In this document: positions 1 to 64,000 of the stretch, one piece after another | Layout: each line of letters starts with the position of its first letter | How positions within the stretch are numbered: position 1 is the stretch's first letter | Position numbers and translations under genes: made by a program | Assembly (NCBI GenBank): GCA_009103225.1 | Contig: RHPI01000193.1 | Span: forward strand, 216,294-280,293 | From: Chlorokybus atmophyticus | Taxonomy: Eukaryota > Plantae > Mesostigma and Chlorokybus algae | DNA: 64,000 nucleotides | Reading direction: 5' to 3' | Notes under the pieces: model-generated | Told to the model about the DNA's origin: nothing | Database searches by the model: none | What the model saw: only the letters and a program-made list of their open reading frames with translations

Positions 1-51
1 GTGGCAACAAGAATGTAGCCATACATATTGCCATGATTGCAAAGGATAAGT

Positions 52-793
52 GCAAAGATCTCGAACCAGCTGCGCTATGCGGGGGAAATGAAGCGCGTGC
101 TTGGAGTGCTAAAGAAGCAGCTGGTAGACAAGCCTTACATTGCTGGAAAGGAGTACAGTCTACCCCCGCTGCTATCACATTCGCCGATGGAATAACCCCA
201 TTATTATATTGAATTTTAATAATACCAACGGCCGCCGGGCATAAGTTGGTGGTTGTTGGAATAGTCTTATTCGTTTAAGACTTTTATCACATGGGTCAAA
301 ACCCGCCTTGCTATTCTAATGAAGGGGGTAGATTACGGTGAATACGGCATATATGGTGTTTTTAATTACAATTATGCATGAAACGAGTTACGATGACTTT
401 ATCCAGTTACGACTTATTACAATATGCGTAATGAAATCATAACATATTATGACACATTACCTCACAATAGTCACATTTATGCTTACATGCGACATAAAAG
501 AATGATATTCTAATAAACATATATGGGAGTTCTCCGTCATTAAAATGTCTTTGGTAAAAACCAATTATAGTCTTCTAGCAAAGCCAGACTGTATACCATT
601 GCAGACATCACCACCTACCCGTGGGTTAGCTCACTGTTCACACGCTTCCCCCCGGCGATCCGCAAACAGCTGGGGGCAAAAGATTCGCCCAATATACAGG
701 CTTGGGTTGAACGTGTTGGTGAGCGCGATGCTGTCAAGGGGGGCATTGCTGCAGCCACCCCTCCTCGCTTGAATTGCAGAGTGAACCAGCAAG
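52..793 (+). pseudogene. Glutathione S-transferase C-terminal half (YfcG/YghU/Ure2-like), interrupted by a 436-bp insertion
   Basis: 52-155 reads AKISNQLRYAGEMKRVLGVLKKQLVDKPYIAGKEY. After the insertion 592-793 reads YTIADITTYPWVSSLF...PNIQAWVERVGERDAVKGG, with the typical RY..E..R+LGVL..QL...PYIAG.EY(S/T)IADI..YPW pattern. In-frame TGA at 34-36 suggests a further lesion upstream. Confidence 0.8.
156..591. mobile_element. Non-autonomous DNA element (Tc1/mariner-type signature) inserted in the GST exon
   Basis: TA duplicated at 154-155 and 592-593. Ends are CAGTCT...AGACTG (6-bp inverted termini). AT-rich interior. Removing the element and one TA restores GAG TAT ACC ATT GCA GAC (EYTIAD). Confidence 0.75.
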
Positions 794-1384
794 GTATGCC
801 GATGACTCTGTGCTTGTTTGGGGCTGTGCATGTGAACGGTAGCTAGACTGAGTAGGTAGAGCACATAGCCTGGCGGTGGTGGTGCAAATATGATGATAAT
901 GGTAAATGCTTTGTGCGTGTGCATGTGACTATAACATGTGCAGCAAAGGAGTGCGCATATATGTCAGCATGTGTAATGCAGCACCCCATATATAGCGCAT
1001 AGCCATCACGTGCTGGGTGGGGTAGCAGTGTGCAGCATCGACGCAAGCATTGCATCTCATGTGCTGCTGTCGGTTGAAAGTGCCATGCGATTGTTGCTTT
1101 GTACAACAATTGTACGCTACTGCTTTGGTGAAGTGACCCACGCAGTGTGTTATCAAGTTGAACATGTGCAGGTTACAGCTATCAAGAATTGTACACACTC
1201 CGCACGCTTGAAGAGCTGCTTCTGCCCCCATGTGACCTCGACACGTACACAGCACTCTTTAACCGCTCACGCTCGTGAGTCAAAGCAAGCGGACACCACA
1301 AAATCTTGCGCTTGACTTGACCACACAAGTACACACGAATGCGCAAAGACACTGTGTCACCACCCATATTCACCGCAACACATA

Positions 1385-1665
1385 TGGTCCGGCATTGCTG
1401 TGGTCAAGACCACGCATGGTCCGTACACCCATTGACAGTTGGACCGGCAATATGCCTGGTCCGGCTGCAGACCGTGTATGGTCCAGTCTTTCGCGGCCAG
1501 TAGGACCGGTAATATGTCTGGTCCAGCCACGCACCACATCTGGTGCGTGATTGCGCACCAGGATTTGGGACCCCGAACGGACCATGCACAATCCGTCCCG
1601 CGCGGAGCAGGCAGTCTTGGCTCGCGGGATACGGACCATGCATGGTTCTGGGGGTCCGTGAAAGG
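1385..1665. repeat. GGACC/GGTCC-rich direct and inverted repeats, probable 3' subterminal repeats of the CACTA-like element
   Basis: Repeated GGACCGG(C/T)AATATG(C/T)CTGGTCC units (1441 and 1504) and many ACCA(C/T)GCATGGT(C/T)C motifs. CACTG at 1350 is a possible terminus. Confidence 0.6.
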
Positions 1666-1904
1666 ACCATACCTAGTCCTCGAACGTCAATCCGTGTGTA
1701 GAGATCACGGTTGAGCAACACCCAGAGTTTGCGTTGCAACTGGTCTCCACCGATGAGCGTAAACGCATCTGCCAAACGCACAATGCACTGTGCACCAGTG
1801 TCTCTATCAATCAGGTCACTGCCCATGGCATCACGCTTCTTGGTGTAAGGCCGCACTTGCATATGAATAGTTGACTTCCGCCAATCTAACAGCAATGGGT
1901 TGCA

Positions 1905-2045
1905 TAGCTCGTAGACACTGTCTAGTGCCTATGAGTCTTCAATTGCAACAATGGAATGCATAAGTCGTAGGCAGTGGACAATGCCTATGAGACTTTAGGT
2001 CACAGCAATGCATAGCTTGTAGACTAAACCACCCACCTATAGATT
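1905..2045. repeat. Degenerate ~56-bp tandem repeat in a transposase intron
   Basis: TGCCTATGAG recurs at ~1928 and ~1982 with GCAATGG..GCATAAGTCGTAG in between. Confidence 0.6.
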
Positions 2046-3504
2046 ACCCCGTTATGCAGATATTCGCGGAACTTGCGATGCCTCTGGGCAAGTTGCCAGT
2101 GATGTTCTCGGCGCGTATGATTTCCAAGGCCAAGGGTCCCTCAGTAGTGACAGGCCTTCCTGGTGTGCCAATAAGGATGCCCTTCTCTCTAATCAGTCGT
2201 GTATGCTCCAAGTCTAGGAACTTCTCAGCAAGGGTCCAGAGCTCCATGGCGTGCTTCTGAGTGCGCACCTCGTAGTGACAGTCACTACATGCTCCACTCA
2301 AAGGCTGGTAAACCTGCTGAGAGTATGCCATTATATCATCAGCTCGGTAACACAAAAGCTTTCCAGTCCGCTGATCTTCTCGCATGACGTTGAGCGTCCT
2401 CAGAAACCATCTCCTTAGTGTACGCCGCATGTAGCTGATCTCAAACTGCTTCCCGGTTGGTGAAGGTGTTGACATAGTTGGACACAATGCGCTCTTGCAC
2501 AAAACACCAGTACACATCATGACTCCCGTGCCAGATGATGTCCTCTAGAATGTGACCGGCACCGGCCACATGCTCGTTGGGCCTTTTGTTGGTGCCAAAC
2601 AGGTCCTCCGAATAGACCCTTTAATATTCCAAAAGAGCGTCAGCAAGTTCCAACAGCTCCGTAGTCCATCCATGGCGGCGAGAGTTGTGGAAGAAGATGC
2701 GGATGAGCAAGTGAAGCGCAAAGCTGACGTCTCTGGTTGCTTTGTCTAGCAGATCGGACACAGCGTATGGCACAGCATATTGCACGAACATCTGTAAGTC
2801 TTGAGCCTTGAACCAAGCCAGGTGCTTGCTAATGCCTCTTGGGAAATGTTTGCTCTTCAAGTCCATGGGGCGTGATATGCGCATGTGGGACAGCCTGCGC
2901 TCCACCTTGGCAATGTCTTGGACATGCTTTGAACTGTCTTCACCAAGCGTACTGTGCACCAAACCCTTGCAAAGCCCCTCCAGCAACAGGTGCATAGTGT
3001 CATAGACCAAGTCGCGGCAAGGGTTGAATTCATACAGATGCCACAACCGCCAGAGTGGAGATTTCCCGGTTATGCCGCACTCCATTGATTTTTCTTTTCG
3101 GTTTTGGCCATCGAGTGAGTCTACCATGCATGCGTTGTCATACGCATCTTTTGCTGCTCTCTCTGTTGGGGGATGGCGGCAGTAGTAGCAATTGTCACCA
3201 TGAATATGGTCAGTACGTGTCCTCGTAGTAGCTTCACCCTGCTCAGCACGCCGGGGCACTTGGTGCTGAGTGGCTTTGAGGAGACAACGGCGGCAGAGGA
3301 CGAGGCCTCCATTCTTAAACTGGCCTATCTAACATTGCGCTGGCTGGTCACCCGTCCATGCCCACAGCACTACCCGCAGCGTTATCTCTTGACCTGCAAT
3401 GAAGGCAACATCAGTATCTCACAACACCAGTCTGATAGGACTGTCATAGGCCGCACTGGGCAGCGCAGCCTACGACAGTTTCATAGACCGCAAGAAGGCA
3501 GATA

Positions 3505-3725
3505 TGATATGACCAAGTCGTAGCCACAGAACAGTGCCTATAAGATTAAGGTCATAGTCATGGACTGCATAAGACGCTGAATAGAGCCTATGACACACTA
3601 CCATGGAGTGCATACTTCATAGACACTGGACAGTGCCTATGAGGCTTTGGGTTACAGCAATGGATTGCATAAGTCGTAGACATTGAACAGTGTTTACGAA
3701 GATGGAATGCAAAACTCATAGACCG
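3505..3725. repeat. Second array of the same ~50-57-bp repeat in another transposase intron
   Basis: CAGTGCCTAT(A/G)AG...GCATAAGTCGTAGACA units, about 4 copies, related to 1905-2045. Confidence 0.6.
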
Positions 3726-4922
3726 CACTGCTTACCATGCCGCGGCATCCATTGGAATTGCAGTTGCAGATAACTTGACGATTCTGCTGCTGCTGCTGCT
3801 GGCTCTCCACATGATGAGATGGCTCGTCGGCGAATGCTCCACCTCCCGCTTCAACAGTCGGAGACAGAGGGAATATGAAGTGGATGGCTGGCCAGCGGAT
3901 GCAGGGGGATGAGCAGCAGGCTAAGCTTCTGAAGCTGGCCTGCAGGGCGTAATAGGAGCACAAGCACAAGGACTTACTTCCGGAAGCCCGATCAGCAACA
4001 CACGGTGCAATACCTTGAAGGGGAGGCCACAGCACAACACCAAGGAAGGAGAGGATGCCACCAACGTCTCTACTCATCTCCCACACACATGCCCACTCAA
4101 GCACAACCCACACACTTGTGCAAGGCTGCCACAAGCATCACACCCCACATGGGATGAGAGGGAGAGCCCCTTGAACAACTAAACTAGGCACCCCACACAC
4201 AAGAGTTAAATATGCACATGCTGAGCTCCTTTAACACTTGTTGAGGCCGTTTATATACCCCCTCTTTGCTGCTCTCCGACCTACAACATCCAAGTCCAAG
4301 GCCAAGGCTACTTGCCTTGTCATGGCTGCTGACCACAACACATGTCTAGGGCTGCCACATCAGCCCTTGGACCTCTTGTTTAATGTTCAAGACGGATCAC
4401 ACATCAGCCTCGCACATTGTGAACGTCTTTGGCTGGTCATATCAGCCTAGGACATCACACACATGCATATATATGCATACATCTAGTACGTACCTCATAT
4501 CCTCACATATGCACTCATATGCGGACATATGCACATGCAAACATATGCACACACATGCGGACACATGGCTCACATGGCCATGTCTCAATGGTACCGACCA
4601 GCTCTGTGCTTGCTGATATGCAATACCTTGTGTAGCTTATCTCACACAAGGCCTTATAGGCTCAAGAGCAGACCACGTGAGAGCCACCCCACAAGCACTA
4701 CACACGCTTATGACATGGAAAACGCACCCGGTCGCATGTAAATTACATAAGTAAGGAACAGTGAATGACTTTAGCCAGCCTTCAAGGCCTACATAAGTTA
4801 TTGGCGTGACATTCCTCCCACTTGCATTGCAACGACCTCGTTGCAAAAAGGATGAACACATGTCCCGCACAGCTTCTGGCAAAGTTGGCCAAACCCGCCG
4901 ATAGCTGCACTCCACGCGTTAA

Positions 4923-5442
4923 GGAAGATGCCAGAAAACGGAGGGCCAGTCAAGAAGGGCTCGACCAGATCTCTGGAAGGGCCTGGCGCCAAGTAGTATA
5001 ACTTGACCATATGAGCAGCAAATGAGGAGCTCTTTAGTGCGTCGGAAAGGTCTAGAAGTGTACTACACGATTCTGCAAGAATATCCTAGCTTCTAGCGCT
5101 AGAATCGTCTAGACCATAGCACGTGCAGACCGGTAGGTATAAAAGTGACATTCTACAATTTGCAATACAACCTGTAGCTCCCTAGTTGCTGGTGTGCAAG
5201 CTTGGTGGTGGTTAGCAAAGGTTGCTAGCGTGTACCCACTAATGTGTGCTTGCTTGTGTGACGATCCAAGGCGCTACACAAGTCGGTGTGTAGCTTGGAG
5301 CGCATGCGCGTGCGTACGCAAGTGGCGGGGCGCGCATGTGTGCTTGGAAGAGGGGGCAAGGTTCCGGTGTGAATACCGTGTCTTGGTGAGAGGGTTGTTG
5401 ATTGGACCAACTCACAGGTGACAAGGCAGGAGCACTGTCACA
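4923..5442 (+). repeat. 5' LTR (3' part only)
   Basis: Aligns with 8215-8748. Ends ...CACTGTCACA. No similarity to the first ~140 bp of the 3' LTR. Confidence 0.9.
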
Positions 5443-5444
5443 AC

Positions 5445-5456
5445 AGATATCGGAGC
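5445..5456 (+). promoter_or_regulatory. Degenerate primer-binding site (tRNA-iMet type)
   Basis: AGATATCGGAGC directly after the LTR, resembling TGGTATCAGAGC. Confidence 0.6.
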
Positions 5457-5530
5457 GTGGTTTACGAAGGTGAGAGAGGAAGTGTGTGGGCGTTTACACT
5501 TTTCATTCGGAGTGTAGTGTGTTAGTGGAG

Positions 5531-6520
5531 ATGGAGGATGCTCGCATGGAAGAGCTTCAAGCTGCCATCTTAGCTTTGAGGGAAGAGCTTCATCACACTC
5601 AAGCGGCGGCACAAGCACAACGCGAGGCGTATGAGCATGCGACGGCGCGTGTGCAAGTTCCCATAGCATCAAGCTCGCGCGTGCATGTAAAGGTGCCAAA
5701 GCCCAAGCCATTCAAAGGTCAACGTGATGGAGATGCATTGGATGAATGGATTTTCCCAGTATCATCTTGGCTGAAGCTCATGGAGGTGCCCACGCATCTG
5801 CACGTGGAGGTCGCAGCGACATTGCTTGAAGGTGCAGCACTTGTATGGTGGAGACATCGATGTACGCGTGTTGCAAGTGGGTTGGCGCTGCCATTGACCA
5901 CCATGGAAGAGTTGGCACTGGAGGTCAGGCATCAATTTGTGCCCGTTGAGAGCGTGAAGGCCGCACGCGATAAACTTGCAACCTTTGTGCAAATGGGGTC
6001 GGTGATGGCGTACACGGCTGCGTTTCAGCAATTGGTGATGTCCATACCCAATATGACCGAGGAGGAGCAGCTGGACAGGTATACACGTGGTTAAAAACCT
6101 TTGGGGCGTAAAAAAATGGAGCTACGGGACCAGAAGACACTTACGGAGGCTATACGCATTGCGGAGCGTCTCGACGCGTTGTACTCCCAGTCCACAAGAA
6201 ACATTGACTTGAGGCAAATGCATGGTGATCAGCTCCGGGGAGACTTTTAACATGTATGGAGACGAGGAGAACCAAGTTTAGCGCTTGCCAATGGAGGTGG
6301 AGCTGACTCTGGGCCTGCACCAATGGAGGTGGGTGCCATACACACGCGTGGAAGTGAGGCGAAGCACGGCGGACGTGGTGAAAGAGGTAAAGGTGTGCAC
6401 AAGTGTTATGCGTGTTGGTCGACTGAGCATTTGGCGTACGGATGCCCCAAACGAAGGACGCAAAGGCCAACACCGGATGGCAACCCTCGCCGTGATCGTC
6501 GCGTCAACACCATGAGCAAA
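5531..6520 (+). pseudogene. gag: gag (capsid domain plus CCHC zinc knuckle)
   Basis: KVPKPKPFKG...LLEGAALVWW...ARDKLATFVQMGSVMAYTAAF, stop at 6092-6094, then CYACWSTEHLAYGC. Confidence 0.88.
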
Positions 6521-6555
6521 ATAGCGTGGAGCAGGAAAACGACTTCCCCCAGTAG

Positions 6556-8010
6556 GTGAAGAGGCTACTGCTGGATAGGAAGGAGCCTCATGCACGGACG
6601 GATGCTGTGACATTTCCATTAAGGAAGCAAGAGGAGATGGCTATGAACGCGCCAACGGTGGTGAGTTACGCAAAAGAGGAGACAACAAAGTATTTCGGGC
6701 TTCGAGCACACATTTGCGATGACCAAGGACGATGGAGAGAGTGTAAGCTCATGATTGATAGCGGTGCCAACAGCAACTTAATGAGTATTGATTTTGCGCG
6801 GCGTTACGGTTGGCTTTCGTCATTACGAGGAGGTGAAGTGAAGCTCGCTGATGGAGAGCCACCTTCCAGAGGTAATTGCGCTGCGTTTATGACCAAAGAG
6901 TTGTGCGTTCGCATTGCGAAGATGAAGGAGAACATGCGATTTTACTGCATCACCCTACGGAACGGGTTTGACGGAATTTTGGGACTACCGTGGCTATGGC
7001 AACATAATCCATCCATCAATTGCAGGAAGCGCGTGCTCACCATCGAACGAAACGGTGGAGAGTCCATTCAAGGTGGTACGACAATTGATTAAATCTCTTA
7101 AGTGCAATTGAGGAAGTTATTGTCTCCACGCAAGGCAAAGGCTGCATGGTTGTGCGTAGTGCGCGAAAACACTGCAAAGTCAACACCGGAGCTGAGTGAC
7201 GATGTTAAGACGGCTACGATGGACCCCGAGGTGTGTAAACTTGTTAAAGAGTTCCAAGATATCATGGTGGACGAACTTCCATCTGGTCTACCACCTCCAC
7301 AGAGCGTAGACCACCGTGTGGAGCTGATTGAGGGCGTGCACAAGCCACCGACACGATATCAACCTATATACAAGTTGTCACCTTTGGAGCTGGAAGAGGC
7401 CGAGATGCAGGTGGCGGACTTGAAAAGAGGCTACATCAGGCCTAGTAAGTTCCCTTATGGTGCACCTATTTTGTTCGTAAGAAAGAAGAACGGGAGCTTG
7501 CGCATGTGCGTCAACAACCGCGCTCTTAACAACATCACGAAGAGGAATTGCTTTCCACTCCCACGTATTGACGAGTTGCTGGAGCAATTGCAAGGTGCGC
7601 AGTATTTCACAATACTTGATCTTGCTGGAGGTTATCACCAAATCCGCATCGCGCCCGAGGATGTGGAGCTTTTGACACACGTTATGAGCACTACGAGTAG
7701 TTGGTTATGTCCTTCGGACTTACGAACGCGCCGGCAACATTTCAAATGCTAATGAACATCGTTTTTGCTGACTTGATTGGCAAGGGAGTCTTCGTGTACC
7801 TCGACGACATTTTGGTGTATGCGAAGACAAAGGAGGAGCACGTGGCACTTCTACGGCGCGTGTTGCAGCGTTTGCGCGAACACAAGTTGTACGCCCAGCT
7901 ACAAAAGTGCAAATTCTTGCTTCGAGAGGTGGAGTACCTAGGCCACATCGTGTTACATGAAGCATCCCGGGAGCCAGAGGCATACTTGGCTAATGTTTAA
8001 GACGTTGCGC
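6556..8010 (+). pseudogene. pol: pol remnant: aspartic protease, reverse transcriptase and chromodomain tail
   Basis: LMIDSGANSN and GILGLPWL (protease). PYGAPILFVRKKNGSLRMC, LDLAGGYHQIRI, FGLTNAPATFQ and YLDDILVY (RT). Then LHEASREPEAYLAN. Frameshifted. Confidence 0.9.
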
Positions 8011-8064
8011 GTGACTATCTTGCTCGACGACCACCTCGCGAGCTTCGAGGACGATGCTCACCTT

Positions 8065-8076
8065 AGGGGGGAGGAG
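8065..8076 (+). promoter_or_regulatory. Polypurine tract
   Basis: AGGGGGGAGGAG directly before the TG start of the 3' LTR. Confidence 0.85.
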
Positions 8077-8748
8077 TGTAATAGTCAAGGCCAAATTTCG
8101 TGATTTTCATGGCCATTTTAGGCCTTATTTGTGAGATACCATGTTTTTCATGACTTGTGGCGGATATCGGCGAGTTGCGAGTCTGCCGCAGATGTCGACC
8201 GGCCCAGGGCCAGTCTAGAAGACGCCAGAAAACGGAGGGCCAGTCGAGAAGGGCTCGACTACATTTCTGGAAGGGCCTGGCGCCAAGTAGTATAACTTGA
8301 CCATATGAGCAGCAAATGAGGAGGTCTTTGGTGCGTCGGAAAGATCTAGAAGTGTACTACAAGATTCTGCAAGAATATCTTTGCTTCTAGCGCTAGAATC
8401 GTGTAGACAGTAGCATGTGCAGACTGGTAGGTATAAAAGTGACATTTTACAATTAGCAATACAACCTTTAGATCCCTAGTTTTTGGTGTGCAAGCTTGGT
8501 GGTGGTTAGCAGGAGTTGCTAGCGTGTGCCCACTGGTGTGTGCTTGCTTGTATGATGATCCAAGGCGCTACACAAGTCGGTGTGTAGCTTGGAGCGCATG
8601 CGCGTGCGCGTGCGCGTGCGTATGCGAGTGGCGGGGCGCGCGTGTGTGCTTGGCAGAGGGGGCAAGGTTCCGGTGTGAACACCGTGTCTTGGTGAGAGGG
8701 TTGTTGATTGGACCAACTCACAGGTGACAAGGCACGAGCACCGTAACA
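8077..8748 (+). repeat. 3' LTR (672 bp)
   Basis: TGTAAT...CGTAACA. Matches the 5' LTR from 8215 onward, with a GCGCGT hexamer expansion near 8600-8625. Confidence 0.9.
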
Positions 8749-8804
8749 GGCATGGTGGGGTTTGACACCAAGGACACCCCACCGGCACAGTGCTCGCCCT
8801 GTGC

Positions 8805-8918
8805 AAATATGGGCTTCATCTCGAACCTCGACCACTAACCCTAACCCACTTCGCCCCTGGTAAATATGGGCTTCATCTCGGACCTCGACCACTAACCCTA
8901 ACCCACTTCACCCCTGGC
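8805..8918. repeat. 57-bp tandem duplication containing telomere-like CTAACCCTAACCC
   Basis: AAATATGGGCTTCATCTCG...ACCCCTGG at 8805 and 8862, nearly identical. Confidence 0.9.
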
Positions 8919-8989
8919 AGCGCCGCCAACGATCCACCAAACGCCACATACCCTCGGCATCACCGCCCTGTAAAGGCATAGCTTGGTGG

Positions 8990-11330
8990 AGTCATCAATA
9001 GTGTTTGCGCAGGGATTGGCATTGCCAGCACTTGTTAATGGTACGAATTGCCATTGCCATTGTACAAAAGTATCATTTCAATGGTACCTTTTGGCAAATG
9101 CATTTTCGTACCATTCAAATGGTACAATCAGGATAATTATGCAAACTCACCCCACCCTTGGTGTGCAATGGCTTGATCGTACCATTACAATAATACGACG
9201 GAGCCGTCACGCCAGTGGATGCGGCCAAGTTTCTCGCCTATGGCATGCAAGGGTAGCGGCGGCAGCGGCGGCGGCGGCGGCGGTGCGTGTTGCTGGACAT
9301 GATGATGCTGGTTATATTGGCGACACCTGTGTCGACGTCAATAGTGAGCAATGGGAGTCTTTTGTCCGTAATGCCACTCGTGCTTCGTCACCCGCAGCTC
9401 GGTCTACATGCACATTGTTAGCAGCAGGGTGCCCGACATGTTCATTGAGGCAGTGGCGCATCCTGTGCCCATGGCTCACGAGCCCCGTGACGAATCTGTA
9501 ATTGAGGGTGGCGGGGAGAGTGCACCCAATACCACCTTGTCAGCCCCCATGGCTTCCCCTGCTCCATGCATCCCATGGGCCACTGAGGTAAGTCGATGTC
9601 TCTTATAATTGTGCCTAGGTAACAATGCGTCAGGCACATATGTACATATGTATGCATGCATATGCTTATATTTGTCCTTTGCAACATTGTGAGCCATCTT
9701 ATTCTAGGGCCTATATACAGCCCCCCTTGCTGCATGCACAAGTGGTCTCACCGACCGCACCTGCTCCCCTCGCAGTCAGAGCGCATCCACCTTCCACGGC
9801 ACCAGTCCTTCATGCACTGCCGTTTCCTCCACGAGCAGCACCGGTGATTGCGGGGCAACAATCATTTTTGCAACCGGTGAGAGCACAACACAATGCAACA
9901 ACCGATGTGGCTTTTGCATCTACCTTACCCCACCCGCTGCAAGTTAAAGCCGGCAATCTGCTCCAAGCTCAGGTACTTCATCAGTCATTGTGACTCTTAC
10001 CGTTGACATTTTGACACACCATTTGAGTGATGTATGCGCATGTAGCAGGGGTCACCACCTGCTAGCGGGTCATTGGAGGAGCTAGCCGCAACCCGCGTAC
10101 AGCCATCAGCAAGTGGCATTGAAGGAACAGTTGATGGGATTAAATCTGAGCTTGCATAGGATCTCCAACAGGACCTATTGCACTGTGGTGCTGTCAACCA
10201 ATCACATATGGGTTAGCTGCATGCTTGCACACTACAATTGCAATAGTCACCTGCGTCACACCGTCATCACTTGGTTGCTTCGAACAGTCACCTACGGCAT
10301 TGGTGGTTGATGCACAAATGATTGCATGGACTGCGTCATTGCTGGTTGATGCACTACTGGTTAAATGCCGGATGAATGGCCACGTGCTCCTATGCTCAAA
10401 CCCAACCTACTTCATTCGGCACGCGCGACTTCGCACGCTCACGCATATCCTAGCATGCAAAGGTAGGCATGCATTGGAGGTGCATGCAATAAACATGCAC
10501 AGCGAGATTGGCAACAACATACCGCCGCCCAGCTTTGTCTACCTGTTCTGGCTTCCGCAATGTAGGCTTGACAATGGGGTGGGTGTGGGTGAATAGAGGA
10601 GGCCTGCAGCCACGCAACATGTATCATATGGACTGCGCTAAAACACACATAACTCTGCAAGGAAATGCATGTGAGTGTTGAGCGTACCTCTGCATTCGTT
10701 TGTGCTTGTTCTCCCAGACGCAATTGGTCACGCATGGTTTTTACAAGGGGCTCCAAGGACTGCAGCTCCTAATTCGCTCCTTGTTGCAGAAAGTGAGCCA
10801 CCAAGCAGCTCTCTTTGTGAGAATGGTCCTTATTGGCTTGCCTGCTGGTTTGTCTAATGTTGGTGATGCATGTTGGACAGCCCCATTGCTGATGCCTGCC
10901 ATGATCTATGACGTGGCGCCTGGTATTTGCTGGCTTCGCTGCTTGAACTCTTACGACTACAACTTCTCGCAAGATGTGCCACACCGCCGCCGCCGCCTCC
11001 TACTCCTCCTGGTCCTCCGCCTCCTAATCGAACCCGAGTCTACTATGCCTGACATTAGCCCCGTCATCGACCAAATGCCCCTGCGTGCCATCATCCGGCC
11101 ATTAATGAATCTGTTTGGGTTAGTGCACGCTAACTCCCATTAGGGCTGGTCGAGCAATGCCTCTGTCGTACCTTGGATGGTACGACAGAGCTATTGTACG
11201 CCAATAGCCGGGGTTGGATGAGATATGCCTCTATCGTACCATAAATGTTACGCCCAAGCCATTGTTACCCTTGCTTGTACGAAGCATGGATGATACGATT
11301 CATAAGTTGTACCATCAACCATAGGAGATA
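8990..11330. mobile_element. Possible non-autonomous DNA transposon with (A)TGGTACG/CGTACCA subterminal motif clusters
   Basis: Dense ATGGTAC/GTACCAT motifs at 9037-9190 and 11165-11315 bracket decayed exon-like sequence. No TIR or TSD identified. Confidence 0.35.
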
Positions 11331-11879
11331 AGGACGCACTACAAGTGCGACTCTAGTGCGGGGCATTGGACGTTGAAAACCGCTTCTTTTTCGCGCCTCG
11401 TACATTTGGGCGGGCCAATCAGCGGCGGCAGCGTTGCACGCGGCAGCGCCACCATCGGCTTAGCAGGCGGCACCCGACTATCATTTAGAGAGATGCCTCG
11501 TGGTCCATATGTAGGTGCACCTCGTCGTGGAGGTCGGCGCCCAACTCCGCATTGCCCCCAGGGTTCAACCAGGCAACCGTTGCCAACCAGAAGCAGCCAC
11601 TCTTGGCCAACCAATTGCAGCAAGACCCCGCGCTAACGCCCAGCCCATCACAACAACTCCACCTGACACCGCAGTCGCAAGAGCAAGCTAGAATGCATGC
11701 GTTCTCAATGCACTGTGCACGTTGCGTCTTGCTCATTTTTAAACTTTGATGCTTGCTTCTTTCATGACTGGCACAGTGACTCACTGCATGTGTTCTGGAT
11801 ACACTGTGCACGTTGCTTCTTGCTTAACTATGATAGTTGCATCTAGGTAAGCAATGTGTGACACTGTGACACGGATTGT

Positions 11880-13100
11880 TCTGCCGTGGACGACATTTGC
11901 GAGATGCCATCGTTAAATTTATAAACGGCCATTGGGTAGAAAGCCACATTTATCCCAAGGAGGACGCTATTCGTAACGTCATGTGCTGTGAATGCTTCAT
12001 GACCTCACTACACCGTGACACTGACCAACCTGCCCGTGACAGGTAGTTGGCTTCAACCATGACGACGAGGCCAATGAGGCTAATTTATATGACGTGTATT
12101 GGACGCCCAAGGAGTGCCCTTCCACCAAAAGCGAGAGATGGAGTGTCGCCTTGAAGAAAGCTACACAGGTCTAGTCTGAGAATGTCACCAAGATCCAGCA
12201 TGTCCTTGAAGGAGTACAAGTGGATACTGTTGAACAGCAACAAGCGCAAGCGAGTTGGGTACCTCACCACCATGTTTGCTATGCAACACTGCCTTCTTAC
12301 TCAGCCTCCATACACACGTATGCATCTCGCCTATTGTAACCGATTCAATCAGGCACATTGTCGCCCCAATGGACCCCGAGACTCAAAAAGCCCAGTTGCG
12401 CAACGCACTTCAAAGTAAGTCACCGGCACTATTTTAGCCTAGTGCAGGCTCAACCCGAACTATCTATCGTGACCAATGCCTTGTTGATATGACTCTCGCA
12501 GACAAGTCATGGCGGAAATTTGAGTTGACCGACAATGCAGACCCGAAGCGGAGGAGATACATCCATAAACGGGGCAATCTCATAATCTGGCAAATGATCG
12601 TGCAATGCTGGTCTTACGCCGTTATTACACCTGGTCGCCGGTACTTGACAGTCAACCGCCTCGCATACCTTTTGCTTACGTTGAGCACTCTAAACTGAAT
12701 TTCTAGCAATTCATGAATGCGGTAGCCCCAAACTACAGGCTTGCAGATGCGCTGCAGTGAGTAGTGGCTTATAATGCCACTAAGACATGCCTGTAAACTA
12801 CGCAGGTGGAGCGCATTTTAAAGGGCAAGGATGGATACCCTCTCCTAGCAGCCAGCATTGACACACATGAAAAGTACCTCTGCGAAATCAACATCATGTC
12901 AATAAAGCGGGAGATGAGGCAACAGTACGCAGCCCTCCAGCCATTCACCCTTGTGAAACGCCGCACTGCATTTCTCTGTCGAATACCCCAGAGATCCCAA
13001 TCGGCGCTGGCCGCAAGAGACAGCAGCTCGTAACCCACTCGCTGAGGCAGAAGCGGCATTTGATTGGCTGGCGCAACCGTTCGAAGAGGAGGGAGAGCAA
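11880..13100 (+). pseudogene. Unidentified degenerate multi-exon coding remnant (probably TE-borne)
   Basis: AG/GT-bounded segments reading VVGFNHDDEANEANLYDVYWTPKEC, MDPETQKAQLRNALQ, WRKFELTDNADPKRRRY and VERILKGKDGYPLLAASIDTHEKY. Family not recognised. Confidence 0.3.
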
Positions 13101-13564
13101 GCTCCGGCGTATCCTCTACATTTCCCAGCGCGTAATGGTTTGTTCCGAACAAAGCATTATGGAGTCCATAATGACATGCAAGGCGATAATGGAGTTGAGC
13201 TGTAGCGCAGTTGGTAGTCCGTTTAGCTGGTAGTGTACGCAGCTGCAAGGCTCTTGACTTAGTGTTGTGCATTTTAAACCAGCTCAGTCCATTGTCATTA
13301 TGCTCATGCATGTAACAACTTGCATCTCTATGATATACAACAGAATTGCAAGCAACGCAAGTGACATAATCGAACTAAAGCCTTAGCAAGTGACTGAGAG
13401 ACACTGTACACACCTCAGGTACCTGTACACACCTCAGGCACATAACGATGCTAGCAGTCAGTGGCAGTCGCGTGTAGTCATGTTATGCAAATACATATAA
13501 CGACAGCTAGGCATCAGTCACCTTTAGTTGTTTAAAGAATGCCTTATCTTGTGGACAACTACCT

Positions 13565-13885
13565 AGTTGGTGCTTGTGAATTAGGCTTAGTCGCCTGCGC
13601 TAGACTGGTGTGTAACCTGCAGATGCCTGTCACATAGGCTGAATCACTTAAGCTACACTGGTGTGTAACTTGCAGGTGCTTGTTAATCAGGTATAGTCAC
13701 CTGTTAAGGCCTGATGTGTAACTTACAGGTTCTCGTTTATCAGGTATAGTCACCTGTAAGGCCTGATAAATAACTTACAGGTGCCCGTAAATGAGGTCTA
13801 ATCACTTTCTAAGGACTGATAAGTAACTAACAGGTGCCTGTTAATTAGGCATAGTCAACTATTAAAGATTAAATTGCAACAGGAA
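13565..13885. repeat. ~53-bp minisatellite, 5-6 diverging copies
   Basis: TGTAAC(C/T)T(G/A)CAGG-like core recurring at ~13612, 13665, 13717, 13771, 13823. Confidence 0.8.
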
Positions 13886-15796
13886 GAGCCTGATAGTAAT
13901 AGGCACCAAAGAACTCAATATACAAGCTCAAAATAGTATACAAGGCGACTCTGGTCAACATTGTACTCAGGTCCCTGTATTGAGATTACAGGCGGACTGG
14001 GCCACGACAGTTTAAATGAGTACCTTCAGGTGCACGGCCGTTGTCAATATTTAGTCGACCGGCAGGGGAAACATTTTGCAACGACAGCACCGCCTCTTTA
14101 CGCCTGCCTCCCCTCATGCACACTGCCACCACTGTTTACCTCACCCGGCGATGCCACAATGCCGCCCCCAGCTGCTCCAGCCACATCGTCGCCTCCATCT
14201 GTTTTTGCCATACCGCCGCCGCCGCCTCCGACGCTTTACCAATACCATACCGTGCAGAAGCAACCACTAGCCATAACGTGGAGTGTAGAATGTGAACAGC
14301 AACAATATGCGATCGGCTTGTTGAAAGATTGTGTTGTGTTTGAATTTGTGTTTTTGATCATTGGCCACTCAAAACATGGAGCTTACCATGCGAGAAATAG
14401 ACTAAGCTTGTAGTAAGTAATACCATGACTGTAACAAGATGCATGCAATAATGTATTACTGCATCGGATTGGGGTGTACTACTCACATGCAATTTTCAAT
14501 AATCACTAGTTATCACATATCACTAGTTATCACATAACATAAATTGGTAGTAATACTACTGCAATTACATCGAGTTTGATAATACAGCATATCAAACATA
14601 CATATTAGCAACACTTGCAGTAATTGGTATTTGTAGTATAGAAAGGGGGCGGGGTATAATTACGTTGCTGCAAATAAACAACTATCGTATTTAAAGCATC
14701 ATTGCATATAATAAACATGACTAGACAAAAGCACTTATGTAGCATAATGTTTACCTTAACCTACTGACGGAATGAGAAAAGTCTTAAATTCAATTATGCC
14801 AATGGGAAACGAGCTGCATCGTCATACAATTTGCATTTTATTAGCATGATGCAAGTTAATGTAGATGTTGGCAACACTCATGGTAATTGCATGGTAGTAT
14901 TTATGAATTATACAATCTATCCGATCGTGAATATCCTCAATTACCAATAATACATGAGATAGAAGATATTGCATTTATATAACCACGTGATAAGATGTCG
15001 AGCACGCTTCATTTATACAATTTACAAAAACGGTCTCAGCTTCAAAGCAATACAAACTTTTAATGTGTCTTGTATCATTATTGCTGTGCTGATACAGCAC
15101 ATTTGCTTGTGTTCTCATGCATCGTATATATACACATGAGAACTCATGGTGTTCATTGTCATTATGTAACCGCAGTAATGTGGAGCCATCCAGCAAGCAT
15201 GGGTCACGACATGACACAAGATGCATACAGCGTCTCATGCTTATAGCAATCCGTGGCTTACATAAGCATAAGGGTTGCGTGACTGTCGTCACTACATGTC
15301 TGTCAATGTTCCTGCAAGGTTCTGCGGTGAGGACAACGCCAGTGGCGTGACACCACACTGCACCAAGCGACGAGTCGCAACCACGCAGTGTCTGCGCAAG
15401 CTCGCATGGCATGCTTACTGCTCACTGCATTGAATTTAAACCTCAGGGCAGCAGACTTACGAGGACTCGACTTCTGTACCTCCATCCAATGTCACCTGCT
15501 GCAGCACGCCCCCTACCGAGATTGCTCTAGTCTGGTGCGCTATCATGTAAGCTCGAAACAAAGACTTTGTGCCTAAGTTCCTGATACCCAAATTACCAAT
15601 GCAACATGAGAGGTCGTTTTTATCCAAGTCCCTAGCTGGCCGCACGTGAGTCCGCACCACCACCTCGCAACTCCGCCGGCTTTGTCCGGTGCTATTACCA
15701 GGCAATGCCAATACAACACAGCGTGTAACCTTGTCCAAAGCGGTCACGTTTGTCGCTGTGTCTGGTGTCCTTCGGCGCAGGTGGTGAAGCCGTGAC

Positions 15797-15822
15797 TTAG
15801 GGTTTGGCGTGCATTAGGGTTT
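15797..15822 (+). promoter_or_regulatory. Two telo-boxes (TTAGGGTTT) upstream of the glycosyltransferase gene
   Basis: TTAGGGTTTGGCGT repeated at 15797 and 15814. Confidence 0.55.
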
Positions 15823-15967
15823 GGCGTAGGCGGTGTGGTCGTCGTGGGCGGCGGCGGCGGTGTGGTTGTCGTTGCTGGGGGCGGGGAGTGGCCATTGGCA
15901 CTACACCTCTGCACTAAGCGGATGGCCGGGGCGGGGTAGCGATCGTGATCCGGAGTTGGGCGCTTGG

Positions 15968-18900
15968 ATGGTCTCTGGGGCCCTGGCTAAGGAAGAGCCC
16001 AGGAATAAGAGGAGGAGGGGAGATCAGCTGCTCGGCGCTTATTCTGCAACCTCCTTCGCTGCCGACGACGACGAGAACAGCAGCGACGACATGAACGGGC
16101 CGTCGTCAGGCAGCCTCGCCGCCCGGCGCAATCACGCCGCCGCTGCTGCCGCCGCCGCCGCGTCAGCCTCCGGCAAGTCCTCCAGCTCTGCCCCTTATGG
16201 CTCCCATTTAGGCTCCAGCAGGCAAGCATAAGGGGGGTTGTTATTGCAAGTGCTTATTGCATGCACTTCAGCACAGTACATTGTTCTCTTACCATAAGAG
16301 CAAATCCAGCAGGCATGCAAGTCAATAAGTATGCAGTTATTTCCCTACTTAAATCGTTGTTTCTGTAAGCAGGAGATCAGGGTCACTGCTGACTGGAGTG
16401 GGGCTTGTGGCGGTGGCGCTTATGCTCGCATGGGCCGTCGCATTTATGCCTTTGGAGGTCGTCAATGCTGTCTGGAGAAAACCCTTCCAGGTGCATGTTT
16501 TTCCAAGGTCAAACTGGAATTGCTTGCTCAACATGCAATAATCAATAATCATGCTTGCATTGTTGATCGTAACAATGCAAGCGTTTTGCAGGTGCTGCAA
16601 TTGGGGGATGGAACGCTTTCCCCTTTTGCAGCAGCGAGGCAGGCCAAGTTCTCCAATTGGCAGCGTGTCATGCGCCAAAGCCAGGTAAAAGCCACTGATT
16701 CTGATCTGGTCTTGTGGTAGCTATTTATGAGTGGTATCCATGTTAGTGTCAGATTGTTTCGTATACTGCTGCTGCTGCTGTTGCTGCTGCCGTTGTTGTT
16801 GTTGTTGTTGTTATTGTTGTTGTTGTCGTCGTTGTCATCATTGTAATCTAGTCACAATGTGTTCGTGTGCAGAGTGCAGTTGCGGGGCCGGCAGCATCGG
16901 AGCTGCTGGTGGTGATGGTCCCTAGTGCGGATCATGCGGACCCACCCACCACCACACCCACCGGACGCTCTGAGTTTGTGCGCCGTCGCAAAGTCCGTGA
17001 CGCCGCCTACAAGGTAACTTTGATGATGTGCTCCCATTGGTTTTAAAGGTAGTTTGGATTCCAGAAAGGTTGTCAATGCCATGTTATGTTGTGGGTTATG
17101 TGCTAAGCTCTTGAAATGACTTGTCGTATTCAGTTTGGTTGTCTGCCATGTTTGTTGTGGGTTTGTGTGATTCACTTTCAGATGACTTGTGCTACATAGC
17201 TTGTATATCCAGATTACAGGCAATGGTTATACTGTACAGATTGCTGATGTTGTGCGTACTGCATGGGTGTGCGCGTGCGCACACGCATGCGTGATGTGGT
17301 CCGTTGTGTACCTGTGTTGTGACCTGTCTTTGTTACACTTGGCCCAGAGCTGCCTGCAATGAATTGCAAATGTGGTTTCATATCCTGATCCACAACAGGT
17401 AGGACCTGAGCCGGTGTGGTTGGGAGAGAGCGACATTACTGACCCACTAGTTCTCGCAGACGATAGTTGGTTGCACCTGGTGAGTTGCCGCGTATGCATA
17501 GCTGAACAACATGCCAGAAACTTTGACACGTATGCACTGACACATGTGTGTTTTGCTTCAGACACCCCACATTTATGCCGCGGACGTGCCTGACGTCAAC
17601 CTAACCTCCATTGTGGGCGGGACCGTTGGCGCGGATGCGCGTGAGGTGGCTGTGCTGAAGTACGCCCACAAGTCCCGAGCGGGACAGTTCCAGTGGCTTC
17701 TCCTCGGCGAGTACGACACGTACTTCGTCATCTCCAACATGCGCCCATTCCTAGCTGATCTGGACTCCAACCAGCCTTACTTCATTGGCTTGCCCGCCGA
17801 TAGCAAAGCGCCCGTTTGTCAAGTGACAGATGTGCCGTGCAAGCAAGACGACCCAAAACCGGCTGCGACTGTGACGGGAGCGGGTTACATCATCAGCGCC
17901 GGGCTGTTGAACAGCTTGTCCGATGCAAACTGGCACAGGTGCGCGTGAGTGTTGCACAACTAGAGAAATTCACGTGTGTATGCGCATGCGCTTGCGTGCG
18001 CGCGAATGTGCGCACGAGTACTCCCTGCATGGACACAGATGACACACAGCTTGCGCTGCATGTGGGCAGCATCATGTTCTTGCAATCCGATTTTCATTCA
18101 GTTATTGACACATGTTCTCAACGTCATATAGATGCACGTCGGAGACATTGCCGGCAAATGAGGAGGGAATCAAGCGCATACCAGCCTGCATGGCAGCATT
18201 GGGTTTGGGGCTTACCTCTTTGTCTCCCGGGCTACTAGCAGGCACTCCTTACAACGGCGAACGCACAGGTACACACGCGCACACACATGCACGCGGCTGT
18301 GCACTCATGATACAACCTCACACTCTCGCATGCATGTGCGCATGTGTGGGCGCCACTTCGTTGCATGCAGCAAGAACTAGGGGTCCATGGTTCGTAAGCT
18401 AGCGTAAGCCATGCTCCGGTATCAATATACACTGTGTGTGGCACAGTATTGCACCCTCCTGCCACAAGCCCCTGGCCCAGGCCGCTGAGCTTCCACGGTG
18501 TTGAGGGCTCACCGGCGGACCTTTTCGAGATTGAATCGATGGACAGTCAGGACTCCTTCCCAATCACACCATGCTACAACTTTGTCGCATCTGTCGCACC
18601 GCTGTCATGGAAACCCATGGCATCAAGAGTATGTGCGCTCGTGTTGTGTCATGTGTTAGCGCATGTCTGTGTGCATGTGTGCGCGCACATGCGCGTGTAT
18701 GTGTGCATGTGCGCTAGTTCAAACGCGAACATTTGTTCTTGGCTTTCTAGGAGGGCAGCGAGTTGGGCTTGCAACTTGCTGGACTGACGGGCGCATGGGC
18801 GGTGGCGTATTCGACATGCCGCCACCTGTGGGCCCCATGGATTGGCATGCTGTGGCCGTTTGAAAAGTTCATGCAAGGGGTCAGCCTCCTCGAGGTCGAC

Positions 18901-19918
18901 AGCTATGAGAGCTTTGAGAAGCAGGCCAACCGCGATTCCTTGCAAACTGGTGCGTGGTGTGTGGTTATGTTGTACTTGTTGAAATTACCTGAGCGTTATT
19001 GACATACAAGCGTTGGGGGTGTGCTCCAGTGCAAAGTTTGACTGGTAGCATGCAGTATAGCACACATATGGCAATGCTATACAGTGTGGCTTCTGTCGTC
19101 TTATGGTGGTTGTATAACAGGGCAAGTCCTGGCGTTTGATGAGAAGTTGGGCTCGTCACCCCCGTGGCCAACTGCGGTCTACACGGCATACCGCCTTGAT
19201 CGGTAAGTTTGCCTTCGCATGATGTCTGTGTGTCGAGCACGTAGTTCTTGGCTCCTCATTGCGTGCACGCATGCGCGTGCACGCACACGCACATAATTAT
19301 AGTTAGCATGGAGTTGCCTCTCATTGCAGGTCGGGCGTCTCATTCAACGACTTCAAGGAAACGTATGTGCATCTGGCGGGCAATCTGACCGCTCCAGTAG
19401 AGGTCCAGCAGGAGATCACCAGCAAGCTCTCCGGCATTGAAGACGCCATCGCGTTGGTGCTGAACCAAAAGCTTGCATCTGACTCTGAACGCATCACCAA
19501 CAACACCAACGCTATCATCAGCGAGCTCATTGCTACCAACCCGTCCCAAACCTTCCTCATAATTAGTGAAGGACCTGAGCAAGATGATATCTACGCAAGC
19601 TATATTGCAAACCTTGGAGGGAATGTCATCACCGTGCCGGAAAAGAGCTTGTTGCTTCAGTCTGATGCGGCGAAGTTGCAGCTGATATCGATGTGTGTGG
19701 GCATAATGCAAGCACATTCCGGGAGCAGTTTGGCGGAGTTTGCGTCTATAATGGGCCGCGCACCCATCCTCAACCTCATGTCGGAGAACAGCCGGTACCT
19801 CGAGGGTCCGTTTGGGAGCTCTGTTGGGTTGTTGTTTGAGATGGCCTTCCCATGGGAAGCCAGGCCAGAGTTTATGCGGGCCGTGAAGCATGTGATGTCT
19901 GTGCGCACTTCGTTGTAG
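15968..19918 (+). CDS. Type II membrane glycosyltransferase: GT31/fringe-like domain plus C-terminal fucosyltransferase-like domain (about 11 exons)
   Basis: TM anchor GVGLVAVALMLAWAVAFM (exon from 16373). QWLLLGEYDTYFVISNMRPFLADLDSNQPYFIG, TGAGYIIS, CMAALGLGLT and PLSFHG match GT31. The last exon has FLIISE...KLQLISMCVGIMQAHSGSSLAEFASIMG. Stop at 19916-19918. Start codon and the two small exons at 17.2-17.5 kb are uncertain. Confidence 0.8.
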
Positions 19919-21699
19919 CTTAGTAGTATGTGTTTGTAGATGTAGGAGTATGTGTATACAGATGGTACTCTACATGCGTTACATGTTGCACATGTGTGCA
20001 ATGGTGATATCAGGCACATGGTGGCCTGTATTGGGTTGCAAATGCATGTTTTTTGGTAAGATTGCACGTTGTGCATATTTTACGTACGATCAAGGTGGGG
20101 AAAGTGTAGGTTGTGTGATGTCGCGGTCACATATGTGTTGTTGGTTTGAAGCAACAACGTCTGCATCATCTTGACGTAAATATCGAATGCAGATGTAACA
20201 AGATGTGGGATGTTGATTACAAATACGTGATGACTTGTCATTGCGCACATGTATAGGGTATACATAATAGTCATCCAAGGTCACACACATATTCTCACTT
20301 GCAAATGCTCAACACACCAGAACAAGTTAGCATCAACAAGCCAACACAATCAACACACCTAGCCTGCACCACGCTAAGTGCCCTATGTACGCTGCAATGC
20401 AAGTGTGGAGTACTGCCTTACATACCTTAAGGATCAGCCCCTCAAAGTCGTGTGTTGCTTTCTTCAATGATTGCTGAATATAATGTCATTAACTCAGTAC
20501 GCATTAATCAAGATTTACGCATGGTGTACAGAGCAAAAGCAAAATTTGCTCTCATGGCGGCAACGATTCATGCAAGCATGCATTTTTTGTATGTAAGTGC
20601 TTGAACAAATACTACTTGCACTTACCTACTAGATTTGAGCCCCTAGCTAGCACTCTAGTGTCCATATTTATATATTTATCCGCCAGTCTGGCTTGCTGGA
20701 ATAATCCTGCGCATATAATTCTGCATGTGTGGCATTGCTTAGATACAATATAAATACACTTCAATAACGGATATACTATCATACCTCTTCCCGAAGCACA
20801 CCATTGGTGGCAAGCAACAACGTGCTTGCACAGAGAAGAAATATAATCAATTTTGTACTGAGTAAAGTCCAAAATCGGTGCAATGCTTACGTTATGCATA
20901 TCCTGTAAATTGATTGATTTCAAGTTCTCCCTTCCTATAATATCAACGCCTGAACTAATGAACTATGGCAGCAAAAAGTCGCTGCCATAAGGGGAGCTAC
21001 TTGTCTCATACATGCTCCATGCTTTATATGTTACACTCCATGTATGCACAAACTAGCCGTTTTTAGTGTGCTTAGATGGAGTGCGCAAGAGCTTACATAT
21101 GGTCGTAATTCGGCTGGTGAGAGATATTTCCTGGTGCCGATGTGCATATTTAACATGTGCACACTCCATGTATGGAGTGTGCATACATGGAGGTTAGCCT
21201 GTAGTAAGCAGTTGCCCATATGGCAACTTTATAAATGTGGGTTTGCGTGATCAGCTAAGATCCATAATCCAATGCTGCAAGCTTGCCTTTATAGTGACGT
21301 TGTTGCAACTTGCAACAATATACATTAGTAATGTATATCGAGGCCTAGAGTCAGTACATGTGTTGTAACGAATTACTGTGCTTGCTAAGTGGTTATACAC
21401 TGCACATGCGCACACTATATTGTTATGAGTAAAAAAGCACATTATGTAAGTTAAAGTTACAAAATCATATTGACATACGCGTGCCGCACGCGTGATGGCA
21501 TGTAACGCATGAAAACAAAAAGCCAGTTTGCGGACATATAAGCTGTTAATTATAGGGTGCGAAAGTGAATGTTTGGGCTTGACAGTTGGCAAGATAAAAA
21601 GCTGAATTATGATATGCAACTTATTTCAACTTCAATTCAATCCTAATGATCCCGCTACCATGCTTGTATGGCCGCCCCTGTCACGCCTGTAAGGCTGGC

Positions 21700-22295
21700 A
21701 AAAGTCATTCTCTGTCCCTTACTTAAGTTGATAAGAAGAGACCACGTTGGGACTCGTACTTTACAAGCGTGTGTAGCTCTTGTAGGGTACGCTCTCATGT
21801 AGGTCTGCCCTTGAGCCTATAAATTCTTGAGTATGATAAACCACACAAGGCATTGATGAGGTCTAGCACGGAGCTGGTCATTGCCTACGGCATGTGAGCC
21901 TTTCCTATTGCGAGTATTGCGAGTTGCCACAGACACTGGCAGTTACAAGATTGTAAGCAAAGTTGGCAAACCTCAAGATGTGTACTGTGGTAGTGACATT
22001 TGCCACAGGTGTGACACTTCGCAAGGCAAGTGGTGCTTGTGGGCAATCCGCGAGTATATATGTACTAGGAGAGCCTGAGTTTGTGATTCCAAGGTAGGAA
22101 TGTTAGTCCTGCATTACTCCGAGATGGTTCAATACTCCCGAGGTGGAGTTTGTTGAATCCGATTTGTTGGAACAAGGTCAGCGCATGGTGACAAGGCCTA
22201 AGTAGCCTTGGACATCCTGTGTGCCAGGTCGGGTGAGCAGCATGTGGTATAAATGCCACGTCGCATCCTTAAGTAGGGATTGGATCAGTAGTGAT
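21700..22295 (-). mobile_element. Non-LTR (L1/Tx1-like) retrotransposon 3' remnant
   Basis: Minus strand reads TCLAKCHTCGKCHYHSTHLEVC...WQLAILAIGKAH, resembling the zf-RVT C..C....H....C motif and the following W..W+ARN region. Confidence 0.45.
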
Positions 22296-22304
22296 CAAGA
22301 CATC

Positions 22305-22837
22305 TGTAACGGAAAGCCACATCAAGCTACCCCAAATTGGTCATAAAAGCATCAAGTCTTTTGTGGTCGAGTGGGCTGTGACATTGGTCATCGGAGCTTG
22401 AGACCCGGGTTTAATTCCTGCCTTGCACACAAAATTCGTGGTCGTTGTTTCTCGATCCAATAACATCGTAAATGGTCACTTTATAAGTGCCATCATCGAT
22501 GGGTCGCGACTTGCCTAATGGCAATCGCGCCGAACTGACCAGTTCAGTCGGCGCGGCAGGGTGCGACCTGCCTATCGCGGCGACGCGACCTGTGGGGCCG
22601 GCAGCGGTGCGCTATGCGCGCGTTGACCGGTATAGACCTAAATTTGCCGGTCCTTGGGCGGTGGGGCCGGTGACCGACCCTAATCGGACCCCTGATATGA
22701 GTCCCCTGCTGATGCAAGCCAGCTGCCGAGGACGTTAGCGTTCTTATGTGGGAGGGAATGTAACGGGATGGTACATTAAAATACCACAAATCGACCATAA
22801 AAGCACCAAGTCTTTTGTGGTCGAGTGGGCTGTGACA
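22305..22837 (+). mobile_element. TRIM (terminal-repeat retrotransposon in miniature), 533 bp
   Basis: Two 79-bp LTRs (22305-22383 and 22759-22837; TGTAAC...TGTGACA; 12 mismatches, almost all in the 5' half). PBS TGGTCATCGGAGC at 22385-22397. PPT GGGAGGGAA at 22750-22758. No coding capacity and no TSD seen. Confidence 0.88.
22357..22429 (+). promoter_or_regulatory. tRNA-like 73-nt unit with A and B boxes spanning the LTR, PBS and leader of the TRIM
   Basis: A box TGGTCGAGTGG at 22364. D stem GTCG/TGAC. 4-nt variable loop AGAC. T arm CCGGG-TTTAATT-CCTGC (B box GGTTTAATTCC). The acceptor and anticodon stems do not pair, so this is not a functional tRNA. Confidence 0.6.
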
Positions 22838-22854
22838 TTCTTCGGCAGCGCTGT

Positions 22855-22968
22855 CCAGCTGCCGAGGACGTCAGCGTTTTGACATTGGGGGGAATGTAAC
22901 GGGAAGGTACATCAAATTACCACAAATCGACCATAAGAGCACCAAGTCTTTTATGGTCGAGTGGGCTG
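22855..22968 (+). mobile_element. Third, tandem TRIM fragment (3' internal region, PPT and truncated LTR)
   Basis: CCAGCTGCCGAGGACG...GGGGGGAA then TGTAACGGGAAGG... from 22895, ending at GGGCTG. Confidence 0.85.
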
Positions 22969-22972
22969 AGAA

Positions 22973-23235
22973 GAAGAATGTCACAACCCACTCGACCACA
23001 AAAGACTTCGTGCTTTTATGGTCGATTTGTGGTAATTTGATGTACCATCCCGTTACATTCCCTCCCACTTAAGAACGCTAACGTCCTCGGCAGCTGGCTC
23101 CCATAAGCTGGGGAATCATCCCAGGGGTCCGATTAGCGTCGGTCACCGGTCCCACCACCCAAGGACCGGCAAATTTAGGTCCATACCGGTCAACGCGCGC
23201 ATAGCGCACCGCTGCCGGCCCCACAGGTCGCGTCG
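22973..23235 (-). mobile_element. Inverted copy of the TRIM 3' half (fourth LTR at 22979-23057)
   Basis: Reverse complement of 22581-22843, including the TTCTTC flank beyond the LTR. Confidence 0.9.
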
Positions 23236-23239
23236 AGAA

Positions 23240-23960
23240 GCATTGCAAGGACCTTGATGCTGTCGATGATACAAAAACTCATACAACATGAGTGACCATA
23301 AGCCTAACATAACCAATCATGACATGAGAGTGTCGGAAGTGCGTCTCAGGCAAATCATTCCGCAACAGCTTCCTTTGTGTGCCCCTTAATCACGTGACCA
23401 CGCTCTCTGCCGCGTGCGGCCCTAACCTCCGCAATAGGCCGAGCTGTACGGCAATCACACGCATCGCATGATTGGCATCACTTAGGCTCGTGCGCCGGTT
23501 AGAGCCCCTCCTGTTAAGAATACTCCGCCCTCTGACCTTGGTTGCTGGTACGTAACTCAACCAGCTACCTCGCCCGCAGCAGTGCAGTTACAGGATGAAA
23601 TGGAGGTAGAATCACGTTAAATGCTTCTCCCGTGTACGTGCCCTGAGTCCGACATTGTGCCGCGTGGGATTAGAGTACAACAGTCGCATAAAGGTAGGGT
23701 TACAGGCGTAGCACGCACCGCGGCCGGATACCTTTTATGCAACACGTGCGCGAGGCCCTTGCATGCTACAACGCGACACGGCTCATGCACCTACACCGCC
23801 CAAAACGGAAATCGCAGGCTGAGAGCCTGGGTTCGTGGTTTCACCTAAACCTACAGGTCATATTGCCTATTGCAACCAGTCATAGGCTTTCCATAAAGCA
23901 ATGCACTACCCGCCCATGCTTCGGACATGTCCGTGCTGTGCCTTTGTGAGTCAAGGCAAT
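23240..23960 (-). mobile_element. Upstream part of the same LINE remnant
   Basis: Decayed IGLP, SMGG and QQPRSEGGV, resembling the L1 YLGLP, LS.GGR and PK..GGLG motifs. Confidence 0.4.
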
Positions 23961-24689
23961 CCAATCTGTTGCACACGTAGCTTTTTGGCCTACAAGAACA
24001 GTACTGCTGTCCGTGTCTCTGTAACAGAGACTGTAGCGTGCCAGAACTAGCTACAGGCTAGGGCCAAAACCGCGGATCCCATGAAACCGCAGCAGGTTTC
24101 GTTGACATTCCCACGAAAAACTGGTCTTGCTAATGTTTTGCCCCTGCTGCGTGCATGCATGCGTGTCGTGAAGCATGCTTGCCTGTGCGTGCGATTTCCA
24201 GTGAAACCTCAGCTGAGCGCAGTTTGCTCAAACTTCACTGCGAGCTTTAAGCAGCAGCAAAGAGCAGGCTTAGAGCTAATGCAGCAGTAGGCTTACTGCT
24301 TGGCTGCTGGAGTGCTTGGCTTGGTTGCTAAGCTTAGCTTGGAGCCTAGCAAGGTCAGTTGCTGGGTTGCTGAACAGGCGGCGGCGGAGGAGCGAGGCTT
24401 GTGAGCCTGTGTGGCGTGCTCTGCTGTTGTTAGTATTGTCTCGTGTGAAGGCACACTTATGGTTGTGAGTTTTGCTGTGTGCTTGTGCTGAGCTTGCTGG
24501 TGGAGCTGGTAAGGTGCTTCTTGCAGAGGCGGACGCAGTGGTTGCAAGCATGGGTGTGCTTTGCCTTTGCTAGCTGTTGGCTGTATTGAGCACGTTTCTG
24601 TGCTAGACTAGCAGTTGTAGTGTTAGCTGCTGGAGAGACGAGGCTTGCGTTGGGTGGGCGGTCAGGCCGTTGCCAACCTCCTCGTGGGC

Positions 24690-27600
24690 ATGGGCCTCCG
24701 CGGGGACGTCTTCACGGACGACTTCCTCGACGGCGATGTGGCTCTGCAGGACATGCTGAACTATATTGAGCGTGGGGTACGTAACTCAATCACCCAGCTT
24801 GGCTTTCAGGACTTGCCTCACACACGAGAAGCGCACGGACAGCGCAATGCTTGTGCGTGTTTGCATGCTGGTTTGAAAGTCCAGTCTACGCCTACTTAGC
24901 TGTAGCTGTACGTAGCCACTTTCATCATTGCCTTGGACTTTTGTAGCACTCGAGATTTTATGATAACAGCTTGATTACTGAGGGCAGCACTCATGGCTTA
25001 GCTTGCTATTCAAGCCATTTTTGGAAAGAGGTGTCTCAAGTTGTGTTGCTGGAAAGGGCGTTTATGTAGCAATGCAGCCGTGCTGCTGTTTGCGTGAGTG
25101 TGCGTGTTTCGTGTGTGCACACACGGTTGTACACAGTGTGAGCCAGTATTCATCATAAGTACCTTCATTGCGTCCGCAATGTGTGTCAAACATAGCCACA
25201 TGCACGGACAGGTGCTGATGTGACAGCAGCTGAGCGTATGCTTCATAGCTAAGCGTCAAGCTCTGGACACCTACAATGCGTCTTGTCACTAGTATGGTTG
25301 CGGGTTATGGGACAGTTTGAGACGCGTTTCTGCTTTGGTTATACTATCAGCTGGCGACCGTTTTGCCTTCAAACGGTCGCCAGCTGATAGTATACAGTAC
25401 GCTGACGAAGTACAGCTGTACTGCATGCATGTATTAACAGGGCTTGCCTACAGCTGAGTACAGTTGTCCTGGTTTCTTGCGGCTCGTGCGTGACGTCAGA
25501 AGTTCAGCTCAACACCATGGCTATAGCCCTCTGACTCATGCACATAGTTTACTCCGCTGCAAGTGCACATGTGCGCAGCTTTTCAGTGCTAGTGTCAAGC
25601 TGAGGCACGGGTCAGCAGCTATGACGCTGGAGTCATGGGTGGGTTTGCTTGACTTGGCTTCTCTGTGGGATGAGCAGGATGGACGCACTGACGATCTCAG
25701 CTCAAACCCACTCTCTGCTGTTCTGCGTGGAGTTGCTGGGCTCAACAGCACCAGCAGCATCACCACCGCCGCCAACATCAACAACAACCACAACAACCAC
25801 AACAACAACAGTGGCTTGGTGCTTCCTTCCATCTCTGCATCCCCCTCCACCGTCATCAACATGCCCTCTTTGCCCCTCTTGGAAACCCGCAACCATCAAC
25901 AAGGTCCGTACACTCTGGTCTCAATCGTTACGATTGATATGTATAACACAGCTGACTTACTGATAAAAGTTTTGCAATAAGACTTGTCAAGTACCACTAA
26001 CATGTGGCTGTCTGCAGTGCATATTGTGCCTGCACCGTTCAGCACGCAAGTCACACTGAAGCAAGAGACAGTGCAGGTACACAAGTCTAGCTACCAACAT
26101 GTGCTTGTAAGAACTCGTTGTCGTAGAAACTTCTCAGGTGCACTGTTGCAGCCTCTGATGGAAGTGTTGCTTGCAGTACCTCCCTGAGCGGAGCCATAAC
26201 CAACTGTTTGAGAACTGGCCTGTGGCAAAAAGTGAGCAGACAGCCACTTCCAACATAGACTCTGTCCAAACACCGACTGCTGGTGAGCACTAACCTCTCA
26301 TTTAAGTGTCATGCACTTCAGTATGGAGACTTACAACTGGCATGGCTGATGAAGCAACAGAGTAACAATGATTTTGCCATCTGCTACAGGCTCTTCCAAG
26401 ACAAAGAGAGGGAAGAAGCGCGCACTCTCCACATTGCAACCTTTGGTACGCATTCACTGCTGCATGCAACATATCTTGATGTACGTCCTGCATGTGCCCG
26501 TTTCATAGCCATAGCAACAGTCTATAGACCAGCTTCAAGCACAGTCCTGTTGTTGGTGACATGAGTCAGTCAGTTAACTGTGTGTTGCCAACAGTTTGTG
26601 ACTGTTACTGTTGGCAACCAAACTGTTCCTAAGCTTGCTGCGCTCTGCATTTAGCGCAACAAGCTTGCACATGTCGTTGCCCCAAGCATGCTTTGCCGCC
26701 ACACACATCTTCTCTTTGTCAAAAGCAGCGAGCGGTACAACATGCAAACCCAACTCATACTCCGCCCCCCGCCCCCGCCCCCGCACTCACACTCGCATTC
26801 CCACCCGTCCAGCGAGTCAACAACAATGCAGTTGCATCTGCTTCAATCGCTGCAACTCGGCCGCCCGGTCACACTGCGCCCGTGCGTCGTGTGCGCGTGC
26901 GCCAAGCTAGGGAGACCGCCGAAGCCGAACGGGTAATGACAAACAAGTCATATGTGCACGTGCGTGCGTGCATGCGTGCGTGCGTGGTCATATGATTCCA
27001 ATTTTCTTCAAGTCTTCCACCAAATTCCAAACCAACCGGTAACTAGGATATAGTATAGGCGGCCCGTTCGAGCATTTTCCCTGTTGTTCTGTCCAGTTGC
27101 GTCTGTTGTACACACACAGTCTATTTGCCAGCTGTAGTGAGTCTCCTACTTCTGGGCGAGTGCGTGAGTGGTATTAGATGCAGGGTTTCATGCAATCCTA
27201 TTACCCTCAAGTACCCTCCAAGCTAAGTCGAAGCGGCGCATGTATTCAAGTTACAAATGACAGTGCTGCGGCCGATCGGGTAAGTTGGCCCCTTTTGCAA
27301 CAACACATACACACTTTTTGCGCGCGCTTAACTTCGCGCCCGCCTCGCTACGCGTGTATCATCATCGCCATCCACCTGGATGGCCACGCCTCCGCCCTAC
27401 GCTTGTGATGTTGTCCCCATCTGTTTACCATTGTATGATGTTTGTGTTGGAGGATCTGCGGCTGTCATTTGCATCCTGCTGTGCGACTCACTCACACAAC
27501 CCACGGCGCTGCAGAAGAGGCGCACGCGCATGAACGAGCGGTTTGAGAAGTTGCGGCATCTTGTCCCCAACGGCAGCAAGGTATGTTGATGTGTGACTCA

Positions 27601-28725
27601 TGCAGAGATGATTAATGCTTGTTGTGTTGGCTAACAGCGAACACCTCACGCTCTGCAGCAATCCAAGGCAGCAGTGCTGGGAGCAGTCATCGAGTACGTG
27701 AGGCAATTGCAAAAGCTATCTGCAACGGTATGTTGTCATATGCATTCATCAAGAGTTGCCAAACATCATTAACTTCACACTTCTGACCTGTGTGTGCGCT
27801 CTCAGCTTGATAAGCGTGACGTTGCGGAGCCCAACAGTCCGTGCAGCGGCGAGTCCTCAGACACACCCTCAGACTCAGTGCGTATCTATAACCACATAAC
27901 CAACACCACTGCATTGCACCAATTGTTGCTGATGTGTTTGTGCATCATAATGTCAAACAGGTGTCGAGACCCAACTCGGATGGCGAGTGTGGACACGAGC
28001 GGATGCGTCGCACCGACAGCATGGTGTCCTTTACAGAAGACATTCTGCCAACCGGAGAAGAGGTCCACATACGTGACAAGGGTGACAAAGTGCTCATTGG
28101 GGTAAGCATGTTGCTGATCACAAGCACATTATACGTATTACTTGTTATGCTGTATGACTTTACTCAATGCCACTCACTCTGGTTTTCTGTACCATCATCA
28201 GATACACTGCAAGAACAGGCGCGGGCTCTCGCATGACATCCTACAAGTCATGCACGACCTTCATCTGCAGGTACAAGTTGTTATGCACAATGACAGAGAA
28301 TCCAAGCAAACCACCACGTGATTGTTAGTGACACCGTTTTGCTATGTAACTACAGGTGCTGCATGGCCACATGAAGACTCAAGACGACATGCTGCAGCAC
28401 TCCTTCTATGTCAAGGTACATTGCAAGTGTTGACACTGAGCACTCACACACATAGCAACATACACACATGCACGCGCACACGCACACATGCAAGCCAACA
28501 ACATCTCCTGCGCAGGTGACACAGGGCGAGTTGTCGCATGAAGACATGCAGAAGGCCCTCGACGCCGTGGTGAAGTTCGACGCGATGCACGCCAAGAGCG
28601 ATGCTAAAGAGAGCAAAGCTAGCTCTCCCAAACACGCCACTACGTGCGCCAACACTGCCACGGCAATGGCACAGACCCAAAGCATCTGCGCAACGCTGTC
28701 CGGCAACACCACCGCATGTGCATAA
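24690..28725 (+). CDS. bHLH transcription factor with C-terminal ACT-like domain (multi-exon)
   Basis: ARETAEAER|KRRTRMNERFEKLRHLVPNGSK|QSKAAVLGAVIEYVRQLQ (26.9-27.73 kb). IHCKNRRGLSHDILQVMHDLHLQ|VLHGHMKTQDDMLQHSFYVK is ACT-like. Stop at 28723-28725. The N-terminal exons and start (24690 or 25621) are uncertain. Confidence 0.88.
25340..25394. repeat. Perfect 55-bp hairpin (24-bp arms), possible micro-MITE, in a bHLH intron
   Basis: TATACTATCAGCTGGCGACCGTTT-TGCCTTC-AAACGGTCGCCAGCTGATAGTATA. Confidence 0.9.
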
Positions 28726-28749
28726 GGACATACACATCAACATACACTG

Positions 28750-29560
28750 TGTTGGCTGCTTCTCCCTTCCTACCCTGCTATGAAGAAGAAAAGGGCCAGG
28801 CTACAGTATCAATAAGAGGTGCTCTGTGCCTGGGGTTCATAACTTCCACCTTACGTGTGTTCGTTCTGGGAGACGTCGTGGAAGTTTACCATCACGTTGC
28901 GTGTAGAGTAGTACCATATGTTGTGACTTTCGTAGTGACGTTCTGTAGTATATTTATCATCTGGGGTGGGTTGTGATCAGCCCTGGTATAAGTCGATAGG
29001 CTACTCCTCGTAGTGCTATAAAGACGTAACTGGAATAAGTGTGGCTCGCACTGAGGGCATGTTCGTAGGTGGCAGTTTGCAGCTTGGCGGTACAGCTTGT
29101 AAGCGAGACTAATAAGAAGCCAAGTATTTGTTGGGTTATGCCGATGTGTGTGCATGTGCGCGTGTGTGTGCCTGCATGACTGTGTCTGATTGCAACATTG
29201 TGTGCGCGTGTTTATAGGTTCATGCGTGTGTATGTCTTTGCAGCAATGCAGTAACGGATGTGTATGATGTTGTGAGAAATGGAATGGAAGCCAGAACTTC
29301 ACTAACCTGTATCAAGGCTCGCAAACTATGTCACCGCGCAAAATCAGTTGATGCCGTATTTTGTGCCAATGGAAGCCACTAAGGGCAATAATTTCATCCG
29401 CGCGCACAGCACACTCATTTAACGTGTGCCTCTTGCACTGGGCACCGGCAGTAGCATAGCCCGTAATGTGTACAGGTAACTTGATTGAATGTATGCCTAA
29501 CGGGTTGGGGGCAGCTGACTTGTGTGCGTAGCCCGAAGGTGGTAAGTGCTGCTCTTGTGT
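28750..29560 (-). pseudogene. Unidentified decayed multi-exon gene
   Basis: Exon-like HLPPSGYAHK...KRHTLNECAVRADEIIALSGFHWHKIRHQLILRGDIVCEP* followed by a GT donor. Downstream frame YESHNIWYYSTRNVMVNFHDVSQNEH has several TAG/TAA stops. Confidence 0.3.
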
Positions 29561-30135
29561 CGTAGTGATGGTTAGTCATGCGGGTGTCATGCCTATCATG
29601 CTTGTCGCAAGCACCGCATTGCACTCTTTGTACACTGTACCGACAGTGCTTTGCTGTGATGTAAATGACCTACACATGCAACACCCAGTCACCAGGCACA
29701 CAGTTGCGTACTGCTGACGTTGACACTGCAACCCTGGCAGCGTCAACAGCAGCAGGGGCGCAGACTGCCAAGAGAGAAGCAGGGCGGCGGGTGGAGAGAG
29801 AGCGAGAGAGCAGAGGGAGGGGGAGTCCGTCTGCTTTGTGCTGCTGCCACAACTACAGCCACACCGGTGCCTAACTGTGGGGACTCTACTTGTGTACAGG
29901 TAACTACGCATGCATGTTGACTAACGGGGCAAGGGCTTAGCGAAAGTAGCTACCTAGTTTGTATAGGTAGCCCGGTGGTGTAAGAAGTTGTTTGCTGGCG
30001 TGTGCAAGTGTGCGTGTGTGTGTGCATGTCATGTTCACAATGCAATGGGGTCACATGCATAACATTGCATATATGTTACACACAGACCAACAGCTTACCA
30101 ATAAGCGAGGCCACCATGCCGAGTGCGCGGCAGCG

Positions 30136-30376
<241 letters not shown>

Positions 30377-31673
30377 TTCGTGTCAACATTTTTATGCTTA
30401 CATAGCATGAGTGCTTGCGCACAAAGGTTGCTTTGAAGCTCGCATCGGACACATGCTTAATATGAAGGGAGGCGCGTCATGTATGTAATCATGTCTTCTA
30501 GCGCGAAGTTGGGGCAAGTTGGTTGAAATAATTGCGATACTACACTACATGGCCACCATATAAAGTTGTTAAACTGAATGCTATAAAAATGCATAAAGGC
30601 CCGCATAGCACCATTTGTTCATAAAGAAACTCTGCTTGCAAGCTTTCAGCAAAGAAGATTGCAAGAACGTAAGGCTTCAAAGGTTGGAGCATTGAGTATG
30701 AATTGCACATATTCGCTATTTCCCTCGGGGGCATGCCTTCATGTCATATCAATAAATGCGCGCTATGTGGCATGCGTCAACAAATCATGTCATATGCTTA
30801 TCCCACATTCAACACGAGTAATACGATTGTCTTACGGAGCTTTACTTATTGTAGTGTAAGTTTGTAATAAGGCCTACTTTGCAAAGTACACAGCAGTTTT
30901 GATGTGCATATCATATATAACGGATAACGTGGCGTATATGCGCATGCACTCATTAAATGATGCATTTGTTCATGACGAGGTTATAAAGGTTTACGCATTC
31001 GTTACTAGTTTGCTAAGTCATAATAGAGGTCTGCATTGTGTGCTTTCACGCATACCAACTTAATATATATCTTGAAAGTCCCTTTTGTTATATGCAAACT
31101 TCCGTGGCCATTTATGATTTTATATATGATTTTATGTATGTATATAAAATATTCTGTAATATAATGCCCCGCCATATGTATAATGTTGTATAGAACATAA
31201 TATATTGCATATGTATATGTATATATGATTTTATAAGACGACCCAAAATACACGTTCTGCCACAGTGCCACATATATGACGTAATAACAATATGTATACA
31301 CTGCCTCGAGTGGTAATCTTGGGCATTCATAAAGCGCCTCAGCAACTGCTAACAATGCTCACTTATCTTTGTGGGTTGTAGAAAAATGCAAAATGACAAT
31401 TAACACGTACATGAAGTCCAGTAGGATGCATGTGAACTCACGACGTTAGGGTAGGTCAAGTAGGCCTCGACTTTCGAACAACGTTGCAACGCACACAGTG
31501 GGACCAAACATCCATATCATCCACATCATCCAATCCCGCTGTTATCATGCGCATTGGCATTGAACCTGCTCCACCGTGCAGGAGCTCGGCCTTTTCTTGC
31601 ATTGCCTCGGAGTGCTTTAAAGCATTGAAACACATTGCTCGTCGTCGTTGTCGTCGTCGGCGGCGGCGGCATC

Positions 31674-33836
31674 ATGCATTCGCCCATCTCCATGCCGCTA
31701 CTGTCTCTGCTGCTGCTGCTTGCCGGCGCCGTCAGCAACGCGCTGGCGACTACGTGGGTCGTCGGACAGGTCAGCAGCCAGAGAGATAGAGTCACAGTCA
31801 TGCTGGTCATGGTTTTGGTTACTATCATGGGTCATAGTCATGGTCATGGTCATGGTCATGGTCATACTTATGGTCATCGTCACAGCTAGACTTGTAGTCA
31901 AGGTTTAGATACTGTTACGGTACTTGCTAGTACTAGTCTTAGTTCCAGCCATAGTTCTAGCCATACTGATAGTCCTAGTCCTAGTCACAGTCGTTGACAC
32001 AGTCTTAGTTACAGTCATCCGTCCTTCTTCACATGGCCATTGTAATGCTGCGTGTACGCACGTACGTATATGCATGTCTTTGTCTGTGGTGACCTCAAGT
32101 GCTTGTGTGCTGAGTGTGTGCTGCAAAGGGTGCTGGCGCCAGCGAGCAATGGGACTTTGGCGTGAATTTCGTCCAGTGGGCACGCGGGAAGACCTTCCAT
32201 GACGGGGACTCATTGGGTAAGCACCGCAACTGAAGTTGATATTGTACACACGCACATCCACACACACCCACATATGCAGTGTTCAAGTACCCTGCCTTCT
32301 CCCACGACGTGTGGCGCTTCCCCTCCGCGTCCGCCTTCGCCGCATGCGACTTCACCAAAGCGCGACAGGTTGCAACGGTGCAAGCGGGGCAAGGAGGGGG
32401 ATTTGTGTACCACTTGAATGAAGGAGGAGGTAAATGTGTGTGTGTGTGTGGGTGTGTGTGTTGGAGAGTTGTGTGGGGCAGAGTGTGTGATAAGATTGCT
32501 TGGTTGTAGGGAAGACGTACTGGTTTGGGTGCAGTTTGGAGTTTGGGGGCCACTGCCGGAACGGCTTGAAGGTATGTCATTCTCACCAACACGACACACA
32601 ACTATGAATAATGTGTGTTGATATGTGGGTCCGTCGCAAAGGATGACAGGCAGAAGTAAATATGACAACATCAGTTTTGCGACTAAGTGATGTGCAAGCT
32701 ATGATGCCATAGTATGTACTATTGGATGCAAGTATACGCCATGATCTATGCATACGATGCAATGTGTTGCTAACAATAGTGTTATGACCAGTGCAATACA
32801 GCTTGTAACAGTGCACCACAACAGGTTCAAGTGACAACAACCACAAACACAAGTCCCCCCCCGCCGGCGTGTAAAAGCCGTTGGAGCGGAGTTGTGGCAG
32901 GATTGGCTGTCGCCTTTGCGGGCGGCAACTTCGCCAATGGGGCTACAACTTACGGGTGAGAGAGAGGGCTGTGTATGTGTATTCCACTAAGACACGTCGC
33001 GTGCAGCTGGTTTCGCGTGTTGGTAAGAGTGCATGCATGCGCATGCACAAGCACACCCACATGCACACGCACGCACACTCGCTCAATTATGCAGGCACAT
33101 GCACGTGGACGCGCAAGTGCACGAACACATACACATGGACACCTGCACACCTGCACTTGCATGGGTGGGCCCGCGCATGCACATACAGACAAACGTCGGT
33201 CTGCATGTGTGTGCATGCATGCATGCATGTGTCATACGCATATATGTTCAGATGTGTATACACGCGTACATGTGCATACTTACATATATGTGTGTTCGTA
33301 GCTTCACAGTCACTGCACGCAGCCTGAAGTACTTCGCCATACAGGTGATTCTATTGCATGTAACTCCTACACATGTCTACCGCTTCCACCGTTTTCCTTC
33401 TGACCCTTGTCTCCTCACAATTCCCATTACAGTTCCCGCCAACTTCATGCAATGTCCAAGTGGTGAGGTACGGTCCGCGCCCCTCTGGCCGGCCTTCCCC
33501 AGGAAGCATCAAAGTCATCGGCGGGTATCGCTATTTCATGTGGAACTACGGTTGGACTGACTCGGGCCACACGCGATCCGTCACATACCAGGCAATGACG
33601 CTGTGTGTGTGCGTGCGCACGTGCGTGTATGCGTGTTTGCGCATATTTGTGCATGTGTGCGCAATGGCGAAGTGGAAAGTTCATGGCATGGTGCTGCTGC
33701 TCAAGCATTTCCAATGCAGGTCGTGGTGAAGGGCCGGTTCAAAGTAGGTTCAAGGAGGTTCCTACTAGCATCGAACAGTGTTCAAGGCGGGAGGCAGATT
33801 GCAGGGAGCGGCCTTTGCGGCCCGAGCTCATGCTGA
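31674..33836 (+). CDS. Secreted phytocyanin (plastocyanin-like domain) with Thr/Pro linker and extra C-terminal domain
   Basis: Signal peptide MHSPISMPLLSLLLLLAGAVSNALA. TWVVG...WDFGVNFVQWARGKTFHDGDSLVFKY...HDV...CD...YWFGCSLEFGGHCRNGLKVQV. Exons join in frame to the stop at 33834-33836. Confidence 0.9.
31795..32010. repeat. CATGGT/CTAGTC-type hexamer microsatellite in phytocyanin intron 1
   Basis: (GTCATG)n at 31835-31870 and degenerate (CTAGTC)n at 31930-31995. Confidence 0.8.
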
Positions 33837-34539
33837 TTACCACAGACACAATTTTGGATATGTACAAACTACTCCTCACTAGCTCTAGCAATATACGAAA
33901 ATAGACCAGATACATATACTTTACGGGATGCATCTACCGAGGTACATAGGTAGTTGTGTGGTGTTGCGATACAATGGTACATATATGGTCAATTATGCTG
34001 ATATATGGATGTTGCGAGGCGTGTGTTAGTTTGCAGCGAGGGGTTTGAGCCGTGCCCTGCCTTTGCTGTGACTGTTTGCATTGTATGTTGACCTTGATAA
34101 GACGTGCATTTTGCATTGCCTGTCTGCAGTGAAGTGCGAGGTGCATTGCACGCATGCATCCTTACTAACATCATAACGGTGAAGTGCACAACAGATGTTG
34201 CTCTGATATGTGAAAGAACACAAGCACACTAGTAAGACTGCACTACCACAGACATGGACATGGACATGGACACACAGAGCAACACAAAAGTATGAGTGAC
34301 TGCTTATGCCCGATCGCACAACATAGAAAGAGTTTGCGCGGCGTCTTGGTAACCCAGAAACATGGTTGCCAACAGAACGAGCTACCAAGAACTCTGCAAT
34401 CACAGCTGCATGCATGCCGTATCATGGAGCCAAACAATCCCAACAACTGCGCGGTGATGACATGCAAGGCGCCACACAACCAATGCGGACACAGTGGGAG
34501 AAAAGCAATTGTATTACATGAAACAAGCAGTCGATTGTT

Positions 34540-35883
34540 TCAAGGACGCCTGGGGGCGCCGCGATCCGCGAATGGCGCGCCAAAGGGAGGCTTGTTGAAG
34601 CCACCGACTGCAGCCTGTGTGCAAGTCACAAGCATCAGTAACAAACAACAACGCCAAGCCCATCAATCATTTTTATTCATGGGAATGGGTTGAAGTAAAT
34701 GAAGGTAGAGTGAGAGCAGCGTAATGCAATCGTGCCCACCGCACATGCTTACACCCGCGCGCACACTTACATGCGTGCAGACACAAAATCGTGCGCAAGC
34801 ACACATGCATGCTGATGAACGAGAGCTGCAGTCAACTACCTGCTGCTGCGTGACGCCGGGAAGGTTGGCCATGTTCATGGCGCGCAGCATGTCCATGGTG
34901 TCCTTGTCAACCTGTTGCACAAGTATTGTCAATACTGATGTTACCCAACGACTATCAGTGTTATTAACAATGCTGTCAACCACAAACTTGAACGCAAATT
35001 TTGAACTGTTATCTCAACTCACCTCAATCATCTCAGTGTTGAGCGCAGACTCGTCGGGCACGAAGTCCATGCGCCTTTCCCTCTCCTCCTCTTGCAGCTT
35101 CAGCGAGATGCCGCGCACGGGCCCGCGCTGGATGCGCTTCATCAAATGCTGTGTAATGAAAGAGTTAAGCAACATTGTTATCCCCTTACTACATGAGAAT
35201 ATGTGATCACGCACGGTGGTGAAGCCGGCGATCTTGTTGCGGAGGCGCTTGGAGGGGATGATGGCGACCTCCTCGGCGATCTTCTTGTTGGTCTGGAAGT
35301 CAAGAGTGAGACGGGCATAGTACTTCTCAATAATCACGCGCGACGCCTTCTTCACGGTCTTTGTCCGAACGCGACCCTATCAGGAAGAGTTGAGTAACAC
35401 AAACTATATCAAATTTGCTGTGCTCGTGCACATGTCCAATCGTTGAACAACAAACCTAACAATAGGAAAGGCAAATTGTGACCTGAATATGACAATGCAC
35501 ACACTAGCTAGCAAGGATTTCAGGTGATAGCAATGTTGAAGAGTGCAAAGAAACAGGCTGATGAACCAACCTAATGCATATGTGTTGCCAAATAATCGTT
35601 GACTCAGCGAGCATTGGTTTTGGTAAGTTGGTAACGACAAGGCGGACCGATGAGCATTGCACGCATGGCTTAAGCTAGCAATATCAGACCGAGGCAAGCT
35701 AGCAGCAGCACTTCACATGAGCTCGCAACAGGAGCAACATGAACCCCACTGCATGCCTCACGATCCCCTGGCCTGAGCACACGACCAGGCAGATCAAGTG
35801 CTCAGGCCAAACCCCACGAGCCAGGCCAAGCACAGGCAATCCCCCACCAGCACACCCCAACCCCGCAAATCGAACCCTACCAT
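34540..35883 (-). CDS. RPS17: 40S ribosomal protein S17 (eS17), 5 exons
   Basis: M|[54 protein letters not shown]|[31 protein letters not shown]...|[12 protein letters not shown]-only first coding exon at 35881-35883. Stop at 34540-34542. Confidence 0.97.
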
Positions 35884-36018
35884 GATTGGCAAGCTTCAGC
35901 TCCGTCCAAGCGGTTCCCCTGAGATCCCGGCCCCGCCCCGCACGGCCCCGCTGATGGACCCCACGCCGTGCCCGACGGCGGCGGCGGCGGTGGCGAAAGA
36001 GACCTAAAGCGCCAACGC

Positions 36019-36027
36019 AAACCCTAA
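36019..36027. promoter_or_regulatory. Telo-box AAACCCTAA in the RPS17/phosphatase intergenic region
   Basis: AAACCCTAA ~140 bp upstream of the RPS17 ATG. This element is typical of plant ribosomal-protein promoters. Confidence 0.65.
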
Positions 36028-36769
36028 CTCAAAGGCGGCGTTTGGTGACTGAGGTAGAAGCAGTCAGTCACCAAACAGAGCCAACACATTCCCCCTTTCT
36101 GGACAACTGAGGCAAAAGGGGTCAGTCATTAGAGTAAGGTGCTCTGTTGTGACTCGGGCAAGGGAGGTAAGGTACCAATATCAACAAGAATGGCGACTGA
36201 CCCCCCGAGTCCGATACCATCTTCAAACGTGCTTGATATACTAGACGACAATGCGATATCTGACGCGTGCGGCAGAGGGGTAGAAGAAAGGCTGTGCAAG
36301 CACAGTGAGGTCACTATTTCCCGCATTTTTATCGCCCTCCGCCGCCTCCTCCGCCGCCTTGTGGTCGTCGTCGCGATCGGCGGCGTGGTGGCTGTCGTTT
36401 CCGTCCAGTCTCAAGGCTTCTGCTGCAGTATTGGGGGGGACTGGATGCTTTGGTGGTGGTGAACTTGCTTCCCGCAAGAGTGAACCGGCTCGGCCTTTGC
36501 GCTGCTTGCTTAGGGCTGCCCTGCTTGCTTCACAAGCCTGAGGCACAGCAGGTCAGCTGGCACTCGTGCCATACTTTCTCTGAATATGTGCATTGTGTGC
36601 TCAGGCAGCGCATGAACACAGAATGATGATTTGATTGCTGTGGTGCAGAATTGGTGTCTTGCATCACTGCTGCCTTATTGTCACTCATCCGCTGAGAATT
36701 GCGCATGCGGCTGCGCAGTCAGCTGCTTGCATTGGTTACGAAGCTTAATGTTATTCTTGTTTGACAGAC

Positions 36770-39290
36770 ATGAGGCTGATCAGGCCGCACCTCTACATTG
36801 GCGACATACTTGATGCCAATAACGTGGCTGAGATCCAACGCAGAGGCATACAGCATGTGCTGAGCATTGGCAACTTTGAGAATGCGGACATTCCGACCAT
36901 GCCAGGTGACTCGCTGCATTGCAGCTCTGTGCCATTGACGCCTATTAGGATGCTTCATTGCTTGCTTGCTGTTGCTTGCATTATCTGCTGCGTTGATTGC
37001 GTGCGTTCACTTGCTTACTTGCTCGTGGTGGCTGGGTTATGTGCTTTTGTTTGGCTAGCTGTCTTGTTAATGCTTACTTGCTTGCCTATTTGCTTGCTTA
37101 CTTGCATAATTGGGTACATGCGTGCATGCGTGCTTGTTAGCTCACCAGCTTGCTAGCTGACTGAGCAGCTGATTGACCACGTTCTATGCAGAGCCTATTC
37201 AACACTTGCGCATCCCGCTGTTGGACATGCCGAATGCAGATCTGCTGTCGCGGCTGCCCGAAGCAGTCAACTTTGTTGCGCAGGGCGTTGTTAAAGGCGG
37301 ATGTCTTGTGCATTGCCTTGCGGGAGTTTCCAGAAGGTGTGTCTTGTTGTGTGCATGGCATCTGCCAAGCCCAGGAGTAAGCATGCTAACACTGTTGCAT
37401 CGCTTGCAGTGCTTCCGTGATCTTAGCGTACATGATGAGAACGGAGCAGTTGGCTTTTGCTGGTGAGTCTGTGCTTGCCAATGTTGTGTCAGCAATGCAG
37501 TTGATGATGTTGTTTGTGGCTTTGGCTTTAAGTGATACTGCGGATCAGATGCATTGGAGTCAATGCGGCTGCGGCATTCTTGGGCTCAACCGAATCCTGG
37601 CTTCTGCAAGCAGGTATAATCAATGTTTGCACAGACTTCACAAGGCCTTTACAACTGTGTGTGCATGCGCGTGTGTATGCCTGTGTGTGCGTGCGTGCGT
37701 GCATGAATGACCATGCGCGCTCATGCATGCACGAGTGTGTGTATCCATCTCTCAACGTGCTGGTGCAGCTTGAACTCTGGGCGAAGATGGGTTATGACAT
37801 TGACGTGAAGCACCCAGAATTTCAGCAGTATACACTGGCATTGCTCAGTAAGTGACATTGATGTAGAATTCTGTAGTCTTGCAATGCGATGCCACATGAT
37901 TGTGTAAGCATTCGCACCTTCATGTGCTAAGGCACATGGCACTCCAGGGGACAGTTGGCGGGAGTGTGGCTCTGTGAGCAAGACGGTTCTCGCTAGCGAT
38001 CCTGGAAAGTTGAGTGTACTTGTAACCGAAGCAAGCGCATCAACCGCACGTGACGGCAGCGTGTCCACCTCAATGGAGGCAGTTGAAGCAAGCATCCAAG
38101 AGCCTGTAAAAGCTGCTGCTGCTGCTGCTGGCGTTGATGCAAGCAATACGAGCCAACAGCAGCGCGCGTCCACATTATTCCGCTGCAGGTCAGGCGGGCT
38201 TTTCTGCTTTTCGTGTGTTCGTGCACGTGCGTGTATGTGTGTGCGCGGGCTTGTGTGTGCGTGTGCGTCTTTTCATGGTTGGTTACTGAGCATTGGCAGC
38301 ACGCTTTAGGTTGTATTTTCGTCGGCTAGTCAGCTTGCGCCGGCTCTCTAAGAAACGTGCAGCTACAGCTACAGCACCGTAGTTTCTCCGCGGTCCTGCC
38401 GTGCTGTTGACTCCACAAAACCCAAGTTTTCTTAACGTACTGTGTCTTTCAACGATGGGCTTCGTGGCAAGTCAGCTGGCATGCCAGGTCAGTGCCCAGT
38501 TTCTGGCCTGCAGCTTTGCCTGTGCGTGTGTGTTGTTGTGTCTGTGCGTGTGTATTGTGCATAGGGGTTCCTTGTCCATTTTTAGGAAGTAGCAGTGAGT
38601 CTAGTGTAGCGATCAGTCTTTCGTATGGCAGTGATGTCACAGTCGGGTTAGCGTGCTTGTATCTGTTTTTTCCATACAAGTTGAGAAGGTTGGTTCCGGA
38701 GAGTTTCATTATCATTGCTGGCTTTGCATTGCAGGAAGTGCCGCCGGCTGTTGGCGTCAACAGACAATGCGGTTCCTCACGATCCTGGCGAAGGTTGGTT
38801 GCAATGGAGTCTTTATTATCAACACTTTCGCGAGTGCATTGGATGTTGACCGTGTGCTTCTGCTCAGGAACCGCATCATTCAAGTGGCACAAACAGGAGA
38901 GATCGCTATCGGCCTTAGGTATGTCATGGCACGCAGTGCATGTTGAGTACACATCACCACATGGCCTTCATCTGCTTGCTTGTTATGCAGGAATGCAATG
39001 TTCTTCCTATTTTTTGGAACCCATGCAATGGATGGCGGGCATCAATGATGGCCAAGTTGAGGGCAAACTCCTCTGTCCCAAATGCTCAACCCGGTTGGGC
39101 TCATACAAGTGGGCAGGCAAGTGATCTAAAGGGGATCCTGCTTGTTACCTGGTAGTGAATGTGTTATGTTATTGATCTTTGTGATGGGCTTACAGGAGAA
39201 CAGTGCAGTTGTGGCGCATGGGTGACGCCAGCGTTCATGCTTCACAAGAGCAAGCTTGATGAGTTGCCTGCAACCATTGCCTCCAGCTAG
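36770..39290 (+). CDS. Dual-specificity phosphatase with C-terminal zinc-binding domain (DUSP12/YVH1 type)
   Basis: HLYIGD, LLDMPNADL, catalytic VHCLAGVSR|S, QPNPGF; FRCR|KCRRLLA, CSSYFLEPMQWM, EGKLLCPKCSTRLGSYKWA|GEQCSCGAWVTPAFMLHKSKLD. Stop at 39288-39290. Confidence 0.95.
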
Positions 39291-39855
39291 TCGCTTGATG
39301 TAAAGACGTTGCAATGGCAGCAGATCTCTTGGTGCAATTGCAGTCGTTTTGTTCGTGCGTTCCTTCTGCAAGCACAGCACGTGTACGGCTACTTCATTAA
39401 CTTTGCAGGCTACAGAAGCACTTCTTTGCTGTTCATTTTCTTGCACAGTCCGCATGCCTTTATGCCGTACTTCAGCATGCACTTTCAGGATCAAGGACAC
39501 TGTTCTTCACTTACTCGTGTAGTGTACATGCATGCATCTCCTTTCATATCATGCCAGCCACACGAAGTGAGGAATGAAGAAAACTGTGCATCATACCAAC
39601 ATGGCTGCTTGGAGGCAAGGCGAGTGCGTGCACATCCTGATCCATTGCACACTGACATGATAGACACTAGTTGCACAGCATAGGGTGTAGGATTCCATCC
39701 AGCATAGCACGATGCACATGCCTCATGGCGTTGGTGTTATACCAGTGCTTAAGGAACCAAGCAAGAGGCTGCAAGAGGATGTGCATTGCCATATTGCGCT
39801 AGCATCGTGAGCCGTTCGAAGAGTTATTCACGGTTAGATTGGGTTTCGGAGCAAC

Positions 39856-41000
39856 TCAGAACGCTGAATATAACAATGGGGTTATGATGTCATGGACGAC
39901 ACGCAGGGAGTTCCCGTAAACCAACGAGTAAGGAAAACAATGCGGCCGGTCGATGCCGGCCGCGGCGTCAATAGCTTCTGACGCCACGCAATATTTGGCG
40001 GGCTTAAAGAGGCCAGCCGGGCGTAGAGACCGCCTCTTTGCGGGACTCGCCTGCGCAAGGCCTCCGGCCACCAACACACCACACTCAACACACGCACTCG
40101 CCCGCTCACAAACACATGTTCGCACAGCAGCATACCCCTTTCGCACACTCCCTCTTGTCCTGATGGAGTCTCTGATACGGGGTGATCCTTGGAACATCCT
40201 GCTGTGCAAGCAAGCAGCAACCTGGGTGGCCAATGCAGCAGCGAGTTGAATCTCTATTGGGCTCTCGACACGCAGGTGGGGATAGTGACCGCATGAAGCT
40301 GTAGTGCACTGAGCAGTCCACCAGCGCACAGTAGCATGCTAATTGCAAGCGTAAGAGTGAGAACGCTAACACTGTACATGTGCGCGGCACGTGTGTCTAT
40401 CGTATGCAGAATGCAACACATGTGTGTGGGTGTGTTCATGTGCAGTGTGCACATGTGTGCGCGAGTGCAATTGTGTGTGGATGAAAGCAATTGAGCTAGT
40501 CACAGTGCATATGACTACATCGCAATTCGTGCCTAATGACACCATTGGAACTCAGTCCGTGCACTGGCACCCCTATTTTCATTGCAGTGCTAATCACGTT
40601 TTACAACTCTCCCAAGTTCACGATCAATAACTCTCTTGGGCGGGCGCCAGCGTGCAACACATACGATATGCCAGGAGAGGGCACATCAACATTTACGGGT
40701 GGCTTTGAACAGAAACGGTAGGCTGCGATCCAATAGTTTAGTGCAATGACCCCTCTTTCATTCCAAAAGCACCGTAGTGCAAGCTAACTCTCAAAGTAAC
40801 AGTCAGACACCCAAGTTCCATCCTCGCTCCTTTCCTCCCCAGGCATGGTTGTTTGCAAGTGAAACAGCACCTTACCATGTTGTCTTTGTTGTCACCATCC
40901 TTGTCATCCTCGTTGTAACTGTGATCCTGCTTGACAGCGACAACCATGTGCATGTCGCCTTCAAGCTGGCCTTCTTCTTGCAAGCACGCACATGCACTGC
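39856..41000 (-). pseudogene. Unidentified decayed multi-exon gene
   Basis: AG/GT-bounded EEGQLEGDMHMVVAVKQDHSYNEDD (40876-40977), a segment with an in-frame TAA near 40600, and further exon-like frames. Family not recognised. Confidence 0.3.
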
Positions 41001-41914
41001 TTGTGACCATGTATGGCCACATCCGATATGTGCACGTGCACATGCATATAATACGTGAAGGCGTGTGCGCCATACATGGTGATCAATGGTGTTGACTGCC
41101 AGCAAGCCTGTCTGAGACACATACTACGTGTAGCCTCTTAAGTTGAAGTTATGAGGCTACACACAAATCGCAATGAGCGTACTTGCACTATGTATGTCGT
41201 GCCTTACCAATCAAGCAAGCATTAGGCAACTGCTTTTATGTCCGCGTAATGTTTCATGTTAAGGCATGACTTGGCACTTTTTAAGGCAGTTGGGGGACGC
41301 TTCCTCCCCCAACTTTAAGCTTTGGGCGTCTGTTCAAATTGCACGCACACACGCACGCACGCCTCTTGCATGATATGAGCACAAGTGACATCTACAATTT
41401 CAAAAAATCAATCACGTGCACCTGACTTGCATACACAGCCACAGTGCCAGCAAAGCTCACACACATACGGTATACAAGGGCGTGCATGCGTGCGGAAAGG
41501 TAAGCAGAGGCAAAGTGCAGAGGTATGGGAGAAGGAAAGTGGGACAGCCTGCGGTACGAGGGGTGTGAGTTCAGCTCTTGACAAGTGGGACGGGCAGTGT
41601 TGTGGCGTGCTGAGCCCCCCGCACCTTCTAATGCCCCTGTTGCTGCTGCCACCCCTCTGTCACAACAACAACACAAGCCTGCCTCGGCAGCTATGGTTAA
41701 TAGACAGCGCGTGTCGACCATGGAGGTTGGGCAGTACACTGCACAAGTGTCATGCACACCTCTGCAATCAGCAGAGGCAGGATCAGTCATCCCAATTAGC
41801 TACATCACACATTGCTATGCATTGATGGCATGTGTATATCTGACTCAGCATGTTCAACATAGTCTGCTCTGTAGCAAATATGCTGCAACAGTCCGCATAG
41901 AATAACAGCATTCA

Positions 41915-44900
41915 ATCACAAAGAGAACACATCACAGTCATGACCGACACTTTGCTGATCGATACGGGCCATGAAACGGTTGCCTCGCCGTCAGCGCCGC
42001 TGCACGTCAAAGGGCCTAGCGGCAAGCATCACGTCCACATTGCGCTCAACATTGGCGAGCACACGCAACTCCGTCACTGACACCACCTAAGGTACACATA
42101 AGATACGATCGCCATGATGATTGTGGTGTTGATGGTGTACATGATGAGGATGGAAGAGAGCGCATGCACAAGATGGTATCCACCTCAATAAGGATTTGGA
42201 AGGTGGCGGCTCCGCTGCGTTCCAAGCTGTGACTTCTTCTTGTCCCAACGTTGTCGTGCAGCCACATTGCCCACAGTAACAGCCTACAAGTTCAGTCAAT
42301 GAGTGGTCAACGAGATCGAGGGAATGCATACGCAAAAGCTTGTCAAGTACACACTCGTCGTAACTGGCTCAATGCATCAGCAACATACTCCCTCGGCATG
42401 CATGACTACAGCAACCTGATGTGCAATCCTGATCGGCATACTCGTGAAATGAACTGAATCACATGTGTACGATTGCTATGGTGCCCTGCACTGCTACAGG
42501 AACATACGCCAACAACCTGCGCAGTGCATGAACTGATGCAATCATCTCTTTCTCAGTATAATACGCACCTGAGGCCTCAACACAGGGTTCTTCAGCAGTC
42601 CAGACATGGAAAGTCTGTGCGCGGGCGCCACCATCGCAACGCCCCTCTGCGCAATCGTCTGAACTGCCTGCACTTCCCACTTGTTGCTGATTTCATCAAC
42701 AACGATGACCTGCAAGAAAGGTTCAACGATGAAGACAGTTGAAGATCCACTTGCGTGCTGGCATGCAGGAGCAAAGGTGTATGCATAGCAAGTTTGTTGC
42801 TGTTGTTGTTTCCTCCCACCTGAGGATTGTGGTTCTGTACAGCTCTATAAGGACATCATGCTGCAGCTGTCTGTCTCACAGGCATGCGTCGCGCTCGTCT
42901 TATGCAAGGGTGAGGTTCTTCCCCCGCGCCTGTTGAAGGAATGTATTGGCTCATGATGTGACCACACATACACGCACACACACATGCACCCGCACGCATG
43001 CGCGTGCACGCGCACACAACATCATCAGCGGCATGTGCCCAACAAGCAACCAACACATGTACCTGCAATCTCATTGGTCGTATCCACAACCATGACTCGC
43101 AGGCGCAAGGTCTCGGCTGTGATGCGCGCAACAACATCACGCAGCAGTGTTGTTTTGCCCACACCTGCGTGCTGATAACAGTCACATAACTCAACATTGC
43201 TTTCATGTTCATGCATCTCAATTCATGTGACAATATTCATGGTAGTACCTGGGGCTCTCAGCACAAGTATTGATCTTGGCATAGCACCAAGAGCAAGGCT
43301 CTGAGAGGTGGGCATAAGGCGGCTGATGAAGTCTATGATAATCTCCGCAGCACCGTGTATGTGTCGCCCTATGCGATATGTCAAGCCTTGAATCTGCATC
43401 TGCAATCGTTTCAGCAACGCACTTTTGTTAGACTCATTTGCAGCAGTGTGGTACCTTTTCAAGCCCTTGGATGGCTGATATGCGGTGCAGTGTGCCTGAC
43501 ACTCCAGCCCTATTTGCATTAGACAAGCGCACGCTATGGGATTGCAATGCTGCCACGGCCTCATCAACGCGCACGTCGTAATGCAGCTCATCCTCGCTGC
43601 CATCTGGTCACACATAAAGCTTTCTTTTTTAAATCAATGGTTGCCAACAATGCCACACCCACACCCTTACACGCACACACGCATGCGCGCACACACGCAC
43701 ATGTAGCAAGCCGCCTTGCCTGCCATGCGAAGTGCGGGACGGACCTGCCAATGTCCAGAACCACTTCCACCGCTGCGCTCGAAACCCGTGCAGCAGCCTC
43801 CACAACAGCTTCCGACACCCAGCAACATACACATCAACACGGTTGTAATAACACCTTCCATGCATAACCACATTCACAACACCAACACCAACTCTCTGTA
43901 CACAGCAACAGGCAGTAGGCAAAGACAGAGGTAAACTCTTACCCTAAGCACAGGAGGCAGCACTTGTAGCAAGCTGGCTACTTCTGGTGACTCTGAATGA
44001 GTCTCCTTCACATTCGCTTCAACATTGCTGCTAGTTGATGATGAGATGAACTCCCCTGATGTGGTCTGATACACTGCTGCAAAGGTCTCATTGAAGGTGA
44101 GTAACAAGTCTATGCCAGGAGGCGCGCACATGGCCGATGGCACGGCACTCGCAATCGCTGTCGGGTTGGTGCGTGCAGTGGTTTCATCAATGACACGTTG
44201 AGCGCAAGCCGTTATGAAGTCATCTTCCATGCGCTCAAATCAAGCAAGGAGGTGCCTCACATCGGCCGCTGCGTACGCTTTCTGCATGTCGGTGAGCGGG
44301 CGCTTGTCCCACGTGGAGTGGTCTATCGCCTTGTGGGTTAATCGGATCAGGTTGTGCATCTTTAACAGACTGCTGAGGCTCTTGCTTTGCAGCTGTGCTT
44401 GCTGTGAGCACACAAGTAAGCAACGGTTACACCATGCCCATCATATAAGTACACACAAAGCTTGCATTTTGCAATGCACACAGTGCAATATGTATAGTGT
44501 GTAGGGTGTGGTTGTCTGCTGGATGAGATTAACAGATGCGTACCTCATTGCTTAGCTGATAAAGGACCTTAGTGTCCACAACGTTGCGCATGCTGATGCC
44601 AAACTGCTGGTGCAATGCTGCAGCATGTGACCTTGCATCATGACACACCTGCAGTCAGTCACAGCGAGGTGTTGAGCACGCATGTTGCAGAGTTGAGTTG
44701 AGAGTGCACATGTTCACCTTGAGAATGTGATCGCTCTCCAACAACCAACGAAGTACTTACAGAACATTTCCAACGGATTGTGCCGCGATCAGGTCAAAGA
44801 GGTAGATCGTTTGCACACTGGAGTCAACATCGGTTGCAACCTGCGCATGGCATCAGGCAACATGTGGGCAGCACTCGCAGTGGCCACTACAGTCAGGCGC

Positions 44901-45910
44901 CTACAGTTGAGTGTACATATATACGACCGCTGTGTGCACACGTGTGTGTGCGTGCCTGCGTGCATACGCGATCGCATGTGCTTTTTCTACCAATGTATTT
45001 GATTGCACATGTCTGTAGGTGTGCATACACGCGCATACACGCGCGCGCGCACGTGTGCATACACACTCACACGCATGCATGCCAACTGTCATCCACTACA
45101 GCACGCACCTGTAGCAGACACGTCCGGCCACCTTTGTCCAAGTCTCTGCCTTTGCAAGCAACCGCAACCTCCAAAGACCTCTCAAGCCATTTGCAGGCAG
45201 AGTCACATCACCTTATCATCGCTGTCTATCAGCACCACGCGCGGCTCAGATGGTGATGAAGGCAGTGGTGGTAGCAGTGATGGTGGCTCCAGCATCACGG
45301 AAGAATTTGCTGCTTGTGACTCATTTGCTTCACCGTGCTTAGCATACAGCTGAAGCAACCTCCTTGCTGAGTGTAAAAACATGCTCAAGTCTTCTACCGA
45401 AAGGTTACGCGACTGCAGCAAAAGTTGTTCCAACGCGGCTGCTGCGGCTGCTTGCTTGGCTTTGTTTGCTTTGCGAGCGTGGCCGACGCCAATTATGAGC
45501 TGCATTCGTGCAGCGGTGGTTTTGGGTTTAAGTACAGCTGTGGCCGAATGCGTGTATGGTTGAGTGCTGCTGTCTTGCATTGTGATGATGTCTACGCGTT
45601 GGTCCTGGCCCTCAAACACACGTAGAAGCATAAGAGGAGTGCATGCTTGGCTCTTCCCACCTTTCTGCACAAGCAATGAGTTGTCAACATTATCTCTCAT
45701 GTGTAAGTTAACATGGCAGGGCGCCTTACCCAACTGAGCTGCTGCATCAAGAATGCCGCACGCGGGAAGTCGCGCCAAGACCTGGGCTCGTTGTCTAGCG
45801 CTGAGTTGTCTCGCAGGTGTACATTATCAGTAGCCATGTGCATGAGCTTCAATGCCTCACTGGCTTTAAGCAGCAGTTGTGAAATCTTGTTGCCAAGCTT
45901 GGCACCTGCT
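41915..45910 (-). pseudogene. Copy A: dsRBD-like domain + inactive DEDDy-type 3'-5' exonuclease + SpoIIIAA/Ycf45-like P-loop ATPase, multiply disabled
   Basis: GVGHARKANKAKQAAAAAALEQL; VAVACKG...CLLQV; HDARSH; YAAADV; NRAGVSGTLHRISAI; GVGKTTLLRD; DTTNEIAG; VIVVDEIS. Frameshifts near 45210 and 42875, premature TGA at 41991-41993. Confidence 0.88.
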
Positions 45911-48738
45911 GAAATGGGCAAGTGCTGTTGAGCACATTATTACTTGCGTGAACAAGAGTAGTAACGATGGCGACAGCTGTGCGTATAAGGGCATCACGTG
46001 TGTATGCATAAGCGTGTGTCTGTACATGTGCGTGCACAAGCGTGCGCTTGCATGTGCTTGCATTTGCTCAAGGGCGATTGGCATCAAAAAGGTGATCCAG
46101 AGCATGCGTAGTGAAATGCAACTGAATGTGTGCATGAATGCGCCCAATTGCACCGCTGTGCTGCTCACAACTTCGCTCCTTTATAGCAGTTTGCATGCAT
46201 AAGCAGCTGTTAAGTGAACAATTGATGCAAGTCAGCAACACACGTACCAACCACGCTTTTTCAACCCACAAACCTGTTCCACAGCAGCAGTCCGTTTAAC
46301 ATTGACAGCTGGCCTCCACCACCCTCAGAATCACAAGGGTAGGGCGCCAGCGGTGTACATTGACAGCGCTCTCCATTTTGTTGCATCCATCCAAGCTTCT
46401 TGGCTGATCAGCAACCGTTGCACCCATCCAAGCTCAAGCTCAAGCTGGCACAAGCTCTCACAGCAAGACACAAGTTGCCCGCCTTTTCCTCCCGAGCTTG
46501 CCGGCGAGTAAGGCAGCACCTTGCCGCTGGTCACCCTCGCCATCGTCGCCGCCGTCGTCGTCTCTGTCCGAGCTTGCCTACTCCGCCCAAGACTGCCGCC
46601 TCCCAACCCTTCAGCAAGCATGCCACTGGTTGCTTGCATTGTCAGTGGTCAAGCTTATGTGCTCGAGCTTAAGCTTCAAGTTGCTTCAGCTTGAGCTGGC
46701 GCTTACTAACACTGATCCAGCAGCAGACAGCAAGCTTGAGCTGAAGCAGACTGAGCGCCCGTTTGAATATTGGTTTGATGTTGCATCATCATCTTCAGCA
46801 GCAGCAGCTATGTTGCAGCGATCCTGTGAAGCTTATGCTGGTGCTGTCTTACTTGCAGGCAAGCATGCGGGGTTGGGAGGCGAGGGAGAGCAGGGAACTG
46901 TAGTTGTGTCTTAGTCGGCAAGCTGGAGCGTGAGTTTTGCACTGAGGGGCTTATTGAATAAAGAGTGGTCATTGCACTCAACTAGCAGCCTACCCCTGTT
47001 GTTGGAAGTCAGCTATCTGTTGTTAACTTGACCTCTCCCGGCAAACTGGTGGTTATGTATGTGTTGGACGCTGCCGTCAACACGGAAATGTTGTTAGTGG
47101 ACAGCACAAGTAAGACGTGGGCACGAGATGTGAGTTGAGGTAATCTTTTTGACCCACACATACACACCCATTGCGCATGCACGCGCGCACACTGTGCACA
47201 TGCATGCACACGCACACGCACACGCACACGCACACACACGTGCATTGAGTGCTGTCTGCATACCACGACAGACAAATGTGCTGGGCTAACCAGTGCACAT
47301 TACTACAGCTAAAGCCCAATCCAAATTTGGTTTTCTACATGTCCCACTGTTGCAGCATCTGGTGGTGCGTTTAACAGGTTTACCAACGTGAGACCATACC
47401 CATTAACGCGCAATCTGCGAAGGACAAGAAACACTCATGTTCTTGCTACTACACATGTTCGCGTTCATCCGTGCACGCACGCAGCCTGTCGGCTGCAGTC
47501 GAGCCTGCAAGAACTCGCACATGCAAATTGGAGCACGCAATTGGCAGCAGCTGGGGTGGAGTTGCAGCAAAACCGAGCCAGAAGAATTTGAAAATAACTC
47601 CTTTCTAACTTGCCTGATAAAGAAAGGGCTGCAACAGTGATGTGTGTGCGCATGTGCGCTTGTAGTTCTGGACTGTGTAGTAGAAGAACGTTGGCAGGCG
47701 TCCCATGCTTCCCCCCTATGGCGCACATGGTAGCTTGATGCATGTGTGTGCGTGTGTGTGCGTGCTCGCGCACGCTTATGCGCTTGTGTGCATGCGCACG
47801 TATGCGCATGTGGCTGTGCATGCGCTCATGTGCATATGTATCTGCGCGCGTGTGTATCGAAAATGTCAAGGATAAAGTGTACACACAATGCGCTACGTCG
47901 TTGCTCATGCATAGTGTCATTCATCACGCATGCATCGGAACAGCACGCAGTCCGCACTTACTCTCCTATATATTCCACCATCGGGCTATACTACAATACG
48001 TACATTACTACCTACACCACCACCCCGTTAGTCATGCAAGTTATACATGCATCACAATGTAACCTGCAGCAAGCAAGCAAGCATGAGTCGCAGCGTCAGT
48101 ACTGGTAGGCCGACAGCAGTATTTGCGCGCGCGAGCATGCAGCGTGTGAATGTGTTCTGCTTGCCCTTGCGAAGTCTACATGCCTGCCTCCCCTTTGCCC
48201 CACTACATGCGCCTAGGTAGAGCACAGAGACATAGGTTGTGCCTTAATTGATTTGCTTGTGAGCGTGTTGCTGTATATAAGGGGTATGGTACGGTGTGTG
48301 CCTGTGCGTGCGTAAGCGCAGGCGTGTGTGTGGCAATGCAAAAGTTAATGCGCACACGCACAGATAGCACTCAGCACACTGCACCCAGCACTTGTGTGTA
48401 CAGCAAATGCAAGTGATCATGATACATGCAACATGCATGACACATGCCTTGTTCACCAAGCTCATCATCATGCAATGATTATTTACCACGTAACTATCGT
48501 AACTACTGCCTTCAACCCCCATCAGACATACATGCATGCATTTGCTCATTACCTGTACACAAGGCGTCGTGTGTTTAGTGCATATGTCACATTGGTCAGC
48601 CTGTATAGAACACCAATACCAGCAAAGCTCACACGCAGAGTTAAATGCAGTCAGCTCTATAGCAAACATGCTGCAGCCTTGAACAACATTACCGTCCATT
48701 CACATAGAAAAACCATCATAGCCATGACTGACGCTGCG

Positions 48739-51700
48739 CTAATCAACACGAGCCATGAAGAGGTTGCCTGTCCGCCAGCGCCGCTGCACGTCAAAGGGCC
48801 TCCCGGCAAGCATAGCATCCACATTGCGCTCAACATTGGCGTGCACACGCAACTCTGTCGGCGACACCACCTGAGGCACATACCAAAAGCCATTGTCTTA
48901 AAAATTGTGGTGATGATGGTGTCCATGATAAGGATTGGCAAGCGATTGCACAGAGATAGTATCCACCTCAATAAGTACTTGAAACGTGGCAGCTCCGCTG
49001 CGTTCCAAGTGTGACTTCTTGTTGTCCCAACGATGTCGTGCAGCCACATCACCCACCGTAACAGCCTGCAAGTTCACTTCAAGAGTGGTCACTAAGAGTA
49101 GGTGGAATGCATACGCTCAAGTCCCTCAAATGCACACCCACTATGGCTTAATGCATCAGCAACACACTGAGCCTCAGTGCTTGACTACAAGGAACTGTTG
49201 TGCAATCCCTAAGGTGATTTGAACTGCTAAAGGAGTATAGCGCAAACAACCCGCGCAGTGTGTGGACCGATGCATGTAAAGTCGCAGCATTGCACACCTG
49301 CACACCCCCAACAAGAGGCCTCAACACAGGGTTTTTGAGCAGTCCCGATAAGGAGAGCCCGTGCGCTGTCGCAACCATTGCAATACCCCTCGGTGCAATC
49401 GTTTGCACAGCCTGCACTTCCATGTTGTTGCTGATCTCATCAACGAGAATAACCTGCCACAAAGATTGAAAGAGACAATGAGGTCATTGGAAAAAATCTA
49501 GTTGTGCACGCTTATGCGCAAGAGCAAAAGGTGTGCGCGGGAAGTTGTTGTTGACCTGTGGATTGTGGTTTTGTACGGCTTCAAGGAGGACGTCATGCTG
49601 CAGCTTTCTGTCTATCACAGGCATGCGGCGGGCTCGTCCAATGCAAGGGTGGGGTTCCTCCCCTGCACCTGATGAGGAAAGATGTGGGCTCATGATGTGA
49701 CCACACACGCACGCTTTCAAGCACGTTCTTCCCCTGCATCTGTTAAGGAAAACTGTTGGCTCATGATGTGAGCACGCACACACGCATGCATGCATGCACG
49801 GAGACACACACGCCCGCATGCACAACATCATCATCCGGGACATGTGCCCAACAACCAACCATCCAACGTCTGTACCTGCAATCTCGTTGGTCGTGTCCAC
49901 AACAACGACTCGTAGCGACAAGGTCTCGGATGTGATGCGTGCAATGTCACGCAGCAGTGTAGTTTTGCCCACACCTGCACAATAATATAAGTCACATGAC
50001 TCATTATTGTATTCAGCATATGTTAGTCCCAGTGACAAAAGTACCTGGGGCTCCTAGCAGAAGTATTGATCTTAGCATAGCATCAGGAGCAAGGCTCTGA
50101 GAGGTGGGCATAAGACGGCTTGTGAAGTCCATGATGATTCCCGCGGTACCATGCACGTGTCGCCCAATGCGGTATGTTAAGCCTTCGATCTGCATTGCAA
50201 CCATCTGAGTATTGACATTGGTTAAATGTCAGGCACAATAGCAGCAATGTGATACCTTTTCAAACCCTTGTATAGCTGATATGCGGTGCAGTGTGCCTGA
50301 CACTCCAGCCCTGTTTGCACTCGAGAAGCGCACGCCATGGCATTCCCACGCTACAACAGCATCATCAACGCGCACGTCATGACGAAGCTGATCCTCGCAG
50401 CCATCTGATTGGCCGGACACAAAGAGCTAAGTGTGAAGGTTGTAAATAAAAGTTGCCCTGCCTAACACATTCATACACGCGCGCACACACGCAGGTGCAA
50501 GTGCACGAAGACGCACACATGCGCGCATGTAGCGTGCAAAGGCATGCATATATGCAGCAAGGTACTTTGCCTGCCATGCGAAGCACGGGACGTCTGCCAA
50601 CGTCCAGAACCACTTCACCAACCAAAACGCTAAAAGCCCGTGCAGCAGCCTCAGCCACAGCCTCCTACATCGAGCAACATACACAACACATTAGCACAGT
50701 ACAGTAAGTTAACACAGTAAGTAAGCACCAGAAGTAGTGAAGTACAAACATATTAAATCTCACCTTCAGCACGGCAGGCAGGACTTGTAGCAAGCTCGCC
50801 AACTCTGGTGACTCTGAGTTGGTCTCCTTCACATCGTTTGATTCAGCATCGCTGCCTGTCATTGATGAGTTGCACTCCCTTGGTGCAGTCTTATACACCG
50901 CTGCATAGGACTCATTAAAAGTAAGCAGCAAGTCTATGCCAGGAGGCGCACGCACGGCGCTCAAGTTTGCTTCCGGGCTGATGAGTGCGGTGCTTTTATC
51001 AATGACACGCCAAGCACAAGCGTCTATGTAGCTCTCTTCCATGCGCCTGTGTAACACAAGGAGGTGCCTCACATCGGCCGCTGCGCACTCTTTCTGCGCA
51101 TTGGTGAGTGGGCGCTTGTCCCACGTTGAGTGGTGTATCGCCCCCTCGTGTGGGTTGATGGGGAGATTGTGCATCTTCAACAAACTGCTGAGGCTCTTGC
51201 TTTGCACTTGCGCTTGCTGTCAACACACGGATCATCACTACTTGCACTGCCCGCAAACGCTACAGACATGCCATGCCATGCCATGTACAGACAACTGCAG
51301 TAGTACAACGCAACATGTGTAGTAGGGGTAGGGGGGGGGGATCAAGTTGGTGTGCTGACCCTTGGCCAGACCTCATTGCTTAGCTGGTAGGACTTGGAGG
51401 TCCACAACAGTGCGCATGGTGATTCCAAACTGCTGGTGCAATGCTGCAGCATAAGGCCTTGCATCATGCAACACCTGCGGTCAGTCACAGCGAGGTGTTG
51501 TGCATGCCCGATGCAGATTTGGCACGAGAGTGCACATGTTCACCTTCAGAATGTGTTCGCTCTCCGACAACCAGCGAAGCACGTCCACAATTCTTCCAGA
51601 GTGTGCAGCGATCAGATCAAAGAGGTAGACCCTTTGCGCACTGGAGTCAACATCAGTGGCAACCTGCGCACGGCATGATATGTAGACAGCGCTCTTGCAG

Positions 51701-52691
51701 TTGCCGCTGCAGTTAGTGCATACAGTTGAGTGCCCCGAGTTTGAAGTGCACGCATGCACGCGTGGGTTTTCCTTGTGGTGTCGGAGTGCCTTCGTCTGTA
51801 TGGGTGTGGCTGTGTGTCCGTGTAAACGTGAACACTGCAAGCACTCGCGCAAGCGAGTGCGCATGCGTGTGTGCATGCATGCGTGCCAACTGTCACCAAC
51901 TACAGCACGCACCTGTATAAGACACGCCCGGCCGGCTGTTGAGTTTATGCCTTTGCAACTGACTGCAACCTCCACAGATCTCTCGAGCCATTTGCAGGCA
52001 GGGTCACATTCGGACCCATCGCTGTCAATCAGCACCACGCACGGCTCAGATGGTGATGGTAGCGATGATGATGGCAGTGATGGCTCCAGCATCTTGGGGA
52101 AGTTTGCTGCTTGTGTCCCATTGACTTCAGCGTGCTTAGCATATAGCTTAAGCACCTTCCTTGCCGGCTTGGTAAAGGTGCTTAGGTCTTTTGCTGAAAA
52201 GTTGTGCGACTGCAGCAAGAGTTGTTCCAACGCGGATGCAGCGGCCGCTTGCTTGGCTTTGCTTGCCTTGCTAGCCCTGCCAATGCCAGTTATGGGTTGC
52301 ATTCGTGGTTGTGTTGTTTTGGGTTTGAGTGTAGCCGTGGCCGTCTGCGTACTGTTGTTTGGTGTCACAACGATCTCCACGCGTAGGTTTCCGCCTTTGA
52401 ACAAGTTTAGCAGCGAAAGAGGAATGTCATTTTTGCCCCCAGTGTTCTGCACAAACAACAACGAGTCATGAGCTGTGTCTCATGTCCAAGACAACAGTAT
52501 GGGGGAACTTACTAACATGAGGTGCTGCATCACCAATGCCAAACGCGGGAAGTCCAGCCAGGAGTCAGGATCGTTGTCAGGTGCAGAGTTATCCCGCAGG
52601 GGTGCACTGCCGGTAGCCATGCGCGCACTAGCTGTGGTCTCTCAAACTGGCTGTGATCAGCAAGTGACCTTGCTGCTCAGCTTGGCACCTG
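48739..52691 (-). pseudogene. Copy B: same dsRBD/exonuclease-like/SpoIIIAA ATPase architecture, less damaged
   Basis: GIGRASKASKAKQAAAASALEQL; VAVSCKG; YLFD; HDARPY; CAAADV; EVVLDVGRRP; LLGAP|GVGKTTLLRDIAR; IGRARRMPV; VDEIS; VATAHG; ERSGAATF. Stop at 48739-48741. One 2-nt deletion near 51388 relative to copy A. Upstream exon has in-frame stops before an ATG at 52620. Confidence 0.85.
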
Positions 52692-53899
52692 CTGGGAGAA
52701 AATGGGCAAGTGCATTGAGTGCACTCTTTGCAGGCATAAGTGTAGCAACTTGTGTAGCCAAGCTGTGCATTTGGGTGCATGTGTCTACTACGCCGTAAGC
52801 AGCCAGCCTTCAGTCCTTAGCGTGCGAGTATTTTCGTGCTTGTGAGCTTGTGTCTATGTGCATGTGTGCAAGATGCTTGTGTGTGTATACACATGCGTGT
52901 TTGTGAACATGTATGCACGAGCGTGCGCTTGCATGTGTACGAGCGGTTTGCTACAAAGCTTTAGACCAGGCACGCGGTCCAATGCGTACCTGGCAACTAA
53001 TAAGCCACACATGCACCGTTGGTGCTACTCGCAGCCAGTCGACGGCAGCGTGCAACATCATACGTAAACCACCTTTCCCCAACCCACAATTCTGTGCCAC
53101 AACAGCAGTAAGTAAGTCATTATCAACAGCTGGCCACCGCCCTCAATAACAAGGGAAGGGTGCTAGCTGTGTCGATTGACAGCTCTCCAGTCCGCTTTGT
53201 CCAAGCTTCGGTAGCGACCCCGCCGATGCAAGTTCAAGCGCAACCCGCAACGCAGACGAGCATAGCAGCAACGTGAAGGCTGATGTGTACAACATGCAAG
53301 CAGCAGCTTTGGCGTATCATGTACGCAACAGCAGCATATGCGCTTACCCGGCGTCCTATGTACGCAGGCACGAAGGTGTCACATCATGTAGGCGGCCCGG
53401 CGGTGTCTGTCTGCGTGATGTACATCTTCGTGTTCAACGAAGCTTGGTGACGTGACTGGTGGACGCCGCTGACTCAGCGGCGCTGAGAGGTGTGATGTCA
53501 CGCCGCCTCTGTCCATCCCAGCTCACCGGGGTTTTGCATGGCGCTGGTGAAGGCGGCGGTGGCGGCCAACTTGGTTGACATGTGGTGAGAACGATGAGGT
53601 GTTCAGCTGTTTGACTTGAGCAAAGGAGAAGGTGAACACCTTTGCGGCTGTTGGGCTACCGCGCTGAGTACCGCAGAAGGTGCTCTCGATTTCACCTGCC
53701 TTGATTTGACTGACTGGCAGCGATGTACGCCGTTGAGCTGCTGCCATGTTTGTGATGCTGGCTCTACATGGAGTAAAAAGGATGTGTTTCGCATCCGGCT
53801 TACACTTTTTGATGCGAGCATAAGTAGTGATTATTGTCGGCATCATTTCACTCACCCAGCAGCATGCATGTTGAGGCAAGCATCTTACTTCTGTCTTGA

Positions 53900-56803
53900 A
53901 CAGTTGCAGCTTCACCACGAGGTCACTGAAGCTCAGGCTTTCTGGCTGCCAGTTAAACATGGGAGGAGGAGGACTTGGGGAGTGTAGTGACACCATGGAG
54001 CAGACGTTTGTGCAGCAAGCGTCCCAACCCAATGGCAATGCAGCCGGTAAGAGTTTGACCCGGTCTCACTCTCCTACTGACTGGCCAAGCCAGTCAATCT
54101 GTCACGGCTCAGTAAACCAAGCCAACAAGCACTGCCTGAAACAGGTTGACAACACTGACTGAGTGCATGCAGTCACTGCAGGTGAGGGGGTCAACAGCGC
54201 TAGCAACACTCAAGGCAGCATTGCGGAGCTTAGGGAAGAGATGCGCAAACACATGGCTGAAAGCAATGCAAAAATCCAGGTTATACACTCTCAGATATAA
54301 CAATGTTGTCTGTAAACATGCAAATGTAAGAGCACACTACACCTGGCTGCCCGCACAAGGCTTGATGCCATGTTGCCTGTGCCAGGAGTTGGAGAACCGA
54401 GTTCAGCTGTTGCAAGTGCGCAGCCATATTTCTGGCCAACACAACTCCAAAGACGCTTGCATACTGGAGAGCATCAAGCTGTTAGTGAGCTCACTGCAGA
54501 TGCCAGAGCAGCAGTCCGCCACAGTTGTATCCGCTCCTGCATCCAGCCAAGAGGTGCCCTGGAATCCGAGCCCTGCGAAACCTGGAGGCTTGGATGCACG
54601 AGACCCGACATACTCAAGGCCAACAGTCAATCTGACTTCCTCTGAAGCTGAGGCAATCGTGGAGAACAAGATCATTGAGGTAAGAGGAGCCAGCAACTAT
54701 GCATCGTGTGCACTGATGCACGCTTGCATGTTGTTTGCTGTGGATGCGATGGTTGGTGCTTGGGCTCGTCTGGTGTGACAGCCTGCTTTGCCAGTTTGCG
54801 ATGTACCTCTCTGGCAGCAAGAGTTGCTACTATTGAGCCAAACACAACGTCAGCGCTGCCGATCTGATAAGCATTGTATTGACTTGTAGCCGAGCGTGCA
54901 AGCGAGTGTCAACTTGCCGGCGATGATAGTGCCAAAGGAGGTGACGCTAGCGCTATCACCTGCGTCATCGGACACGACAACGCCGTTGAACGCTACCCCT
55001 GTGGCATTGGCGGCTTCCGACGGTGTGGATGCATCAGGCGAACAGTCTGAGCCATCCAGCACGTCAGCTCCTGTCGCTGATGACGGACACCGTTCAGTGA
55101 AGGGCAACTTACTTACTTCAGTGGCACGGTCAGTGAAGCCAGCAGCAAGCAATCCCGCACCTGTACTCACAAGGGTCAACAGCGGCAACAACAATGGACG
55201 CTACAGTAATGGCGAATGAGGTCATCTTACCAGACGCAGCCTTGCTGACGGTTGCCGCAAGCAAGCACTCAGCCCAACAAGTTGTGGTGCAAGACACTCA
55301 ACAACCTGCGAGTTTACCAGAAGAGATTCTTTCATCTGTAGTTGGAGGGTTATTGCGTGCACCCGCATCATGCGACGTACTTGCTGTCTGGTTGACTACA
55401 AACCTGCAGGAGCTCAACCTGACTGGTAGGCGCCTGACTGAGCTGCCTCCGCAAATTGTACAGCTCAAAAACCTTCGAGTGCTCAATCTGGCAAAGAATT
55501 TCTTATGTCGGTGGCCACCTCAGATTGACACTCTGAGCAGTCTGCAACAACTTGATGTCCGCGACAATGACTTGGATGTGCTGCCTCCGCAGATCGGGCA
55601 GCTTACAAACCTTCGAGTGCTCAATTTGGAAAAAAAACCGGTTGTCTCGGTTGCCGCCTCAGATTGGAGACTTAAGCAGTCTGCAACAGCTTCTTTTTCG
55701 CGAGAATCACCTGACAGAGCTACCAGACCAAGTTGGGCAGCTCACAAAGCTTCGTATGCTCAGTTTGAGAAAGAACCGGTTGTCCCAGCTGCCACCTCAG
55801 ATTGGTCATCTACGCAGCCTGCAACATATTGATGTCGGTGACAACAAGCTGACAGAGCTACCGCAGACTTGGCAGTTCACAAACCTTCAAGTGCTCAAAC
55901 TAGACAACAATAGGTTGTCGCGGTTGCCGCTCCAGATTGGAAGTCTGAGGAGTCTGCAACAGCTTGATGTCCGCTACAACAAGCTGACAGAGCTACCCAG
56001 TGAAATGGGGCAGCTGCAGGATTTGCGAGAGTTTGATTGTGCTTACAACCAGCTGCGCTTGTTGCCGCGCGAGATTGAGGGGTTGACTTACTTGCGACAC
56101 CTTGATCTCCGCGGGAACAATCTGAGCTATGTGCCAGCCAATATTGGAAAGCTTGCCAAGCTCAAGACGCTGGTACTCGCCTGGAACGGAGTCAAGAAGG
56201 TGCCAAGCGAGATAGGGCGACTGACAGATCTGGAAGTGCTTGACCTCAGTAGAAACGGATTGACAGAGTTGCCAAGGGCGATTGGCCAGCTGAAACGCCT
56301 GCGAGCGTTGAGTGTTCCCAAACAACAAGCTGACTACCCTGCCAAGCGAGATCAGGCAGCTAACAGCACTGCGAAAGCTTGATCTTGCTGGTAATCAAAT
56401 AAAGGTGCTGTCAAGCGACATTGGCCACCTGAGAAGCCTGCAAGAGTTGGACGTTGGGGGCAACCTGCTGACTACTTTGCCAAGCAAGATTGGGCAGCTT
56501 CACAGCCTGCAAACATTGCATATCTCACGCAACTGTCTACGAACACTACCATATGACATGGGAGGCCTTTCTCGTCTTGAGAACCTGTACTGCAGGTCTA
56601 CAAGTTTGACGAGTATTGAACTGGGTTTCGACCATCTGACACGGCTGCGAAAACTGGACCTGAGTGACAATATGCTGCAAGAGCTCCCAGAAACATTGGC
56701 ATATCCCAACAACCTAGTCCTGCTGGACATAACCGGCAACCCTATTATGGCATCAGACAAAGAGTACTTGCGACGGTTATACACCTCTGCCCTCATAGTC
56801 TAA
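53900..56803 (+). pseudogene. LRR protein: coiled-coil/low-complexity N-terminal exons plus ~20 LRRs of 23 aa in one exon; frameshifted
   Basis: Repeats of LxxLPxxIGxLxxLxxLxLxxNx across ORFs 55194-55832, 55552-56382 and 56312-56803. +1 shifts at the A8 run (55630-55637) and at CCCAAACAACAAG (~56318), and a probable third near 55200. IAELREEMRKHMAESNAKIQ|ELENRVQLLQ is coiled-coil-like. Confidence 0.85.
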
Positions 56804-59800
56804 ACCGAGTTGCGGTATGAACTGTTATAGACTCAGAAGTTCTAAGTTGAATTAAAACGTGTGCTCTCATATGTCTTTGATGCAGACTGTAAGCTGCACA
56901 GTGAGTTGACTGCTTGAGGACCAGACAATGACCAGAGTGCTGCCAGTTTGCTGTGTTAGTCTCACCTCCATGCAGCTCCAGTGGCCTCCCATCTCCAACC
57001 TTTGCATACTGCGTGGCCCATTAAGATGCATGGCGTGGCACTTCATGGAGGTCTCTCTTAACAGCTATTAACAGAAGAAACCTTGATATGAGATATTTCC
57101 CATAACATATGCTACATGCAAGGCCGTACTTACTGCATGGAGCCATGCAACAAGCATGGCATCGCACTTGCCGCCACCGCGACATGGCTTTATCCTGCAC
57201 TCACTTAGCGCGTTGCACCATATGCTGCGGCGGCGCTCGTGCAATACTTCTTGCATACCGCATGCTGTGCTCTGATGCACAGAATGTGCACACGTGTACG
57301 TCACGTACACTGTACGTGGCACAGTGTACAGCCAGAGCAGATGTCCACAAGCACGTAGTGTGCAGCGCCAAACCAACGCATAACTAACGCAGTTGGGCAA
57401 CGAAGTCACTGCGAGACAATCATCACTTTGCTGTTTGCACTGACTTGTGGTATCATGGTATCAAGCCAGCAGCGCATTACGTGTATCAAAGAGAGATGAG
57501 ACGAACCTGACTGACTTGCGCAGTCTTACCCAAGGTGCTCACCTCGTAGAGCTCTCGTTAGGGGGACTCGTTGGAACTCCTGAGTAACTTCTGCACTTTC
57601 ACACGATAGTGTTTACGCATATGCCTGTGGTGATGGTGAACGGGTATTGTGTACGTGCACTTGGTATGCTTTACCACCAATCTTTCTGTTGTGAGGTCAA
57701 GCAGAAGACTCACGTCATTGGGCCCGCCCACCTGTGAAACATCACCACTTAACCCGGCTTATGCGTAGCTTGTATAGCGGAACACAGATCGCACCCTCCT
57801 ACAAACGCATTGATGGCTCTTCGCGGAAACAATGGTGCGTGCAGTGGCCTAGCATTATCATCAGATGGACGTCAGGTGTGTCTTTCTGTCAGCTGTATCC
57901 AGTGACCAGCTGCTGTGAATGGGCCGAACTCAGCATTCTTCACATCCGAATAAGTCAGTCATGAGGACAACAGCTTGCGCGAGTCCAGCGGAGCTAAACT
58001 CACGTGTTGTTACCCTGCACAGCCCTGAATAAGACAACACGTACTGAGCAGGTGTGCAGTAGTTTGTATGCACGACACCAATTTGTCAATTGTTAAAAGA
58101 TACATACAGCAAACATCATCAGTAACCTGGCTATAACCCCTGTGTCCGAGCAGCTCAAAGAAGCAGTCGACACGGTTCCAAGCCGTACTCTTGTCAAGCA
58201 GCACACTGTCACTTAGAGGAGTGGCCAGGCAGCTTATATTTTGCCCATGCACAGCAGCAGCATACCTGGTACAACCTTCGGGCAGAGTCAAAACCCGATC
58301 GCCAGAGAGTGAGACACATTTCCAATGTGCTTCCTGATTGCATTTGCGCAAGCAAAGGCTGCGGCGACCGCACGCCTGCATCAGCACCCACGAGTCCCTG
58401 TGCTGACCGGGAATGACCACTCACGCACGCTGCGCTTGGCAACAGACAATCACAATGGACAACAAGTGGCAGTGTTTGCTTACAGCAGCAGGAGAGTTGG
58501 CCATACTTGGATTGTGTAGTAGCCACAAAGAAAATCTCTATGCACCGTATGGTAGCAATATGCAAACACGGGAGAAGACAATGGCTTTGTTTTATTTGCT
58601 GACGCTAGGAGCAGCTAACTGCAGCTGTTCCAACGGACTGAAGTATGCTGATTGCTTCATGACACGGAAGAAAGATTACTCAGACAGCGGGTCAAGAGTT
58701 TTTGAGCTCGACCGAAAGGACTACAGCATTGGCTTGGCACAATTGATGCCAAAACATGACGCGCCAGTTTGTGCGTGGTGCACTGGCTAGCTTACAGCTT
58801 ACTCGTGCTTCGACATTGTCGGACAATGCAGCTGCTGCGGATAACGCTGCATGGCATCTCCAGATCAGGCCGAGATCCACTTGCAGTAAATTGTATGATG
58901 TACTTGCAAGCTAGCTATGCAAGCCCCTGCCATGACACGGCTAGCATGCTTGCCACATTATAGCGAGCCAGCAGCCCAGCAATGCAGAGCATGAGGTACT
59001 GATATGCATTATCGCGAGACATTGCACCCTGACCTTGCACAAACGACCACACTGTGTGCATGCTTGTGCAGTGCAGTTGTCCAAGCACGTGCTTGAACAA
59101 CTGCGCAAAGCATCCTTACGCTGTCAATGCTTGTACCGTCACGGTTGCGCGGTGATCGCCGGTCGACACATGCGATGATAGGCAGCTGACAACTCCACTG
59201 TGTTTAGCAAATTGGGCAGCATGCATAGTGTGCGCCCAGCGGGAAGCTTTCTCATATGACGAACAGCTTCGAAAGGGGATGAGTAGAAGCAGCGCTGCAA
59301 GCCCTATTGCAAAGCGCTGAACAGCACGACCATGCTGGTGACCGACTAGCTGACTAATACAACGGCTTGACCACTGCTCCTATCCCCTCTTATATTCATG
59401 ATGGTTTGTTCCAAGTACTCACCTGTACAAACAACCGCAGCACAATATGACGCAACGCACTGCTGTCGTGGGACGGCTGCATTGCACGTAGACCAAGCTA
59501 GCCGAAGCATCTCTCATACTGTGGTGCGGCACTGCGGCAGTGCCGCACCAATCCTCCACAATAGTACCAGGAAGAGGCCCCATCAACAAGCACACTCTTG
59601 TACTGGCATGCACACCTGTCTATCCCCACGCTGCCAGTTGCGAAGCCCTTGCCATCCACCGCCTGCGCCACCGCAGCTGTGCTGTGCTGCTGAGGGAGCA
59701 GCAGCACAGCACAGCTCTGGGCAAGCTACTGTGTGAAAGCAGCACAGCTACGGTGGCGGCGACGGAGGAGGCGGCGGAGGGGGAGGAGGTTGTGGCAGCT

Positions 59801-60708
59801 GTCGGCGATTGCTGTGGACTATTATTCGAGCAGCAGGTTTGCAGGAATTTCAAGCCTTAGCAGGACTGAGCCTGGGTCACTCTGCGGAGCTGGACGGCAA
59901 GGCATGAGTGTGGCCTGCTCACTTCTGGGCTGAAAAGGTAGCTTGGCCTCAAGCTTCAGCAAGCTCAAGCAGGAGCTGCTGAGTGCTTAAGCGACAAAAT
60001 TCACTATTGTAGTCTCTTGTCAAGTGTTCGGCTTGAGAGATCCAGCAAGCTCCAGCAATCGCAGCTTGTAATATTGTTTGATATGTGCTGCTGCTGCTGC
60101 TGCTGCGTTTTGCATGTTGAGCATGCTGTAGGCGTATCCTGGTGACTCTGTTGTCGTTGGTGCTGGTGTCGTTGTTGTTGTTGTTGTTGTTGTTGCCTCC
60201 TCATTGTTATTGGCACGCACCCGCCTACTGCATGAGGCGGGGAGATGAAGGTGTCGGCAACGTCGCAGCGCGGCGTGCAGTACATTGCCTTGAACCTGAA
60301 GTGCAGGCGATTACGGTATGACGAAGCGGCATACTGTCTGCGGTTGGTGAATACGCTAGTGCTTCACCACTCAACGGGTGGGATACTGGACAAAGTGCGA
60401 CATGCATGTACGTGCGTGCATGCGCGCGTGTATGAGCTCATGTACCTAAGCGAGGACACGCGCACGTGCATGCAGGCATACAGATGCACATGCTCGTGTG
60501 TGCGTGTGCACCTGCATGCACTACACACGCACCCACGTGCATGTGCGTCTATGCAATTGCCGAGGGGACTGAGAACACTACCAACATTGCAGGCTTTGCC
60601 CCAGTTGCAGCAGGACGGTGCAACCATGGAAGTCGTGCGTGATGTGGCTGGCAGCGTGGAACGGCTCGCTAGCAAATGCACAGCTGAGCTGAGACACGAT
60701 CAGGTGGA

Positions 60709-60711
<3 letters not shown>

Positions 60712-60764
<53 letters not shown>

Positions 60765-60902
60765 NNNNNNNNNNNNNNNNNNNNNNNNNNNNNNNNNNNN
60801 NNNNNNNNNNNNNNNNNNNNNNNNNNNNNNNNNNNNNNNNNNNNNNNNNNNNNNNNNNNNNNNNNNNNNNNNNNNNNNNNNNNNNNNNNNNNNNNNNNNN
60901 NN

Positions 60903-60980
<78 letters not shown>

Positions 60981-61015
60981 CTCTCGCTCGCTCTCTCGCT
61001 CGCTCGCTCGCTCTC
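60712..61015. repeat. (CT)n microsatellite spanning an N gap (60765-60902)
   Basis: Directly visible. Confidence 0.97.
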
Positions 61016-61977
61016 GGGTTTGCCATCTGTAACACAATATGCTGCCAGTGACTATCATTGTGATGTTTGTAGTGTGCGTGGAGGGCCATGGAGATACATG
61101 CAAGACGGCGCCATCTCGTGCAAACTTAGAGCTTGCAGCTGGTGAAGCGGTTGGGTTCACCAGACAGGCGCGTGTGCAGCTTGTCACAATGTTACAAAAT
61201 GGCACATAGGACATCCATTTCATGCAATTCACATATGGCACGTACAATAATCATACACAGCACAAGTCCGTCATGCCGCCAACCGCGAAGGAGGTGCGTG
61301 CGTGTGTATGCACTTATGCGCTCCTGTGCAAGCTCACCTAAGCTTGTGCTGAGTGAGTTGCATTGGGTTGTTTTCATACGACGCTGAAGCCTGTTTGTCA
61401 TCATGTAGCTACTTGTACTCGCAATGGCAAACAACTAAGCCTGCTCTTGCGTGGCCGTCAACGTTGCCGCGGTTATGCAAGGCGGCCTCGCATGATGACA
61501 AAGACGACGGCGACGTCACATGCAATTGTCGTGTGTGTGGTTGCAGGCTAAGACTAGTTCATGGAGGAGGTCAAACTCCGCCCCTGGTGTCTTGCACATG
61601 CGCAATGCCTACTACGCATGTGCAAGACACGTGCTAATAACAGCACGAACTCCACGGCAAAATATGCCATACAACCTTTTTGGAACTGGCCTGTACTCAA
61701 TGTTCCGACACGCTCCCCCTCGCACAAGTTTCAAGTCCCACCATTTGTATTTGTTAACTAGTAAATTATTCAACCAGCGCACTAGTGTTCGTACCGTAAG
61801 TTCATCATAATACAACTGCCAACACACAAACCAACATCACCAAACACAACTCCCCACTTACACCTCAACCTTTTCATTCTCACCCGTAGCCGCTCCATGG
61901 CCTCCCCTCTTACTCACCCCATTATTCATGACTCTGAGGCAGAGGATGAGGCCAGCCGGCTCATCCTCCACAACATG

Positions 61978-63975
61978 TTAATAAAGACGATGCTTATGTC
62001 CATCACTCATCCCACCCTTCAGGTCCGCCACATCGCGTGATTCCAGATCCGTCGCGTGTGGGTACGTGCTCCAACGCTCGGGAATTACGTATTGATGGAT
62101 GAGGAAGCCCAATACGCATAGTAGGGAAGCCACTGCGCAGCTGTAAGCGTTGACGCCGAGCAGTGAGGCGTTCTTGCCGTTGCCAATATTGAGCCACGAC
62201 GCGTGGTTCTGTCACAACAACGTTGATGTTGATAAAACAGCCGAACTCGCTTTGAACTGCGTGTCTTACGGCACACGTGTGTATGAGTGCGCGCACATAC
62301 ACGTACACAAGGCACGCACTTCACTGGTAGACTGCAAGCAATGAATCAACCTTCAAAATTCAATCATGACATACTGATCTAATGTAGTAATTTATCACGT
62401 CAATGAGAGCATGCGAGTGAGCAGCACTTCAGGTATGCATCGACTCAAGCACCACTCTTGATGTGGCTGAGGTTGAGTAAAGGGACACACGCACGCATGT
62501 CCCTTTCCCAAAATCACTACCACCCCCGGCCCCCCTCCCCNCCCCCCCCCTTTTGAAAACGAGCTCAAGTCAATTGAGTTCATCGTCCCGCTCGCGACCC
62601 GTGGAGGCGACCCGTGGCGGCGAGGGCCTCGGGACGGGCCTGCGGGGAGGGGAGGAAGGGGAGGGAGGGAGGGTGGGAGAGATGCATACACGCACATGCA
62701 CGCGTACACATGCGCACGCACGCACGCACGCACACACACGCATGCACACGCACGCATGCACGCACGCACACGCAAACACGCACCCACGCATGCGCGCTCG
62801 CTTGCACACACACATCTGCCAGCTAGCAAAGGCAGATTGGGCAACTGTTTGCCTCATGGTGCATGCATGAATGAATAGTGACACACACATTTTATCTGAC
62901 AGTGATGCCTTGACCACCACTTACAATGACGGGCAGCGTTCCCACCACCGCCATGACGACGATGCTTAGCCTCCTCAACCGTACATGGAAGCGGTCGAGG
63001 CCTGGGGCTTCCCACCTCAACGGCGCACGCCTGCCAGTCAATCCTAACCACCTGGACACATGCATATGTGAAGATTTGTGAGTGTGGGTGTGCGTGTGGG
63101 TGTGGGTGTGTAGGTGTGTCAAGGAGTATGCGTGAGGCATTATACCCGCCGAGCTCCAGGGCGACCAGCTTGGAGGTGAGCCTGAATGTGGAGTCGAGGG
63201 TTGACATGGAGGATGTCGTCATGATTACCGCCACCACGTTGAAGAACGTCACTCCCACCACCTGTTGCCCTGAGAAGTATCGAACTGCGCAGCACTTGCT
63301 TGTACGTTCTGGTTTTGGCATTGACTGTACACATACACACGCACATGCACACACACGCAACACCACACACGCGTGTGCTCGCATGTGCACACACACATAT
63401 ATACGCACGCGCGCGCGCGCTAAGGCACACACATGCACATGTGCAGACGTGTGCACATGTGTGTTACGTGTACGTACCACCCACCCACCCACCCACCCAC
63501 CCACTCCACCCCACTCCCACCCACTCACCCTCGCCACCACCGCCGCCTCCCCTCCCACCCCAACTCTCATCCCATACACTCCCAGCATGCTGAACACGAC
63601 GATGTGACAGTCCGCCGAGGAGTCCGCTGGCGAAGGAGGCGCGCGCCGTCGTGGGAGGGGAGGAGAGGCGCGCGTTGGGTAAGAACGGGGTTGAAGAAAG
63701 GGTAGGAGAAGGATGCGGAGTGTGGGTGGAGTGTGTGTGTGTGGAGTGCTATATTGATGCGTGCGTGCGTGCGTGCGTGTGGGTGTGCATGTGCCTGTGT
63801 ATGCGTGTGCGCGCTTGCGCAACATTGCATACACGCACGCACGCACGCACCCACCCACGTGCGTGCGGATATAGGCATGTGTGTGTGCACGCGTATGCGC
63901 GCGTGTGTACGCACAACAACTCTCACTTAGTTCACACCCACACCCTCTCACCTGCAGCAGCGCCACCAGCAGCAA
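61978..63975 (-). pseudogene. Sodium:solute symporter (SSS) family transporter, C-terminal part, frameshifted; runs off the window
   Basis: SFSYPFFNPVLTQRA / ASFASGLLGGL / IVVFSMLGVYG lie in three different frames (63590-63715). FFNVVAVIMTTSSMSTLDSTF..TSKLVALELGG; RLSIVVMAVVGTLPVI; WLNIGNGKNASLLGVNAY. Stop at 61978-61980. Confidence 0.75.
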
Positions 63976-64000
63976 ATCCAGTCTCCCCCCCCCCCCCCCC

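What the first reader, a model, noticed from the sequence alone, without database searches (positions are those of the whole stretch)
41915..53200. Tandem pair of dsRBD + catalytically dead 3'-5' exonuclease + SpoIIIAA/Ycf45 ATPase genes
Seen: both copies have a dsRBD-like C-terminal helix (G.G.A.KA.KAKQAAA..ALEQL), an Egalitarian/EXD-like exonuclease fold and a complete SpoIIIAA-type ATPase. ExoI DxE is replaced in both (VAVACKG at 45148-45168, VAVSCKG at 51949-51969), and the ExoII Asp is His or Tyr. Only the ExoIII Asp remains, while surrounding residues are conserved. Established: inactive DEDDy folds act as RNA-binding adaptors (EXD1, Exuperantia), and plant Ycf45-like proteins such as SPD1 lack these domains. 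Inference: the shared substitutions predate duplication, implying a selected dsRNA-binding, non-nucleolytic sensor coupled to an NTPase, possibly for RNA surveillance or defence. Homology extends to the upstream regions (46290-46450 vs 53125-53240).
Basis: partly seen in the sequence, partly recalled or inferred. Interest (0 to 1): 0.75.

Follow-up and report, generated by a model that had tools for sequence, protein, structure and literature searches.

The report
Dead-exonuclease ATPase gene plus decayed duplicate
The alga Chlorokybus carries a gene that joins a double-stranded-RNA-binding-like domain, a catalytically dead RNA-trimming fold and a bacterial-type ATP motor, next to a decayed duplicate of itself; related proteins with a live nuclease exist in other eukaryotes but none has been studied, so its role is still a guess.

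Summary
The window is nuclear DNA of the streptophyte alga Chlorokybus atmophyticus. The minus-strand tandem duplicate (about 41.9-46.4 kb and 48.6-53.2 kb) does encode a dsRBD-like domain, an Egalitarian/EXD-type exonuclease fold and a SpoIIIAA-family (PilT-class) ATPase.

The two copies are not equivalent:
- Copy 2 gives a 13-exon, 767-aa open frame that keeps every family-invariant ATPase residue. Its one blemish is a 2-nt deletion at the end of exon C, which only an upstream cryptic donor bypasses.
- Copy 1 is a decayed pseudogene, with at least 4 in-frame stops, at least 4 frameshifts, 3 lost splice sites and a lost P-loop glycine.

The catalytic set D-E-D-Y-D reads A-K-H-Y-D in copy 1 and S-K-Y-C-D in copy 2. 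An intact relative (P0122, 855 aa) has the same exonuclease-ATPase layout and keeps DEDDy. An ESM Atlas cluster of 60 eukaryotic proteins carries the same fusion.

Selection kept the dead-nuclease form long after duplication. dN/dS is 0.37 for the exonuclease and 0.26 for the ATPase, exons are more alike than introns, and copy 2 has no stops (P<0.0005 under neutrality).

Verdict: a pseudonuclease branch of an uncharacterised but already catalogued exonuclease-ATPase family. "Sensor/defence" is speculation. The scan met this family before in this genome (s1-079128).

The parts
48739..52620 (-). Copy 2: 13-exon gene model, 767 aa. Exons: 52620-52513, 52446-51913, 51663-51544, 51474-51394, 51216-50764, 50664-50566, 50426-50256, 50189-50045, 49974-49876, 49662-49556, 49453-49298, 49065-48967, 48870-48739.
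   Evidence: All junctions are GT-AG, and the joined frame is open from ATG 52620 to TAG 48741-48739. The JGI model P0002 (Chrsp99S09292, 400 aa) covers only exon D from Met 51174 through exon J.
52189..52446 (-). dsRBD-like domain of copy 2 (first part of exon A)
   Evidence: Pfam dsrm E 0.0066, 17.4 bits, below the cut-off of 23. The AF2 model has alpha-beta-beta-beta-alpha topology at pLDDT 59.5. Foldseek top hits are almost all dsRBDs, E 5e-3 to 1e-1. 27 of 30 ESM Atlas look-alike clusters are dsrm.
51025..52020 (-). Exonuclease-like (DEDDy-fold) domain of copy 2, spread over exons A-D. ExoI S-C-K lies within 51949-51969, the ExoII Tyr at 51451-51453, the ExoIII Cys at 51085-51087 and the ExoIII Asp at 51073-51075.
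   Evidence: Alignment with P0122, P0238, P0239 and P0240; blastp; RNase D model hit on P0002 residues 15-65, E 1.8e-6.
51370..51393 (-). Lesion in copy 2: the 22 nt after the donor used in my model. In copy 1 the homologous 24 nt are coding (VLYQLSNE, matching VVFALIQE of P0122). Copy 2 lacks 2 nt here, which gives an in-frame TGA at 51373-51375 before the ancestral donor at 51371-51370.
   Evidence: The open frame survives only if the upstream donor CAA|GTCCTA (51394|51393) is used.
48739..50664 (-). SpoIIIAA-family ATPase of copy 2 (exons E-L). Walker A lies at 50054-50045 plus 49974-49961, and Walker B (VILVDE) at 49453-49436.
   Evidence: Spore_III_AA 53.4 bits on P0002. All 40 family-invariant residues are kept. 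An AF2 model of P0002 (pLDDT 70) matches PilT, VirB11 and GspE traffic ATPases and the archaeal RuvB-like Holliday-junction helicase of entry 5F4H, E 1e-10 to 1e-7.
41955..45843 (-). Copy 1: pseudogene of the same structure. Lesions: +1 frameshift near 45210; TAA at 44757-44759; TGA at 44240-44242; exon E acceptor AG changed to CG and donor GT to GC; +2 frameshift near 43743; TGA at 43608-43610; exon I acceptor AG changed to GG; -2 and -1 frameshifts near 42877 and 42850; LVGGV lost at the end of exon J; +1 frameshift near 42227; TGA at 41991-41993; stop codon changed to CAG.
   Evidence: Five of the 40 invariant ATPase residues are changed, including the first P-loop Gly (G273R, codon starting at 43258). 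The JGI model P0001 (Chrsp99S08511, 336 aa) starts right after the TGA and skips or mis-frames damaged exons.
45148..45168 (-). ExoI motif of copy 1 (VAVACKG). The ExoII His is at 44625-44627, the ExoIII Tyr at 44273-44275 and the ExoIII Asp at 44261-44263.
53053..53187 (-). Upstream (promoter or 5' UTR) segment of copy 2, homologous to 46233-46371 upstream of copy 1
   Evidence: blastn, 73% identity over 142 nt. The weak translated matches show no convincing coding signal.

Best explanation
A Chlorokybus-specific paralogue of a eukaryotic 'Egalitarian-like exonuclease + SpoIIIAA-family ATPase' protein lost its exonuclease chemistry. At least the ExoI Glu-to-Lys change came first. This paralogue carries a dsRBD-like domain at its N-terminus. 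It then duplicated in tandem (dS about 0.44).

Both copies were kept by purifying selection for most of the time since. Copy 1 then decayed, over roughly the last quarter of that time. Copy 2 is still, or was until very recently, a working 767-aa protein.

Inferred mechanism: the dsRBD-like domain and the dead DEDDy fold act as RNA-binding modules, the way Egalitarian, EXD1 and Exuperantia use that fold. They bring structured RNA to a PilT/VirB11-class, probably hexameric, ATPase that remodels, moves or assembles an RNA-protein complex.

Shown: the architecture, the dead catalytic residues, pseudogene status of copy 1, selection on copy 2, and family placement. Inferred: RNA binding, oligomeric state and the cellular role.
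For: Organism and JGI models.

Gene model.

Collinear homology to P0122, which has an intact DEDDy exonuclease (Pfam 8e-23) plus Spore_III_AA: 36.6% identity over 650 aa, E 1.6e-100.

Catalytic residues.

Selection:
- Exons are 80.6% identical and introns 67.8%.
- pS 0.33 matches intron divergence. dN/dS is 0.37 overall, 0.37 for the exonuclease and 0.26 for the ATPase. All are below the 0.5 floor expected if copy 1 had been neutral from the start.
- Neutral simulation gives about 13 stops per 767 codons at d=0.22, with P(0)<1/2000. The 3 substitution stops of copy 1 fit d of about 0.05.
- Relative rate: 35 copy-1-specific against 13 copy-2-specific amino-acid changes, chi-square 10.1. Within the exonuclease it is 10 against 3.

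Copy 2 keeps 40 of 40 invariant ATPase residues; copy 1 lost 5.

Other members of the ATPase family carry other nucleic-acid-binding modules: R3H, zf-CCHC, OST-HTH and a winged helix of the Egalitarian type (WH_Egal).

The ATPase model resembles PilT, VirB11 and GspE, and a Holliday-junction helicase of the same class.

Egalitarian's exonuclease domain binds RNA around the catalytic site, and its catalytic residues are dispensable for that binding; EXD1 and Exuperantia are inactive (preprint 10.1101/2025.08.03.668247).
Against: - Copy 2 has a 2-nt deletion in a stretch that was ancestrally coding. It is full-length only if a non-consensus upstream donor is used, which removes 8 residues of a core helix of the exonuclease fold.
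- The JGI annotation gives only ATPase-part models for both copies.
- No expression data could be consulted.
- The dsRBD call is below Pfam's threshold and rests on a low-confidence model.
- No member of this exonuclease-ATPase family has a tested function, so the RNA-handling mechanism is analogy only.
Confidence: 0.5

Rival explanations
1. Both copies are now pseudogenes. Copy 2 was inactivated recently by the 2-nt deletion in exon C, so the locus holds two relics of a formerly functional dead-exonuclease ATPase gene.
For: The deleted stretch is coding in copy 1 and aligns with P0122 (VLYQLSNE against VVFALIQE). The deletion puts a TGA in frame before the ancestral donor. The substitute donor CAA|GTCCTA is non-consensus. 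JGI did not predict a full-length protein.
Against: There is only one lesion in 2.3 kb, against more than 12 in copy 1. All 40 invariant ATPase residues are kept. Copy 2 evolves 2-3 times more slowly than copy 1. Other donors of this same gene also have A at -1 or C at +3, so the upstream donor is usable in principle.
Confidence: 0.25
2. Copy 2 makes only the ATPase part, as in JGI model P0002, from an internal start in exon D. The dsRBD-like and exonuclease-like exons are an untranslated relic.
For: JGI model P0002 starts at Met 51174, just downstream of the exon C lesion. Several family members have the linker motif and ATPase but no exonuclease domain (P0003, P0004, P0007).
Against: Exons 1 to C (281 codons) have no stop or frameshift apart from the terminal 2-nt deletion. 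About 4.8 stops are expected under neutrality, so the Poisson P(0) is about 0.009 (my scaling). Exonuclease exons B and C are as conserved as the ATPase exons, 83-84%. Copy 2 has 3 lineage-specific changes in the exonuclease against 10 in copy 1. P0002 is itself a poor model, since it lacks the last two conserved exons.
Confidence: 0.13
3. The catalytic substitutions are simply pseudogene decay of an ordinary active exonuclease-ATPase gene, and there was never a selected non-nucleolytic form.
For: The intact relative P0122 keeps DEDDy. Copy 1 is a pseudogene. Four of the five catalytic positions differ between the copies or from the consensus in ways reachable by one or two substitutions.
Against: The ExoI Lys codon AAA is shared by both copies. 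The exonuclease domain has a pairwise dN/dS of 0.37. Copy 2's frame is open over a divergence that should have produced about 13 stops. The domain was therefore conserved while already lacking a metal ligand.
Confidence: 0.07

Closest known systems
Eukaryotic exonuclease + SpoIIIAA-family ATPase fusion proteins: P0122 (855 aa, EukProt transcript GILJ01009407), and an ESM Atlas cluster of 60 eukaryotic members, mostly Oomycota. Uncharacterised.
   Same: The order is the same: DEDDy-fold domain, a conserved linker motif (P-x-G-phi-x-L-x-L-T-F...Y), then the ATPase. One HSP covers 650 aa at 36.6% identity.
   Different: P0122 keeps D-E-D-Y-D and has a weak OST-HTH/LOTUS match at its N-terminus. 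The Chlorokybus pair has A/S-K-H/Y-Y/C-D, a dsRBD-like N-terminus, and a stretch between ExoII and ExoIII that is about 30 residues shorter.
Egalitarian, EXD1 and Exuperantia: RNA-binding proteins built on a DEDDy fold
   Same: The exonuclease-like domain is of the Egalitarian/EXD type. The best non-fusion match is a mite Egalitarian-like protein, P0238, with WH_Egal x3 plus an exonuclease domain. EXD1 and fly Exuperantia also lack catalytic residues and act as RNA binders.
   Different: None of them carries an ATPase. Egalitarian itself keeps DEDDy. There is no SAM domain, and neither the Pfam scans of the exon ORFs nor the local alignment of paralogue P0003 to the window found a WH_Egal domain here.
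SpoIIIAA (Bacillus sporulation 'feeding tube' ATPase)
   Same: The Pfam family is the same (PF19568), and the fold is the PilT/VirB11-class P-loop ATPase fold.
   Different: TIGR02858 scores 85 bits against an equivalog cut-off of 281, so this is not an orthologue. It is a eukaryotic nuclear gene with no spoIIIA operon context.
Ycf45 and plant SPD1 (R3H-containing, plastid or cyanobacterial type)
   Same: Same ATPase family, also fused to a nucleic-acid-binding domain (R3H).
   Different: They form a separate clade: the plant SPD1-like protein groups with cyanobacterial and Chloroflexi R3H proteins at 100/100 support, while the Chlorokybus pair sits with P0003 among other eukaryotic members. 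The pair has no R3H tail and ends shortly after the conserved ERR-W motif.
PilT, VirB11 and GspE traffic ATPases, and the archaeal RuvB-like Holliday-junction helicase (PDB 5F4H)
   Same: These are the best structural matches to the ATPase model, Foldseek E 2e-10 to 1e-7. Entry 5F4H shows that this ATPase class can act on nucleic acids.
   Different: Sequence identity is only 12-18% and TM-scores about 0.3, because the model includes disordered linkers. No secretion or pilus partner genes are present.

Membership tests
DEDDy 3'-5' exonuclease (DnaQ-like fold, Pfam PF01612; Egalitarian/EXD type) | Sequence homology across the Exo I-II-III segments | tested here: met
   blastp of the copy-2 model: P0122 E 1.6e-100, P0238 E 1e-12, EXD1-like P0239 and P0240 E about 1e-7. 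All three motifs align. RNase D model on P0002, E 1.8e-6. Single exons give only a weak Pfam hit, E 0.023.
DEDDy 3'-5' exonuclease (DnaQ-like fold, Pfam PF01612; Egalitarian/EXD type) | Catalytic residues D-x-E (ExoI), D (ExoII), Y-x3-D (ExoIII) | tested here: not met
   Copy 1 reads A-x-K, H, Y-x3-D. Copy 2 reads S-x-K, Y, C-x3-D. These are fold members but not catalytic members, that is, pseudonucleases.
dsRBD (Pfam PF00035) | Profile match at the curated threshold | tested here: not met
   17.4 bits, E 0.0066, against a cut-off of 23. PDB sequence searches found no dsRBD.
dsRBD (Pfam PF00035) | Alpha-beta-beta-beta-alpha fold resembling solved dsRBDs | tested here: inconclusive
   The AF2 topology is right, but pLDDT is 59.5 and the alignment has only 2 sequences. 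Foldseek top hits are DHX9, Loqs, DCL4, MLE, Staufen and TRBP dsRBDs, TM 0.5-0.65, E no better than 4.6e-3. ESM features give 27 of 30 dsrm clusters.
dsRBD (Pfam PF00035) | dsRNA binding | not testable with these tools
   A Lys-rich start of helix 2 (K-A-S-K-A-K-Q) is present. No His-containing beta1-beta2 loop is seen by eye in the translation.
SpoIIIAA/Ycf45 ATPase family (Pfam PF19568) | Profile match above the gathering score, with intact Walker A and B | tested here: met
   Copy 2 (P0002): 53.4 bits against 27; G-A-P-G-V-G-K-T and V-D-E are intact; 40 of 40 invariant residues kept. Copy 1 fails: P-loop G273R and 4 other invariant residues lost, plus frameshifts.
SpoIIIAA proper (TIGR02858 equivalog) | Equivalog score cut-off | tested here: not met
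   85 bits against a cut-off of 281.3.
Plastid/cyanobacterial Ycf45-SPD1 clade | Clade membership and the R3H C-terminal extension | tested here: not met
   The tree places the pair with P0003 and other eukaryotic members. The SPD1-like and R3H bacterial clade is separate, at 100/100 support. Copy 2 ends 20 residues after the ERNVD...RRW motif, with no R3H.
Eukaryotic exonuclease-ATPase fusion family (P0122 type) | Collinear exonuclease domain, linker motif and ATPase in one polypeptide | tested here: met
   Single HSP, copy 2 residues 188-762 against P0122 195-818. This depends on my spliced model of copy 2.
Unprocessed pseudogene (copy 1) | Multiple in-frame stops, frameshifts and lost splice sites relative to an intact paralogue, with introns retained | tested here: met
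   Faster amino-acid evolution than copy 2.

The most novel reading that the evidence does not exclude
Copy 2 is a working dsRNA-recognising pseudonuclease coupled to a hexameric PilT-class ATPase. On this reading it is a previously undescribed kind of eukaryotic RNA-handling machine, for example one that senses structured or viral RNA and remodels or sequesters it. It would be one branch of a family in which the same ATPase is repeatedly wired to different nucleic-acid-binding heads (R3H, zinc knuckle, LOTUS or winged helix, active exonuclease, dsRBD).
Probability: 0.12. Interest if true: 0.7.

Novelty: new variant of a known kind. Interest (0 to 1): 0.42.

Why it matters
The SpoIIIAA/Ycf45 ATPase family has tested roles only in sporulation (SpoIIIAA) and in plastid development (plant SPD1, from my own knowledge of the literature). 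This locus, with its relatives, shows a separate eukaryotic branch in which the ATPase is fused to Egalitarian-type RNA-binding modules.

In Chlorokybus the nuclease chemistry was lost, yet the fold stayed under selection. That is the signature of a nuclease turned RNA adaptor. It gives a natural separation-of-function pair for anyone who wants to learn what the exonuclease-ATPase family does: an active form (P0122, and reportedly a 1,075-aa paralogue in this genome) against a dead form (copy 2).

On its own the locus is modest: one gene of unknown function and one pseudogene, both mis-annotated as short ATPase-only proteins.

Tried and rejected
- The one full-library HMMER search used exon D of copy 2 (ExoIII, linker and start of the ATPase). 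It found only copy 1's JGI model, so this stretch is too lineage-specific to trace the family.
The word-based search is limited by query length, and a search with the exonuclease region of P0122 returned only 4 proteins. A look-up of our findings by sequence with P0003 was blank.
- The look-up of encoding contigs has no record of P0001.
- The species behind the accession GILJ01 could not be traced in papers or in cluster records.
- PDB sequence searches with the dsRBD region gave only chance hits.
- Literature searches for Ycf45/SpoIIIAA/R3H found nothing on an exonuclease fusion.
- Rejected: copy 1's lesions as assembly errors (three are base substitutions to stop codons); the two copies as haplotypes (20-32% divergence); membership of the plastid Ycf45 clade.
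- The joined 767-aa model has no reference, so it was not handed to the database-search, family-scan or folding tools. Those were run exon by exon by reference, or on the JGI models P0001 and P0002. The joined model was used only in local scripts built from window coordinates.

Full report
**What the DNA is**

The window is intron-rich eukaryotic DNA with about 51% GC and no tRNAs. An HMMER search of 1.84 billion representative proteins with one exon returned a single hit, P0001. That protein is EukProt/JGI protein Chrsp99S08511 of Chlorokybus atmophyticus. The neighbouring model Chrsp99S09292 (P0002) and a paralogue, Chrsp94S08259 (P0003), came up in the word-based search. I take no contig here for human.

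**The observation**

Two minus-strand segments, 41861-45925 and 48649-52713, align at about 72% identity through exons and introns. Weaker homology continues upstream, 46233-46371 against 53053-53187. Pfam on single exon ORFs gave only hints: dsrm at E 0.013 and 0.04, DNA_pol_A_exo1 at 0.023, and Spore_III_AA at 2.5e-5. I therefore built gene models.

**Gene model of copy 2**

I used the JGI models as exact-match guides, junction sequences, three-frame views and the paralogue P0003 for the last exons. Copy 2 resolves into 13 GT-AG exons (52620 down to 48739) with an open 767-codon frame. The JGI model P0002 (400 aa) covers only Met 51174 to exon J and misses the last two conserved exons.

There is one caveat. 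In copy 1, exon C runs 24 nt further to a GAG|GTACGC donor and encodes VLYQLSNE. This aligns with VVFALIQE after the DTQ of the intact relative P0122. Copy 2 lacks 2 nt in this stretch, which puts TGA (51373-51375) in frame before that donor. My open frame uses the upstream donor CAA|GTCCTA (51394|51393).

The joined model has no reference. It was therefore used only in local scripts. Remote searches and folds were done exon by exon, or on P0001 and P0002.

**Copy 1 is a pseudogene**

Aligned codon by codon to copy 2, copy 1 shows these lesions:
- a +1 frameshift near 45210;
- TAA at 44757-44759;
- TGA at 44240-44242;
- exon E acceptor AG changed to CG, and its donor GT changed to GC;
- a +2 frameshift near 43743;
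- TGA at 43608-43610;
- exon I acceptor AG changed to GG;
- -2 and -1 frameshifts near 42877 and 42850;
- loss of the conserved LVGGV at the end of exon J;
- a +1 frameshift near 42227;
- TGA at 41991-41993;
- a lost stop codon.

It has also changed 5 of the 40 residues that are invariant across 24 family members, including the first P-loop glycine. Copy 2 keeps all 40. The JGI model P0001 starts just after the TGA in exon D and threads around the damage.

**Domains**

- *ATPase.* Spore_III_AA scores 53 bits against a cut-off of 27 on P0002. TIGR02858 scores only 85 against an equivalog cut-off of 281, so this is a family member but not a SpoIIIAA orthologue. An AF2 model of P0002 with 24 aligned sequences (pLDDT 70; above 80 in the P-loop core) matches PilT, PilU, DotB, VirB11, GspE and FlaI, and the archaeal RuvB-like Holliday-junction helicase 5F4H.
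- *Exonuclease.* The copy-2 model gives one HSP with P0122 over residues 188-762 (36.6% identity, E 1.6e-100). It also matches a mite Egalitarian-like protein (P0238, E 1e-12) and EXD1-like proteins (E about 1e-7). P0122 has a solid PF01612 domain (8e-23), Spore_III_AA, and a weak OST-HTH match. The RNase D model hits the ExoIII part of P0002.
- *Catalytic residues*. Relatives read AVDCEG, HDCRxD and YAxxD. Copy 1 reads AVACKG, HDARSH and YAAAD. Copy 2 reads AVSCKG, HDARPY and CAAAD.
- *dsRBD.* Pfam is below threshold, at 17.4 bits. The AF2 topology is alpha-beta-beta-beta-alpha at pLDDT 59.5. Foldseek top hits are nearly all dsRBDs, with E no better than 4.6e-3. 27 of 30 ESM look-alike clusters are dsrm. 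I rate the dsRBD call at about 0.8.

**Selection**

- Exons are 80.6% identical and introns 67.8%.
- Nei-Gojobori pS is 0.33, about equal to intron divergence. dN/dS is 0.37 overall, 0.52 for exon 1 plus the dsRBD, 0.79 for the linker, 0.37 for the exonuclease, 0.35 for the exonuclease-ATPase linker and 0.26 for the ATPase.
- If copy 1 had been neutral since the duplication, the pairwise value could not fall below 0.5. Both copies were therefore constrained for a long time, including the exonuclease domain.
- A neutral simulation at d=0.22 per lineage gives about 13 stops in 767 codons, with P(0)<1/2000. Copy 2 has none. The three substitution stops of copy 1 fit about 0.05 substitutions per site of neutral time.
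- With outgroups, copy 1 has 35 private amino-acid changes against 13 for copy 2 (chi-square 10.1). The split is 10 against 3 in the exonuclease and 25 against 11 in the ATPase. The tree gives terminal branches of 0.21 and 0.11.

**Order of events**

The ExoI Lys is AAA in both copies, so the Glu-to-Lys change most simply predates the duplication. The other catalytic positions differ between the copies: GCT against AGT, CAT against TAT, and TAC against TGC. They kept drifting, as expected once chemistry is gone.

**Family context**

The pair is sister to P0003 (support 100/99). It lies among eukaryotic members: P0122, amoebozoans such as Balamuthia, Nolandella, Vermistella and Paradermamoeba, and green algae. 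The plant SPD1-like protein groups with cyanobacterial and Chloroflexi R3H proteins in a separate clade (100/100).

An ESM Atlas cluster of 60 eukaryotic proteins, commonest in Oomycota, carries Spore_III_AA (97% of members) together with DNA_pol_A_exo1 (70%). The exonuclease-ATPase fusion is therefore already in databases, though I found no paper on it.

Across the family the ATPase is joined to different nucleic-acid-binding modules: R3H, zf-CCHC (P0014), OST-HTH (P0122), WH_Egal (P0003), and the dsRBD-like domain here.

I could not fetch it.

**Mechanism (inference)**

Egalitarian binds a stem-loop RNA around the DEDDy site, and its catalytic residues are dispensable for that binding. EXD1 and Exuperantia are inactive RNA binders. 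By analogy, the dsRBD-like domain plus the dead fold of copy 2 would hold structured RNA, and the PilT-class ATPase would do mechanical work on it.

Nothing here speaks for or against a defence role. An LRR gene lies about 2.5 kb upstream on the other strand, which is a weak hint at most.

**Verdict**

This is a pseudonuclease variant of an uncharacterised but catalogued family, with one live or recently dead copy and one clear pseudogene.

Noticed in passing
window 39911-40070 (+): A U12 minor-spliceosomal snRNA gene: Rfam RF00007, 66 bits against a gathering score of 53, full length. It lies about 1.9 kb beyond the 3' end of copy 1.
   Followed up: no
window 55194-56382 (+): ORFs with strong leucine-rich-repeat matches (LRR_14 at 4e-42, LRR_8 at 2e-34). 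This is an LRR gene about 2.5 kb upstream of copy 2 on the opposite strand.
   Followed up: no
window 40645-40871 and 46840-47076: An inverted repeat of about 240 nt at 68% identity brackets copy 1. It may be a transposon remnant or linked to the duplication.
   Followed up: no
copy 2 residues about 373-390 (window about 50890-50945, minus strand); also P0122, P0003, P0004, P0007, P0014, P0123: A short conserved motif (P-x-G/R-phi-x-L-x-L/F-S/T-F-D/N/E...P-x-Y) lies upstream of the ATPase in all eukaryotic members seen, whether or not they have an exonuclease domain. It matches no Pfam family.
   Followed up: partly
JGI models P0001 (Chrsp99S08511), P0002 (Chrsp99S09292), P0003 (Chrsp94S08259): The public gene models look truncated or mis-spliced. 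P0001 threads a wrong frame through exon E. P0002 lacks the N-terminal 295 residues and the last two exons. P0003 lacks the conserved GLTYRIGR segment and may hide a longer gene.
   Followed up: partly
P0136 (Chlamydomonas reinhardtii XP_001691436): This 382-aa model contains the same C-terminal ATPase segment of about 80 residues twice, which suggests a mis-assembled or mis-predicted gene.
   Followed up: no
introns of both copies, e.g. window 47000-47300 and 49700-49850: CA/TG-rich, microsatellite-like stretches read as runs of Val-Cys or His-Thr in mechanical ORFs. They inflate the ORF list.
   Followed up: no
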